Shown: piece by piece, positions 1 to 64,000 of the stretch | Position numbering within the stretch: position 1 is the stretch's first letter | Layout of the letters: the number at the start of each line of letters is the position of its first letter | Origin: Gonapodya sp. JEL0774 | Taxonomy: Eukaryota | Direction of reading: 5' to 3' | Length of the DNA stretch: 64,000 nt | Assembly: GCA_027604505.1 (NCBI GenBank) | Contig: JADIIX010000037.1 | Location: 1 to 64,000, forward strand | Translations under genes and position numbers: made by a program | The notes under the pieces: generated by a model | The model's input: only the letters and a program-made list of their open reading frames with translations | Databases searched by the model: none | What the model was told of the DNA's origin: nothing

Positions 1-3000
1 TTGGATGAGTCATCACTGTGGCCTGTATGGCACAGCAGGTCAAAGTACACATAAACAGCCCATTTTCCCATGTAGTGAGACAACACAAGTTTGGAGTTCC
101 AACAGTCCAGGCTCATAACCTGTTAAGCTATGGTGGCAAAACCTGTACAGGGGCAGAGTGCTGGATTCTTGCTTTATCCTTAACAAAGCTTTGCCAGCAC
201 TATGTACGTGGAGTCCAGTCTACCATCCCTGAGCTTTTCAACAAGCTGCAAAAGCTCAATGCTAAGCAGGTACCACTCACAACTCTTTACACTGCGACGA
301 CAGACTTCCAGACAAGAAACATCACATGGGGCAATTGGCAGTTTGCAAACTCAACCACAGGGCCAACCCTGAGTGTTGTGCAGTAACCGACCATTGTCGA
401 CACTCCATGACAAGCTGCAGCTGCTGCCCCAGAGGCACCTATGCTGGTGTTCAGTGGAATCCCATTAATGTGTCTTGTGCGCATCAGGGATTCTTCTGCC
501 CAAACCCATTGTAGCAGCACTCACAGCCGGTTGTCCAGGTGCAACAGCAGCCACTCTTGGCATCGTCGCAACCTCCAGGTGTTCCCCCTGCAAACTCTGG
601 CGCCCATGTGCCCACAATCATCCCAAACCAAATCTGTTGTAACTGCTTTGAGCAAGGACACTGGGAGCGTTTGTGCCGGAAGGCACCTATTGATGTGCTT
701 CCTAACGTCTGCCTATTGGTCGGTTACTTCAACCAACTACCACCAGACTTCATTCCTGGTACAAGGTACTCGGTTCCAGAACACACGCGGGCTGCTGTAG
801 AGACTGAGGCTACTTGCCACTCTCAGCAACCCCCATCATTTAAGGCTGCTCGTCGTGGTGGGGGGCACAGTGGATCCTCTCTTCGGGGATGCCCTAACCT
901 TCTTTCTATGGGTATTGCAAATGACGAATATACCTTGGGTGACAAAGATTGGAGTCAAGAAAGCCTTTACGAACACGAAACCTTTGGAGACAACTACGAT
1001 GGTGAGAATTAGACAACTAACGTAGCTAACATGTAACGCATTGGAAATAAACCGGAAAACCGAATAACGTATGTATGGAGTCCAACCTCTGCAGTGGCAG
1101 CACTCACCCACGCGTAGAGTCTGGATTGGTCAGCCTTCTGTTGTGGAGTGAAGCCGTCCAGATGCTCATGCGTGCAATGTTGGGTGGAGGGAGTCCCCTA
1201 TTGCCTGATGATTGGCTGGCCCAAAGACCCAACTAGGGTATGTATGTCCCTGGCATCTGTGGCACCACCTCCAGACTCTTGTGTGTGTTACAGAGAATGT
1301 GATAGGCAATAATCCAAGGACATGGCCCTGGCAGCAGCGCTCACCTGCCGAGTACTATAGGCGCAGACCTGCTACTTGTTTGAGAGTTTAAGTGGTCAGT
1401 AGCCCTGGGGTTGTGCAGTACTTATTTGCTGTATGACTGCTAAGTGGTTCACACCCCACACCCTTGGCTCAACATCAGTGCACATGTTGTTGTGGGAATT
1501 GCCTTGAGGCAGTCACTGCCTGGTGAAGGGCGTAGCTAACCCTTCACTGGACTGTGGCTGCAATGGTTCCTTTTCCAACGTGGTCCCTTCCACAGCAAGC
1601 TTACCACTACTGTTGCGACCCGTTTCTCAGCTCCATCACCACCAGAGGTTAATATTGTCACTAGCAACACAGTCCTCCGAAGTGCCCTTCCTGTCCCCCC
1701 CAGGAAGCAGCGTGTTGATTACTCAATTGCATGCTTGTTGAACTTCATGCTAATGGAACTCCTCCTGATTATGCTGCAACCGTTAGAGGTACTGTCTGTA
1801 CACTTCCACAGATGGATATCATCCAAGACTCTGGCGCTGCCCTGTCAGCAATTAGTGGCAACATTTACCGTCAATATTTTTCCATGATGCCACTTGAGCC
1901 ATGGAATCTGCAGCCAATAACTGTAGGAGACAGTGCCATCACAGCTCTGCTTGGCTGGGTCTTATAACCCATCACTGTTGCTGGCGTCCAACGTGCACTC
2001 TGCCTCTCAGTTATTGAAAACCTTCCTCATCCAATCCTCTTAGGTGTGGACTTCCTTCGAATTTGGCACGCTGTAATTGATTATGATGAAGGATGGATCA
2101 CCTGCAAAGGTGATGACAGCAAGCTTGGTGCTCAGACATCTGTGCGCATCAAAACTGGCAAGGCACGCTGCCGCAACATAGATCTTGTCCTCGATGAGGA
2201 TATTACCATAGAAGGTTTCCATGGGGCCATGTGTGCCACCCGGGATATTCTCACCTGTCGTTGCTGGACAGGCACAGTCTTCTTGAAGCCCCACCCTGTG
2301 GCATCTGTCAAGCTTGGTGCTCTTGTGGCTCAAGGAACACCTGAGATGACCTTAGGTCAAACTCATGTCTTGTGACCAACATGACTGCCACACCATTGCG
2401 CCTTCTTAAGGGTACACCTATTGCCCCTTGCAAACCACACACAAACTCTGACTTCAATGTCATGACGCTTAACCATGAGGATAAACCAGATGGCAAGGCA
2501 TCCACTGTGTCCACAGCCCCATTAAAGCAGGGCGCTGCTGATTTGCCACAAAAGGTGAACCCCGTCCCTAAGGACCTCACTGAAATTACGCCATTGGTAG
2601 AAAAAGAGGATCCTACCATTCCGTACTTGCCCTCTGAACCAATCCCAGACTTGGACCTCTCTAAGACATCCAACCTCACTGTGCAGCAGCAGAGTTATCT
2701 CTCGCGCACACTACATGAGCATTTTGCAGATGTAATCTCCGACAAGGACGACACAGGCACTGTCACAGGTGTTACACACCACATTGACAGGCAAGCACGC
2801 ACCAATTGCCGTACCACTGCACCCAGCTGCTTTCCAAGAGTGGCCTGAAATGTTGGTTGCTGTCAAAGATATGTTGGACCAAGCGTGATCTGTCCCTTGA
2901 GCCGCCCCTTTTGTTCTTGTACCCAAGAAAGACGGCAAAATCCGTTTCTGCGTTGACTATTGAAAGCTCAACAAGATAACAAAAAAGGACCAATATCCGC

Positions 3001-3870
3001 TCCCACGAATTGATGACGCCCTCAATTCTCTGCAAAATGTGTTGTACATTTCATCGTTTGATGTCACTTGGGCTACTGGAACATCAGGATCCATGACGAC
3101 AACATCCCAAAAACAGCCTTTATCACACCTGAAGGGTTGTGGGAGTTCATTCGAATGCCTTTTGGTTTAAAAAAAGCCCCTGCGACATTCCAGCACCTTA
3201 TGGACGCAATTCTGGCTGGCATTAAGTGGATGCCTTGTCTACATGGATGACATCATTGTCTTCTCGTTGTCCTTTGAAACGCATATGCAAGACATCACAG
3301 AAATGATGACACGCATCCATGAAGCTGGTCTCTGGCTTCGTGCAAAGAAGTGCACCCTGTGCCAGAGCGAGACTGCTTACCTTGGCCACATTGTGACTAA
3401 CACCGTTGAGCTAAAGGTAGACCCCGCAAAGGCACGTGCAATCCGTGAGTTCCCTTGACCCACTAATGTGGATGGGTTATACTCATTCCTTGGCCTTGAT
3501 GGTTACTACTGACACTTTGTACAGGAGTTTGCCCAGATCTCTTGGTCTCTCTGGCAACTCACCTGCCGGCACATTGTATGGCATTGGAATGCCGAGAATG
3601 TCAAAGCATTTGCTGCCTTTAAAGCTGCATTGACCTCAAGTACCACACTGAGACGTCTGGACTTTACCAAACCATTTGTGGTGCAAACTGATGCTTCAAG
3701 CATTGCCATATCCGGCATTCTTGCACAGCTGGATGATGACAAGAAGGAGTACGTGGTTGCTTATGCAAGCCGCAGCCTCACAGACCCAGAGCGCAAATGG
3801 GACATTTGTGAGCAAGAAGCGCTTGCAATCCTATGGTCCTGTGAGACCTTCCGCTCTTACCTTTACAGTG
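1..3870 (+). mobile_element. Degenerate Ty3/Gypsy LTR retrotransposon internal region (gag, protease, RT, RNase H; truncated before integrase)
   Basis: Gag zinc knuckle CNCFEQGHWERLC (~637-680). Aspartic protease DSGA...ILGVDFL (~1825-2060). RT motifs RFCVDY*KLN, YPLPRIDD, MPFGLKKAPATFQ, YMDDIIVF. RNase H motifs FVVQTDAS and EQEALAI. Many stops and frameshifts; no LTR identified. Confidence 0.95.
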
Positions 3871-4850
3871 CTTTGCGACTTCCCGCTTGCTTTTGACCTG
3901 ATTCTTTAAAAGACAAAGGCAGATATGGATGGGTGTTGTGCTTCAATGCCCCACGAGGCATATACAAGCTCACAGAGAGGCTCTGGTATGCTCGCCAGCA
4001 GACTGTCTCCAGGTTGGCTTGGGCAAAGACAGTTTCTTATATCTCAGAAAATATCTTCATTTCGGTCTCTGGACGTGTACAGCCTCTTGCCATTCCAAGA
4101 TATCTGCAAAAAATATGGCTCTTGTTGGTACCAATACATATTTCGATCTCACCTCAAGGCAAATGACTGCATACACATACACATCACCAGATCGTGATGG
4201 AGCCCCCATTTTCCCAGATAACCATTGCTCCAAGCACTCAGGCGGCATATACACTGCCGTTCCATACCGTCTATTATCTCCAGAGTAGAAAAATACAATT
4301 GCTGAATCCTCACGCTCCGCGGCAAAGCCAAAGTCAGTTATCATAGGGTCTCCATCTTTGTCCAAAAGCACATTTTCTGGCTTCAAGTCAACATGCGTGA
4401 TCTTGTTATGGTGCAGATGCTCTACGCCTTTGGCTATCCCAAGCATCTATAAATTGACTTCGCCAATAACGACACTTTGACCAAAGGCGTAGAGCATATG
4501 CACTTACAAGAATTCATTTAGCAACTTCCTGCAGTCTATTCTTTCTTAGATACTGATGAAGGTCTCCGTTTTCAACAAATTTGCTCACGAGGTACAGTCT
4601 TCCCAAGGAATAGCAGATTCTGCAGAGTGGAACAACGTTAGGATGCTCTGGAACCCTCCACCATGTCTCGGCTTCATTTATGAACACCTGGTGGATAAAC
4701 CTCCGCAATTGATATCTACATTTTGGTGCCTAGAGTCATGACAACTCACTGCAAGAGCATCGTCCCTGTTGTCCCTGGGGTTCTTCACAACCACTGAAAT
4801 TGTAGAACAAGGTAGACCCATCCACCTTTTTCTTCTCCATATTGCTCAAT
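3871..4850 (-). pseudogene. Protein kinase (TKL-like) pseudogene
   Basis: Motifs HPNVV, GDLHQYL, GIAKGVEHLH, HVDLKPENVLL, DFG, GTAVYMPPE, SGDVY. In-frame stops at ~4514 and ~4057; intron at ~4448-4507. Confidence 0.85.
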
Positions 4851-5424
4851 TTACATTCTGGTAACTGCCTTGGCGCAGGGGGAAAGTGAATTGGATCTCC
4901 TCGGCAGGGATCACTCGAACTTTGTTTGTACCTGCTGAGCTGGCGGCCATGACTTCCCTCACTCACAATAGCCAGTGTACAACACTGGAGATGAGTCAGT
5001 TTATGTGCAGACAGCCTCCCTTGGCTGTTGGTCAAAATGCAAAGGGTCGATCTGAGCTGTGGCGGGAAAAAGGAGCAACTGTGCCACAGAGGGACCCTCT
5101 GGAAAATGACCTGGCATGGACGTGAGTTTGCTGACAACGTCCAGCACTCCAGCGTCACCATTGACAAAGTCTTCAACACGCGTTGGGTCGATGGCTTTGA
5201 AAGGCCCACGCCCAGTGCAGGCCTGCATGTTTGAAGATTTTCTTTCGGAGAAACTTTGTGGTGAGGGCTACCTCAGTGTGAGGCTGAATACATAACCATT
5301 ATTATAAGCGATATTGATTAAAATTTAAACAGATAAAATTTTTTCTCTCCCTTTTGCCGCCAGTCCCCCACTCTGCCATCTCTCCCTTCCTCCACCTACT
5401 TCACAGTCACATATGCAGTTTTCA

Positions 5425-6600
5425 TCACATCTTTTTCCTCAGCTTTGCTGCCTCTGCCCTCAACAACGCGATGTTGGTCGGCTTCACCTCGATGGACAGC
5501 GCGGAATTCCATATTTTCCTTCTTGGAACCACTCTTGGTACTACGACCATGGTCGCTCCTGTATCTGGTCCCTTGTTGACTGTCTCCCCAATTTGTTCCT
5601 CAAGTGCAGGTGGCTCATGCTCCACACGCTCGATACCCTCGACACTTAGTCCAGACTCTTCCGCTTTATCGAGAACCCCGACATTCAAAGCTGCAATTCT
5701 GATGAACCGGTCCAGCGCCAGCTACATTCCTACAAGCCTGCACATGCTATTGCAGGTCATTGTGTCTTGACACGACAGAAGCGCAATTCGTCCACACGAT
5801 CGTGTCAACGCAGTCTCTGATTCCCGAAGCAGTTCCTGTGCCACCTTGACATGCATCGTTGTGCCAACTATAGTGATTGATGCAGCGCAAATTGCTTTTT
5901 TGTCCTGTTCCAATTGCGACGCAAGTGCTTTACACATGTTCTTAGCTGTTCTAGCTGTGTCACAACGGCCTTTCAAAACATCCTTGACTGCGTCGGGATT
6001 CTCCCCATGCTTGTATTCGAACCCCGCCACACACATGTGCATCGTGGAGTCTGGAACTGTCAGTGATGCAACTAGACTTGCATCTTGTTTTTTGTCAGGA
6101 CTAGCCTCATCAGGAGTTTGAATATTCCAAAACCATCTGAGCCCCGGAAAGAGTCGAATCCATCCCTCTAAGAAATTCCCAAAACACCTCTTGAGGCTGC
6201 GCTCTGTTGTGTTGAAATGTACACTATCGTATTTGGGCAATTCATACCACCTGCGCACGGAGATCATTCACAGGTGGTATGAGTTACCCAAATAAAGGAA
6301 CTCACAGACTCACAATCAAGACTTGCATCTTGTGATACAGGAGGGAGTTCTTGCGAAACTCTTCCTCACTTTTGTCGACGAGAGCTGCTGTTATCGCTGT
6401 CCCCTACACATCTCCCTCATGAAGACACTTCAACGTGTGTTTGATAATGGTTTCAACTGCAGATGGTGCTTCACTTCTGTATTCCACTTAATTGGCCCTA
6501 GTAGAACATTAAACGTGTTGTCCAACTGTGTTTGCATCCACTCTGGACCATTGGGGTCAGCATACAACTTGTTCCTTCGAACCTGTTGAATGTATTACAA
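5425..6600 (-). pseudogene. Degenerate PD-(D/E)xK restriction-endonuclease-fold (Crinkler C-terminal-like) gene
   Basis: Spliced frame ...SLWYELPK...TERSLK...KKQD...GFEYK...DVLK resembles the E-D-ExK-DxxK pattern of fungal CR-REase domains. An upstream exon has an in-frame stop. Family call is by pattern only. Confidence 0.4.
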
Positions 6601-7039
6601 ATCCATCGGGTATGGAATATGATTTCACACTCAGATCACTCATGGATTGTGGGTTTTCTGCTGCTCTATCTTTTTCTCTTTCCCTTTTCCTTTCACCTCT
6701 GGTGGTGCCAGAGACGGGTGCATAGACAACGTTTGCATGACTCATGCGACAAGGTCTGCTTATTTCTCGGGAGTCGCATCTTTCAACAACAGCTCCACTT
6801 TCTTTTCGGTTTCCTCATTGACCAATTTTGGAATTGCAGCAGTGTCGGTTTGTCTGTCTTTCGGTTGAATTTTCACGGGGTCGACGATGCCCCATTCTTT
6901 GAAAAGCTTCACGATGGATGGTTTAATCGCCTCAAGATTTAGGACATTTGTGTTGAAAGTGAATCCAAATCAATTGCTCATCCTTAATCGGGACTCAGAT
7001 AGCATTGGTTCAGGCTGCTCTTCTGACTCGGTTATCGAC

Positions 7040-7369
7040 TTACTCTGTAATCTTGTTGTTGCTTTTGCTCGAAGTTACGGTTGCGCTCGCTGGATCCATT
7101 TGATTCATGTGCAGAGTGCAAAATGGCCACGGCAGGTTTTTGTAAAGGCGACCATCAAAGATTGTCACTCTGATTCGGATCGCCTGTTGTCCATGTCTCC
7201 ACATCAGAAGCTCCGCTACGACACACCACGATCTGCATACTGCTGCAAGACATGAAAAGACGAAGCTGGCATGGAAATGTCTGAAGATGAGACACACGAT
7301 TTCCAGTGAAAGTTGAGGTGACCTGCTATGAAACGTAGATGTAGGGGTGGTGGCAACAGGCGTAGCCAT
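7040..7369 (-). pseudogene. F-box-like domain gene fragment
   Basis: PQLSLEIVCLIFRHFHASFVFSCLAAVCRSWCVVA matches the F-box consensus (LPxEIxxxIF...xVCRxW). The frame is broken by stops downstream. Confidence 0.7.
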
Positions 7370-8649
7370 GTGAGTAGATTCATCCGTAGCCAGAACAGAA
7401 TCGGGAGAAGAAACACTTGTGCGAGCAGCCGTTGCTTCAGGTCAAAGAGGTACTCTTGCGTCTGGCTTCTTAGTACTCCCATGAGCGGACTGATTTGGTG
7501 TAGTGTCAGAACTCGTCCTGGACGGTTTCAGTTCTCGAGCATAACTTTCGATAGTGCAGTCAGTGCAAAGCTTTGCAGGTTGGTTGCAGATGCCTTTTTT
7601 CGCGTGTGGTGACTGTGTCGATGCTGAAAGCAGGAGGAACAATGACAGCAACCCACCCTTCCCCGTCTGGAAGGGAGCGGGCTTCTTCACATCCATCCGT
7701 TTGAAGATTGCAGGTTGTGCAGGCTGAAATTCTTTGGTGGGGAGAGTGCGAGTAGTTGCTGTTGTCTTGTCCGCGTAGAGGGCGAGACCGGAGGTGGTGG
7801 GACATTCATGTTGGATGGGAGGAGTGGTGAGGGCAGCTTCTTCTTGTAGCCCCCGTCTACAGACATCTAGAGGATAGAGTTGTATCAAGCGAGGTCGATT
7901 TATTAAAAAGGCACGGAGTAACGTATCGAAAGAGGATCTTTCTGGGCGCTTGTGTTTGATGACTTTCCCGAGTTCTTTTGGGATAGATGGACTGACTGAT
8001 TCACAGCATTTTTCACGGTGGAAGAGTGGGGGGAAGTGTTCAATGGCCCAATGGCCATTTGAGGCGCTGTTTTGGGTCGCGATGGTTGGGTATTGACGGT
8101 TTTGCTGGAAGGGAGGAGAGGGTGGAGATGGGTCAGTCGCTTGGCTTACCACCTGACAGCGCATGTGCAGCCACGAAAAGCGAGCGCTGAGAAGGGCGGT
8201 CTCTGCCGATTGCCATCCAGTGGAACAGGCACAAATTCGAATGATGTTTGGACTCGAAATCCTGAGCTGTGGTCGCGTGCATTGGGCAACGACACTTCCA
8301 CAATCACTGAAGCCGAGAAGGGTCAGCCATCGAAGCAGGATGCAGGAAGACAGCGGTGACAATGTGGAGCACTGGGAGATGATAGGTAGAACCCCTGGAA
8401 CCGTGGTGTGGTTGCAGAGACTCACTAGTTACCTGGTTTGGAGGGGAGAAAACACCCTTTCTTCCAGCCGGCATTCTAATGGAAGCTGTGGCAGCGATTT
8501 AATTTTGATTTTGTGCACAGCGCAAGCTCCAGAAATTTTTACTCTCAAGAGTTAATCAAAATTAATGCATTTCACAAGAAGTTGTGGGTTTCTGAGAGAT
8601 CCCGTGAAACTCAAATATATGGTGAAGTAACTTCAAACTCTAGCAAATT

Positions 8650-9250
8650 CAGTCTCTAGATTGACATTGTAGCCTCTCTTTTAGCTTCTCTCCATTTTGT
8701 CTGTGTGGAACTGGGCACCTGGTTGTGTCATGGGCAACTTTCCACTGCTTGTGATTGCTGGTGTAACCAAGGAGTTTTTGGTCAAAATATGATACATAGG
8801 ACACACAAATGCCACGACAATTGCAGCTACATTCTTTTTGGTGAGCCTCTTGGATTGAGGCAAAGTGATCTCTCTCTTGGTGTGTGAAACGCCCACCTGT
8901 GACTAATGACTTATCCCCACGTGTGAAAAGGTGTACCTTGCAAACAATATGGGTTCTCCCAACAAAAGTTCCGATAGCCATCAATTTTGCAAAGAATCTC
9001 TCACCTAAATGGTGGAAGGGGATAAAGAGGTTAATTGGTGCCGCAAGCCCAGTTCTGCAAGGACTGCACAAGTGCTGTGGACTTTGGTGTCAGCCATCAG
9101 GTGTGGGGTGTTATGCTGAGGAAGTGGTGGTGCCTTGATCAAAATTATGTAGGTCACAATGCACTGAGTCTCAGGATGAGCAGAAAAACGCACCTGCCTC
9201 AGCCCTGAACCCTTGCTCAGTGTTCATGGTAAATGGTTCATCCAGTTCCT
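8650..9250 (-). mobile_element. Highly decayed retroelement integrase-like remnant
   Basis: CSPC...GLAAPINLFIPFHHLG resembles the Gypsy H2C2-GLLxP...PFxxVG integrase start. CpG-depleted and frameshifted. Confidence 0.4.
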
Positions 9251-10949
9251 GTGCTCATCCCAACCCCCCACATGTGATTTCCAGGTAAATTTGTGTCACT
9301 GCAGCTTTGAATTGCACCAGTAACTTGGTGTGACTCCTACTGGGATGGAGACTGGAAGAATTTGAGGGGAACAGGAGCGAGGGTGCTAAAGTGGGGTTCG
9401 ACACTAGGCAAGTGGAGGTGTATCCGGGCTGCAGGATAAGTCAGTTTGTGCTTAGTGTCAGTGTGGGTAAGCAACAATCAGTTATATATCCTTATTCCTT
9501 ATGCCACGTCCTGTGTTTGAATTCGCAGTTCATTGCGCTTCTCCAGCTTGGTCCCCCCGCTCCGCCAACCACACGAGTCCATTTCAAACTTAAATTGCTC
9601 TTGCCACTAGTTGAGTTGGTGGCTTTGTAAAGCTACAAAGTACGAGCCAGAGGAACAGGAGGGGGTACGTTTCGAGCGGATCCGTATGGATGCAATGGTG
9701 TACGAGGTGACACAAGGTGAACGGAGGTGGATACGGACCCAAATATAAGACACAGCATAATATTTGTCAGTTGGGAGTAAACTTACCTGTGCGCATTCTG
9801 TTCACGTCTTGCGATGTATACACGTGGTGCAACTGTTGTGTCTGGTCCCCACTCCGACCGTGTCAGTCCTACCTAGATTCATGTCAGTGGCATTCCATTT
9901 TGAGTAGCTGACTTGGCCGAGCGTTGACCCTGAGGCAGAGGTTGAGGTGGACGCCTGGGTTGTGTCAGCAGGTGACAGGGCACCGATTTGCTGCGAGCAT
10001 CAACAGTGAGGTATCCTGACTCCTGATATTATCTTACCTCGGCATTTCTGCTCCTGTCCGTGGTCCTCTTTTTCATTTTCATTTGTTCTTGGTTGGTTCA
10101 TTCAACTTGCGATCACGTTTCTTTCCATTGATTTTGCGGGCTTCATGGTGATATCATTGGAGTCCACCAGAGTACAATTCATTCGAGTTGAGATGACGAC
10201 TGCTTTTCGCTCCTCCAGAGTCCTGTTTGCAGGTTCAAGTTGCCGAAGATGTACGTTCGGAATTTGGATCTTCTGCAAGCCTGAAACCCATGAAACGACT
10301 TTGGTAAATCAATTAAACGTTCTCTGTATACATAAATTTGGCTTACGTACCTCCAATCGACGGAAAGGCCCCTTCCTCTCGCGAAATGGGTTTGCAACCA
10401 ACACCGCTCACCGCTTTCGTTCTCATTATTTTCGGCTTGATTCCCGTCAGAATTGACCTCGTACAACCAATTATACTAAATTTTCGATGTACGGCTTCCC
10501 GAAAAGTTGATTTGAGCGAGAGAAGCGAAGTTTGTTGGGTACACAGACGGAGCAACCCACAACGACGATGGGACCGGCGAGGAGGCCGGGGAGGTGGCAG
10601 GACTCGATGATTGAGTGATAAAGAATACGTATGCGGGCTCTCAGGCTTTGGGGGCGAAGTGGTGGATTATTGGAGTGTGTTCTCTCATAAAGCTTTCAGT
10701 GCTTCAATAACTCCACACCGTTGGTGAGACTGCCTTGCCTTCCAGCCTTGAGGTCACCACTTGAACTAGATGTAGCTAGAGACGCAATATGAATATAAGA
10801 ACCAAACACAACACTCTGCCGTCTTACCTAGAGACACAGTGCTTTCTGTCAAACCTAAGAAATGAATTCACACTGCATCAACCATATCATCTGGTGGCTG
10901 CTACGCCTCAAACCTCATCACTCCTGATCTTCTCTCTAACTCCAACTGG

Positions 10950-12700
10950 CAGTAAGCTATATGTCGCCCTGGTGACACACCTCCAACATGACCACGACAG
11001 CCGTGGTTGTTTCTGATCCCATGACCACCTCCGTGATCCAAAGCATGCCATGGAATGGTCCACCAACTGTTTCAGACACTACCTTTCCGGCAATCTCAAC
11101 ACACCCCTTTGCGCTGTCGCGGGCAGCCGCTCCCACCTCCATTACTGCCTTGCCCGCCATGTGACCTGCTTCTGCGGCGGCATGCACGGCATGTTTATGC
11201 AATTACCACGTCCCGCTTGCTTCGTGTCTGTATCAGTCTGTAGGGTCTGTGCAGGACACTTTGCGCCGTCAGCCAACTCCCTCTCCACAAACTCCAGCAC
11301 AGGACGCTTCTGCAGTTAGTCGGTGCGCGCCACTCCAGACGAATGACAACCATTGGGTAGTGGTGGGAACCACAAAGTGAGAAACGCTTTCATGTCTGGC
11401 ACTAGCTCTTTTCACTACGACGTTGAACATCTGGCAAGCCTTGGGCCTGCGCCGTTCAAGAACATTGTGATCTATTTTCATTCAACTGATCCTGGTTCAT
11501 TCGGCTATGGGGCCTGGTGTTTGCCCGCAAATGTCGCACATCCGCCATGTGCTGCTCCAATGTCGCTAACGCCGTGTCCGCCGAACACATACCGTCAATA
11601 CAGACGACGGCCCACGTTGGGTTATCCACCCAATGTTGTGCTACCTCCCACAACAAGTTTGTGACGACCATGGTGTAATACCACCGAAGAACTCTCCAGG
11701 CGGGTGGTGGAAATATATAGGTCCCAAACACGGTGGGTCAGCAGCAGAGCGCCCGGTTGCTTTGTATTGCCCCAAGCCTTGCTGAGGGATTCGGTGAGCG
11801 CAAGCGCACATCAATTCGCAGCGTCCAGTCCATCCACCACGCCCGCCTGTTCCACACCACGCCTCAAATCCACCCAGTCGCGGTGGTCCTCCCCAACTTT
11901 ACGTTTCATTTCGGCGCTCGGCGGTTCGTACGTGCGCTTCTGGAACGTCGGGACGTCGCACATGGCCTACTTCGGTTTCGGAACCACTACGGGTGGTTCT
12001 ACCGGCTTCTCGTTCTTCGGAGTCGCGCCCACCTTTTCATTCACTGTCACTTTCACTTCGTTTTTGCGGCGACCCTTGTACCCCGCAGTCCGTTCTCTCT
12101 TTTAGAAGTCGAATTGCAACTCACGCAACTCCGTCTCCTGCGCCTGTCGCACCAAATCCGCTCCTGCCTCCTGAACACCAACCGCTCCCGCATATCCGCG
12201 ATGCGATCACGAAGTGCCTCGGTTGTCTCGTCCAGAGACGGCTTGTTTGCCCAGACAGGGGTGGGTAGTGGTTCAGCGCACCTTGTGTCCCAGGGAGTTT
12301 CCGAGCCCGAAGGGAAGGGCGTGCCAGTCGAAGAGGACGGAGGAGCGGCGGTAACAGGCTTGCGCTGTTTTGCAGGGGGGCCGGGGACTTGTTGTTGTGC
12401 GAATGTTGTTGATCGTAAGACGATGCGATGGCGTCGGGGCCTCGTGGGCCGGCGTTATCGCATTGTCGTTCGGTGTGATTGGCCTGAATGCTGGTGCTGG
12501 GGGCAGTCATAGACGACTGCGGGGCCTTTCCCTTTATCAATGACAGGGGTGGAGTTACCGAGAACGGACCCAGCGCCATCGCCAGAAGGAGGAGAATCGA
12601 CCGTGGTCTCCTTGACGGCATCATCGCCGATGTCTTCAAAATCGATGACGCCTTCCGGGTTGATGTCCATGATGTGTGATTATGGATGAGAGAGAGGAGA
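10950..12700 (-). mobile_element. Decayed gag-like retroelement remnant
   Basis: Stop-riddled frame with a coiled-coil/low-complexity start, MKAFLTLWFP (retrotransposon-gag-like) and EAGHMA (possible knuckle relic). Same orientation as the integrase-like remnant at 8.7-9.2 kb. Confidence 0.35.
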
Positions 12701-12908
12701 TCTACTAGTATTAGGTAGACACAGGCCAGGTTTGACAGGATGCGAGCAAGAGTCGGCCGTCGCCCCAATTGTGATGTCCCGTGGTATACTGGACTGGCAG
12801 ATGTGATGTAGTACCAATGTCTGATACCGTACTGTTGATATTTCAGCACAGGTGGCACAGCCACGGACTCTGGGCGGCCCAATGCCGCCTCAATGCCACT
12901 CGATATGC

Positions 12909-14400
12909 ATGATGGCCACACTACCAAAAGTCGCTCACGCAATTATCACGAAAAAAGCTGGTCCAGCTGCGGAAGTCCTATCTTGGGAGGAAGTAGCGGG
13001 ACCGGAACTCAAACCCGGGACAGTTGTGATCCAGATTGCGGCAGGTGCTTATTCTTGGTCGCTTCTCTCACTCAATATGTTAATCCTCGACATCAGCCTC
13101 TGTGAATCCTGTGGACTTCAAGGCACGTGCGGGCAACATCCCATTCGTGAACCCTCCAAAGGTTGGAGGTGGTGATGTCGCAGGTACTGTAGTTGCGTCC
13201 TCTGTGGAAGGATTTGCTACAGGAGATCGCGTCTTTGGAAGACTGAAGGACTGTGAGTCGTTATTGGAGAGAATTCTTAACTCCTGTCCACGTCTCACTA
13301 TGTTCTTCAACTTGGAAGGGGGGGCCCACCAGGAGTATGTTGTTCATGATCCCTCGGATTTGGGAATCGCCAAAATGAGTCCCTCACTGTCATTTGAGGA
13401 GGCAGGAGGCGCCGCAATATGTGCGCTCACTGCTTATTATGTGCGTGGGATGCAAGTTCCCGACATTTGGTGTGGATCAAAAAGTTTTAATGTCACAAAG
13501 TAGGGTCTGGTTGTCAATGGTGGTCTGAGTGCCGATGCACATCATGAACCTGGTAAAGGTGATGATGCTTTGCTGTGACAAAGCGTGCGTTGTGTCCAAT
13601 ACCGCTCATCGTGGGCAAATGCAGGACCCAGGGTGCTCATCGTCGGAGCCTCCGGCGGAGTGGGGCATTTGAGCGTCCAGATTGCGAAAAGTTGTCTCGG
13701 GGGTGATTCTGATTCGATTGATTTTCATTGATAGAATTGTCATTTTATCAGAGACATTTGTTCAGCATCTTTTGTTGTGGGAGTCTGCAGCTCGAAAAAT
13801 GCTCCATTTGCAAAACAGCTTGGATGCGATGAAGTAATTGAATACGATAAGCCAGAGTATCGAGATATCACGAAGTTGACAGCGCTGAAACCGGAGTGGA
13901 AGGAGGTGAGTTCTCTATGAATTGCTCTTGGGGCTGTTATTGACGTTTTGTGCCCATTATGTGCAGTCCTTTGATGTCATCTACGACACTATTGGAAATG
14001 ACCTCTTTTACTCTCCCCTAGGCTCCTTCCTGCTCCGTCCAAAGGCACCTTATGTGACTGCTGCCGCCCCAGTTGATGGTGCTGGGGCGAAGAAAGTCGG
14101 ATTGCTAGATGTGGCGGGGTTGATGGGGAAGTTGTCATACCGAGCTGTTTTCGGAGCAAGGCCATTCAAAATGGTCATCCCTACAAACAATGAGTGGGGG
14201 AGAGTTGCCGGCTGGATCAACGAGGGCAAGGTGAATTTCCCGGCTTAATTTCAAATGTTGCTGTGTTTCTCATGGAGAATCCGGCACCCAATCAGATCAA
14301 AGTCCATGTGCAAGAAACAATTCCATTGAAGGACGCTGCCAGGGCGCACGACCTGGTTGCTGCGGGAAGGGTGGTTGGCAAAGTCATACTTGTTGCATGA
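12909..14400 (+). CDS. Medium-chain dehydrogenase/reductase (NADPH:quinone reductase, RTN4IP1-like), multi-exon
   Basis: Motifs NPVDFK, GGDVAGTVV, GDRVFG, LSFEEAG, VLIVGASGGVG (Rossmann), FDVIYDTIG, GRVVGKVIL* joined across GT-AG introns. Confidence 0.9.
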
Positions 14401-14554
14401 AGTTTAGGTAGTGAAGGGATCCGCTGGTAATTTTTTGGTTGTTTTGTACTGTTTAACGGTCAATAATAGGAGGGAAGCGATTTTCTCTTGTTGAATGAAG
14501 GGCAGGCACTCACTGTTGAATGAACGTACTTTCAGCACGGTCTCAATTTTTTCC

Positions 14555-17308
14555 ATGGGCAAGAAGTCCAAAAGATTCATCGATCGTCGGACTGCACGTC
14601 ATTACAAGGTTGTCCATCGATCACAGCGAGATCCTGCCCTCGCGGATGACAGCGCTTCACGATTCGTGCTTTTGGAAACTAATGTTTCACCGAATCTCGC
14701 TCGAGTAAGTTCTTCCACAGATTTTGGCCCTCGAAGTCAATTTTCGATCAGAGAAAAGGCGGATATGAGGGCGTGCGCTGCTCGAACTGACGTACAGTGT
14801 GCTTCTTCCCAGAAACAGAAGTTGAATGGTGTGAATGCTTCAGAAACTTTCGGTCACAATGAACCACAGGACTTCGAAGAAGATGGGCATAGACTTATTG
14901 TTAGGCCTGATGGTCGAGGTGTTGACAGAGGTCCAGTGGAAGACGATACGGACGATGATGGATTGGAGGATGAGTTCAGTGGTGGAGAGGACGAGGCATC
15001 TGACAACGGCAGTCGATTCGATGATGCGGAAGAAGAGGATGATATCGAAGAAGAGGATGATATCGAAACCAGGCGCTGTGTCGACTCCGCGGCACCGGAG
15101 CACCAGTTGAACAATTTGGTGAAGAAGGTTGAGCTTCCGCGCGGTTGGTACATTCCGAACACAGTAAAGGTTGAGATACACTGCGATTGACACGTTTTGC
15201 TGTTGTAGCTGGAGCATCAACAGAACAATCTTCTCACAAAGGAGACACTCGGCGTGATGTGGGTAACGTCGGCTCCGCGGCCTTGCATGGTATCTTCTTT
15301 CCGGATCTTGATTATGACTACACTCGCCACCTACGACCGATTGGTATGGAACCTGGAGGTGTGTTTTTGCCACGGAAGCTGACACAAGTGGAAGTGAAGG
15401 CTGAAGAGAAAGAGCGGGGCAAAGTGCGGTTCAAGGACGAGGTGCCGTCTGAGGCTTTGCCCTCAAATTGGGAGGAGGAGATCGGAATGCTTAATCGTGG
15501 AGCGCCTGGAGAAGCAGATCCAATTTTGGCGGATCCGCGTGTGCGAGAGGCGCTGTACGCGCTCGAAGATGAGGCGTATGTTGTTCGCACGATTGTACCA
15601 CGAAGAACCCAGAAGCGAACCACAGCTAGTGGGGTGGACTCCGTACCAGCTTTGCATGTGGTTGATGCGGTGGCCGAGAAAGGGGACGTTCCGAGGCAAC
15701 TTGACTTTGATATTGATGATGAGGATGACCTCGCAGCCGCTGCCGACAACGAGGATGAAGCTGAGTTCGATGAAATGCTGCGACAGCTTGACGAAGAAGG
15801 CTCCCACTGTGAGAACGGAGAGGATGATGATGTTGCTGGATGGTTCGATGAACGAGATCCGAGATATGAGGACGTTGATGGTGAAGGTGACCGTCAAACC
15901 GACTGGCTCCGGGAATTCGGGAAATACAAGCGTGCAGTAGCTGCGGGAACTGTGACTGCTGGCCCATCTCAGGGCGAAAGTGATTCTGGCGGACCGGAAC
16001 ACGGTGATTCTTCGGGCGATGACGAAGCGTCAGACGCGAAGTCTGCTCACAGGCCACGATATTCGCGTCCGGGCACTCGGACGCTCGACGACCTTCGCTC
16101 TGTTGGCACAGGCCTGAGCATGACGAGTGCAGCAGTCGAAAGAACACGGTGGTTAAGAGATGTTGACGAGAAATTCGATAAGGTGAGCCCCCCGTATAGA
16201 TGTGATTTGGCAAGGATTACGTTGAGCACCGAACCGGACCGTGTTCACCACCTTTGTCGCACCTGTGCTTCGCTCTGTCCTTCCACGTGTTAAATCCACT
16301 GAACACTGAATGACATTTCCAATACCATTACTTGCACTTTATTGATATCACATTTTCGGACTACCTGAATAGATTTTGGACGATTATGATGACCGCCAGG
16401 TCGGCGAGCTCGATCCTCGAGGTATTCGAGGCATTTTCAGTGACAAACCGGCTCCACCTCCAGCTTTGGGGCTTTGTGAACCAAACACGACTGTTGTAGA
16501 TGCCGGTGAGGCTGATGACAGCGATTGGGAGGACGAGTGCAATCAAGATGCGGGTAGTGATGTTGGAGAGGGCAATCTCGGACAGACAACCCCGCTACCC
16601 CCCAGCATTGATCGTGTACTCGACGAGTTTCTTGCCATGGAATCATCGACTACTGCGAACCGCCGCGGTGCAGAGAAGACCGGTGACTCGTTTCGTGCGG
16701 CCGCAGCTGAGCAACTGGAGGCAGTGCGAGCGGATCTCCGAGGCTCTTTGCTGCTTGCTGACATACAGAGTGCTGTAATTGCGGAGGAGCCTTATGCAGA
16801 GGAAGTCTTCGTCGACGAGCGGTCAGATGTGGAATCAGATGGTTCCCGCGGTCGCTGGGATGTACAGACTGCTCTCACGGCGTACACCAATATTTACAAT
16901 CGGCCGACTGTGGTGAGGGAAGGTGCTGCGCCTAGAAAGAAACGTGGCTTGGATGGCCTCGAGGGAGAGCGCGTCGTCGTGAGCGGCCGAATTGCAGTGG
17001 TGGAGGTGGTGGAGGTAGATCCCCGAACTGGAATGCCAGTTGTCGCTGGCACGATGAAAAGCGGGGGTCGTTTGGAATCGCAAACGAATACCTCGGTTGC
17101 GCCAGCCCCAGATACGGTCACCCAGGATTCGAGTGAGCCTGAACAACCGAATCGGCTTCTACTTCCCCCAAGAATGAAGGAAGAAACGGCAGAAGAAAAG
17201 CGTGCAAGGAAGGAAGCGGTCAAATTGATTAAACGAGAGAGGAGGGAGGAGAAAAAAGCTTCAAAGGAAGCATGGGGGAGGGAGCGGAGACGGGCTGGGC
17301 AACGTTGA
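14555..17308 (+). CDS. LTV1: LTV1 40S ribosome biogenesis factor, multi-exon
   Basis: N-terminal KRFIDRRTARHYKVVHRSQRDP; GIFFPDLDYDYTRHLRPIG; SMTSA; WDVQTALTAYTNIYNRP; ETAEEKRARKEAVK. Confidence 0.93.
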
Positions 17309-17820
17309 CTTGTACAGCGTTACATGAGGATGCACGAACGGAAGTGAGTTGCTCGTCTTCCATAGATCTAATCATAGTTGATGTTTGATGAGGCACTGCA
17401 CGGTATCCTGTATTCAAATTATCCGTACCGTTCGTACTTTGAATTACCAATCTCTGTGGTTCCAAGCGCATTTCGAGGCGTTGCCTACTTTAGTACATAT
17501 CTAAAACTACAAAAAAAGTGCCGAGGGACATCAGCTCGACATAACATGTGACAGGGCCAACGCAACGACAGACTGAAGCCTCAAGCAATCATATTATTAT
17601 TCCTTCTTGCTCTTCTGTACTGAACGAGAAACTGTTTTTACCCTGCTCTTTTCGCCGCGAAACTACAATTCCAATATGTGCATTACGATGGTATCAGAGC
17701 TTGAACCAGGTGATGACATTTTAATTTTGTGGGCAGGTAGTGTGCCTCAGTTCCCGATAAGGGTTATCCCGGACCTCCAGTTGAAATTCTTTCTCCACTC
17801 TGTACACTTCCCGATAACCG

Positions 17821-20800
17821 ATGGAGGCAATATTTGGCGTAATTGCAGAGGCCGAGGTTCAACAAGAGATTCAAGAGGAGCGGAGGGAACGGACCCGCCG
17901 CAGACGGTCATTGTCACGACGTCGATCGAATGAGCAACAACAGAGATCTACACACCATCAGAGTCATCCGTGGGTTCTCACAACTAGAACTCCATTTTTG
18001 AATCAATATATTGATTTTCTTGTTTCTCGATCGTGGATTGTGTCCCTGTAGAGATGGATCGGACAAAGTTTACGGTGGTTCGAAGACACCAGACGATGCT
18101 GGCCCTCCAGATGATGTCATACTTCCCATTGAAGATCCAGGTGCGCTATCTCATCAGCTACTGTTCCCGATCATCATCTTCTGACGTGCACTGTTCCCTG
18201 GCCTAGCAGTTGATGACGAAGTCGAAAATCTTCGAGAGAAACCGAGCTCCAACAAGGCAAAGCCATTCTCTCATAAAGTCAAAGCAATGGTGGACTCGGG
18301 GATGGAAGGTGTTCACAGTGCTAGCGAGGAAAATCCCGGTCAACAAGGGGAGAGCGACACAGGAGTTTACACAGATAGTCATGAATCCGACGGCGATGAG
18401 ACGTCATCTTTCAACCCAACTGGAGGTTTTGGACCCTCGTACGGTCATCCATTTTTCGCGGCACCCACCATGACCAGCATAACGGGCAGCCACTCCCCAG
18501 ATGGTCCCGGTCACGTGGGATTCTCTGGAGAAGCGCACGGCCATCACCACGGATCGCACCTTGGCTTGGCTCCGAAATCACCGCGAGAAATTCAAATTGA
18601 AGAGAGAGCCAAGCGACTGCCCTTATGGAGAAGGGATATTCGAACATTCATGAGGGATCACAAAAGCAGTCGGTTAGCTCACATTTTCCATTGGATTTTT
18701 GTTGCAGCGGTTATCGCGAGCTCCATAACCATGGTGCGTGCGTAGGAAATTTCAGCTGGTGACAAATGCTAATCGGTGACTACCTCAGTGCTTGGCAACT
18801 ATTCCCTCAGTTGCAGCGTCTTCAACTGCACACGCAACCATATTTTTTATTGAACTCTTCTGTGGTATTATTTTCAGTATTGAAATCGTCTTGGAGCTAC
18901 TTGCTATGGTATGATTCGTGATCGGATTCAAATGTGAACGCCTATGAGTGATAGTTTTGATTATAGGCATCACCGTGGGAGCTCATCTCGTGGACATTTG
19001 TCATTGACGTGTGCGCTACAGTGCCGGTAAGTTGTAACCAGGTCGAGGACCCACACCATCATTTCCGCTCACTTTCCAATTTACAGATTTGGGCAGAGCT
19101 GATCTACACCCTAAGCATTGGGGTGAGTCCTCTCCAAACGACTACTGGTGTCTCAACTCTTGCAGTTCTCAGAGTCTTGCGGCTTATGAGAGTATTCCAA
19201 TTGTTGATGATTGCGGGGCAGAGGTAAGAATTTGTCATCGCACGTTCGGCAACTGCCGCTAACAAAATCGATTGATCTCAGTTCCAAAATCCAGTTGATG
19301 TTTGGTACGTAATCGTGTAGTGATCATATTCGAATCAGAACCGATTGATGTTTCGCTTTCAATCCCAGCGGCGCTGGTCGAATCAAGCAACGGAATTCTC
19401 GCATTGGTGTATGCATTGTTCATCCTTGTCACGTTTTTTGCGACGCTATTATACTACGCGGAACAAACCGGTGAATACAGTAAAGAGGGCTTATTCTATT
19501 ACCATGAGGATGACAGGTGAGTGCCCTGTCTCAACTGCTGTTAATCATACCAGAGGTAACCCCTCAACCATTGCTGGCATGCATAGTTTGAGTAGCTTTA
19601 ACAGTATTCCACAAACATTTTGGTTTGTTTTGGTGACCTTGACTACGGTGGGTTCATAAGAAAGTTCTGTGCCCAACCTCAAATGATTTCACTGTGGCTA
19701 CCCCACAGATTGGCTACGGTGATGTGACCCCGAAAACGTCCCTGGGCAAGTTTGTTGCATCTGTGGCGATTCTTTGTTCGCTGTGAGTTCTCTGAGTGTT
19801 TCGTGAATGAGGCAGTTCCAGTTGAGACCCAGTTGACACCATCTGCCAGATTTGTCATAGCTTTCCCACTTACCATGATCACGTTTGTGAGTACATCTGC
19901 GATTGTTTTGACGCACGAACTGGGGGTTTGTGATTCAATTATCATGCTCCTGGACAGCAATTCTCGCACATCTTGCGCCGATGGGAGGCGAACAACCACG
20001 CAAAACAGGTGAGCTTCGACTTTCCATCAGCCAACGAGATGAATTGAATAGCGATTGTCTTGAAAAGCTCCGACGAAAGCATATGAAAGCCGCAGCGAAG
20101 GAAGCACGGAGGAAACTTCGCGAATCGGGACTCGACCCCACAACTCGACGCAAAAGGCGCATTGCTGACTTTGTTGAGAAGGTGGAACATGCGGTTGAGC
20201 ACGCAGTCGAGAAAGTAGAGCATGTAGTCGAGAATGCTCAACATGTTGTGGAGCATGCGCTTCACATTGATCACGCGTCGACTGATCACGTTGACCAATC
20301 TAAGGACGAGTCTTTACTTGCGGGGATGAAAACGTCCTCATCTAACGTGAAAGAAACCATTGGTGTGGAACCTGACGTCGACGATACAGTACCGTTTGGA
20401 AAGCGAATAAGTGATCAGACCCTGAATCCCGGCGAAGGTGGAATGAATGAGCTGCAAGGTGAACATTCGATGCCAATCCCAAGTCTGGAACATGACGACT
20501 CCATGAGGGAGACAGCCGTGGACGCTCTGGCGGAAACTCAAGACACAAGCCAGGACACTACGGCCGATGCTGCGCCTGCCGGTGTTCCCCATCGGGTGTC
20601 TTCTGCTCGAGGTAAACTCAGAGCTCTCGCCCTTTTCCGTGCGGCAGGAACTCGTGGAGCTCCTCTGCCTACTACAAGTGCTGGGGATTCGGTCGACAAT
20701 CCGATTAGCTCGATAGCTAATTCCCCACCGCAGCTCACTTCGCCCAGATCCGGGATTACTCCCTCCCACGCGTCAGATGGAATCAAGAGTCTCGTTCCCC

Positions 20801-21543
20801 ATATTCCACACATTCAGTTGTTTCCGGACGCTCCAAAGGAGAATAGTGCTGCAGACTTAGCCACACCTACGATTGCAGACGAACTTCTGCGCCCTTCACT
20901 TTTGGATACATATCCTGGCTTGGACGCTCATGCTCATCCTTATCTGCATACAAGGCATTTGTCATTGGTAGGATTTGAACATCCTCAAGGAACGGAAGGC
21001 GCCGGCGAACCCAGCGTAGATGAGGCCCGCAGTGCACGTTCCTTCCGAAACCATCACAACCACGACACTCGTCATCTGCCGACAAGTGGGCGAGGCATCA
21101 CAAATCTTCCAACTCCCCCTATGGACCTCATACTGGCTGATCCGATCATGGCTGTCCGGCAGGGACACCCCTCCTCTCCGGCGCAGGACTTGGCGCAGTA
21201 CAACCTTCCGGCGCAGATCCCTCTGCCTCAGCTCGTGACTCAGCTCGGTTCTCATATTCCAAAGCACGTTGAGTTGAAGGTTTGCGGTGAGTTGTCATTC
21301 ATTCCGTTGGAGGTGGCGAATGTCTCATTGGCAGTTCTTGCATACGTGGAAGACTTCGAACATTGGTACACTGGAGACGACGACATGGTACGTCCGAGTC
21401 TGGCTACGGAGAAGGATTGCAATATCACGTTAACCCATTACCCTCCCATGCACACTCCAGTTGAATGTCAAAATTGCTGTCCGCGATCAGCATCAATTTT
21501 TGACTCTCTTACGTATTCTGATGCAGTATCAAGTCCTTGACTA
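17821..21543 (+). CDS. Voltage-gated K+ channel (6TM Kv, Shaker-like core, no T1 domain seen), multi-exon
   Basis: Pre-S1 SSRLA; S4 LAVLRVLRLMRVFQL; S5 FATLLYYAE; pore FNSIPQTFWFVLVTLTT|IGYGDVTP (TTIGYGD after splicing); S6 FVIAFPLTMI; long cytoplasmic tail. Termini approximate. Confidence 0.9.
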
Positions 21544-22374
21544 ATCTATTTGAACTTAGGAATCCGCGTAACTTCTTCCGATATCTCGTCGGTAACTAAT
21601 GGCCATTCGGGAGGGATGGAAGTTGACAGAGTGCTCTTTGTTAATTCATCTTCTTGTGTAATATTTCACCACTGGATATCATATTTTCGTAGTTTCTGTC
21701 ATCTGTAATAATCAACAATCTGTTTGGAGTGCAAAAACAAAAGGAAAAGGAAAGAAATAAAACTACAACTGGTCCGTAAATATTCACTTTATTTGAGGTT
21801 TGCCTTTTCATTGTGCAACTGACATATCTTTACAGTAATACAATACCCGCAGGGCCTTCAAGTGCGCAAAAGCGCAGGAAAGACCGTCGATTTGAATGAA
21901 ATAGGATGACTCCAATGTGCAAATAGCTTTTAGCTTCAAAATTTATTTACAGATACAATAGAATGTAATAATGGGAAGCTTATTTGGAGATTGTGATGGA
22001 TGGTTGGAGTACTTACCTGGTGATGCAAGTGTGAATGGTTTTGCATATGTGAGAACCAGTGGGAAGCAGGTGCACCAGAAAAAGGAAATATAAATACCGC
22101 ATTTCTACCGCCCTACTGGACCCCAAGACAAAACATCCCCTTCCATAGTCATATCAGCAATGACAAAATTGTGGTGTTATCATCAAAGGTCCGTCGGTGG
22201 CATTGGGTGATGAGCGTACGATAGCTCCGAGAAAGGAAATTGCTGCAGTAACACAGCAGTATTGGGCAGTATGGGGACCAGACCTGGTAGGAAGCCACTC
22301 TCTGCAAAGAGAAGGATTCGAAGGCACCATTACAATGCACTAGGGTCCCAGTCTGCGCGACACGATTACCACAG

Positions 22375-22728
22375 GTGCGTTGTGCCACCTCGCCCGCAAC
22401 AGAAAGGGACCCATCTACCACTGAAACTATCTATCTCAAGGAGATTCCGAATGCAGAAACGGACGGTCACATATGCGACCTACTCCACAAACTCAAAGAT
22501 ACAGATATCATCTGGGTCAAATGTGGAGACAACCTCCGAAGGAAGCGAGAGGCCTGTTTCATTGTTTTCATTTACGGCAGAGATGATGTTCTCGGCAGCG
22601 CATTTGCACTTTGTGAACGATTTTTCAACTTGTCCAATAATACCAATAACAAAAATCCGCTTTGCAAAGTTGTTGAAAATGTTCTTGACTTTGGTTTAAT
22701 GTACTTCTTGTTACGCTGTACCGTGTGA
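22375..22728 (+). CDS. Possible RRM-like domain exon or fragment
   Basis: TIYLKEIP (RNP2-like) and REACFIVF (RNP1-like) at RRM spacing, preceded by a cag acceptor. No full gene model. Confidence 0.25.
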   Translation: MRCATSPATERDPSTTETIYLKEIPNAETDGHICDLLHKLKDTDIIWVKCGDNLRRKREACFIVFIYGRDDVLGSAFALCERFFNLSNNTNNKNPLCKVVENVLDFGLMYFLLRCTV

Positions 22729-23869
22729 AGGGGGGCCCAACATTCTTTTCTATGATCTGATCTGAATAGGGGATAGCGATCTTTCAAAAGCATAGTGTGT
22801 GCATCTTACTACCCTCAGCGCGTAGCTCTCATATTGTTTACTGTTCGGATTCGCAAGTACGAGTCTGTTAGTGCTCTCCGTCACTTGGAATGAAGTCTGG
22901 CGGGTGGACAAATTGGGACGAGAGTGCTGTGCTACAAAACCGACCCTCCCCAGCCGTGTGGCCATTCAATTGTGTGCAGGAGAAACGATTTGAATTAACA
23001 TTCAAATTGACAAACGCGAACGAAGAAAGAACAAACGCCATATCAAACCTCTCATCAAGCTCGGGTGCACTCCCCAGTTAAGTTCTCCCAGCGCAGAGTC
23101 CTTCCCGTGAAGCGCGTTCGCCCTCTTTTGGTTCCGCACACAGTTGGGTGTCTCCTTGGTCTCATGATTCTCCGTTGCTCCAAAAGCAGAAAGTTATATG
23201 AGACGGGGAGTGCATGCAATTACACTTGTGGGTGTTCGCTTGTGCATTCAATAGGCATTCATTGCATTCTGATGAACAACCTCGAACTGCGAAACTCCCC
23301 ACTAAGAGCAGCCCGATTCATTCCGTGGCATCGCCGGATTGAAGAACCGACAAAGCAGACTGAGAAGTGAGGGACCTTGAAGATGAGAAAGTGATTGATG
23401 ATTCGCGGTACATAACGTTGATTTGCCACCGGTTAGTGAATGGAGGTGTGGGTTTTAATTGAGTGAGAGCTGCGATATGAGTTTGTCCCATTTGGAGGCT
23501 GGACCAACACCACCTCGATCAAACCGCTCCGTTCCAAGAATGAAACGCAGAAGACAAGATTCATTGACACTAGAGCTGCTCGTTCATCTGGCGCAGAAAC
23601 ATATTATGGGATTTCTGCGTCAAACGTGTGCTCCAAATCATGTAGTGATTGAGACTCCAGGATGAATGTTGACACCACCCACCCCAGACCACCCCAAAGA
23701 GCCACCTCAAAATTCTCATCTGGGCTGTGGCAAAGCATCCGAAGCAGAGACCACCCCATTGATTTGCGTACCCCCCGATTCTGTTATGCGTCCCCTGGTT
23801 CATTGCTGTGGACATCGTCGGCTCGCACTATTCCGAAACTGAAATCCGCACACGTTTGACGTATCCAAC

Positions 23870-24819
23870 ATGCCGGACGAACCACCAGACACACTACCCT
23901 GGCCTCAACGCCAGCAGATGCTCTCTACGATTGCGATGCCTCCCCTCTCATATCTGGCAGATATCGAGCTCACTGATCACCTGTCCTTGACCTCTTCCAC
24001 AACCTTTAAAGCTGGGGAGCTTTGGGTCGAGCGGCCCTGCGTGATCATGGTCGTCAGACGACCTGGATGATCCTTGTGCAGGGGTGAGCATCGTGATCGG
24101 CTGTGTCTTTCCGACTATGTGTCCAACTCCCTTCCGAATGCACCGCGCTCCTCTTTCCGACGTATTTTGTATTTGCCCTCTTGTAGAGGAGGCTCTTGGC
24201 CTTGCCTCGAAGCGAGACGAGCTCTCCCGCATGGGTGTTGACATGTTCGCTGTGGTGCATGAGGAGTTGAATTCGCGAGATTTCAACGAGAAGTATTGGA
24301 AAGGAAATCTTTTCTTGGATTCTGACAAAGGTTCGTGACTCAACGGTCTACTGACACTGTCGGTAAGTACAATGGCCACTTACTCTCGATTTCGAATGAA
24401 GGTTTCTACAGAGGCATTGGATATCCAAACCTGTACTGGGGCAGCATGTCAGACCTGAATCTCCAAGAAGTAAAGGATAATGGAGCTCGCGCAGCCCAGA
24501 AGGGCGTACCGATGAACTACGAAGGACAGGGTCTGTGAGTGAGCGTTCTCGGTTGTTTGCTGCGCTGTTAGATATCTCACACGATTGAATGGCTGCATGC
24601 AAGAATCATGGGCGGATTATTCGTAGTTTCTCGTCAAGGTATCCACTACCGCTTTATCGAGCGGATTTTTGGTGCACACGCTCCCCTAGAAGGTGGGTTC
24701 CAGTGTGGAAGTCGCCACATTCCCGTTTTCCCCCCATTCTTACCTGCACTATGACCGAAACAGAGGTCATGGAGGCTGCGAAGGTTGCCGTGAACGCACT
24801 GGGCCAGCCGCGCATATGA
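23870..24819 (+). CDS. SELENOU: Selenoprotein U (PRXL2A/FAM213A, AhpC-TSA_2 family) with in-frame TGA read as Sec
   Basis: Exons 23870-24083, 24187-24330, 24402-24534, 24604-24692 and 24764-24819, all GT-AG. They give ...FKAGELWVERPCVIMVVRRPG(U)SLCREEALGLASKRDELSRMGVDMFAVVHE...LFLDSDKGFYRGIG...NYEGQGLIMGGLFVV...GIHYRFIERIFGAHAPLEEVMEAAK..., with TGA at 24068-24070. The start codon is tentative. Confidence 0.92.
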
Positions 24820-24880
24820 ACGCGCCGAGCGTCCCAGTGACGACGAAGTTTCTCTTGTTTCCATATCACTGTCCTATCCT

Positions 24881-24956
24881 TACGTATGAAGACCGTCAGC
24901 TGGAAAAATGTACTGCCCTTTTTCTGTGGTGGACAGGCGGACAAGTCTGAGATGCA
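24881..24956 (+). promoter_or_regulatory. SECIS element (type II-like) in the SelenoU 3' UTR
   Basis: ATGAA at 24886-24890, a 13-nt helix arm, AAAAA at 24904-24908, an apical mini-stem (TGT-ACTGC / GTGGT..ACA), and a return arm ending GTC-TGAG at 24945-24951 that completes the GA quartet. Confidence 0.8.
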
Positions 24957-25395
24957 AACTTTAGCTTGAGTTTGTCAAGGAACAGTGACGGTGATAAGGC
25001 ATTCAGGGGGTTTCTATAAGCAATATATAAGAATGCAAAGACGCCAACGATGATGCACTCATGAAATCTTGGTGTTGGGAACCTACACATATTCGCCATC
25101 TTCGCTGTGTGAAATCAGGCAGCCGGAGGGAGATTACCACATCTTGAACACCCGTCTTATTCCGCCAAAAGCAATTACCAAGTCAATTGAGAGTGAGTGA
25201 GTAGATGAGATGCGCTCATTGGCAGGGATCGATCTGCTGTGTCGGTTCATGATGAAGACATTCTGATTCCACCCATCTGGTCACATTCCTCCCTCTCACG
25301 CCATCACCATCATGCAGCTACATCATCTTTCTACTGGGATCTGCATCCACCTATTTTGCTCTCCTCCTCGGTTGTAAAGTCTCTCGGGGTTGAAG

Positions 25396-28300
25396 ATGCC
25401 AGAGCTGCGACGTCCCGTACCTCGGCAGCTCCCACAGTACTCATTCAACACTGTGCCTACAGAGCAAAGGCAGTTTGAAGTGCCAAGCTTCGATGGCCAG
25501 ACTGGCTATCCTGTCTCGAATTCTCACCCACCGCAATCAGACAAACCGGGAGCAATTCATAACCACCAGACAGCACCTAATCCCTCACAACAGCCCGGTC
25601 AGGAGGCAGCGAGGACGGCACCCAACCTCGATCAATCTTATAATCACCAGCAACAGCAATCTCATGCGCCATCTTCGCAACAGCATCAACCCATCTACAC
25701 ATTCGCAGCAGGGCCGGGTCAACCCATCTACGGCCCGCAACAGCATATGCAGTTCTTAAGTCCGTATGGTGGTCCCAACATGCCATCAAGTGGTCAGCCG
25801 ATGCCAGTTCAGATTGTCATGCCCCAGTACGTCTCCCTACCACCAAATCCTCATAACGGTCCTTCCGCTGCTTCCGATCAGTCCACATCAGGTGTTGGCA
25901 ACAGCACGAGTGGGCATTCGCCAGCACCTGGAGTGTCTCACGGGGAGCATCCTTCCCAACATACTATTGAACACTCTTACCAGCGACACCCCTCGTCCCC
26001 TTCGCCTACACAACACAGAATGCATTCTTCGTCTAGTCCCACTACCTACCTTCGCTCGCAGCTCACAAATCTTGAGACCGATCTTGACCACTCTGTGCAT
26101 ACCATCATTACTGCACTCCGTGACCGTGTCATCGAACTGGAGGCACAGCAGCTCAATTCTACTTTCGAGGTCCAGAAACTCTCTAGGGTATCAACTCAGA
26201 AGGAGATTATCCTTCAGGAAACTACAAAGAAAATCGTTGAACTCGAGAAGGAGCGTCGTCGGTCCGAGTCGCAGTTCAGCCAAGTCCGCGAGCGCACCCA
26301 TCAGGAACTTGCGGAGCGAGATCACCGAATTCTCCATCTGGAAGAGAAACTCCGTAACGCTGAGGCTGCCGCAGCTTCACTAGAACAGACGCTCAAGACT
26401 CGTGAAGGTATCGCTGAGGAAGCGCAGAGCGCTGCTCGAACCGCAACGGAGCGGGGCCAGGCTGTCGCCACCCTTACAGCAACACTTGAGTCTCGACAAG
26501 CAAAACTCCACAAACTTGCGCGTGCTGTCAAGTCTCTCAAGATCTCTCTTCGGACGGAGAAAGAAGCTTCCGGACAGCGCGAGCGCGCACTGGAGGATCA
26601 GCGGGATCGTGTCAACCAGCGATATATCCGCGCATGTGAGAAGGTGGCAAGCCTGGAAGGCACAGTGCAGGATCGAGATACTGTTATTGCGCAGCGGGAG
26701 CGGGCAATTCAAGAAGCAAACACCCGAATCACCGCGTTCCAAACACAGCTCCAGCAGAATGAAGTGTGCATGACAGATCTCAAGAAGGCTTTCACTGAGG
26801 CCGTGGGAACTCTGGCAGAGCGCAAGAGGGCCATTAAAGATCTCCAGCGGCAACTTGAGGAGTCTGCAAGACGTCTTGCAGAGAAGGATGTGGTTGTAGC
26901 TGAGGCGAATAAACTGGCGTCAGAAAGGGCCGATCAAGTGACCGATATCTCCAAGAGACTTGCTGAAGTTGAGCTCGCCAACGGGGAGTTCATGGATAAA
27001 AATGTAGCTCTTGAGCATGAGGTGGAGAACCTAAAGGATGCGATCAGAGAAGTCGCGAAGGATGGAAACGTTGAATCTCAGGCTGAGGTCATTCGAGACG
27101 CTAGCCAAGTTGCTGATGCTGTAGCGCAGGGAGAGGATCAGCAGGAGTCTCAACCCATTGCGAACCGTGCTACACCATCTCGCCAACCAACCGAACGCGA
27201 TATCCTTCCACTCTCTCAGTCCCGACCACAGAGCCCTAATTGGTGGACAGAGACGAAACCCGTCCAGTCTCCATCCAGTGCGACAACAGCTGTCGGTTTG
27301 TCACCGTCACGTTCATCCCGGGCGGCATCACCTAGCGGCCCCGACCAGACGGACTATATCGTCAAGTCGTCCGACATGAACGAGATCGCGGAATCGGTCG
27401 ATTCTGCCAAAGTCGATCAAGTCCGGAACCTTGAACGAAAGTATGCTGAGCTAGAAACTCGATCTAACGCTCAGATTGCTCTAAAAACCTCCGAGGTTAA
27501 CGCACTTGAGGCTCGGGTGAAGGAACTGAAGAAAGAGCTTTCAGATGCCCTCAAAAAGGTTGCTCTGTCTTCTAGCGAGTCTCGGGGTTCGATTGAGCAG
27601 CGTAACGTGCCCCTGCAGGCGGAGGTCGCCACGCCAAGTGCACCCGCTGTGAACGTCGCTAAGACCGATGCGGCTGCCGACGACGATCGTCATATGCTTC
27701 AAGAAATCGTTAAGTCTCTTGAGTCTGCCCTGCGTGTTGCGCAGGCTGAGATCCAGGCAATGAATGCTGAGCACGCTGAAGTAATCGCGGACGCGGATAA
27801 GGAGCTTGGTGATTACAGGCGCAAATGCGAAGAATACAAAAACGTGTGTGATGAGTACAAGAAAGTATGCGAGGAGTTGAATGGAAGGGTAGCAGATTTG
27901 GAGCAAGCACTTGCCAAGGAAAGGGCCTCACTTGGTTCGGGTGGCGACCGGTGAGCAATATTTTGTTGTCACAATCTCGCTACTTCGAACTGTTAAATGT
28001 TGTCACTTTCAACAGGGCTTCTTCTCGCAGCAACTCGACCACATCAACGAGTGCTGCCGCAATGCAATTACAAACAGATCAACTGAAAAGGGCAAAATTG
28101 CGGATCGTGGAACTGGAAAAGGCACTTTCTGATTTGTCACGAGACGACGCCGTGAGTCGCAATGCTGTAAGCTTGCGTGAACTTTCCTCATGATTGAATC
28201 CGCAGACAAAGAAGATCCTAGTGAAAAGCGACGAACTCGAAAAGAAAATATCCGAATTGCAAACGAAACTTCGTGAAGCTGCCGAAACTGTCTCAGTGAG

Positions 28301-29285
28301 TAGTGGGTCGGTGGTATGTGTAAAGCCAGTGACGCAAACACTTCGTCTTTTACTGAAGCGCCGCGACAAAGCACTGCAAGAACTCACGGAGACTGCAGAG
28401 TTACGTTTGAAGGAGGTTGCTGCGATCACAGCACGCCTTGCATACGCCGAGGAAGTCATACAGGACAGGGAAGCTGCCATTGACGAGCGCGATAAGGTTC
28501 TGAGTGAACTTAATTCTCGCATTGAGTCCGGTGGTGGAGATGCGTCCACTGAGCTTGCCACCGCGAAGCGTCTCGCAGAACTCGAGAATGCTATTGCAGA
28601 ACGAGATTCAAAGCTTGCTGATCTCAGCAGAAGGCTCTCCGAGACTGACCATTTCCAAGGCCAGGATTCCCAAATTTCTAATGTCAATCTGGAAGCTGCC
28701 ATTGGAGAGACGCAGAAGATTCTTGTGGAGCTCGCCCGAGCGAAGCAAGAAGCATCCACCGAAGTCGCCAAGATCAAAGCTGAGGCATCGAAACTGTCTC
28801 TTGAGCGGGATCGCAAAATCTCCGCTCTGGAAAGGAATGTCAACAGCCTCGAGAGGGACTCCAATGAACGAGAACGCGAGCTGGGCGAACAGATGCGGAT
28901 TAGCGCCGATAACAAAAAGCTCGAAGCTATTCGTAATGAGACAGTGGGAGCCATGTCTCGCCGCATTGTGGACATTTCTCGCGTCCTCGCAGGCCAGGAA
29001 CTCCCAACGCCACTCACGCCGACCAATCCCGCACAGTGGCAGGCAATTTCAAGCACCAGTCCGGAGCTTGCCAAATTGGTGTCCGGCGTAGTGGAACTTG
29101 AGAACACGTTGCAGGCAACGGCGGACGCGAATCGCAGCGGAATGCACGCAAGGGAAGGATCCCAAGGTTCCATCACCTCTATTCAAGTTGGGCCAGATGG
29201 AGCTCCAGTGAAAAAGAGAAGGCCTTCATTCTTTAAAAAGCTATCCTCTGCGTTCAAGAAGAAGGAAGGAGAGACTGGTGAATAA
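25396..29285 (+). CDS. Large coiled-coil protein of unknown function, multi-exon
   Basis: 854-aa and 363-aa open frames with a Q/P/S-rich N-terminus and long heptad-like E/K/R/L/A stretches. Basic C-terminus KKRRPSFFKKLSSAFKKK. Confidence 0.8.
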
Positions 29286-29590
29286 ACGGAGACTTTGAGT
29301 TGTTAGTCATCAATATTTGTCTCAAACTTCCTTACTTAGACCTCGACCGTCGATCCATTGACAACGAAAGCTTTCGCGGTCGTTACCGCTCTCCAACTGG
29401 CCAATCAAGCATGATGGCAAGCCCTTAATCCGGTTGTTATGCAAATGAAACAAGTTTTGTAATATTATGAACAATGAGATGCAACTGAGATGTACATTGT
29501 TGAAGCAGACAAATGAAGTGTTATTTACATCAACTACATCAAATGTTGAGGGACACGTAGTTGTTTTATTTCCATCTCAAAAGTATGATG

Positions 29591-32085
29591 TCATCGATCA
29601 TGACGCGGATTGGGTTGCACCTCTGCCTCTCTGATGTAAGAACCATCCCAAAACCTACCCTCCGCCTCCTCCACCGATGCTTCAATTATGGCCGCTTCCT
29701 GTGCTGAGTTAGCAAACGTGGGAGCGAGGTAGGGGCGTGCAGCGAGCGTCTGCAAAAGGTCCGAGAGCGACAGCCGAGTGCCACCTCGGTCTGCCTTTGT
29801 CCGTGTCTCCTCCCCATCAGCATTAGGGTCCACCACAACCCCGTCAGTCGGAGCGTCTTCATGTGTCCCGGGGGATGAGTGCTTGGAACTTCCTCGCGGT
29901 CGCATGAGGCAGTTACCGCCACGTAAGTCAAGCTTCTTCGCTCCTCCACCATCCGCATTTAATACGCCATTGATCCCCCTTTCCTTGCTTTCTGATTTAT
30001 CAAAAGATCCGAAGGAATCATTCGGAGCTCTACTGCTGAAGGTTAACGCCAAACTCGGCCGCTTCCCACGGAGCTCCTTTAATAATTTATTCCCAGGTTC
30101 CTGCTCGTCCTCACTCCATTGCTCAGCGGCTCCTGGCTGATCCATTTCATCGGTGATTGGTGGCTCTGTAGTATCCACGACGTTTGAAACAATGACAGAG
30201 GATTGCATATACCCAGCACTGAGTGGGGCGGGTGGTCGTGTCCATCCAACGGACCGGACATGGGCGACGCAAACTGAAAGGAGATTTTTGAGGTAGGTCT
30301 GGTAATAGCCAGGATATTGAGAAAAGGAGGAACGTGGAAGAGGGTTAGAAGAGGGTCGAGGGCAGGTACCCGTACTAGACATATCCCGCCCATTCGAAAG
30401 CATGACCGGTCCGCACCAACTACGCCCGACAAATCTGCTCACCTCTACTCCCAGTGCCGCCATTTCCACAGCCGAGTCCTGCACTTGTCCCATCGCCTGT
30501 CCCACAAGGCCCATTCCCGCAAGAACAACACCTTCACCGACCCGTTCCGCGACGACGGTGGCGCGCAACCTTGTCCGAAGCTGATCGTGGGTGTAGAGAT
30601 CTCCGATTGAGGTGAGGGAAGGTGGGTAGATGGGTTCTGGGGGACCTGTTCCGGACAGTGGTGCGGCGGTAAGAACAACTTTTGAGTGTAAGGTCGAAGA
30701 GCGGCAGCACCAAAGCTAAATTCATCTCACCGTTTGAAAATCCCGAGAGAATTCGTGAATTGGGATTTGAGTTGGGAATCGGACGTCTGAGGGGAACAAA
30801 GACGGGTGCCTCCTGTGTCGGGAATCGCGAATGACATTAACGCTGAGAACGTGACAAAGTCTCAGGATCACGAGGATACGCCCCAATCTCACCTCTTCTT
30901 CTTCCTCCCCTCTCGATCGCTTCAGCACTCTCCCGCCGTCTGGGCCTACTTCGTCCTCCTCAGTATCCCACTCCGCTTTCCTCTTCACCCCAGCTGACGA
31001 TCCAAGGGCAGTGGTACCGGAAGCAACATTCACCGTAAATTTAGTAGGCGTTAATTGTGCGTTGGCGATAAGGGAGATGAGAAGGGAGTTGTGAAGAGGT
31101 TCTGGAAGTGTTGGATTTAGTTTTGCCGAGGCAGGAAGGAGCTACATTAGTATTGGTGCACTATAATCACGTTCGTTGGATCACTTCTTGCTCCCATCGC
31201 CAGATTTAAGATGGCGAAGAGCGACGACGAGCATGTGTATGCGTGCGCAGTGAAGATTCTGAAACTTCATGGCAGGTCTCTACGAGTGGCAGATGGAACT
31301 CTCCAATGGTAGCACCATCACTACCAGTGGGGCATTGATATTGGTGGAGCAGCTTTTGGAGGTGCGACCATATCCTGGACGAGATTGTTTCCAACACCAC
31401 CACATTCCTCCTCGCCCGACCCAGGTGAGCAAGCCTTGGGGGACTTGCCAAAGAACCAACCCACTCTCAAAAACACCCTGTGTGCACAGTTTCCAATCCA
31501 CTCACTTAGTCTTGTTCCGAGCATGCCATCAACTCGCTCCTCCATTTCTGTACGGGTTAGTCTCCCCGTCAAGAACAAGCCCAGCGCTCTCCAGTACACC
31601 CTAAAATCGTCCCGTCCAAGACCATCAAGAAGGAGTCGTTTGATTGAAAGAGTGTCCTTTCGTTCAGGTGGTGCAGGGTTTTTCGGGTTGTGTGCGTTAC
31701 TGGTGTGGGGATGCAGGCCACCTCCTCCACTGCCCGGAACCTCCCGCTTGGCTGGTTTCGCAACACTACTGCCGTTCCCATTTGCTACAGCACCACCACC
31801 ACCACCAACCTTTCCCGAAGTCCCAGTGCCTGGTGGTTGTTGGGGTGGGAGGGAGGCAGCGCTGGTGGACGGGGGAGGAGAAGGGGCACCACGTGCTAAA
31901 GATGGAGCAGAAGTGGCCAATGTCGATTCACTAGGATTGCCAGGTGGCGGGGATATATCTCGAGGATTGGAGGCTGGGGGAGTCGGTTGCTGTGTGGGTC
32001 CTGAAGGTTGCACGTGGTTGGAAGCCTGGGCCGCGCGAGGAGGAAACGGGGATGGATTTGGAGGGAATGAAACGGCGACTGACAT
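29591..32085 (-). CDS. HFI1: SAGA complex subunit Ada1/Hfi1 (TADA1)-like, multi-exon
   Basis: DTLSIKRLLLDGLGRDDFRVYWRALGLFLTGRLTRTEME...LHNSLLLISLIANA (SAGA-Tad1 N-terminus). Histone-fold-like RATVVAERVG...YQTYLKNLL, then LSLSDL. Confidence 0.75.
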
Positions 32086-32929
32086 CAGCGAAGAAGGGTG
32101 GATGTTTTCAGATTCGGAATTGGTAGGAACAGAACCACGTCCGAAACAGCTGGGAAAGCAATCACGAACAAGATCAGGAACTCCATCAAGATACATAAAA
32201 CCAATCGCACAAATCTTCCACTTTCTCATGTCGCCATCCCAGGCGTTCCCAGTTCCCGAGGATCCTCACGCAACCAACACCTTCGCACATCAAAGTCAAG
32301 CACTTACCCCACACCTTGCCCCGCCGAATGGACTACACAGGCTTCCAGGAGAAATATGACTCCAAAATTTTTTCAAGAAGTCTTTAGGGGAAGGAAACGG
32401 TATGCTGCAATCTTGTGGACACAACCACCTTATATGACACATTCATCAATCAAGATTCGCCTTCATAAATTTTCATCTTAGTACATATCGCCTTCAATCG
32501 CAATCACTTATGTACACATAGAGTTTTAAGAAAGGGAGAAAGACGTCATATCTCGCTCAAAATACGTTGAGACTGGCCTAAATGGAGCTTCTTTCTATAG
32601 GAGTACTACGTGGATCTTGTATCTTGTGATAAGTTCCTCCAACGGATGCACAGAATCATCAACTCTGTTTGCGCTGGCCACCGCGGGCTTTTATGCAATG
32701 ATGGAGTCTGTGATGTTTATTATTTCCTGGTCATAATAGAGAAATCTGCAAATTTTTAGAGAAACTCCGCAGAGCCAAAGCTTGCATGCATCAAGAGGTG
32801 CTAAGGTCGTCATTTGTCGCCGTGTCGGCCTATGGGGTGGTTGGTTCCGGCAGCTCCTGCCAAAAGTATTCACCGATCGCACGTTGATTTGCACACGTTG
32901 AACGGAGCATACTGTAAATACCATCATCG

Positions 32930-35398
32930 ATGGACGGACTGCGGAAAGCGACAGTGAACATTGTAGCAGGGCGGGGAACCGGAGGTCTCAGATTCGACCC
33001 AGTGGGACCAACTGCCACGGCGAACCCGCTTTCGGGGTCTCCCATGTCTTCATTTTCGTCATTATCTTTGGCGTCTTTAAAGAGCCGGCATGTGCATAGG
33101 AGCTCAGGACGCTCGCCGCGGCATATTTCCTCGTCTGCAGCAACTCGTGCTCATCCAGGAGATCCCCTCTCGCGAACATTGCTTGCCCTTACACCACACT
33201 CGACTAATACTCAACACCATGGTGCTCATGAGCACCACCATCATCATCTTCACAACGCCCATCAGCACCGCCATCACGCCCGTCCTCCCCCCTCTCGGTT
33301 CTACGCACCACCGCAGGAATCTCCGCCACGATCATTAAAACACCAGTCGGCATTGGCTCCAGTCTCCACATCTGCTAGTCCATCAACAAACTTTCAACAT
33401 CACGAACTCCCTCGCCTCTCCAACACTCATTTCCCCGGAACCACCCCTACGAGGCCTTCGTCACCGAGCACAATATCCTCCTTGGATGAATGGCCCTCTT
33501 TGGACAATTGGTCTCCGTTGTCGCAACCCCATTCAACCCCCTCAAAATCACCTTCGAGTGAACCACAGGGAGCAGCATCCTCACTACTTGAAATTCGACC
33601 CCCGATCCTCCCCCCAGTCAACCCTACCGACCCCGACCCGACCCTCCTCTCTCGCACGTTTTACCGGCGCGCCCTTCCTCCCCAGCTTACCTCATTCACT
33701 TCCACTCACGGCAAGCGCCTTTTCCGTGAAGCTCTTCTCGATGGACATGCTGAATCCTACTTTTCTCTGGTTGGAAACTTCACTTCCCAAAGCCATCCAG
33801 CGCTCTGCGGGCTTGGAAGTCTTGCCATGGTTTTGAATGCTTTGGAAGTGGATCCGAAGAGGAGGTGGAAAGGTGTTTGGAGGTGGTGGAGTGACGAAAT
33901 GTTGGAGGTCCGTAAGACGTGTTGCTGGTGTTGTCGTGGGGTATTTGTTATGGGCACACACATCAAGGTCCAAGGAACAAACAAAAATCATTCAAAAGCT
34001 TCACTTGTGATGGCCGATGAGCGCTATAACTCTTTGGCGGTCTCTTTTCTCTTTCCGAACCGCTTTGTTAACGACCCCATATCTTTCTCACCACGACCCT
34101 TCTCACAATCCCAGCTCTGCACACCGATTTCAGAAATTCAACGCCGCGGTGTGACCTTTCGAGACTTCGCGTGTATTGCCCGAAACAACGGTCTTAAGTA
34201 AGTGTCCGCTCGTGTTCACACGGCGACATTCCGTACTCAGCTTCCCATGTTCATTTCCGACTCTGGCGGATAGTGTCCTCGCTAAACCTGGTGACACGAC
34301 TTCATATGCAGAGTTCATGAAGGATATTGAACTCTCAGCGACATCACCAGATGTTCATCTAGTGGTGTCCTTCTCGCGAAAGGCCATGGGATGCACAGGC
34401 GACGGCCACTTTTCTCCGATAGGAGCGTACCACAGGGGGGAGGACAAGGCACTAGTATTGGATGTGGCTAGATTCAAGGTGAGTCCCCACTGGAAGTTTC
34501 CAGAAGTGTGAATATTGCCACAGATGCTCCATGTATTTCACAGTACCCGTCCTACTTTGCCTCCACCAAAGAACTCTATGAAGCCATGAAACCGGTGGAC
34601 AAAGAAACTGGTCTCTCTCGCGGTTATTTCCTCCTTCGCCGTGGGACTCGTAAACACGCGCCACTTTGCAAGGTTGCAGTACATCCATCTGCTAATCGGG
34701 CAGACTTGTCCACTCTCCTTACTCGCTCTGTACCCTCTTATCTTGCCTCATTGGTACCACGAACACTTGAAGACGTGGTGAGGGCGGTTTTAGCAGCAAT
34801 TCCGGACGATTACCGTTTTCTAGTGAGCATGCAGGCACCCGGAGTGGATTTAGCTGGCGGGGACGAGCAGAGGAAGGGAGTACTCGAGAGACATAAAAGA
34901 ATGGTGGATGAATTGGTTGAAGAGGCGAGAAATAATGGGATGTTTCAAGTAGTGGCAAATGTAGCAGGTGGTGGGATGATGTTCAATGACCGACACGGGA
35001 AAGGGGAAGGCATGGACACTGCTGGAGACAGCACATTCACTCCGCAAGTCGAGCAGGCTTTCTGCTCCCATGGTGCGCCACAGGTATGCTGCTCGTGGTG
35101 TGTCGACTTTTCGCAAGGCGCCTACAAGGAGGGTAACAATCGCGCGTACGTGGGCTCCGCTGCACGAGACCGACGCGTGGCACTCGCCACTATTTTTATG
35201 CTCGCATCACCTCGCGATATGTATCAAAGTCTGCCGGCGCATCTTTCTGATCAGCTGGAGGAATTCCGCCGGTCCGTGGAGACCGGTGGGAGGGGTGGAA
35301 GGCTGTTGAGGGAGGAGGTGAGGAGAGCTCAGGTGGAACTTGCAGCATTGATGAACGAAGGCTGCCAGTGTCGGCAGGAAGATGCTCGGTCAGCATGA
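32930..35398 (+). CDS. PCS1: Phytochelatin synthase, multi-exon
   Basis: FYRRALP, QSHPALCGLGSLAMVLNALEVDPKRRWKGVWRWW, GDGHFSPIGAYH, LDVARFK|YP, DKETGLSRGY. The Cys-His-Asp triad is intact. Start may instead be the ATG at ~33044. Confidence 0.95.
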
Positions 35399-35541
35399 CG
35401 TAAATATTAGAGATTCGGTTGAGTACAAATTCTATCATGGGGTCTTGAATTGGGGACGGTGTGCCGTGCACTTCCGTGTGTGTTCTTAATGTCCTGCAAT
35501 CTTCGCATAACGCAACCCAGTTCTTCTATGCGCCTGGGAAC

Positions 35542-40708
<5,167 letters not shown>

Positions 40709-40904
40709 TGATTGCATTGCAGAATTTATAATGTTGATTGGGGTCCTTTGCACCGCCACAGTGGAAAGTTTGGGAGTATAAAAGGAAAACGACCAATCCA
40801 CAATCCTCATTTCCGCCTTCCCCACACCACCAGGCCGTCTCTACTCGACAAGACTTCAGCTTCTTCCTCATCGGCTTCGCCTCTGTGCGTTTGCTTGCTG
40901 TCCC

Positions 40905-42072
40905 ATGTCCCAAGGCGCCAGTGCAACTCAGACAGATGCTGGGGCGGCCGGCAATCCCCAGACCGCACTCCTTATGCCACAGCTCCAGTATGTATATGGT
41001 TTTGTAGTTTTGGCCGGAGAAAGGGACCTTTCAGTGCTCGTACGGGTTGGATTAAGTTGTGGACACACCAAGTGTGCCGGTCAACTATCGTGGGGAATCT
41101 GATCTTGGATCATCGTTGCGAAGCAATTCGCGATGTTGCTGCTCTTGATGTCTGCGAGCAGTAGTTTCCAATGGTTCCACTTGCTCGGAATACTCTCCGA
41201 TGCTCCCATTCTCTTGTTCCAGGAATGTGGTAGCGACAGTCGACCTCGAGGTGAAGTTGGACCTTAAAACTATTGCACTTCATGCGCGGAACGCCGAGTA
41301 CAACCCAAAAGTTTGTATCAAATGTTTTGGAAAGTCACCTTTATTCGCACATTCCTATCCAACTGTATCCACTTTTGCGCCTTCTCCCAGCGATTCGCTG
41401 CCGTCATTATGCGGATTCGCGAACCCAAGGTTTGACTTTTCTGAGTAACTTTTACAGCCTTTGTGCTCACTTGCACGTCTTGTCAGACCACTGCTCTGAT
41501 ATTCTCAAGTGGCAAGATGGTTGTCACGGGTGCTAAAAGGTTTGTTCTCAGGTGCGCTTTGGACAATGGCCTTACAAATTTTACTGGATCATGGGCACAG
41601 CGAGGACCAAGCAAAACTCGCGGCGAGAAAGTATGCCCGCATCATCCAGAAGCTCGGCTTCAAGGCATCCTTCAAATCCTTCAAGATTCAGAACATGGTC
41701 GGTTCAACAGACGTCAAGTTTCCCATACGGTTGGTAACTCGTAGATCGCAAATGCTCCCCGAATGTTGTGATTCTGACGTTGGAAAATATCCAGTCTCGA
41801 GGGTTTGTCATTCGCTCACGGCGCTTTCTCGTCGTACGAACCCGAGCTGTTCCCTGGCCTCATTTATCGCATGGTTCGCCCCAAAATTGTGTTGCTCATA
41901 TTTGTATCCGGGAAAATTGTTCTCACTGGAGCGAAAAGCCGGGAGGAGATCTACACTGCGTTCAACTCCATATACCCAGTGAGTTTGCTTGGACTCGTTT
42001 CCTTATTCCTTTGACTATTGATTGTGAATTTCTGGTGTGAATCAGGTGCTATCGGAATTCCGCAAGCAATGA
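40905..42072 (+). CDS. TBP: TATA-box binding protein, multi-exon
   Basis: [12 protein letters not shown]...[39 protein letters not shown]...[14 protein letters not shown]...VLSEFRKQ*. Confidence 0.97.
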
Positions 42073-42485
42073 TAATGGTGAGGATCTGGTCCTGTCATCT
42101 GCACTGTTCTCTGGTCTTGCTGCCGTGCCGCGGCTTCGCCTCGCTGAATCAACTCAGAACTGTTGTTATTTTCACTGCAGCCCCCTGTACACAGCATGTC
42201 GAAACTCGCACGAAGCCGACGACCAGGTTTTTTACTATTCCCCATCGCGGAATGCGTTCAGGCAACGACCGGTCGAGTGGAGGCGGGGAGTGTTTTAGCT
42301 GAAATCATACTCCACCATCGTATCTGACGATCACGAATCAATATGCAACATCCTCCGCCAGGAGGCATTCTTGTAATTCACACAATTACCAAATAAATGA
42401 TTTTCTCTCGGGTATATGTACTCAGGTCCTCAGTGCATGAAAGTTAATATATGTGCAAATTGAGCAACTAGTACATTCGTACTGG

Positions 42486-44456
42486 TCATTCGTCATTCCC
42501 TGTCCCCGCCTGCACCTTCTTCTTCTTTTTCGACTTCTCCGACTTATCCGACGCATCGCTCTTCTCCGAATTCCCTTTTTTGACCTTTTCCGCTTTGTCA
42601 GATGGTTCTCCCTTCTCGGTCTTTCCCGTCTTCGAATCTACTGCTCCGGATGCTGCCGCACCGTCCTTCTTATGCTACAGAGAGCATTGGAGCAAACAGT
42701 GTTAAATGCGAGCAAACGAGAGCGCATAATTCATTGTTAAGTACCTTTTTCTTCTTTCCTTTCCCTTCATCATCTGCCTCTGCCTTCCTCTTCGTCGGTG
42801 CAGGTTTCTCCACGTCCATACCGTCCCCATCGTCATCTATTATGGCGTCCAGAGCAGTCTTCATCGCATCCGCATTGCGCCGAGGTGTGGTGCCCTCCTC
42901 ATAAAACTTAAGACGCTCCTCTACTTGATCCCGGAGAACCTCGCCAAACTTTTGTGTGGGTTTGTCTGTGTTCGGAGTTGAGTCCGGACATCACAATGTC
43001 AGCGACGTGGAAACATCCTTCACTCACCAATGAAGCAGTCTATCCGAGATGCAATGGAGCACTTGTTGGCAAGGAAGCGAGAAATCCGACCCTTGTTCTT
43101 TTGGCCGGCTCGACCGATGAAAGTGGAGTGGTAGATAAGCCCATACTTTGGAGTATTTCCTTTGGTCTTGAGAGCCCTGGACAAGCAAAATGTGGTGTCC
43201 AATATTGAATGGTTCAAGCATACCTCCAAACCGTGCACTTGAATGCTCACCTGAAGAGAGCCTTCTCGGCACCCAAAATTTGTACTGTGGACGCGGGATA
43301 CTTGGAGAGGTTTGTGAGAGAGCCAGCGTGCGAGATGAGCCTGGCACCGACAGACTCGCCGATAAGCGCAGACAAATTGGGCGCCACTTGGTGCATTTTC
43401 GACACCAGGTATGAGTGCAGACTCTTGCGGTACTCCGCAAGGTTCACCACGCGATCGGCAAATTGCTCAATATTTTCCATGTCAGTATCGGCAATGTCAG
43501 TTCCCATGGACGATTTCGCAGCCTCAAGAATTTGTCGGGCTTTGCCCGGTGCGTCGATGGGTGTCGCAGAGGTTGCTAAGAGGTCCTCTAGTGCGGGGAG
43601 GTCTTCCTCCGTGAGGCGGGATTTGTCGCGAATGTGCTTGGCAAGTTTGGCAAAGAGATGATTGTCGGAGACTATTTTTATGAGCTCGGGGAAATGCCAT
43701 GAATACCATTCGCTGTGATGAGTGAGACCCATTGGTCGCCGAAAAGGGATGTATTGAACCTCAATTGAACATCATCCGAAAATGGATAGCGGGGACTACT
43801 CACCGAACTCTCATTGAAAATGTGTTCACGTCCTTGTCCAATTGGTCCAGTAGGGCAATGGCCTGGATAATCATGTTGTCCGATCGATTGACATTGAACT
43901 TGACTTTCGCCCTCGAGTAGCTATGACCCAATCCAAGCTGTGCCCTTTCCAAATCACCATCCTTCAAACCTCCAATAAGCTTATCCGCGTGCAACCGAAT
44001 CCCCCGAATAACCTCGGTCACAACTTCATTCGACTGACAGTCGAACCCAAGCTCCTGCTTGATTGTACCAGCAAGACCCTTTTCGAAAACACCAAGTTGT
44101 ATCTTCGATTTCTTGCCAGGAAGGTTCAGCTCCAGGAAGGATTTCAGATGATCGTTCACGATGCCTGATTGGTGGGGAGCACCGAACACAATTTTCGAAA
44201 GCGTGGCAGGTGAAAACGATGCCATCTCTACCTCGACCATTAATAGAAACCACTCACCCTCAGATACGTCGTTTATGTTTTCGAGCGCGTGGGCAGCGCT
44301 CTTGAAGGGAGCAAAGCTCTTGAGCTTCACATAACGACCAAATCGCGCGAGGTCCTTGACAGCCTCCTGAACCTCATCAAGCTCCATGCCGACTTCATCT
44401 CCAGCAACACGCTCGAACAGAGCGTACCCCGACGCCGTTTCGTAGAGTACGAACAT
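42486..44456 (-). CDS. NOP56: Nucleolar protein 56 (box C/D snoRNP), multi-exon
   Basis: [84 protein letters not shown], Lys-rich tail. Confidence 0.96.
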
Positions 44457-44842
44457 TGTACTACGATGCGGAGATTTATCTTTTGTCGGTGCTCGGACCT
44501 GAGCCGACCAAAGCAACGAGGTCTGATACATGCCATTAGGAACTGCGACAAGCTGCAGTTACCATTGCACTACAAGATTATCACATGGTGTATGCTTGTT
44601 AATAGCGGATCCGACTCGTGTATCACGACAAGCAGGGTGGGGACGTAAATGGTCACCACCCATATTCCGGCGACGACCTTCTCTCTGCACCTGAAAGGCA
44701 AACACCCTTGGCTTCGCTTCGAAGGATGAAATTGAGAAAGCTCGGCGAAGGGATCAGGCTGAACTGCTGACGCAAAGTCCACCTAGGATCCAGACCATCT
44801 TCACCTTCACAGACTCAAAACAACATTCACCCATCAGTCACA

Positions 44843-47566
44843 ATGGAACGGTCCGTCGCTGGGATTGAGGATGTGGCATCGTTGGCTGCAGCTTCTGGAA
44901 AGACTCGGCGATTCTCAAATCTGGAGGCCGCAGGTGAATGGCTTGGGAGTACTGGTCGGGAAGTTTTCGCCGATAGCTGGAGTAACCCCAGAGTGTATCA
45001 CTGAATGGCTCGTCTTTCTGTCTAATTCGCCTCTATTGTAGACCTTCTTTTGGTCTGGCACTGTGTTTCTAAGTACATTGAGGGCACACTGCGGAATCGA
45101 AAAGTGAGTGGTCCCCATTCGCAATCTCGGAGTTCGGTAGCGCCTGCTTACACTCTGCGTTATCGTGCTAGTCAATCATGTGTCCGGATATTGGCTGCTT
45201 CTTCGTAAAGCAGTGGAAGAATCGGCGTGGGGAGTCGTTTGGTGTCTTCGCTCCGTTCTTTGTCCCTTCCTCTCAGACATTTAGTCGACTGCCAGGCTGG
45301 TCCCCTGATAAGAGTGACCGAGATAGTGAGTAGAAACGGAGCTTTGCTAGGTTGAGTTTCCCGTCGCTGGAAATGGTGGTCTCGTTTCCGGCGAGTTTTG
45401 TATCGATCCAAACCATCCTCTCCCATAGCCCGAGAAACGTGCCCACTGGAAACCTTCAACTTCACCGCACTCGCCAATCTCTCCGCAACAACGGATGCCT
45501 TCTCGCGAACTGAAATCTCTCTTGCACTCCGAGACTTGGTTGCTTCCATGCTCAAATTGGCGAAGTCAGGGCGCGGGCTTGCTCTCTCATTTGGTCGCAT
45601 AGGCAAGCTTCACGTCGGCAACGGAGAAGTGCGAATGAAATTCTATCCCGAATTTGTCAAAGGCCTGAGTGATGACGGTGCAGTGGAGCTGGCCATTCGC
45701 GAGAAAGATAGGGATTCGGATGGATACAAGGAAAAGGGTGACAAGGGTGAAAGAACTGGTAGACCTAACACACCAACGGACAAAACGGAAGAAAGGTGGA
45801 GTTGTGCGCCGCCTGCAATCTGACGATTTATAACTCAAAAGTCTGTGATTGCTTCAACTGCAGCCCAGAAAATTGTACCGCAGCGGATGACAAGTCGAGG
45901 CCCTCTCCGTCTCCGTCACCTATTCCCGAGGAAGATGCTTCTGATACCCTCATTTGCGGGACACCTGACTCTGACGATGGAGTTGACGAGGACGAGGATC
46001 CATCTGCTGTCATCTACCTTGAACTTCCGCCCCAACAGAGAAATACCAACCCTCCACCCTCCTCGAAGCACACCGTACACTTTCCTCCCGCTCCGCAAGT
46101 AGCTAGCCTCACGAGCTCGTACGCATCTACACGGGCACCCTCTCCGACTGCTGAACAGCTACCTAACTTGACCACCACCGGTATTTCCATGCTTCCCAAA
46201 GTTGAACACTCTCCCCATTCAGTTGTTGCAGCGGTTCCATCGTCATCAGTACCATCCTCCTCCCCGAATAGCCGTCTCACGTCCGTTGCGCAGGCCGTCG
46301 CCCTCGTGCAACAACTTAACCTTCCTCCACATATTGCCCAACAGCTGCTGCCAACTGGTGTGCACCTCGCGGACTACTTCACCCCTTTGGCCATGACAGA
46401 GGCGAGCACCGCAGGTGCAACTCTTGGTCGCACCTCTCCCGCCCCTCCTCCAGTTCACCTCAACCACATCCTGTTCCGTAGGACAAAGGAGGATTACCAC
46501 ACACACGCCCCGTCGGGTGATCGTTTGTGGTCTAACGCACACTGTCCCATATGCAGGCAAGGCAAGTCAGAGTTTGCGGATGCGAGGGAGGACGAAAAGC
46601 GAAGAGAGAGGGAACGCGACGTAGGATTGATGGAACTGGGGCTGGAAAAGGAGAGGCGATTGCAAGCAGTGGAAAAGGTTCGCCGTCTGACATTAGAAAT
46701 GTCGTCAACACCGATTCATATATGGGTGTCTGTGCTTAATAGGAATGCGAAATCGCTAAGCTCCGCGAGGCAATTGCGAACGCAAAGTTGAACTACGAAT
46801 GGGCGATAGAGAAGGTAAGTTCGTTGTTTCAGAGCATACAGTATTTGCTAGTATCAATTTTTTTTCGTTTTACAAGGCAAGAAAGCGAGACCCGCCACCC
46901 GCTGTCCCCATGGGTGACCTCTTCGAAAAGCGTACCCTTCCCTCCGAGCATGTCGTCGACAAAACTCTTCTCACTGACTGCCTGCTCTATCAAATTTATG
47001 AAAAAGAATCAGCCCGCGAGCGCGAGAAACTCGAAAGAGAGGCCGAGAATCGGATCTTCAATCAGACATTCCTTCAACAATTTCGCACGCAGGAGACAGA
47101 AGCTCAGCTCACCCGGATGCGAACTCGGGAGAAACAGCAACGGACGCTCGCAGAACAGGCGAAGATGCATCAAGCATTGAAGAACAAGGAAATGCAAGAT
47201 AAATCGGAGGCGAATCCCCAGAACCTGTTCGCACGGGACGAAAGTCCCGAAGCCTCCAGGCAGAGGGCGGCGGCAAAGAAGCTTTACGAAGAGCAATTGG
47301 TGCTCGTCAAGCAAAAGAAGGAGGCGGAAAGGAGGTTGGCAGATTTAGAGACCATGGGTGGTTTGGAGAAGCTTTCGTGGACACGGAAAGAGTACGTGGT
47401 GTTCATACACTGTTTTGATGGGCCACGAAAAATTAATAGCAAACGCAACAGGCTTGCAAAAGATCTTCAACGAGTTCAGAAAGAACGTTTTGAAGCCCGA
47501 AAATCTCTCGAACTGTACTGGAAGGATCAGATTCGTAAAAGGCAGGAGATGCTTCTCGAATTTTGA
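44843..47566 (+). CDS. CCDC81-like (HU-domain plus coiled-coil) centrosomal/ciliary protein, multi-exon
   Basis: FNFTALA...LALSFGRIGKLHVGNGEVRMKFYPEF resembles the eukaryotic HU-CCDC81 domain; C-terminal coiled coil. Start approximate. Confidence 0.65.
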
Positions 47567-47700
47567 TCCAAAAGAGGCTGCTACGACTGCCCACTCTCCA
47601 GTCATGTCATACTGAGAAAGAAGTCTTGATGTCTATGTTGTAGATAGGAAGAACTACATCTCAACATCGCCATTATCTACATTCACACGATACAAACGTA

Positions 47701-49244
47701 CTATTCACAATTCGAAGATGACGCTAGTTTCTCCGTGGACAACTTCTCCATGTTTGTGCGCTTTGTCTTCTTGCTAGAAGGAGACCGGTTCTCCACATCA
47801 CCGTCATCTTCGATGCGGTTACTAAAGGCTTTAAGGTCGGCCGTAAATAGAACCTGGTGGCAGAAGAGTCAAGCGGGGAATCACAAACAGTTTACTAATC
47901 AACTTTGGGCACCTCTGTCGGGCTGATGCACATTTCATACCCACGGAATGAGCCCAGCCACAGTGATCCCCATGCAACTTTCGAAAATGTTGCTGTATTT
48001 GCTTGTATACCTTACTGGTTAAGGTCTTTGGCGTTTTCCCGGGGGAGTTTACGACTTTTGTAGTTCCCTTCCTCTTTCGTTTTCCTGGAGAGTATCCATT
48101 TTCGTCTCCTGCTGAGGAACCTTCACCAGTGATTTCATCTATTTCCTCGGCAAGGGTGAAGTTGTAATCTCTGAGTGCGATTTGCCAAACATGACGGTCC
48201 ACAGGGACCGCTTCTGCCTTGTCCAAACTCATGAGTGCGACACAATCAGCAACCTTGGGGCCAACACCTGGAAATTCCAGCAGAGCAGCGATGGTATCAG
48301 AGTAGCTGGAGGTGCGCAGGGAAAGGAGGTAGGATTCTGGGTCTTTGTGGGAAGCAAGTTTGGCGCACGTTTCCGCTACGTATTTGGCTCTGTACCCAAA
48401 GCCTAAGTCTCGAAGGCGAGGTTCAAGGTCAAGCGCGGAAGCCAACTGCGAGATGGTAGGGAACTCGTGGAAAGGTGGCTGGTTGAGGGCCAAATGCGAT
48501 GGAAGGCCGACCAGTGAACCATACTCTCGGCAGAGCGCGTTGACCTGGAGTTTGCACAAACATTATCTTGAGAGTTGTGCACCAATCCCTTTGGACCGAG
48601 GTGATGACTTCACCATCAAGGTAATCCTTGCGACATTATTATTGCTCGTGCAAATGAACGTAATAAGATTCTCGACGGGATGCTGTCGAAGAACTCGAAC
48701 GCCTCGAAACGCGGAATTTGTGGTCCCGAACCGGTGGAAGTTGGTATCTGCCGAAGACCATTTCTTGTAGAGCTCTGAGAGCGAGCATTCAAGTTGGAAA
48801 TAGTCTCGCAAGTAGGTACGAGCCTCGTTTGGATCAGACACCAGAGAATTTTGGGGATGGTAAGTTCGATATAAGACGTCTGTATCTGCGATATCAACGT
48901 TTCTATCGGAAAGCACGGATCCGTACTCGACTCAACCGCCTCTCACCAGTCTGTTTCAAAGACACAAGCTTTCCCTCCAGTGAATTTGTCCTTTAGTCCA
49001 TAGTCGAACATAAACGCATAAGAAATTCATTGAAGAATCAGCGCATCAATGCAAGTGTTTCCATTAATGGTGTCGAGAATTATGCAGACCATTCGTAGTC
49101 GCCAGTTTTACGCCATCGAAAGCTCTGTGCGCCTTGGAGCGTCGTATCGAGACGCAGTTCTTCGGGGAGAACATTCAGTGAAGCCCAGGGGCTCGGATAC
49201 AGAACTTCGGGGTTCAAAGCCAATTGAGAGGGTTGAGAGGACAT
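47701..49244 (-). CDS. OGG1: 8-oxoguanine DNA glycosylase, multi-exon
   Basis: ELRLDTTLQGAQSFRW, GVRVLRQHPVENLITFICTSNNNVARI, LGFGYRAKY, HhH-GPD PGVGPKVADCVALMSLDK..VPVDRHVW, GWAHS|VLF. Confidence 0.95.
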
Positions 49245-49470
49245 TCCACGGAGGAACAAAGAGAATGACCTGGCACAGAGAAGACCCGAAATTCTGGTCG
49301 CTGGTGGAGCCGTTTTAAAGTTCCTTCCTGTTTCGATGTTATTGTTGGGAGGGCCAGTCATAGAAAGGTCGACGCCGAGTTCAACCAATTCCCCATTCAC
49401 CAGTCTGGACGACGTTTGGTCTCCCTTATCCAAGAAATTCAGTTCAGCTGCTCGCACTGAGACATCAAAG

Positions 49471-50603
49471 ATGTCTTTCGTGGTAGTAAAATTTGGAGGT
49501 GCGCCATTGTGTTATTGGGGAAGCTGATATCCATATCCATTGAAAGAAGAATCCCTCACCCTGGTTTTGTACACCTAGAGTGCCAAGAGAAACTCATCAA
49601 CCCGGATTGCATCAATGCTGTGTTCCTCGGTCATATGAGAAAGATTGTTCTTCCATATGTCAACCCAGCGCTTCTCCAAACACCGATTCCGCCCCTGCCG
49701 GAACGTGCTCCGTTCTCGATAGCAGCGTCTACTATGAAACTTAACACGGCGCCAGCCACGTCAGCACTTTCTCCCGCTGGACCGAGTGCTTCAACGCAGA
49801 CTGCGCTTTCAAACAACCCGCCGAGTTCCCCCCAAGGTGTATCTAATCGCACATCTACGCAGCAAATATCTGCGACCCCCCAATCAATAGGTACGGCTGG
49901 TCGGCGGGCTACCATAATACCGGGACAAACACCACCAGCCATCCCAGCGCCTGTTCCTAAACAACCTCAACAACAGATCGTGGCAACACCAGACAGCGTG
50001 TTTGAGTCCATGGGTATCAACTTGAATGAAATCGTTCTGGACTTGGCAACGGAGAGTGGAGAGGTGGTGGACCTGGTGAACAGGCCGCCCAAAGATTATG
50101 CGAACAAGTATCTCAATAACCGCGACAGCTATGTCGTAGTGAGAGTAATTGCCGGTAAGAGCAAGTTGTCTTGTGGAAACTCAGATCTGAGTTGAACTAT
50201 CAATCCACTGTGGCAGGTGAGACAGAGAGCGAGAACCCTACTTTCGTCCCCCTGCTTGAAGGATTCGAATGCAAGCGAATAACAAGTGAGTCTTCGTGCT
50301 ACTCTTGCAAGTACGCGAATCGCAAAATCTTCTGGTACTTTCTTCAAAGTCCGGGCGCATGCACCTTCGCGGAACCCAAACGGTGCTCCACACCTAACTG
50401 CAGCAAGTCGAACAAAAACTTTTGCGCAATCAAAGAAGGGAACAAGTGCAGAGAGTCCAGCTGGTGGAGGTATGGTTGCAGTGGAGGGTGCTGGTGGAGA
50501 AGGAAACCCTTCGGCTGCTGCGAACCTTGGGGGAGAAGCTTCGCGGAAGCATCTTATGTCTGCAGACAGAAAACTCTCCACAAAAGTTGTGAAAGGAGCA
50601 TAA
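49471..50603 (+). CDS. C22orf15/CXorf65-like protein with an internal low-complexity insert
   Basis: MSFVVVKFG|..EKLINPDCINAVFLGHMRK, and later LDLATESGEVVDL...YANKYLNNRDSYVVVRV...FVPLL, match the family pattern as recalled. Confidence 0.65.
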
Positions 50604-50801
50604 ATGAACTCATCGATGTGAAAAGAATTCCGTTTTCTGTGGCTTCAACGCAAATGAAATCAAGCTTTTTGGGTTGCACAATGAGAATGTTGGATTCAAT
50701 CGTGTAATCTAACGTAAAATTACAGGATTGTACCCAGAGCCGCGATTTGAGATCTGCTAGACCAGGACTGCACCGGTACAAGCACATGACTCCAACCTGA
50801 C

Positions 50802-52420
50802 CTACGCTTTGACCGTAACTTTGAGGTTTTCGTTTGCAAAATCCCAGTTCACCAACTTCCACCAAGCTGCGGCAACCACCGGGAACGAGTGTCAATGGCC
50901 GGTTATTCCAATACTTTCAACATGAAGAAGATTTCAGCGACACTCACAGTCAATGTAACTCGCCCTCGCATTGCGATAATCGATGTAGTAGGCATGCTCC
51001 CAAACATCGCAGGTCAAAAGTGGGACGAGGTGGGACTCTGAGAGTCGGCCAAGCAAACAAAGCAGGTCCAGAAAATTTAGCACGGGTGACAGTAAGTGTC
51101 CCCGAAGTTACGTGGAAGATTTAACGAGGCTTAAGCATGGTTCCCGGGTCCGTAACGTCTTGTGATGGCCTTCGATGGACGTACCTTGAATAGGAGTGCC
51201 GGCGTCGTGAGTTTGAACAATCTTTATCTTTCCGTCCTTTGTGTCGTGTACAAGCCATGCCCAGCCGGAGCCAAAGTGGCCAGCCGCCGCTGCGTGGGGA
51301 AGAAGATAGTTCAACGAGAGAGGAATTGATCACAAATGAGTCACAAATGAGAAAAAGTGCTGAGATCGCTTCAAAGTGCTGAGAGCTTCTGCGTGTTCTG
51401 TCACTCACCAGCTGTGAACTCCCGCTTGAAGTTATCGAAGCTCCCGAACGATGAATCAATAGCTTGCTTGACCTGACCAGTTGGCTCGCGCACTGCGACA
51501 GTAGAGTCGGTGGCGGGGGCGAGAGAGCTGTATGGGTTGAGCCGACACCGGGACGTTTACTAAGGAGTTACACTGGCAAGCTGCAACATAATGGAAAGGT
51601 CCTCTCCCGCCAATGTAGACGGAGATCGAGCCCTTTGTCGACAGCCGCTTAAGGACTCTGTTGGTTTTTGGTACCCTCATAGTAGCGTTCGCGGAGATCG
51701 TGTCTTCATCACGAATAAACTACGCACGTCCAGTAGAAGTCGTGGTTGTAAATCTGGGCAGCGCTGTTAAACACTCCCGCGGGTACTTTGCCAAATGACT
51801 TGCACAATTCCGGGATGGACTTGGATGCCAGAGGTGTGCCCGCCGTAAGTTCATTCAGACGAGCGACATAGCCTGAAACACAAAAACAGGTGACTCCCAA
51901 GAAATTCAAGTGAAGAATCCATTACAGCCCCTAAGTTCTCCGAGGTTCGATTCACCATAATAACAAAGCTCGAGCAAGAGAAGTTCAATACTTCATGGAA
52001 GCACAACGTGTCATCATCAATCCAGCTATTCGTTTCCGCGAACGACCTCAGCTTTGAGAAAATGTATAAAATTTCGTGGAGGAATATTCATCTTCACTCC
52101 GAAAGCACCTTTGCATTCCATCGTAAGAGATGATTCAAAGTTCCGCTGAGTGCTGACCACATCCAGTTGGAGAAGAACATGCTTTTGCTAATGCACAAGC
52201 GACTTCTTACGGATGTATTGGGTGTCATCAAGGTCCGGATCCTAATATCTGGTGATGTCCGATCCTTTTGTTCGCGACCTGCCTATGTCATTATGTCTCA
52301 GAGAGGATACTCACCCGCGTGGTGCTTGCCATAGTGAAAGCTCAGTGTTTCCTCCGAAATAAGCGGAGCTAGTGCCTTGAGTTGGTAAGGCAGTTTGTTG
52401 AGCGTGAATGCAGCTGCCAT
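50802..52420 (-). CDS. Iron-type superoxide dismutase (SodB-like), 6 exons
   Basis: [101 protein letters not shown]. Confidence 0.93.
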
Positions 52421-52728
52421 TTGGATGGGAGAAATGATACGATTTTGTTCAAATGTCGGGCAGCCTCGATGGTGCCATGTGCTCCCAACCCTCTTATCTC
52501 TGATAGGTTGACTTGCTTCGACATCCCCCTTCGAATTCTTCAACAATCTCGATAAATTGTGCTGGATGTACTGGGGCTCTGTTGATTCTTCTCCATCCTT
52601 CTCGGTACGATACGCACCTTGACAACATTTGATCAAGGTGTTGATCTCTTCGCATTTCTCACGACATCTCAATTGAAAATCACCTGAAGGTTGAATACAA
52701 GACAACAGCAGAGATGAAATTGAGTGCC

Positions 52729-54515
52729 ATGAAGGCGAGTGTCGGGGAGGCAAGAAATGGGGTTGCGCAGTTGAGTCTGCAACTGGAAACAAGGGCCACA
52801 GATGAAGGACTTGTCGGGATGGGCTCAGATGATGCATTGAATTTGAGTTCAGGTTCTAGTTCAGAAGGCGAGGACGAAGTTCGGCGTTTGAAAGAGCGTA
52901 TTCAACAGATAGAGGCTGCGCTAAGAGAGAAAGATGAAGGTGCGTTTTCGCGTGCCTGTTCGATACTCTCTCCTAGGTCTTATGAAGGACACTGTTCGCA
53001 TGCAAACTCGCATCTTGCCTAGTCCTCGAGCTCGCTGCTCAGTATGGCACCACACTCCTTGCAGAGAATGCAAGACTAACGCAGACCATCTCATCCGTGC
53101 TACAATCTGCTGATTCAACCAACCCATATTCACTCTGTCACTTATCTACGCCTATTTCACGCTCTTCTCTTCCGGAGGCAAATGCACATCGAACGGTATC
53201 TGCCGATCTCGCTTTCCCTCGGCAAGAGGGCCTTCTCTCTCCTCGCCCCAATCTCGCATCACTTGCACTCGAGCTCGCTTTTCGTGTCAGCAAAAGTCCC
53301 TCAATATCTGAAAGTTGCCGGAATCTCTCTCGGCCACCACCACCAAGAAAGCTTAAGCGCGTTCTGCAAGAGAGGGAGCACATTTGGTTAAGTCGGGAAC
53401 CTGATCAAGACCAATCCACCGAGGATTCGACAACCCGACAGCGTACCCGACGACGCGTGTGGAAGGACGAACGACAAGGCGATAACGAAAACGACTCAGG
53501 CAGTGCGAGCGCCGGTGAACCCGACGATATTGAAAGAGTAGCCGATTCCCCGGATGGTTTACATCCCTCATCTCATCGCTCCAGCAAATATGCAGCTCAC
53601 CTCGTCATTGCCGATCGTCACATCGCCTCACTCGAAAACGAACTCACACGTCTCGAAGAAGAACTTACCAAGGCTCGGAAAGAAGCCGGAAACTGGAGGA
53701 AGATGGCCACTCAGGCAATGAGGACTGGCGAAATGGAAGTGAAGTCTTCGAACCCATACGACAGGAGCGAAACTGAATCGACTGGGGATAGGACTACAAG
53801 CAGAAAGTGCACGCGAGCGCGGGACCAGACAGAGGAGGAATATATTGATGCCTTACCCGGAGCTTTGCCGCAAGAAGAACATTGGTGCAGTCGACCTGAA
53901 AATCAAAGCTCAAGCGTCGCAGATTCTACGAAAGTATATCCGGACGCCGGTTGGTCGCTCCATGCAGTCGAGTCGCCTCACGGTAACCTGAGCAATCCAC
54001 ATGCGCAAGCCTCTGCACCGATTTGTGCCCGACCGTACGGCTGTTCTGAAACGAATAGGCACCTCGATCCCGGTCGGACCACACGTTCGGACGACGATTC
54101 GAGTGGCTCAGAGTGCTTGCGCGACCGCCATCACTCTTCAGCATCGGAAGTGAACTCCATGGCTGGGAAGTTTCAACAATCTCGTTGCATATCCGCTCTG
54201 TGTCTTCCATCCGCGCAGATTCCTGCCCGGGTGTTTGCAGCCCGACTTCCGGGCATTCTCACCGCGTCATTTGAGCTCCTTCACACGGACAGTGGTGGCC
54301 TTAGAGTCACGCTCGAAGCCGAGACAAACACTGCAAGCTCGATGCATGCGCACAGTTGGAGCAATGCCGGGGGGGGAAACTCTACAAGCAGTGGTATTCA
54401 AGGGAGCTTAGTGGGACTTGGTGTGCGGATGGCGACTGGTGCGGCGAGAGTAGCTTTTTGGGCGGTGAAGTCCGTGGTGAATGTAGCGGTGGGAGTGGTT
54501 GGATTAGCAAGGTGA
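52729..54515 (+). CDS. Hypothetical protein with short coiled coils
   Basis: 472-aa open frame plus an upstream exon ([21 protein letters not shown]|gt). No family recognised; exon structure uncertain. Confidence 0.55.
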
Positions 54516-54760
54516 TAGGCGCTTTTCATTACAATCTACGATGTGCAAATATAATTCATTGATTTATTGTTATCCGTACTATAGATGCGTTGACAATAAA
54601 GTATTTTATTGATAGTTCATTGGAGTTTGAATACAGTTTACGGTGATCAATTGTTCGGTGAACGTCAACTATTGTGATCGACCGCAGACCAAAGATTCGA
54701 AGCGAATCCTCATCACCAATCCCGAATAACTAACTTGCCTGATACCATCGATCATACCAA

Positions 54761-55425
54761 ATGTTTCCTAATCTTCTAAACCGTGTGCTCGCAATAATTG
54801 CTCTTCTCTTTCTCATACCAATTAGGTTGGTGATCGACATGGTCCAAAACAAACTTGGCGAGGAATCCAACGTGATAATGGTGACGAGAAAGCTGAAGCA
54901 AGTGGTGGACGCAGCTGAGGAATGGATCGGACCTCTGGAGAATACAAGCGGTGCGTCTGAGATGAGGATGTGTTTTGAGAACGTGTGCAGACGGAATCGT
55001 CGCTCATCTCACTTCGCACTCAAATATTCCTACAATGGTGCTTCATCTACGGAAGACGCGGCAGAGAGGAAGAAAGAACAGTCTGAGAAAACCGAACTAA
55101 TTGGTGGCAACAAAGAAGTGATCAGAGGTGGGTCAAGGGTGAACAACATCCTGACTTTCCTGTTCCCACTATTTGCTAGCCCAGAACCATTGAACTTTTG
55201 GATTTGTTTCCAGCACCATCATCATACACAGTTTCACGCCACTCTGGTGTTCTCCAACCCCGTCCAACTAAATCTTCTCGCCGCCCAGTAATGGAGCTGT
55301 ATCTCTCCTCAGAAGTCCTGACACTTCAACCAGATGATAATCAGGGAAGAGGAAGTGACCAAGAATCCAGCATAAGAGAAAAAAAAGAAGCAGTGAGCGT
55401 GGGAGAGTTAAATTGGCAAGGCTAA
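54761..55425 (+). CDS. Small hypothetical protein or gene fragment
   Basis: 176-aa ORF with plausible splice sites and no recognisable motif. Confidence 0.25.
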
Positions 55426-55549
55426 GCAGGGCTGCTGCAAATTGATTGCAATAAATGAGTACAAATAAGTAGTAACTGAAACTATTTCTCAACAAAAGAA
55501 CCACTGCTTCATGAGTAAATCCATAAAAAAAGTGTCTGTTGAACTAAAA

Positions 55550-58500
55550 TCAGGAGCCAGGGGAAGAAAGAGAAAGGGTGACTGCTCTCTGTGCCAACTC
55601 CATCAGCTTCACTCTCTTGATACTCCCCAAACAGTTATCCAACCAGGCAATTGATTTTTCCCTCATTAGCTCCCACTCTTCTGCTATATCTTGCAGTGCT
55701 ATTTCCATGAGTGATATGGCTACTGCAGTTGCCCACTCTGATTCTGTATACCCAGTTCCCAGCATTGCAAGATCCTCTGGAGTAGATGCAAGTGAGAACA
55801 ACTGTCTATCTGCCTGGAATGAACCATCAAATTTTTGAAGCTGAACTAGCACAGAGAGCCTCTCAGCATTTGCATTTCTGGCCCTTCCTTCTTCTGATTT
55901 GGGAGTGGCATTTCTGGTTCTTCCTTCATCTGATGTGGGAGTGGCAGTACTGTGACCACCCCTAAGACTTAAAACAAGATGCAAAGTAGAGTCAGGTTTA
56001 ATATTCAAGTCTTTTTTTAGCAATGGTTGTGGTCAGCATGATGAAGAAATCCCTCAGTACCAGAGACAGGAACACCTACCTTGTAAAGTGTTCTGTCCTT
56101 GAATTTGTTTGCCAGAAAATATGAGTCTCTGCTGGTCAGGTGGAATTCCTTCTTTTGCATGAATTTGGTGCTTTATATCATTGACTGTGTGCTCTGGGGA
56201 TAGGTCAATGTCAATAGTCTTGCCAGTCAGAGTTTTCACTTTGCCACCTGTAAAGCCATATGATACTGCAGGCCTATATGTGCTACTAGAATTGTACTGG
56301 TGCTCTACCTAAATGCAAGAAAGGAACTAGATGATAATGTACTGAAGTTTATAAAACAGGATATTCTACTTACTCTGGATGGCACAACAAGTTTTTGAGG
56401 TATCCCATGAAGTTTCTCTTCTTTATTTAAGGTTTGGACAGCAATATACGAAGTGTGCTTAGAAGCAATACCATCTATACAAAGTGCTGTTATGGCAAGG
56501 TGGTGAGTCAGGAAGAGCTGATGCCTTACATGTGGTGCTGAGTCTGACAATCTCTTGTCGCATCACTTCATCATTTACAGCTGGTAACTGGACATGGAGC
56601 CAACTTCTGTGGCCTTCAAAATCTTGCAGTAAACCTCTTGCAGCCATGATATGTAATGTCAAATCCTGAGTTGAAATATTCTTCACAGGGATAACAAGCT
56701 GTAAAGGCCCATCTGGTCCATCACCAGTTATTGAAACTGATAAAGGATCTTCCAGTTCATTAGACATAAGTGCATAACAGCTGTACCTAAAGCCTGAGTA
56801 AAGAGGTGGTGCAAAGAAAGGTGCTTGGAGTAATCTTGGAGGCACATATTCTTTCCTCTCAGATGCTGGGGTTTCTGAAATTTGTGAATCCATTAATAAG
56901 TGACTTATTGCAATCTGTGGAAAGTGCTCTGCACCATTATGTGAATCCGGAAACCATGAAACCTAGAATTGTGGGAAATAAGATACAACCCAGTCTAGCA
57001 GAAAACTTGCTGAAGATACCTTTAAATTCCTGACAAATCCTTTCAAACTGGCCTTTAGCATCTTGGCCACCTTTGCCTCCATCCTTTCACCTCCTGCAGC
57101 AAACTCAGCCGTCCCCATCCCAGACCTTGCCAACCCATCAACAAGCAGATGTGAGACTGCAGACCCAACCCCAAGAGTAAAAAAGCGTGTGTTCTGTATT
57201 TTACTGATATGAGCTGCAAGTTGAAATATAGGCTCAGGATTTAACACTGCTCCATCAGTGAGAACCTGCACCAGTGTAAATGCATGGTATACTGTAATCT
57301 CCACAGAAACAATGAAATTTTAGACCCACAAATATGCTTCTTTGCCACCCTTCCTTAGGCTTTACACTTGTGATGTCTTCCAGAGGTTTAAGCATCTCTG
57401 TGCCTCCTAAGTTTGAATCCAGTGATTTTACCTCCTCCACGGCTATCTCAACATTGTGCTCATTATAATCAACTGATAATGGAAATGTTTTCTGAAATGT
57501 TGAGCCAAAGCCTATAATGTTGAACTTTACAGAGGGTGGGAGTGATTTGAGAAACAGCAAAAGAGCTGATCGTGCATAATAAATGTTGTCTCCAGTCATT
57601 GAACCAGACCTAATGTTAAGCTCTCAGAAGCCGTCATCACTCATTTGATCCCTTCTCTTTACTTCTTACTCACCTATCAATAACAAAAATCATCTCAGTA
57701 TGCACAGTTCTGCTAGCAAACTTAGGAACAAAAGTTGCCATTGCACATTTAGTCCCAGAAGAACTCCTTTCCAAGATAGCTTGAGGCTGATCTAGCCCAG
57801 GAGACTTCACAACCAGAACAAAATCCCTGTCCAAATAAACTCTGTCGAGGGAAAGCTGTGCACTAGCACAATTCGGGTTTGCAGGATTCAGGGTCACATT
57901 GAGTGGATGTGTTGTTGATGAAATGGCTGTAACTGGGCCAGCCACCATTTGAACATCAACATTAACAGTCAAAAAATAATTGATTGAGCTGCTCTGAACA
58001 GTAGAAGGAAGAAGATTTGTTCCCTTTGGTGGAATGTACTCGCCGTACATCTGGCTGGCAATTGTTGTGGGAATGGTAAAACGCAGCTCATTCCTGTTCA
58101 CGTCAGTTTTGCAGGTGTGGATGTATGAGATTCGCACAATAACAGACTTCTGAGGTGGTATGTTGCCAAGGGAAATTTGGAAAACTTGCAAAGTCAACAG
58201 GGCATCAATGTGTTAACCGATCATCTAAACTGAGGAGCCAAGATCTGAATTCAACTCTCTGAAAGAATAGACTTACTATCAGCCTTTTGCTCCTCCAAGA
58301 GAAACGCTCGGTCACCGGACTTGAGAGCATTCTGGTAATCCGCATAGGCATCACGTTGGTCTCGACACACACCCTTGATGACCATCCCATCGACCACTGC
58401 CTCAAAAGCATAGACTGCTGCACTCTCGTAGATTGGAAACTTATAGATCGCCTCAACAACAGGGTCGGCACCGACATGGAAATATCTTTGGCAAAGTGTC

Positions 58501-58607
58501 ACAGAGGCAATGCAGTCCACGAGCGCGACATCCGCAGAGACCTGCTGCAGGGGAATCGCGACGACCTCCTGCGATTTGACGTAGAGACCTGAAACTGTGC
58601 TTGTCAT
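55550..58607 (-). CDS. VIT-vWA domain protein (VWA5A-like) with an internal ubiquitin-like domain, multi-exon
   Basis: [22 protein letters not shown]...[18 protein letters not shown]. vWA MIDAS: FVIDR|SGSM, GGTE, LTDG. TSYIAV. Ub-like: VKTLTGKTI...[10 protein letters not shown] (~56245-55955). VWA5A-type tail: LQKFDGSF...WATAVA...[10 protein letters not shown]. Confidence 0.9.
55874..55946 (-). repeat. 36-bp imperfect tandem duplication in the VIT-vWA-Ub linker
   Basis: Encodes [12 protein letters not shown] / [12 protein letters not shown] shortly after LRGG. Confidence 0.75.
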
Positions 58608-58796
58608 TGAATTAAATTCTGAAGGAAGACGATGGCCTCAGCAATCGAACAAGACAATCCCCAACAGTTCAGCCGCTCAATGCCTTGCACACAGTAATAT
58701 CGGCAATGTGTGGAAAACTCTGCAAAGCAAATTTCATCGACTTATACAAAAGCAAGCGATTCCAATCCCTCCCGTTGAAATAAAGCTCTGTTTGTT

Positions 58797-60219
58797 CTAA
58801 TTCTTCACTTCGATCTCGACCCAAACCTCGACCCCATCGCCCTGCGCTCCAGTTCCTACAGCCCAAAACGCCTGTGTTCCCTCCACATTCCACTGCGCCG
58901 CAAGACCGCCCGCCTGGACCACCTTGGTGAGTGTAGCGCGGACCTTGCTCACTTCGTGGGCGAAACGGCGGGGACACAGTGGTGCACCGGCGGGGATGGG
59001 CAGGTGGAGGGAGGCAAGAAGCGTGGCAGGGCGATCGACGACTTGAAGAGAGGAGGTTGTCGGTAACGGGGCAGATACCGTGTCGAGGGGGAACACGACA
59101 TGGGATGGAGCGGTCGCGCTCGGGAAGGAAACCATCAGAGGGCGAAGCTGTGGGGTAAGGGAAATCCGATGAGAGTGGGTCGACGAGGAACTGTTAGCTC
59201 CTATAATTGTACTCACCACTGAAACCTCTTCGTTCTTCGAGTTTTCGCCGGCAGCATAGGCCACTTGAGGTGCGGTCAACAAGCTCGCCTCGGGCACCTT
59301 GTCCAGGGCCACAACTTCAAGTTCCGAGTGTGCCGGGTACTTGCGCAACTCGACCTGGATATCACCGTCAACGACGACACCAAACACGATGTGAGGAAGC
59401 TCAAGGGGCCCTGGCGCTGGCGATTCAAACATCGGCCTGGGCCGCCCAAAATGAGGTGGAAGTCCGTTGGGGTACGAGTGCACATGACCATTGTTGTGGT
59501 GGGCAGGCTCCAATTCCACCGGGCCCGCAACAGCGGTGCTTGTGCTGGCGGGGCTGTGCATATTGTTGTGGTCGTGGTGGTGGAATCTGCCATCGGTGTT
59601 GTGAAGGAACCTTTCGACACCTCTCGCATCGAACACGCTCCAAATTTGCAGCACTGTCTGAGCGATAGTGCAGAAGAGGACGTAGAAGAGCATGGTGAAA
59701 GCGAAAGCGCGGAACACGCGCACAGTTAGCTGAAGTGCGATAGAGCACGGGGACATCTCGACATCCTTGTCTGAATCCTCATCATCACAGTCAGAGAATT
59801 GGTCGTTCGCTTCGGCGGCGCTGACATCCTCCGAATAGGCAGGTGGGGTAACTGGGACCTTGACGTCGGTTCCAGCCCAGGCGCCAGGTGTCCACTGGGG
59901 GTCATACGCGGGTGGCCCAGTGGGAGGAGCAAGAGGTTCGGCAATCGCACGAGTAACGTCTTTCTGGAGGAGAACTGGGCGCTGCAAAATAGTTTTGGAA
60001 GATTATTTGTTTGGGAGTGGAAGAAAGAATGAAGATACAAAGGATCCGGGATTGGAGTGCAACTGCATATTTGGAACGTACCGCAGACAGGTCAACTTCA
60101 TCATTTTCCGTGTGCTTCGATGACTCTTCCTCCACCATCTTTTCCACCACCAAAGCCTCCTCTGCGTCAAGAAGGTCCGGCTTAGATTGTCCGTCACTCA
60201 AGGTAATGTCGGGCTCCAT
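58797..60219 (-). CDS. Hypothetical single-pass membrane protein
   Basis: 396-aa frame with PPAY motifs, hydrophobic segment AFAFTMLFYVLFCTIAQTVL and a His-rich stretch. Upstream exon begins MEPDITL. Confidence 0.65.
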
Positions 60220-60857
60220 CTTAAGGACGGGGGAGCTCTGCTGCGACCCAGGCGAGGGCGATTGTGCAGAGGGACGAAGATCGACGCAGGAAATGTAAGC
60301 AAGCGCAGTGCTTTCTTGGCAAAGAAATACAGAGCACGAAGGACACCAGAAATACGAACCCAAAACAGGCAGCGGGTTTTGTTCCTGTCGACACAGATGA
60401 AGGTCACGAGATCGACTCACTGGTGGCCCCCCACAGCCACTGCGACCACAGTGTGCATATACAGGAAAACATTACACATTTTTGAATTTTTTGATTTCGC
60501 GGTTCCCAAAAAGCGAATTCGAGAAATGCTTTTTTGAGGTGGAAATTGATGGTGGAGAAAGGAAGGGCAGTTGACGTGTCGTATTAAAACCCACATGAAA
60601 GGGACAATTACGCATAAACTGAGACTCCGCCTGTTTCACAACTATTTGAGACAGCAACAACTTCAATGTCTTCAATGTCTTGAAGAAAACGTCGGTGCAT
60701 GGTAATAGATGCACGACCGTAAGGAACAAAATAAAGCAGTGTTCGTGGACAACCCCAAGCTCCGCCAGCGGTGCCCATATCCACGCTCCAAAAAGAAAGT
60801 CCAACCTCTCCCACCGTCCTGTGCAAGTGCATGTGCTTCTACTCCCACCACCCCACT

Positions 60858-61382
60858 CTAATCGAGGTTGTAGCCCATCATATCGTCCCAAGCTGCCGGG
60901 TCCGAGAACCATTGAGTTGCCATCGCTCCACCACCTCCAACCATGACTGGCGCTTGAGGGTTGGGATCAAGTCCACCACTTCCGCCTGCAAGCGAGCAAG
61001 GTTTCATTAGTCCACGTTAGGATGAAGGGGAAGAACCAAGAACTCACCAGTGCTGGTAGGCGTGGGAGTTGATGATGCCATCGATCCAGCTGCCGAACTG
61101 CTGCTCGTCCCCTCTGCAACGATTGCCTGTTGGTTCACCGAGGCAGCGGCCATGTCCGCCATCTTCTTGTTGTTGAGGACAACCCCCACCGCTGCTCCAA
61201 CACCACCCAGGATCAAAATGCCGACAGCAATGCCAATATAGAGCTTCGTGCGGCGTGGGCGCTCCTCCGGCTCGGATTGAGCGTATTTCTCGCGGTCACC
61301 GTACGGGACGACGGACACTCCACGCGGAACGTCGAGCGTGGTCTGCATCCAGGGCGCGTTGAGATTGCGACGGTCGGACATG
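60858..61382 (-). CDS. Small type II membrane protein, 2 exons (possibly truncated)
   Basis: RRTKLYIGIAVGILILGGVGAAVGVVL transmembrane segment and a Ser/Thr stalk, then intron ~60983-61047 and short exon GLDPNPQAP...YNLD*. Confidence 0.5.
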
Positions 61383-62279
61383 GAAGACATTTTTTCGAGT
61401 GTGAGCAATGGTTTCTGTGGGAATGAAGGAATACCTTGTGGAGAACAAAGGGGTCACCAAAACGGCGATTTTGAGATCAGGGGTGCACGGCGCCCATGAT
61501 CTGCAGCCTCACCGCAGAAGCACCACAACTCATGGAAATATTTAGGAGAACAGGCTGTTTCACAGAATAACTGTCAAAGCAATTTTGTGTGTTCAGTATA
61601 AAGTCGTGGTGTCACCTCTCGGGACTTTCAGAAAAGGTCGAGATTGCGGGAGTGAATCAACCACAAAAGTGCGAACAACCGTATTTCAAATTGAAAATCA
61701 TATAGCACTAATCACATTTGAGTAGGTAACGTCTCCTATCATAGAATACTATATTCTGCACTAGAAATCAATTTACCTCGAACATCAAGGTTGCAGTGAA
61801 GCGTTGAAGCAGCCTCTGCAGCGTCAGCAACGTAGTCTTCACGTTCAAATCATCCTTAACCTCCTTCCCGCTTGACTCAAATTGGACTTGCGGCTTGGAC
61901 CACCAGCCCCCGCGCGAACACACGCGCCCCATGCAGCACTCAAGCCAGCCTCCACGGCGAAGCCTAGTGTTTTGGTTTTGAACCACCCCCTCAGATTGAC
62001 CAGACAACTAAACCATAGTATGCAAGCTGGGAGCCACTGGAACCACGCGTTCGGTCTCTCATCCCATATCTGTTCATGCTTGAAAGTTTGCAGCAGTATC
62101 TAGGGGAACAGACTGGAAGATTGCAAAGTACTCTTTCTCATAAGTATAAGAATATTTAAATCTCAGCATTGTCATGCTTTTCAAAAGATATTATTGTTGG
62201 TCGTACTTGGGTTCATGTCCAAAGTATTCTGCAAGGCTTCAAGAACCAATTTACGAGGTCCACGATTCTTAGTCGCTGC

Positions 62280-64000
62280 ATGTCTCCGGAACCTGGTGAC
62301 GCGGGCCTGGGAGAACTGGTGGAGGCGATCGAAGAGAATGAAGATTCGAGTGATGGAGCAACCAGCGACATCGCGGCGGTATCAACAGGATCGGCTGGAC
62401 AACCAGTCACTCAGACGGAACCAGAAGCTTCCGCTTCTGATTCATCGGCGGCGAATCCTGTTCCGCCGTCTGTCCCGACCAACATCCCGCTTCATATGCC
62501 ACCCCACCCGTGGCTCGCTCTCGTGCCTCCCTTGAAACGACCTGCGGTGTTCATTACTGGATCGACACTCACGGGAAAGAACCAAGTAGCGAACGCTCTG
62601 GGGGCGAGATTGGGTGCCGTGGTCGCTACTCGTGACAGGCTGCAGAGAGCCATCGGGTTCGAATGCGAGCGAATCAGAAGAGACGCCAGGATCGAGGAAG
62701 CGAGGCGAATGGAGGAAGCGAAACTCCTTGCACGCAAGAATAATCTGCCCGCGACGGGTGACGGTGGACAGGAAGAGTCGGGAGAAGCCGGTAAAGAAGA
62801 GGATGGCGAAAAGGCAGGGCACACAGACTCGCCCGACGGTTCGCAGAATCCACAGGACGATTTAGATGCGTCGCAACTAGTACCTGCTCCTCCCACGGAA
62901 CCACCTCTTCCTCCTCTCCCCTTTCCACCACCGCCGTCTTTGGTGTCTTTCCCACACCTCTCTATATCCTCTCTCGCTCGCTCTATCCTCGCTTCTGCTC
63001 CACCCGATGCACCTTCATTTATCACGAATCCACCTACTCTTTCTCATGACCTTTTCCGGGAGTGGGCTGATGCCGTGTGTGCCTCTAGAGATGCGACAGA
63101 CCGGGGTCTCGTAGTGGATTTGGGTGAAATAGTAACCGGAGATCAACTTCCGTCAGCGAACAAACGGGAGGTAGCGTCTGTATCACAAATGACGGCCATT
63201 GAAGCACCGCCATTGGACAGTTCCACCACCACACCATCTCTACCAGTCCAAGCTCTGATGCCCATCTCTTCTTCAACGGAAGACCATCATTCCCAACTCC
63301 CGTTCCTACCACCCACACTCACCCCTTTCCTCCTCCACCTTCACCCACCGTCACTCTCATCTACTTCGCCCAGAGTCACTTACCTCGATCCAATCACGGG
63401 CACGACATATCCCCACTCCCTCGTCTCCGCAACCCAAGCGCACTACTGTCGTCTTGATGCTGAGCATGACGCAGTGGGGCGTGACGATGGTGACGGTGTT
63501 GCAGGGGACGTCGAAGCTGTGGAAGAAGCAGGTACTGGAAGGGTCAAGAAAGCTCGAGGTGGCGATGATGGTGAAGGTGGGAATGAAGAGAATGATACAA
63601 TACCAGGAGAGAATGAAGAAATCGCGGAGGAGGAATGGGAAGACGATGCTGCCAGCGTATTGGGCGACAGGACTGTGTACGTGGCGTTAACGCAGGTTCG
63701 CTCATCTGCAACACACGGAGATGACTCCGACGAGCAGCAACCAACCGAAGACACGGAGCGGACTGACCCGGATCCTGACTCGGGAGAGACGGCCTCCGGA
63801 TTAGGAGGCGGCCGCGGATTAGGAGACGCGGTGGACGTGAATGACCCAACCCTTCAGGTCCCTACGAAGAGAACAAACAGATTCGGTGTAGGTGGAATGT
63901 GGAAGGCGCTTGGGAGGGATGTAGTGGAGAGGTGAGTTGCGTTGAGTGAAGGGGGGGTTTGTGGGTCTGTGAATCGTGCGTCTGTATGAGGGAAGTAGTG
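62280..64000 (+). CDS. Adenylate-kinase-like P-loop protein with low-complexity inserts (5' part; runs off the window)
   Basis: VFITGSTLTGKNQVANALGARLG (AK-type P-loop), GLVVD, lid-like YLDPITGTTYP. Donor gtgagt at ~63932. Confidence 0.5.

What the first reader, a model, noticed from the sequence alone, without database searches (positions are those of the whole stretch)
23870..24819. Fungal selenoprotein U: TGA at the redox-active position of a UxxC motif
Seen: the ORF track stops at TGA 24068-24070, but the frame continues TCC TTG TGC AGG G|gt..ag|AG GAG, giving RRPG*SLCREEA. Four further exons splice cleanly in frame with no other lesion. Known: PRXL2A/FAM213A has RRPGCxxCREEA, and SelenoU carries Sec at that first Cys. 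Selenocysteine was long thought absent from fungi and has been reported in only a few early-branching species, including Gonapodya prolifera (Mariotti et al. 2019). Inference: this is an intact selenoprotein gene that standard annotation would truncate or mis-splice, and the genome should encode a full Sec pathway.
Basis: partly seen in the sequence, partly recalled or inferred. Interest (0 to 1): 0.92.

Follow-up and report, generated by a model that had tools for sequence, protein, structure and literature searches.

The report
Selenoprotein U gene in a water-mould fungus
A Gonapodya-like aquatic fungus carries an otherwise intact five-exon antioxidant-type gene with a TGA 'stop' exactly at its first catalytic cysteine position, likely read as selenocysteine, while the closest named relative has plain cysteine there; selenium-using fungi are already known, so this is a new member of a known kind.

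Summary
Observation confirmed. Five exons (23870-24819, all GT-AG) give 211 codons with one internal TGA (codon 67, RRPG-U-SLC). The protein is 142/205 identical to a Gonapodya prolifera PRXL2A-like protein that has Cys there, equally before (39/60) and after (103/144) the TGA. The family uses TGA at this site widely (111 of 120 metagenome pattern hits are family members). The nearest unnamed relative begins two codons after the site, a stop-codon signature. A SECIS-like hairpin lies 66 nt after the stop; support for it is moderate (first in the window under one model, not under a second; no Rfam hit). Not tested: reads, expression, Sec machinery in this genome (no genome or runs held). Verdict: about 85% a real selenoprotein U (SELENOU1/PRXL2A-like). 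Fungal selenoproteins, SelenoU included, are published, so 0.92 is too high. What is new in the papers I could read: a Sec SelenoU in Gonapodya, and a Sec/Cys pair within one genus, where the 2018 preprint reported no fungal Sec-to-Cys conversion.

The parts
23870..24083 (+). Exon 1 (ATG to first base of codon 72); holds the RRPG-U-SLC motif
   Evidence: 43/65 identical to P0002
24068..24070 (+). In-frame TGA, codon 67, likely selenocysteine; aligns with Cys61 of P0002 and Cys44 of human PGFS/PRXL2B
24077..24079 (+). TGC, Cys70, second residue of UxxC (likely resolving Cys)
24084..24186 (+). Intron 1, 103 nt, GT..AG; holds the ATG (24138) used by the public model P0124
24187..24330 (+). Exon 2; start of Pfam PF13911 AhpC-TSA_2
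24402..24534 (+). Exon 3
24604..24692 (+). Exon 4
24764..24819 (+). Exon 5, ending in the terminal stop, which is also TGA (24817-24819)
24884..24953 (+). SECIS candidate: AUGA core at 24886, 10-pair helix II, unpaired A-run at 24904-24908, apical mini-stem, GA at 24949-24950
   Evidence: against:
24865..24995 (+). Predicted wider fold: distal helix I (24865-24881 with 24977-24995) and a side hairpin (24954-24975)
   Evidence: -38.5 kcal/mol, z -1.47, 19 of 200 shuffles fold as well; prediction only
25022..25027 (+). AATATA, possible polyadenylation signal
   Evidence: motif match only

Best explanation
This is an intact five-exon PRXL2A/SELENOU1-like gene whose single internal TGA sits at the first cysteine position of the CxxC active site and is likely read as selenocysteine, which would give a 211-residue thioredoxin-fold oxidoreductase with a UxxC motif. 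Shown: gene structure, position of the TGA, family, even conservation on both sides of the TGA. Inferred: after splicing, the hairpin at 24884-24953 (504 nt downstream of the UGA in the mRNA) acts as SECIS and, through SBP2, eEFSec and Sec-tRNA, makes the ribosome insert Sec67. Inferred from the family: the Sec67 selenolate, at the start of the helix after the first core strand, attacks a peroxide or disulfide, Cys70 resolves it to a selenenyl-sulfide, and thioredoxin or glutathione re-reduces it. The protein lacks the hydrophobic N-terminal segment of vertebrate PRXL2A, so it is likely soluble. G. prolifera's closest copy most likely converted Sec to Cys.
For: One internal stop in 211 codons, four GT-AG introns. 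Identity to P0002 39/60 before and 103/144 after the TGA; family HMM built without the Gonapodya rows scores the part after the TGA 156.8 bits against 165.7 for P0002. End branch 0.20 against 0.15 (P0002) and 0.30 (P0125): no marked acceleration. Of 154 relatives, 120 have Cys at this site, 4 Trp and 13 begin exactly two codons later; one of these (P0274) is encoded by a fetched locus with TGA there (L056). The window's sister sequence P0125 (94/80) is one of the 13. Metagenome scan for RRPG-TGA-xxCR: 111 of 120 loci are family members, 89 of 103 on residues after the motif alone. SECIS: only hit between stop and next ORF in 4 of 5 settings; 5 of 600 shuffles give a hit in the base setting; without the AA rule the same scan finds a hit in 37 of 51 control 3' regions against 2 of 51 antisense, 35 of 37 at 35-160 nt from the stop, here 66 nt. 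Model R1 from 16 non-window elements ranks it first in 64 kb, 14.2 bits, E 0.45; E 0.004 in the 581-nt downstream stretch. P0002 model pLDDT 93.5, best fold match human PGFS, E 3.4e-13; C61/C64 align with C44/C47. Neighbour Nop56 is closest to G. prolifera, a fungus with full Sec machinery (10.1101/314781).
Against: The closest named homologue has Cys, so one base change TGC/TGT to TGA could also give this picture. The DNA of P0125 was not seen (one search found none); its start could be a contig edge, and only 1 of 18 start-63 or Trp proteins could be matched to DNA. The SECIS is weak: Rfam gives no SECIS hit (though none in 20 control loci either); my stricter scan missed it because the proximal helix I has only 3 pairs and I relaxed that rule after seeing the candidate; it fails if AA must lie at 11-13; 96-nt fold z +0.91; model R2 (27 elements) gives it 10.1 bits, E 0.057 locally, and does not list it among 13 window hits, where an overlapping 10.5-bit hit ranks sixth; 14.2 bits is below the 15.5-25.4 of the 12 non-training matches listed at E up to 0.5. 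The terminal stop is TGA, seen in only 1 of 53 TGA-bearing relatives. Sec machinery, expression and Sec insertion were not tested.
Confidence: 0.85

Rival explanations
1. Young pseudogene: a Cys codon mutated to TGA recently, too recently for other lesions to show.
For: G. prolifera copy has Cys; one base change suffices; terminal stop TGA is rare among Sec relatives, 1 of 53; SECIS support is mixed.
Against: The stop falls on the one codon of 211 where the family uses TGA; sister sequence P0125 begins two codons after the same site; SECIS-like hairpin at the usual distance.
Confidence: 0.08
2. Assembly or base-calling error: the real codon is TGC or TGT.
For: No reads could be checked; closest named copy has Cys.
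Against: An error at this exact base is unlikely a priori; independent relative P0125 shows the same break point; hairpin downstream.
Confidence: 0.03
3. The TGA is never translated: splicing removes it, or translation starts in intron 1 as in public model P0124, giving a short protein without the active site.
For: P0124 exists as an annotation; 10 frame-keeping introns spanning the TGA are formally possible.
Against: All 10 delete RRPG-x-x-x-C; 9 need a GC donor, the tenth a poor GT donor; exon 1 is as conserved as the rest, with 13 of 13 residues around the TGA identical to P0002.
Confidence: 0.02
4. TGA is read as Cys or Trp, by genome-wide reassignment or leaky read-through, without selenium.
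For: 4 of 154 database relatives show Trp here, most simply an artefact of gene callers using code 4 (inference).
Against: All 4 Trp codons in this gene are TGG and both Cys codons TGC; no TGA in about 500 aligned Nop56 codon positions; the gene itself ends in TGA where P0002 and P0125 end.
Confidence: 0.02

Closest known systems
SELENOU1 / PRXL2A (FAM213A, PAMM), Sec in fish, birds and many protists, Cys in therian mammals
   Same: RRPG-U/C-xx-CREEA motif, PF13911 domain, 38% identity of P0002 to a fish PRXL2A (114 bits), same 27-row clade at 100/99. Per PMC3316567 and 10.1101/2025.05.29.656587 (passages) all Sec-bearing vertebrate SelU are SELENOU1, with at least four Sec-to-Cys conversions in tetrapods.
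   Different: No hydrophobic N-terminal segment (max 19-residue hydropathy 0.95 against 2.24); not inside the animal subclade; strict orthology unproven.
Fungal SelenoU and AhpC selenoproteins of Mariotti et al. (preprint 10.1101/314781)
   Same: TGA aligned to the family's Sec site in an early-diverging fungus; SECIS 40-420 nt after the stop in that study, 66 nt here.
   Different: The preprint lists SelenoU as missing in G. prolifera and reports no Sec-to-Cys conversion in fungi. Here a Gonapodya relative has the TGA form and G. prolifera the Cys form. I could not see its figures, supplements or the 2019 journal version, so I cannot exclude that its G. prolifera 'AhpC' genes are unannotated paralogues of this one.
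G. prolifera KXS16773.1 (P0002)
   Same: 69% identical end to end; one clade at 100/100 with the window and P0125.
   Different: Cys at the site; its DNA, 3' UTR and synteny were not available.
Human prostamide/prostaglandin F synthase (PRXL2B, PDB 9US9/9USA)
   Same: Best fold match (TM 0.70/0.87); U67/C70 correspond to C44/C47.
   Different: RRFG motif, about 30% identity, separate clade; no evidence for the same substrate.

Membership tests
Eukaryotic selenoprotein gene | In-frame TGA aligned to a conserved Cys/Sec, open frame on both sides | tested here: met
Eukaryotic selenoprotein gene | SECIS in the 3' UTR: GA/GA quartet, helix II, usually apical AA (features per PMC3316567) | tested here: inconclusive
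   Candidate 24884-24953 has all three; first under R1, weak under R2, missed by Rfam and by the strict scan; no covariation data
Eukaryotic selenoprotein gene | Genome encodes tRNA-Sec, eEFSec, SBP2, SecS, PSTK, SPS | not testable with these tools
   No genome held; no tRNA in the window; none of 17 long window ORFs hits a Sec-machinery family; present in G. prolifera per 10.1101/314781
Eukaryotic selenoprotein gene | TGA kept in mRNA and Sec incorporated | not testable with these tools
   No run listed
PRXL2/SelenoU family | PF13911 AhpC-TSA_2 above gathering score (27 bits) | tested here: met
   P0124 (window exons 2-5) 64.2 bits; P0002 60.3 bits
PRXL2/SelenoU family | Thioredoxin-like fold with (U/C)xxC at the start of the helix after the first core strand | tested here: met
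   Model of the 69%-identical P0002, not of the window protein itself: pLDDT 93.5, strand 51-55, helix 62-73; best match PGFS
SELENOU1/PRXL2A subfamily | Groups with PRXL2A rather than PRXL2B/C | tested here: inconclusive
   27-row clade with vertebrate PRXL2A 100/99; 114 against 91.7 bits; AU test of the alternative p 0.104; 34 hand-picked rows, no named PRXL2C row
True peroxiredoxin (AhpC/Prx) | PF00578 above gathering score (26 bits) | tested here: not met
   P0002 22.8 bits; fold matches to peroxiredoxins at 11-17% identity only
SelL-related redox protein (NF040769) | Score above 120 bits | tested here: not met
   P0002 47.2 bits

The most novel reading that the evidence does not exclude
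Monoblepharid fungi kept an ancestral Sec-containing SelenoU, and G. prolifera converted it to Cys while keeping its Sec machinery: a Sec-to-Cys conversion inside one fungal genus, with further Cys copies in Glomus, Diversispora, Dimargaris, Tieghemiomyces and Ramicandelaber and a probable hidden Sec copy in Hyaloraphidium. That would overturn the preprint's statement that fungi lose selenoprotein genes rather than convert them, and give a matched Sec/Cys pair plus a fungal SECIS with an unusual three-way base for testing.
Probability: 0.55. Interest if true: 0.55.

Novelty: new member of a known kind. Interest (0 to 1): 0.42.

Why it matters
Few fungi are known to encode selenocysteine (11 genomes of early-diverging fungi in PMC9457484), and only 5 of 16 fungal selenoprotein candidates had a recognisable SECIS in the founding preprint. 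This adds a SelenoU gene and a SECIS candidate from the Gonapodya lineage, corrects a public gene model that drops the active site, and offers a 69%-identical natural Sec/Cys pair for asking what Sec buys in this family and how fungi abandon it.

Tried and rejected
No whole genome held, so no search for Sec machinery. Sequencing runs: none was listed, which is no evidence either way. No tRNA in the window. Rfam: no SECIS in 24700-25400 nor in 20 control loci, 14 of which have a candidate, so the blank says little. First pattern scan and helix-I-strict scan missed the candidate; the strict scan found 5 of 51 controls. The bare RTGA-N14-AAA pattern is at chance level in the window, 28 against 25.3 expected. 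Three early SECIS alignments were unusable. Scan for the contig of P0125: 239 pattern matches, none confirmed. The 88-row careful tree did not finish; a quick tree was read, then a 34-row careful tree. The count of 8 Sec/Cys changes on that tree treats start-63 and Trp rows as Sec and cannot give direction. Earlier scan notes: nothing. The 2019 journal paper was not held; the PMC9457484 supplement was unreadable; bioRxiv supplements are closed. Protein atlas gave no answer. dN/dS and synteny with G. prolifera could not be computed without its DNA. Rejected: global TGA reassignment, splicing out of the TGA, true peroxiredoxin, SelL-related family.

Full report
1. Observation. The sequence at 23870-24819 is as described. 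Five exons (23870-24083, 24187-24330, 24402-24534, 24604-24692, 24764-24819) join through four GT-AG introns of 103, 71, 69 and 71 nt into 636 nt: 211 codons and a stop, with one internal TGA at codon 67, 24068-24070. Exon 2 hits PF13911 weakly on its own.

2. Organism. No genome is held. Nop56 at about 42766-44456 (minus strand) is closest to Gonapodya prolifera among single-copy hits (345 bits; next fungus 298), 90% identical in two intron-free blocks. The window is thus from a Gonapodya-like monoblepharid that is not the G. prolifera reference.

3. Homologues. Exon 1 read with TGA=U finds one protein among 16 candidates, G. prolifera KXS16773.1, P0002. It has Cys at the site and matches the spliced model at 142 of 205 positions, 39/60 before and 103/144 after the TGA. 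Searching with P0002 gave 8 proteins of 881 candidates. P0125, unnamed, from a 972-nt contig, 66-70% identical, begins at LCREEA, two codons after the site. No second G. prolifera protein appeared, but an unannotated paralogue would not.

4. The site is the family's Sec site. A phmmer search of 1.84 billion representatives gave 878 hits; I analysed the best 150 plus the and proteins, 154 rows in all: 120 Cys, 4 Trp, 1 Glu, 1 Ser, 28 not covering the site, of which 13 start exactly two codons after it and 1 one codon after it. One such protein (P0274) is encoded by fetched locus L056, which has TGA there; the other 17 start-shifted or Trp proteins matched no fetched locus. The pattern demands TGA, so it shows that the form is common, not how common. 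A Hyaloraphidium curvatum model (P0193) also starts at MCREEA; Dimargaris, Tieghemiomyces, Ramicandelaber, Glomus and Diversispora copies have Cys.

5. Family placement. P0124 and P0002 pass PF13911 (64.2, 60.3 bits) but P0002 not PF00578 or NF040769. An AlphaFold2 model of P0002 (pLDDT 93.5) matches human PGFS/PRXL2B best (E 3.4e-13), and C61/C64 align with its C44/C47. In a 34-row careful tree the window, P0125 and P0002 form a clade (100/100), window plus P0125 at 94/80, inside a 27-row group with vertebrate PRXL2A (100/99) and apart from 7 PRXL2B-like rows. The AU test did not reject grouping with those 7 (p 0.104). The Gonapodya clade does not group with the other fungal copies, but support there is unstarred. 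Rows were chosen by hand from the hits.

6. SECIS. A hairpin at 24884-24953 has AUGA at 24886, ten pairs stacked on the core, an unpaired A-run 14 nt on, a mini-stem and UGAG at the 3' side. It lies 66 nt after the stop and 504 nt after the UGA in the mRNA, beyond the 51-111 nt minimum cited in PMC3316567. For: sole hit in the 561 nt downstream in 4 of 5 settings; 3 hits in 128 kb and 5 of 600 shuffles in the base setting, 1 hit and 2 of 600 in the tightest; without the AA rule the scan finds a hit in 37 of 51 control 3' regions and 2 of 51 antisense, while 55 of 600 shuffles and 21 window sites also pass. The 51 controls are the loci with at least 130 residues after the TGA and 120 nt after the stop. 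A covariance model from 16 of those elements ranks the candidate first of 16 window hits (14.2 bits, E 0.45; E 0.004 locally). Against: the scan was relaxed after the strict version missed it; it fails with AA at 11-13; fold z is +0.91 for 96 nt and -1.47 for 136 nt; a second model from 27 elements gives 10.1 bits, E 0.057, and does not list it window-wide; Rfam finds nothing, in controls either. I put it at about 70% a real SECIS (judgement).

7. Other escapes from the TGA. Ten frame-keeping introns could span it; all delete the motif and nine need GC donors. All four Trp codons are TGG, both Cys codons TGC, and the aligned Nop56 blocks have no TGA, so no general reassignment is seen. One oddity: the terminal stop is TGA, against 1 of 53 relatives.

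8. Mechanism. Shown: structure, position, family. Inferred from established eukaryotic Sec biology (10.1101/314781, introduction): SECIS, SBP2 and eEFSec recode UGA67. Inferred from the fold and from the CxxC of PAMM/PRXL2A being essential for its antioxidant function (PMC4588419, passage): Sec67 is the attacking residue, Cys70 resolves, thioredoxin or glutathione recycles; this catalytic cycle is recalled general thioredoxin-fold chemistry, not tested. No transmembrane segment, so likely soluble. Direction of change: Sec-to-Cys in G. prolifera is favoured because TGA and start-shifted rows surround the clade and such conversions recur in SELENOU1 (10.1101/2025.05.29.656587, passages); the tree is unrooted and does not prove it.

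9. What is known. 10.1101/314781 (whole text read; no figures or supplements): five Sec-using fungi including G. prolifera; SelenoU found in other Sec fungi but missing in G. prolifera; SECIS in 5 of 16 genes; no Sec-to-Cys conversion seen. The 2019 journal version was not held; PMC10573291 (passages) cites nine species from it, and it may have revised these statements. PMC9457484 (passages and section 7): Sec in 11 genomes of early-diverging fungi; its supplement, which I could not read, may already list this organism as Sec-using. 10.1101/2021.02.26.433065 (passages): two Sec MsrA in G. prolifera. PMC7435645: passages only. Searches for a report of this gene or of a fungal Sec-to-Cys case found none beyond these; the library lacks most subscription papers.

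10. Verdict. Real feature; about 85% a functional selenoprotein U; new member of a known kind. Interest 0.42: unsurprising in kind, useful as a corrected gene, a fungal SECIS candidate and a within-genus Sec/Cys pair.

Noticed in passing
window 24817-24840: The terminal stop is TGA, 66 nt before the SECIS core, with a second in-frame TGA 7 codons on; only 1 of 53 TGA-bearing relatives ends in TGA. Partial recoding would add a short tail.
   Followed up: partly
P0193 (Hyaloraphidium curvatum KAI9016090.1): Annotated protein starts at MCREEA, two codons after the Sec site: probably a second mis-annotated monoblepharid SelenoU; DNA not seen.
   Followed up: partly
P0126, P0127, P0132-P0135: Cys-form PRXL2A-like proteins in Tieghemiomyces, Ramicandelaber, Dimargaris (two), Glomus and Diversispora; bears on the claim that fungi lose rather than convert selenoproteins.
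   Followed up: partly
L001-L080 3' regions: SECIS-like hairpins in 37 of 51 SelU loci, only 7 with unpaired AA at 11-15; Rfam found no SECIS in the 20 loci tested.
   Followed up: partly
window 24084; L015, L032, L038, L044, L071, L102, L105: Intron 1 starts 2 nt upstream of a GT that follows the CRE codons in several genomic relatives, where their reading frames soon break; possible intron sliding or independent gain.
   Followed up: no
window 24954-24975: Predicted side hairpin between the SECIS core and a distal helix I, making a three-way junction.
   Followed up: no
window 32918-35398 +: Phytochelatin synthase gene (PF05023), 8 kb downstream; no evidence of a link.
   Followed up: no
window 42766-44456 -, 47831-48562 -, 15175-16293 +, 25378-29285 +: Nop56, an HhH-GPD DNA glycosylase, an LTV protein and a long coiled-coil-like protein; ordinary neighbours.
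   Followed up: no

What the first reader, a model, noticed from the sequence alone, without database searches (positions are those of the whole stretch)
24881..24956. SECIS-like stem-loop ~66 nt after the SelenoU stop, with an extended apical mini-helix
Seen: ATGAA-GACCGTCAGCTGG-AAAAA-TGTACTGC(CCTTTTTCT)GTGGTGGACA-GGCGGACAAGTC-TGAG. It has the UGAN/NGAN quartet, 13 nt from core to unpaired As, GAC/GTC pairing next to the core, and a second stem above the A-bulge (type II layout). Helix II has mismatches and the apical part is long, so this may be a divergent fungal SECIS that scores weakly with standard models. It independently supports Sec decoding.
Basis: partly seen in the sequence, partly recalled or inferred. 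Interest (0 to 1): 0.8.

Follow-up and report, generated by a model that had tools for sequence, protein, structure and literature searches.

The report
Long-armed fungal selenocysteine insertion hairpin

Summary
The motif is there as described. AUGA starts at 24886, 66 nt after the stop of a five-exon SelenoU/PRXL2A gene. That gene's only internal stop, TGA 24068-70, sits at the first Cys of the family's CxxC motif; the Gonapodya prolifera orthologue (about 70% identical) has Cys there.

The unconstrained minimum-energy fold sets the two GA steps opposite each other, leaves the A-run unpaired and adds a long apical stem. It is the only such candidate in the 596 nt behind the gene under six rule sets. 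Chance is 2-14 per 1000 shuffles with the canonical rules and 8-13% with the loosest.

Against it: folding energy is ordinary (z about 0), Rfam does not hit it, and helix II has three breaks. Helix I has 4 pairs, and the 3' core is UGAG rather than KGAW. AA-to-GA is 43 nt against a widest published limit of 39, so my rule was widened after seeing it. No covariation, RNA data or Sec machinery could be checked.

Verdict: probably a real, divergent type II SECIS (about 0.75) of an unannotated fungal selenoprotein. Long mini-stems are known in algae and Dictyostelium. It is useful as a lead on the "missing" fungal SECIS elements.

The parts
23870..24083 (+). SelenoU/PRXL2A-like gene, exon 1 (ATG to R71; holds the in-frame TGA)
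   Evidence: GT-AG exon model giving 211 aa with one internal stop; 66% identity over 64 aa to G. prolifera P0002
24068..24070 (+). In-frame TGA, residue 67, in RRPG-(U)-SLCR: likely selenocysteine codon of a UxxC motif
   Evidence: aligns with the first Cys of CxxC in P0002; same TGA in SelenoU of L001
24187..24330 (+). Exon 2
   Evidence: Pfam AhpC-TSA_2 PF13911 E=1.3e-4, below curated cut-off as a 47-aa piece; identical to the annotated model P0003
24402..24534 (+). Exon 3
   Evidence: identical to P0003
24604..24692 (+). Exon 4
   Evidence: identical to P0003
24764..24819 (+). Exon 5 with terminal stop TGA 24817-24819
   Evidence: C-terminus level with that of P0002
24884..24887 (+). 5' strand of the only short helix I found next to the core (4 pairs with 24952-24955); weak and uncertain
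   Evidence: MFE; lost in the 241- and 341-nt contexts; no 8-nt helix I under SECISearch rules
24886..24890 (+). 5' SECIS core AUGAA
   Evidence: sequence
24891..24901 (+). Helix II 5' arm: 3+3+3 pairs broken by a 1x2 and a 1x1 loop (predicted)
24902..24908 (+). Unpaired GGAAAAA bulge holding the apical adenosines, first A 13 nt above the core (predicted)
   Evidence: unpaired probability 0.76-0.84 free, 0.97-0.98 with core GA/GA held open, 66-nt context
24909..24935 (+). Long apical mini-stem (8-9 pairs) and U-rich loop (predicted)
24936..24947 (+). Helix II 3' arm (predicted)
24948..24951 (+). 3' SECIS core UGAG; its GA faces the 5' GA in the free fold
24954..24975 (+). Side hairpin right after the core that competes with helix I; not above chance
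   Evidence: z = 0.10; present in longer-context folds
25015..25030 (+). AT-rich TATAAG/AATATA stretch, possible 3'-end signal downstream of the element (inference only)
   Evidence: only matches to a short list of poly(A)-type words in 24820-25400

Best explanation
The 24886-24951 stretch is likely a functional but divergent type II eukaryotic SECIS element in the 3' UTR of a SelenoU/PRXL2A gene, and it would direct the in-frame UGA at 24068 to be read as selenocysteine. Shown: the intact five-exon gene, the UGA at the first position of the family's CxxC motif, the core and A-run motifs, and their spacing. Predicted: the hairpin, with tandem GA/GA at its base, an unpaired A-bulge 13 nt above and a 27-nt apical mini-stem. 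Inferred from established eukaryotic Sec biology: the GA/GA core forms a kink-turn bound by SBP2, which brings EFsec and Sec-tRNA to the UGA 504 nt upstream on the spliced mRNA, giving a 211-residue UxxC thioredoxin-fold oxidoreductase. Also inferred: the terminal UGA, 66 nt from the core, is probably too close for efficient recoding and so still ends translation, with a second in-frame UGA 45 nt from the core as back-up.
For: Gene: one GT-AG model gives 211 aa with a single internal TGA. It is conserved on both sides of the TGA against G. prolifera: 66% over 64 aa upstream, 71% over 129 aa downstream. Only 1 of 80 possible single-base nonsense changes in the CDS falls on this codon.

Family site: of 155 homologues examined, 14 begin within two residues of the second Cys and 4 have Trp at the site. 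Both are the usual marks of a UGA read by a gene caller (inference). 121 were scored CxxC, one of them the misaligned P0003, and 16 were other or unaligned. The nearest unnamed relative P0004 starts right after the site. L001 has the same TGA plus a canonical SECIS 64 nt after its stop. The congener G. prolifera has eukaryotic Sec machinery, and fungal SECIS elements start about 40-420 nt after the stop (10.1101/314781).

Element: it is the only candidate in the region under 6 of 6 rule sets, with chance 2-14 of 1000 shuffles for rules A-D. The same rule finds the L001 control. It passes the energy limits of PMC2375036 (-12.4 upper stem against -3.7; -18.4 whole against -12.6). Helix II pairs reach 0.91-0.98 when the four core G/A bases are held unpaired. 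Long mini-stems occur in Ostreococcus, Chlamydomonas and Dictyostelium SECIS elements (PMC2375036).
Against: Rfam gives no SECIS match at E<=10 in 801 or 101 nt. The strict and default SECISearch1 patterns fail even with the loop limit lifted to 35, because helix II needs 3 mismatches plus 1 insertion. AA-to-GA is 43 nt against a published limit of 39, and with that limit the rule misses it, so the limit was widened after the fact. The apical part is 34 nt in the best fold against the SECISearch3 limit of 30. The 3' core lacks the consensus W. Helix I is only 4 pairs directly under the core, with no typical internal loop, and no 8-nt helix I fits. The fold is no more stable than shuffles, and unconstrained helix II probability is 0.73, 0.08, 0.49 and 0.52 in the four contexts. 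The loosest rules hit 8-13% of shuffles. The nearest named orthologue has Cys. Sec machinery in this genome, inclusion of the element in the mRNA and covariation were not testable.
Confidence: 0.75

Rival explanations
1. The gene is a true selenoprotein gene, but this hairpin is a chance look-alike and recoding uses another, unrecognised signal, as suggested for most fungal selenoprotein genes.
For: 11 of 16 fungal selenoprotein genes had no detectable SECIS (10.1101/314781). The element fails Rfam and the stricter patterns and has ordinary stability. The loosest rules hit 8-13% of shuffles.
Against: It carries AUGA, a 13-nt spacer, an unpaired A-run and an apposed GA together, which 2-14 of 1000 shuffles do. 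No other candidate appears in 24800-25395 under any rule. A hairpin just after the UGA in the spliced mRNA is weak: z -0.85 by dinucleotide shuffle, -2.2 by synonymous codons, pair probability about 0.35.
Confidence: 0.14
2. The TGA is a recent nonsense change or an assembly error in a Cys gene, and the hairpin is chance or a decaying relic.
For: The G. prolifera orthologue has Cys, as do most homologues. No reads could be laid on the site. The element's many imperfections would suit decay.
Against: The one lesion would have to hit 1 of 80 possible nonsense changes, at the family's known Sec site. Both halves and all splice sites are intact. The close relative P0004 also begins right after the site. 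A SECIS-like element would have to coincide as well.
Confidence: 0.06
3. The 5' core is real but the working fold differs: either the nearer GA at 24940-41 is the partner (canonical length), or the base is a three-way junction with the 24954-24975 side hairpin in place of helix I.
For: The loose SECISearch1 patterns match 24886 with the 3' core at 24939. In longer contexts the side hairpin forms and a distal helix (24869-75 with 24978-85) closes a multiloop.
Against: No minimum-energy fold computed uses the nearer GA. The side hairpin has z = 0.10.
Confidence: 0.05

Closest known systems
Eukaryotic type II SECIS (Rfam RF00031 SECIS_1; SECISearch/SECISearch3 consensus, PMC3753652, PMC2761289)
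   Same: In the 3' UTR of a UGA-containing gene; AUGA and GA at the base of an upper stem; unpaired As 13 nt above the core; extra stem above the A-bulge.
   Different: The apical part is 34 nt (limit 30) and AA-to-GA is 43 nt (widest limit read: 39). Helix II has 9 pairs in three blocks, the 3' core is UGAG, helix I is very short, and there is no Rfam hit.
Long-mini-stem SECIS elements of Ostreococcus, Chlamydomonas and Dictyostelium deiodinase-like (PMC2375036, passages)
   Same: Type II layout with an extended apical mini-stem and unpaired AAA in a bulge.
   Different: It exceeds the spacing used to find those (15-39 nt; 24-35 for Dictyostelium). It has A, not the Ostreococcus G, before the core. 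It lacks the Dictyostelium UGUA lead-in and U-U mismatch. I could not see their figures or compare sequences.
Fungal SECIS elements and selenoproteins of Mariotti et al. (bioRxiv 10.1101/314781, whole text read, figures not visible)
   Same: Early-branching fungus, known selenoprotein family (SelenoU), element within the reported 40-420 nt after the stop.
   Different: The five reported elements fit the consensus and were found by SECISearch3, whereas this one is at or over its length filter. SelenoU was reported missing as a selenoprotein in G. prolifera, whose orthologue has Cys here, so a Sec/Cys pair exists among close relatives.
SelenoU / PRXL2A (peroxiredoxin-like 2A; Pfam PF13911 AhpC-TSA_2)
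   Same: RRPG-(U/C)xxC-R motif. Hits are named Peroxiredoxin-like 2A. The family profile matches solved prostamide/prostaglandin F synthase chains at E 6e-30.
   Different: The public gene model (P0003, 156 aa) starts inside intron 1 and omits the UGA exon, so this member is not annotated as a selenoprotein.

Membership tests
Eukaryotic SECIS, type II | Lies downstream of the stop of a gene with an in-frame UGA at a Sec/Cys-aligned site, same strand | tested here: met
   66 nt after the stop, 504 nt after the UGA on the spliced model; UGA aligned to Cys
Eukaryotic SECIS, type II | 5' RUGA and 3' GA apposed at the base of helix II | tested here: met
   AUGA 24886 and GA 24949-50 face each other in the free MFE; a prediction, not a measured structure
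Eukaryotic SECIS, type II | Full core consensus UGAN/KGAW | tested here: not met
   3' core is UGAG against KGAW in PMC3753652; the search patterns themselves accept NGAN
Eukaryotic SECIS, type II | Unpaired AA 10-13 nt above the core | tested here: met
   13 nt; A-run unpaired in the MFE
Eukaryotic SECIS, type II | Helix II of 7-15 pairs with limited bending and few mismatches | tested here: inconclusive
   9 pairs, 2 mismatches and 1 insertion in the MFE fit the SECISearch3 limits; as a 13-nt PatScan arm it needs 3 mismatches plus 1 insertion and fails
Eukaryotic SECIS, type II | Apical part within published length limits (<=30 nt between the helix II arms; AA-to-GA <=39 nt) | tested here: not met
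   34 nt in the best fold, 30 in a register 5.3 kcal/mol worse; 43 nt AA-to-GA.
Eukaryotic SECIS, type II | Mini-stem above the A-bulge | tested here: met
   8-9 pairs, 24909-24935, predicted
Eukaryotic SECIS, type II | Helix I closing an internal loop below the core | tested here: inconclusive
   4 pairs in short contexts, replaced by a multiloop in long ones; 2 weak 7-nt and no 8-nt pattern matches
Eukaryotic SECIS, type II | Match to the Rfam SECIS_1 model | tested here: not met
   no hit at E<=10; control L001 hit at 22.3 bits, itself below the gathering score of 35
Eukaryotic SECIS, type II | Structure conserved with compensatory changes in orthologous 3' UTRs | not testable with these tools
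   no genome held; two metagenome scans found no locus
Eukaryotic SECIS, type II | Present in the mRNA, binds SBP2 and drives UGA recoding | not testable with these tools
   needs RNA data and experiments
SelenoU/PRXL2A selenoprotein | AhpC-TSA_2 domain with UxxC at the conserved RRPG site in an intact gene | tested here: met
SelenoU/PRXL2A selenoprotein | Sec machinery in the same genome | not testable with these tools
   no genome held; no tRNA in the window; reported for the congener G. prolifera

The most novel reading that the evidence does not exclude
Fungal SECIS elements have drifted, with the divergent fungal SBP2, into an over-long, mismatch-rich type II form that standard filters discard. 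This element is then the first template for the 'missing' SECIS elements of most fungal selenoprotein genes, and the Sec/Cys pair within Gonapodya-like fungi is a recent Sec-Cys switch that can be followed together with gain or loss of its SECIS.
Probability: 0.2. Interest if true: 0.72.

Novelty: new member of a known kind. Interest (0 to 1): 0.45.

Why it matters
The fungal selenoprotein preprint left two questions open. It found a SECIS for only 5 of 16 genes, suggesting undetected variants, and it saw no Sec-to-Cys conversions in fungi.

A working SECIS that overruns the published length filters gives a concrete, testable template: relax the apical limit and re-search the other fungal genes. 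The gene adds an unannotated Sec-SelenoU in a monoblepharid fungus whose close relative has Cys, a natural pair for studying Sec gain or loss. Native fungal signals were also proposed in that preprint as a route to selenoprotein expression in yeast.

On its own, one more SECIS with a long mini-stem is an ordinary result.

Tried and rejected
Data that could not be reached:
- No whole genome is held, so Sec machinery and other SECIS elements of this organism could not be searched.
- Sequencing runs: none was listed; this is no evidence either way.
- Two metagenome scans found no locus (116 and 239 pattern matches, none confirmed), so the DNA behind P0004 was not reached.
- A prokaryote-genome scan could not run because the alignment had no conserved stretch.
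- A search for N-terminal fragments ending at the UGA found no candidate.
- The final Nature Microbiology 2019 paper is not held, and the preprint's figures and supplements were not visible. They may show further fungal SECIS elements or SelenoU details.

Considered and rejected:
- Folding stability as evidence: z near 0.
- A bare pattern match as evidence: 10-15 loose hits per 128 kb.
- A recoding hairpin just after the UGA: inconclusive, best of 86 windows by synonymous shuffle but weak otherwise.
- The direction of the Sec/Cys change: unresolved. The window gene, P0002 and P0004 form a clade (99) but their order has support 81 in a quick tree of 68 rows, with the careful search unfinished.
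- General reassignment of UGA: unlikely, since the gene's own end is a TGA level with the orthologue's C-terminus.
- Rfam snoRNA matches on the minus strand (E 0.46 and 5.4, far below gathering): chance.
- The bacterial promoter/terminator scan was empty and is not relevant to a eukaryote.

Earlier scan notes held nothing on this genome or sequence.

Full report
Observation. AUGAA lies at 24886-24890, then 13 nt, AAAAA at 24904-24908, and UGAG at 24948-24951. The upstream stop ends at 24819, 66 nt before AUGA.

The gene. One GT-AG model (exons 23870-24083, 24187-24330, 24402-24534, 24604-24692, 24764-24819) gives 211 residues with a single internal TGA at residue 67, in RRPG-stop-SLCR. Exon 2 matches Pfam AhpC-TSA_2. 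The closest named protein is G. prolifera KXS16773 (P0002), which has Cys at that site. Identity is 66% over 64 aa before the site and 71% over 129 aa after it. A public model labelled Gonapodya sp. (P0003) equals exons 2-5 letter for letter but starts inside intron 1 and so omits the TGA. The organism is therefore a Gonapodya-like monoblepharid fungus. Named homologues are 'Peroxiredoxin-like 2A', that is SelenoU (the equation of the two names is recalled).

Is the TGA selenocysteine? Among 155 homologues (the best 150 of 878 hits plus those), 121 were scored CxxC, one of them the misaligned P0003. Fourteen start within two residues of the second Cys, 4 have Trp at the site and 16 are other or unaligned. 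Starts just after the site and Trp are what gene callers make of a UGA (inference). One DNA example was reached: L001 has TGA at the same site. The nearest unnamed relative, P0004, starts right after the site. A random nonsense change would hit this codon in 1 of 80 ways. G. prolifera is a reported Sec user in which SelenoU was not found as a selenoprotein (10.1101/314781, whole text read; figures and supplements not seen). Machinery in this genome could not be checked. I put Sec at about 0.93.

The fold. Without constraints the minimum-energy structure contains the same hairpin in contexts of 66, 101, 241 and 341 nt. Helix II has three blocks of three pairs, GGAAAAA is bulged, an 8-9 pair mini-stem lies above it, and the two GA steps face each other at the base. 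Helix II pair probabilities are 0.73, 0.08, 0.49 and 0.52 in those contexts, and 0.91-0.98 when the four core bases are held unpaired; the energy model has no kink-turn term. Stability is ordinary: z = 0.09, -0.30 and +1.35. Helix I is 4 pairs in short contexts and gives way to a side hairpin (24954-24975, z = 0.10) and a multiloop in long ones.

Standard models. Rfam finds no SECIS at E<=10 but hits the canonical SECIS of L001 at 22.3 bits. I re-coded the four SECISearch1 patterns from the supplement of PMC3753652 (main text parts 1-2 of 4, supplement parts 1, 3, 4 of 72), without their energy filter. Strict and default fail even with the loop limit at 35. Loose and loose+ match only through a nearer GA that no computed fold uses, and loose matches 15 sites in 128 kb. 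In the folding register the 13-nt arm needs 3 mismatches and 1 insertion. The apical part is 34 nt against the SECISearch3 limit of 30, and AA-to-GA is 43 nt against 39 in PMC2375036 (passages and section 27). SECISearch3 itself was not run.

Chance. I required RUGA, AA 10-13 nt above, a 3' GA, and a free fold that pairs the first base pair above the core, leaves GA/GA and AA open, is unbranched and has at least 7 pairs in helix II. With the published 39-nt limit the element is missed; with 45 it is found, with one other site in 128 kb and 7 of 1500 shuffles of the 596-nt region. To limit the effect of that after-the-fact widening I ran six variants. The element was the only hit in the region in 6 of 6. 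Shuffles gave 4, 5, 14 and 2 of 1000 for the four canonical variants, and 14 of 176 and 16 of 121 for the two loosest. Other window sites numbered 1, 2, 1, 2, 15 and 31. The rule also finds the L001 control. So the element is more than chance, by a factor of about 70-500 under canonical rules and about 10 under the loosest.

Mechanism. Shown: gene, UGA position, motifs and spacing. Predicted: the hairpin. Inferred from established SECIS biology (passages of PMC2761289; PMC11227280): tandem GA pairs form a kink-turn that SBP2 binds, EFsec and Sec-tRNA are recruited, and the UGA 504 nt upstream is read as Sec, giving a UxxC oxidoreductase. In human chimeras the apical loop and helix I were minor determinants and helix II and the internal loop major ones. 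A long apex should therefore be tolerated, while the broken helix II suggests a weak element. The terminal stop is also UGA, 66 nt from the core, within the 51-111 nt minimum spacing quoted for deiodinase 1. A second in-frame UGA lies 45 nt from the core (sequence), so a minor 7-residue extension is possible but termination is likely kept.

Comparison and novelty. It works like a type II SECIS. It meets position, core GA/GA, A-spacing and mini-stem, and it fails the KGAW core, the published length limits and Rfam. Helix I and helix II quality are inconclusive; covariation and function are untested. Long mini-stems are known in Ostreococcus, Chlamydomonas and Dictyostelium, and canonical fungal SECIS elements were found for 5 of 16 genes. 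My literature searches (listings only unless stated) found no description of this gene or element. The final 2019 journal paper was not held; that it covers nine species comes from passages of PMC11378755. Passages of 10.1101/2021.02.26.433065 concern G. prolifera Sec-MsrA only. The preprint saw no Sec-to-Cys conversion in fungi, a statement made about selenoproteinless species. The Sec/Cys pair here lies between close relatives, but a quick tree (68 rows, careful search unfinished) does not give its direction.

Verdict. Observation confirmed; interpretation supported at about 0.75. It is a new member of a known kind, at the long and imperfect edge of the consensus. Interest 0.45, or about 0.72 if it proves to be the template for the undetected fungal SECIS elements (probability about 0.2).

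Noticed in passing
L001:47-667 and 732-779 (IMG/VR contig IMGVR_UViG_3300030741_000002): Intronless SelenoU reading frame with TGA at the same RRPG site and a canonical SECIS 64 nt after the stop (Rfam SECIS_1, 22.3 bits). The other end (1170-2147, minus strand) looks like the end of a picorna-like capsid gene (judged by eye, no family search). Probably a host-mRNA/virus chimeric assembly; used only as a positive control.
   Followed up: partly
window 24817-24840 and 24967-24969: All three in-frame stops after the last exon are UGA (66 nt and 45 nt before the core, and one after the element), so a short Sec-containing C-terminal extension is possible.
   Followed up: partly
window 24076-24232 (spliced across intron 1): A -23.7 kcal/mol hairpin can start 6 nt after the Sec UGA in the spliced mRNA. 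It is the best of 86 windows by synonymous shuffle (z -2.0 to -2.2) but not by dinucleotide shuffle (z -0.85).
   Followed up: yes
window 24954-24975 with 24869-24875/24978-24985: A side hairpin right after the 3' core and a distal helix can form a three-way junction below the element; not above chance by energy.
   Followed up: partly
window 24138-24186 (intron 1): The public 156-aa gene model starts inside intron 1 and misses the UGA exon, a typical selenoprotein mis-annotation.
   Followed up: yes
P0005, P0006, P0012-P0016: Cys-type SelenoU/PRXL2A homologues are present in Tieghemiomyces, Ramicandelaber, Dimargaris, Glomus, Diversispora and Mortierella. This bears on the preprint's statement that selenoproteinless fungi lack orthologues; orthology was not established.
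   Followed up: partly
window 25396-27954 and 28194-29285 (+): Long coiled-coil reading frames directly downstream, with no Pfam family above cut-off.
   Followed up: no
window 32918-35398 (+), 37255-40711 (+), 41500-41982 (+), 43247-44558 (-), 47831-48562 (-), 52298-52855 (-): Frames that look like phytochelatin synthase, an SMC protein, TBP, NOP56/58 (NOP5NT confirmed), OGG1 and an Fe/Mn superoxide dismutase. Names other than NOP5NT are recalled from motifs; none looks like Sec machinery.
   Followed up: no
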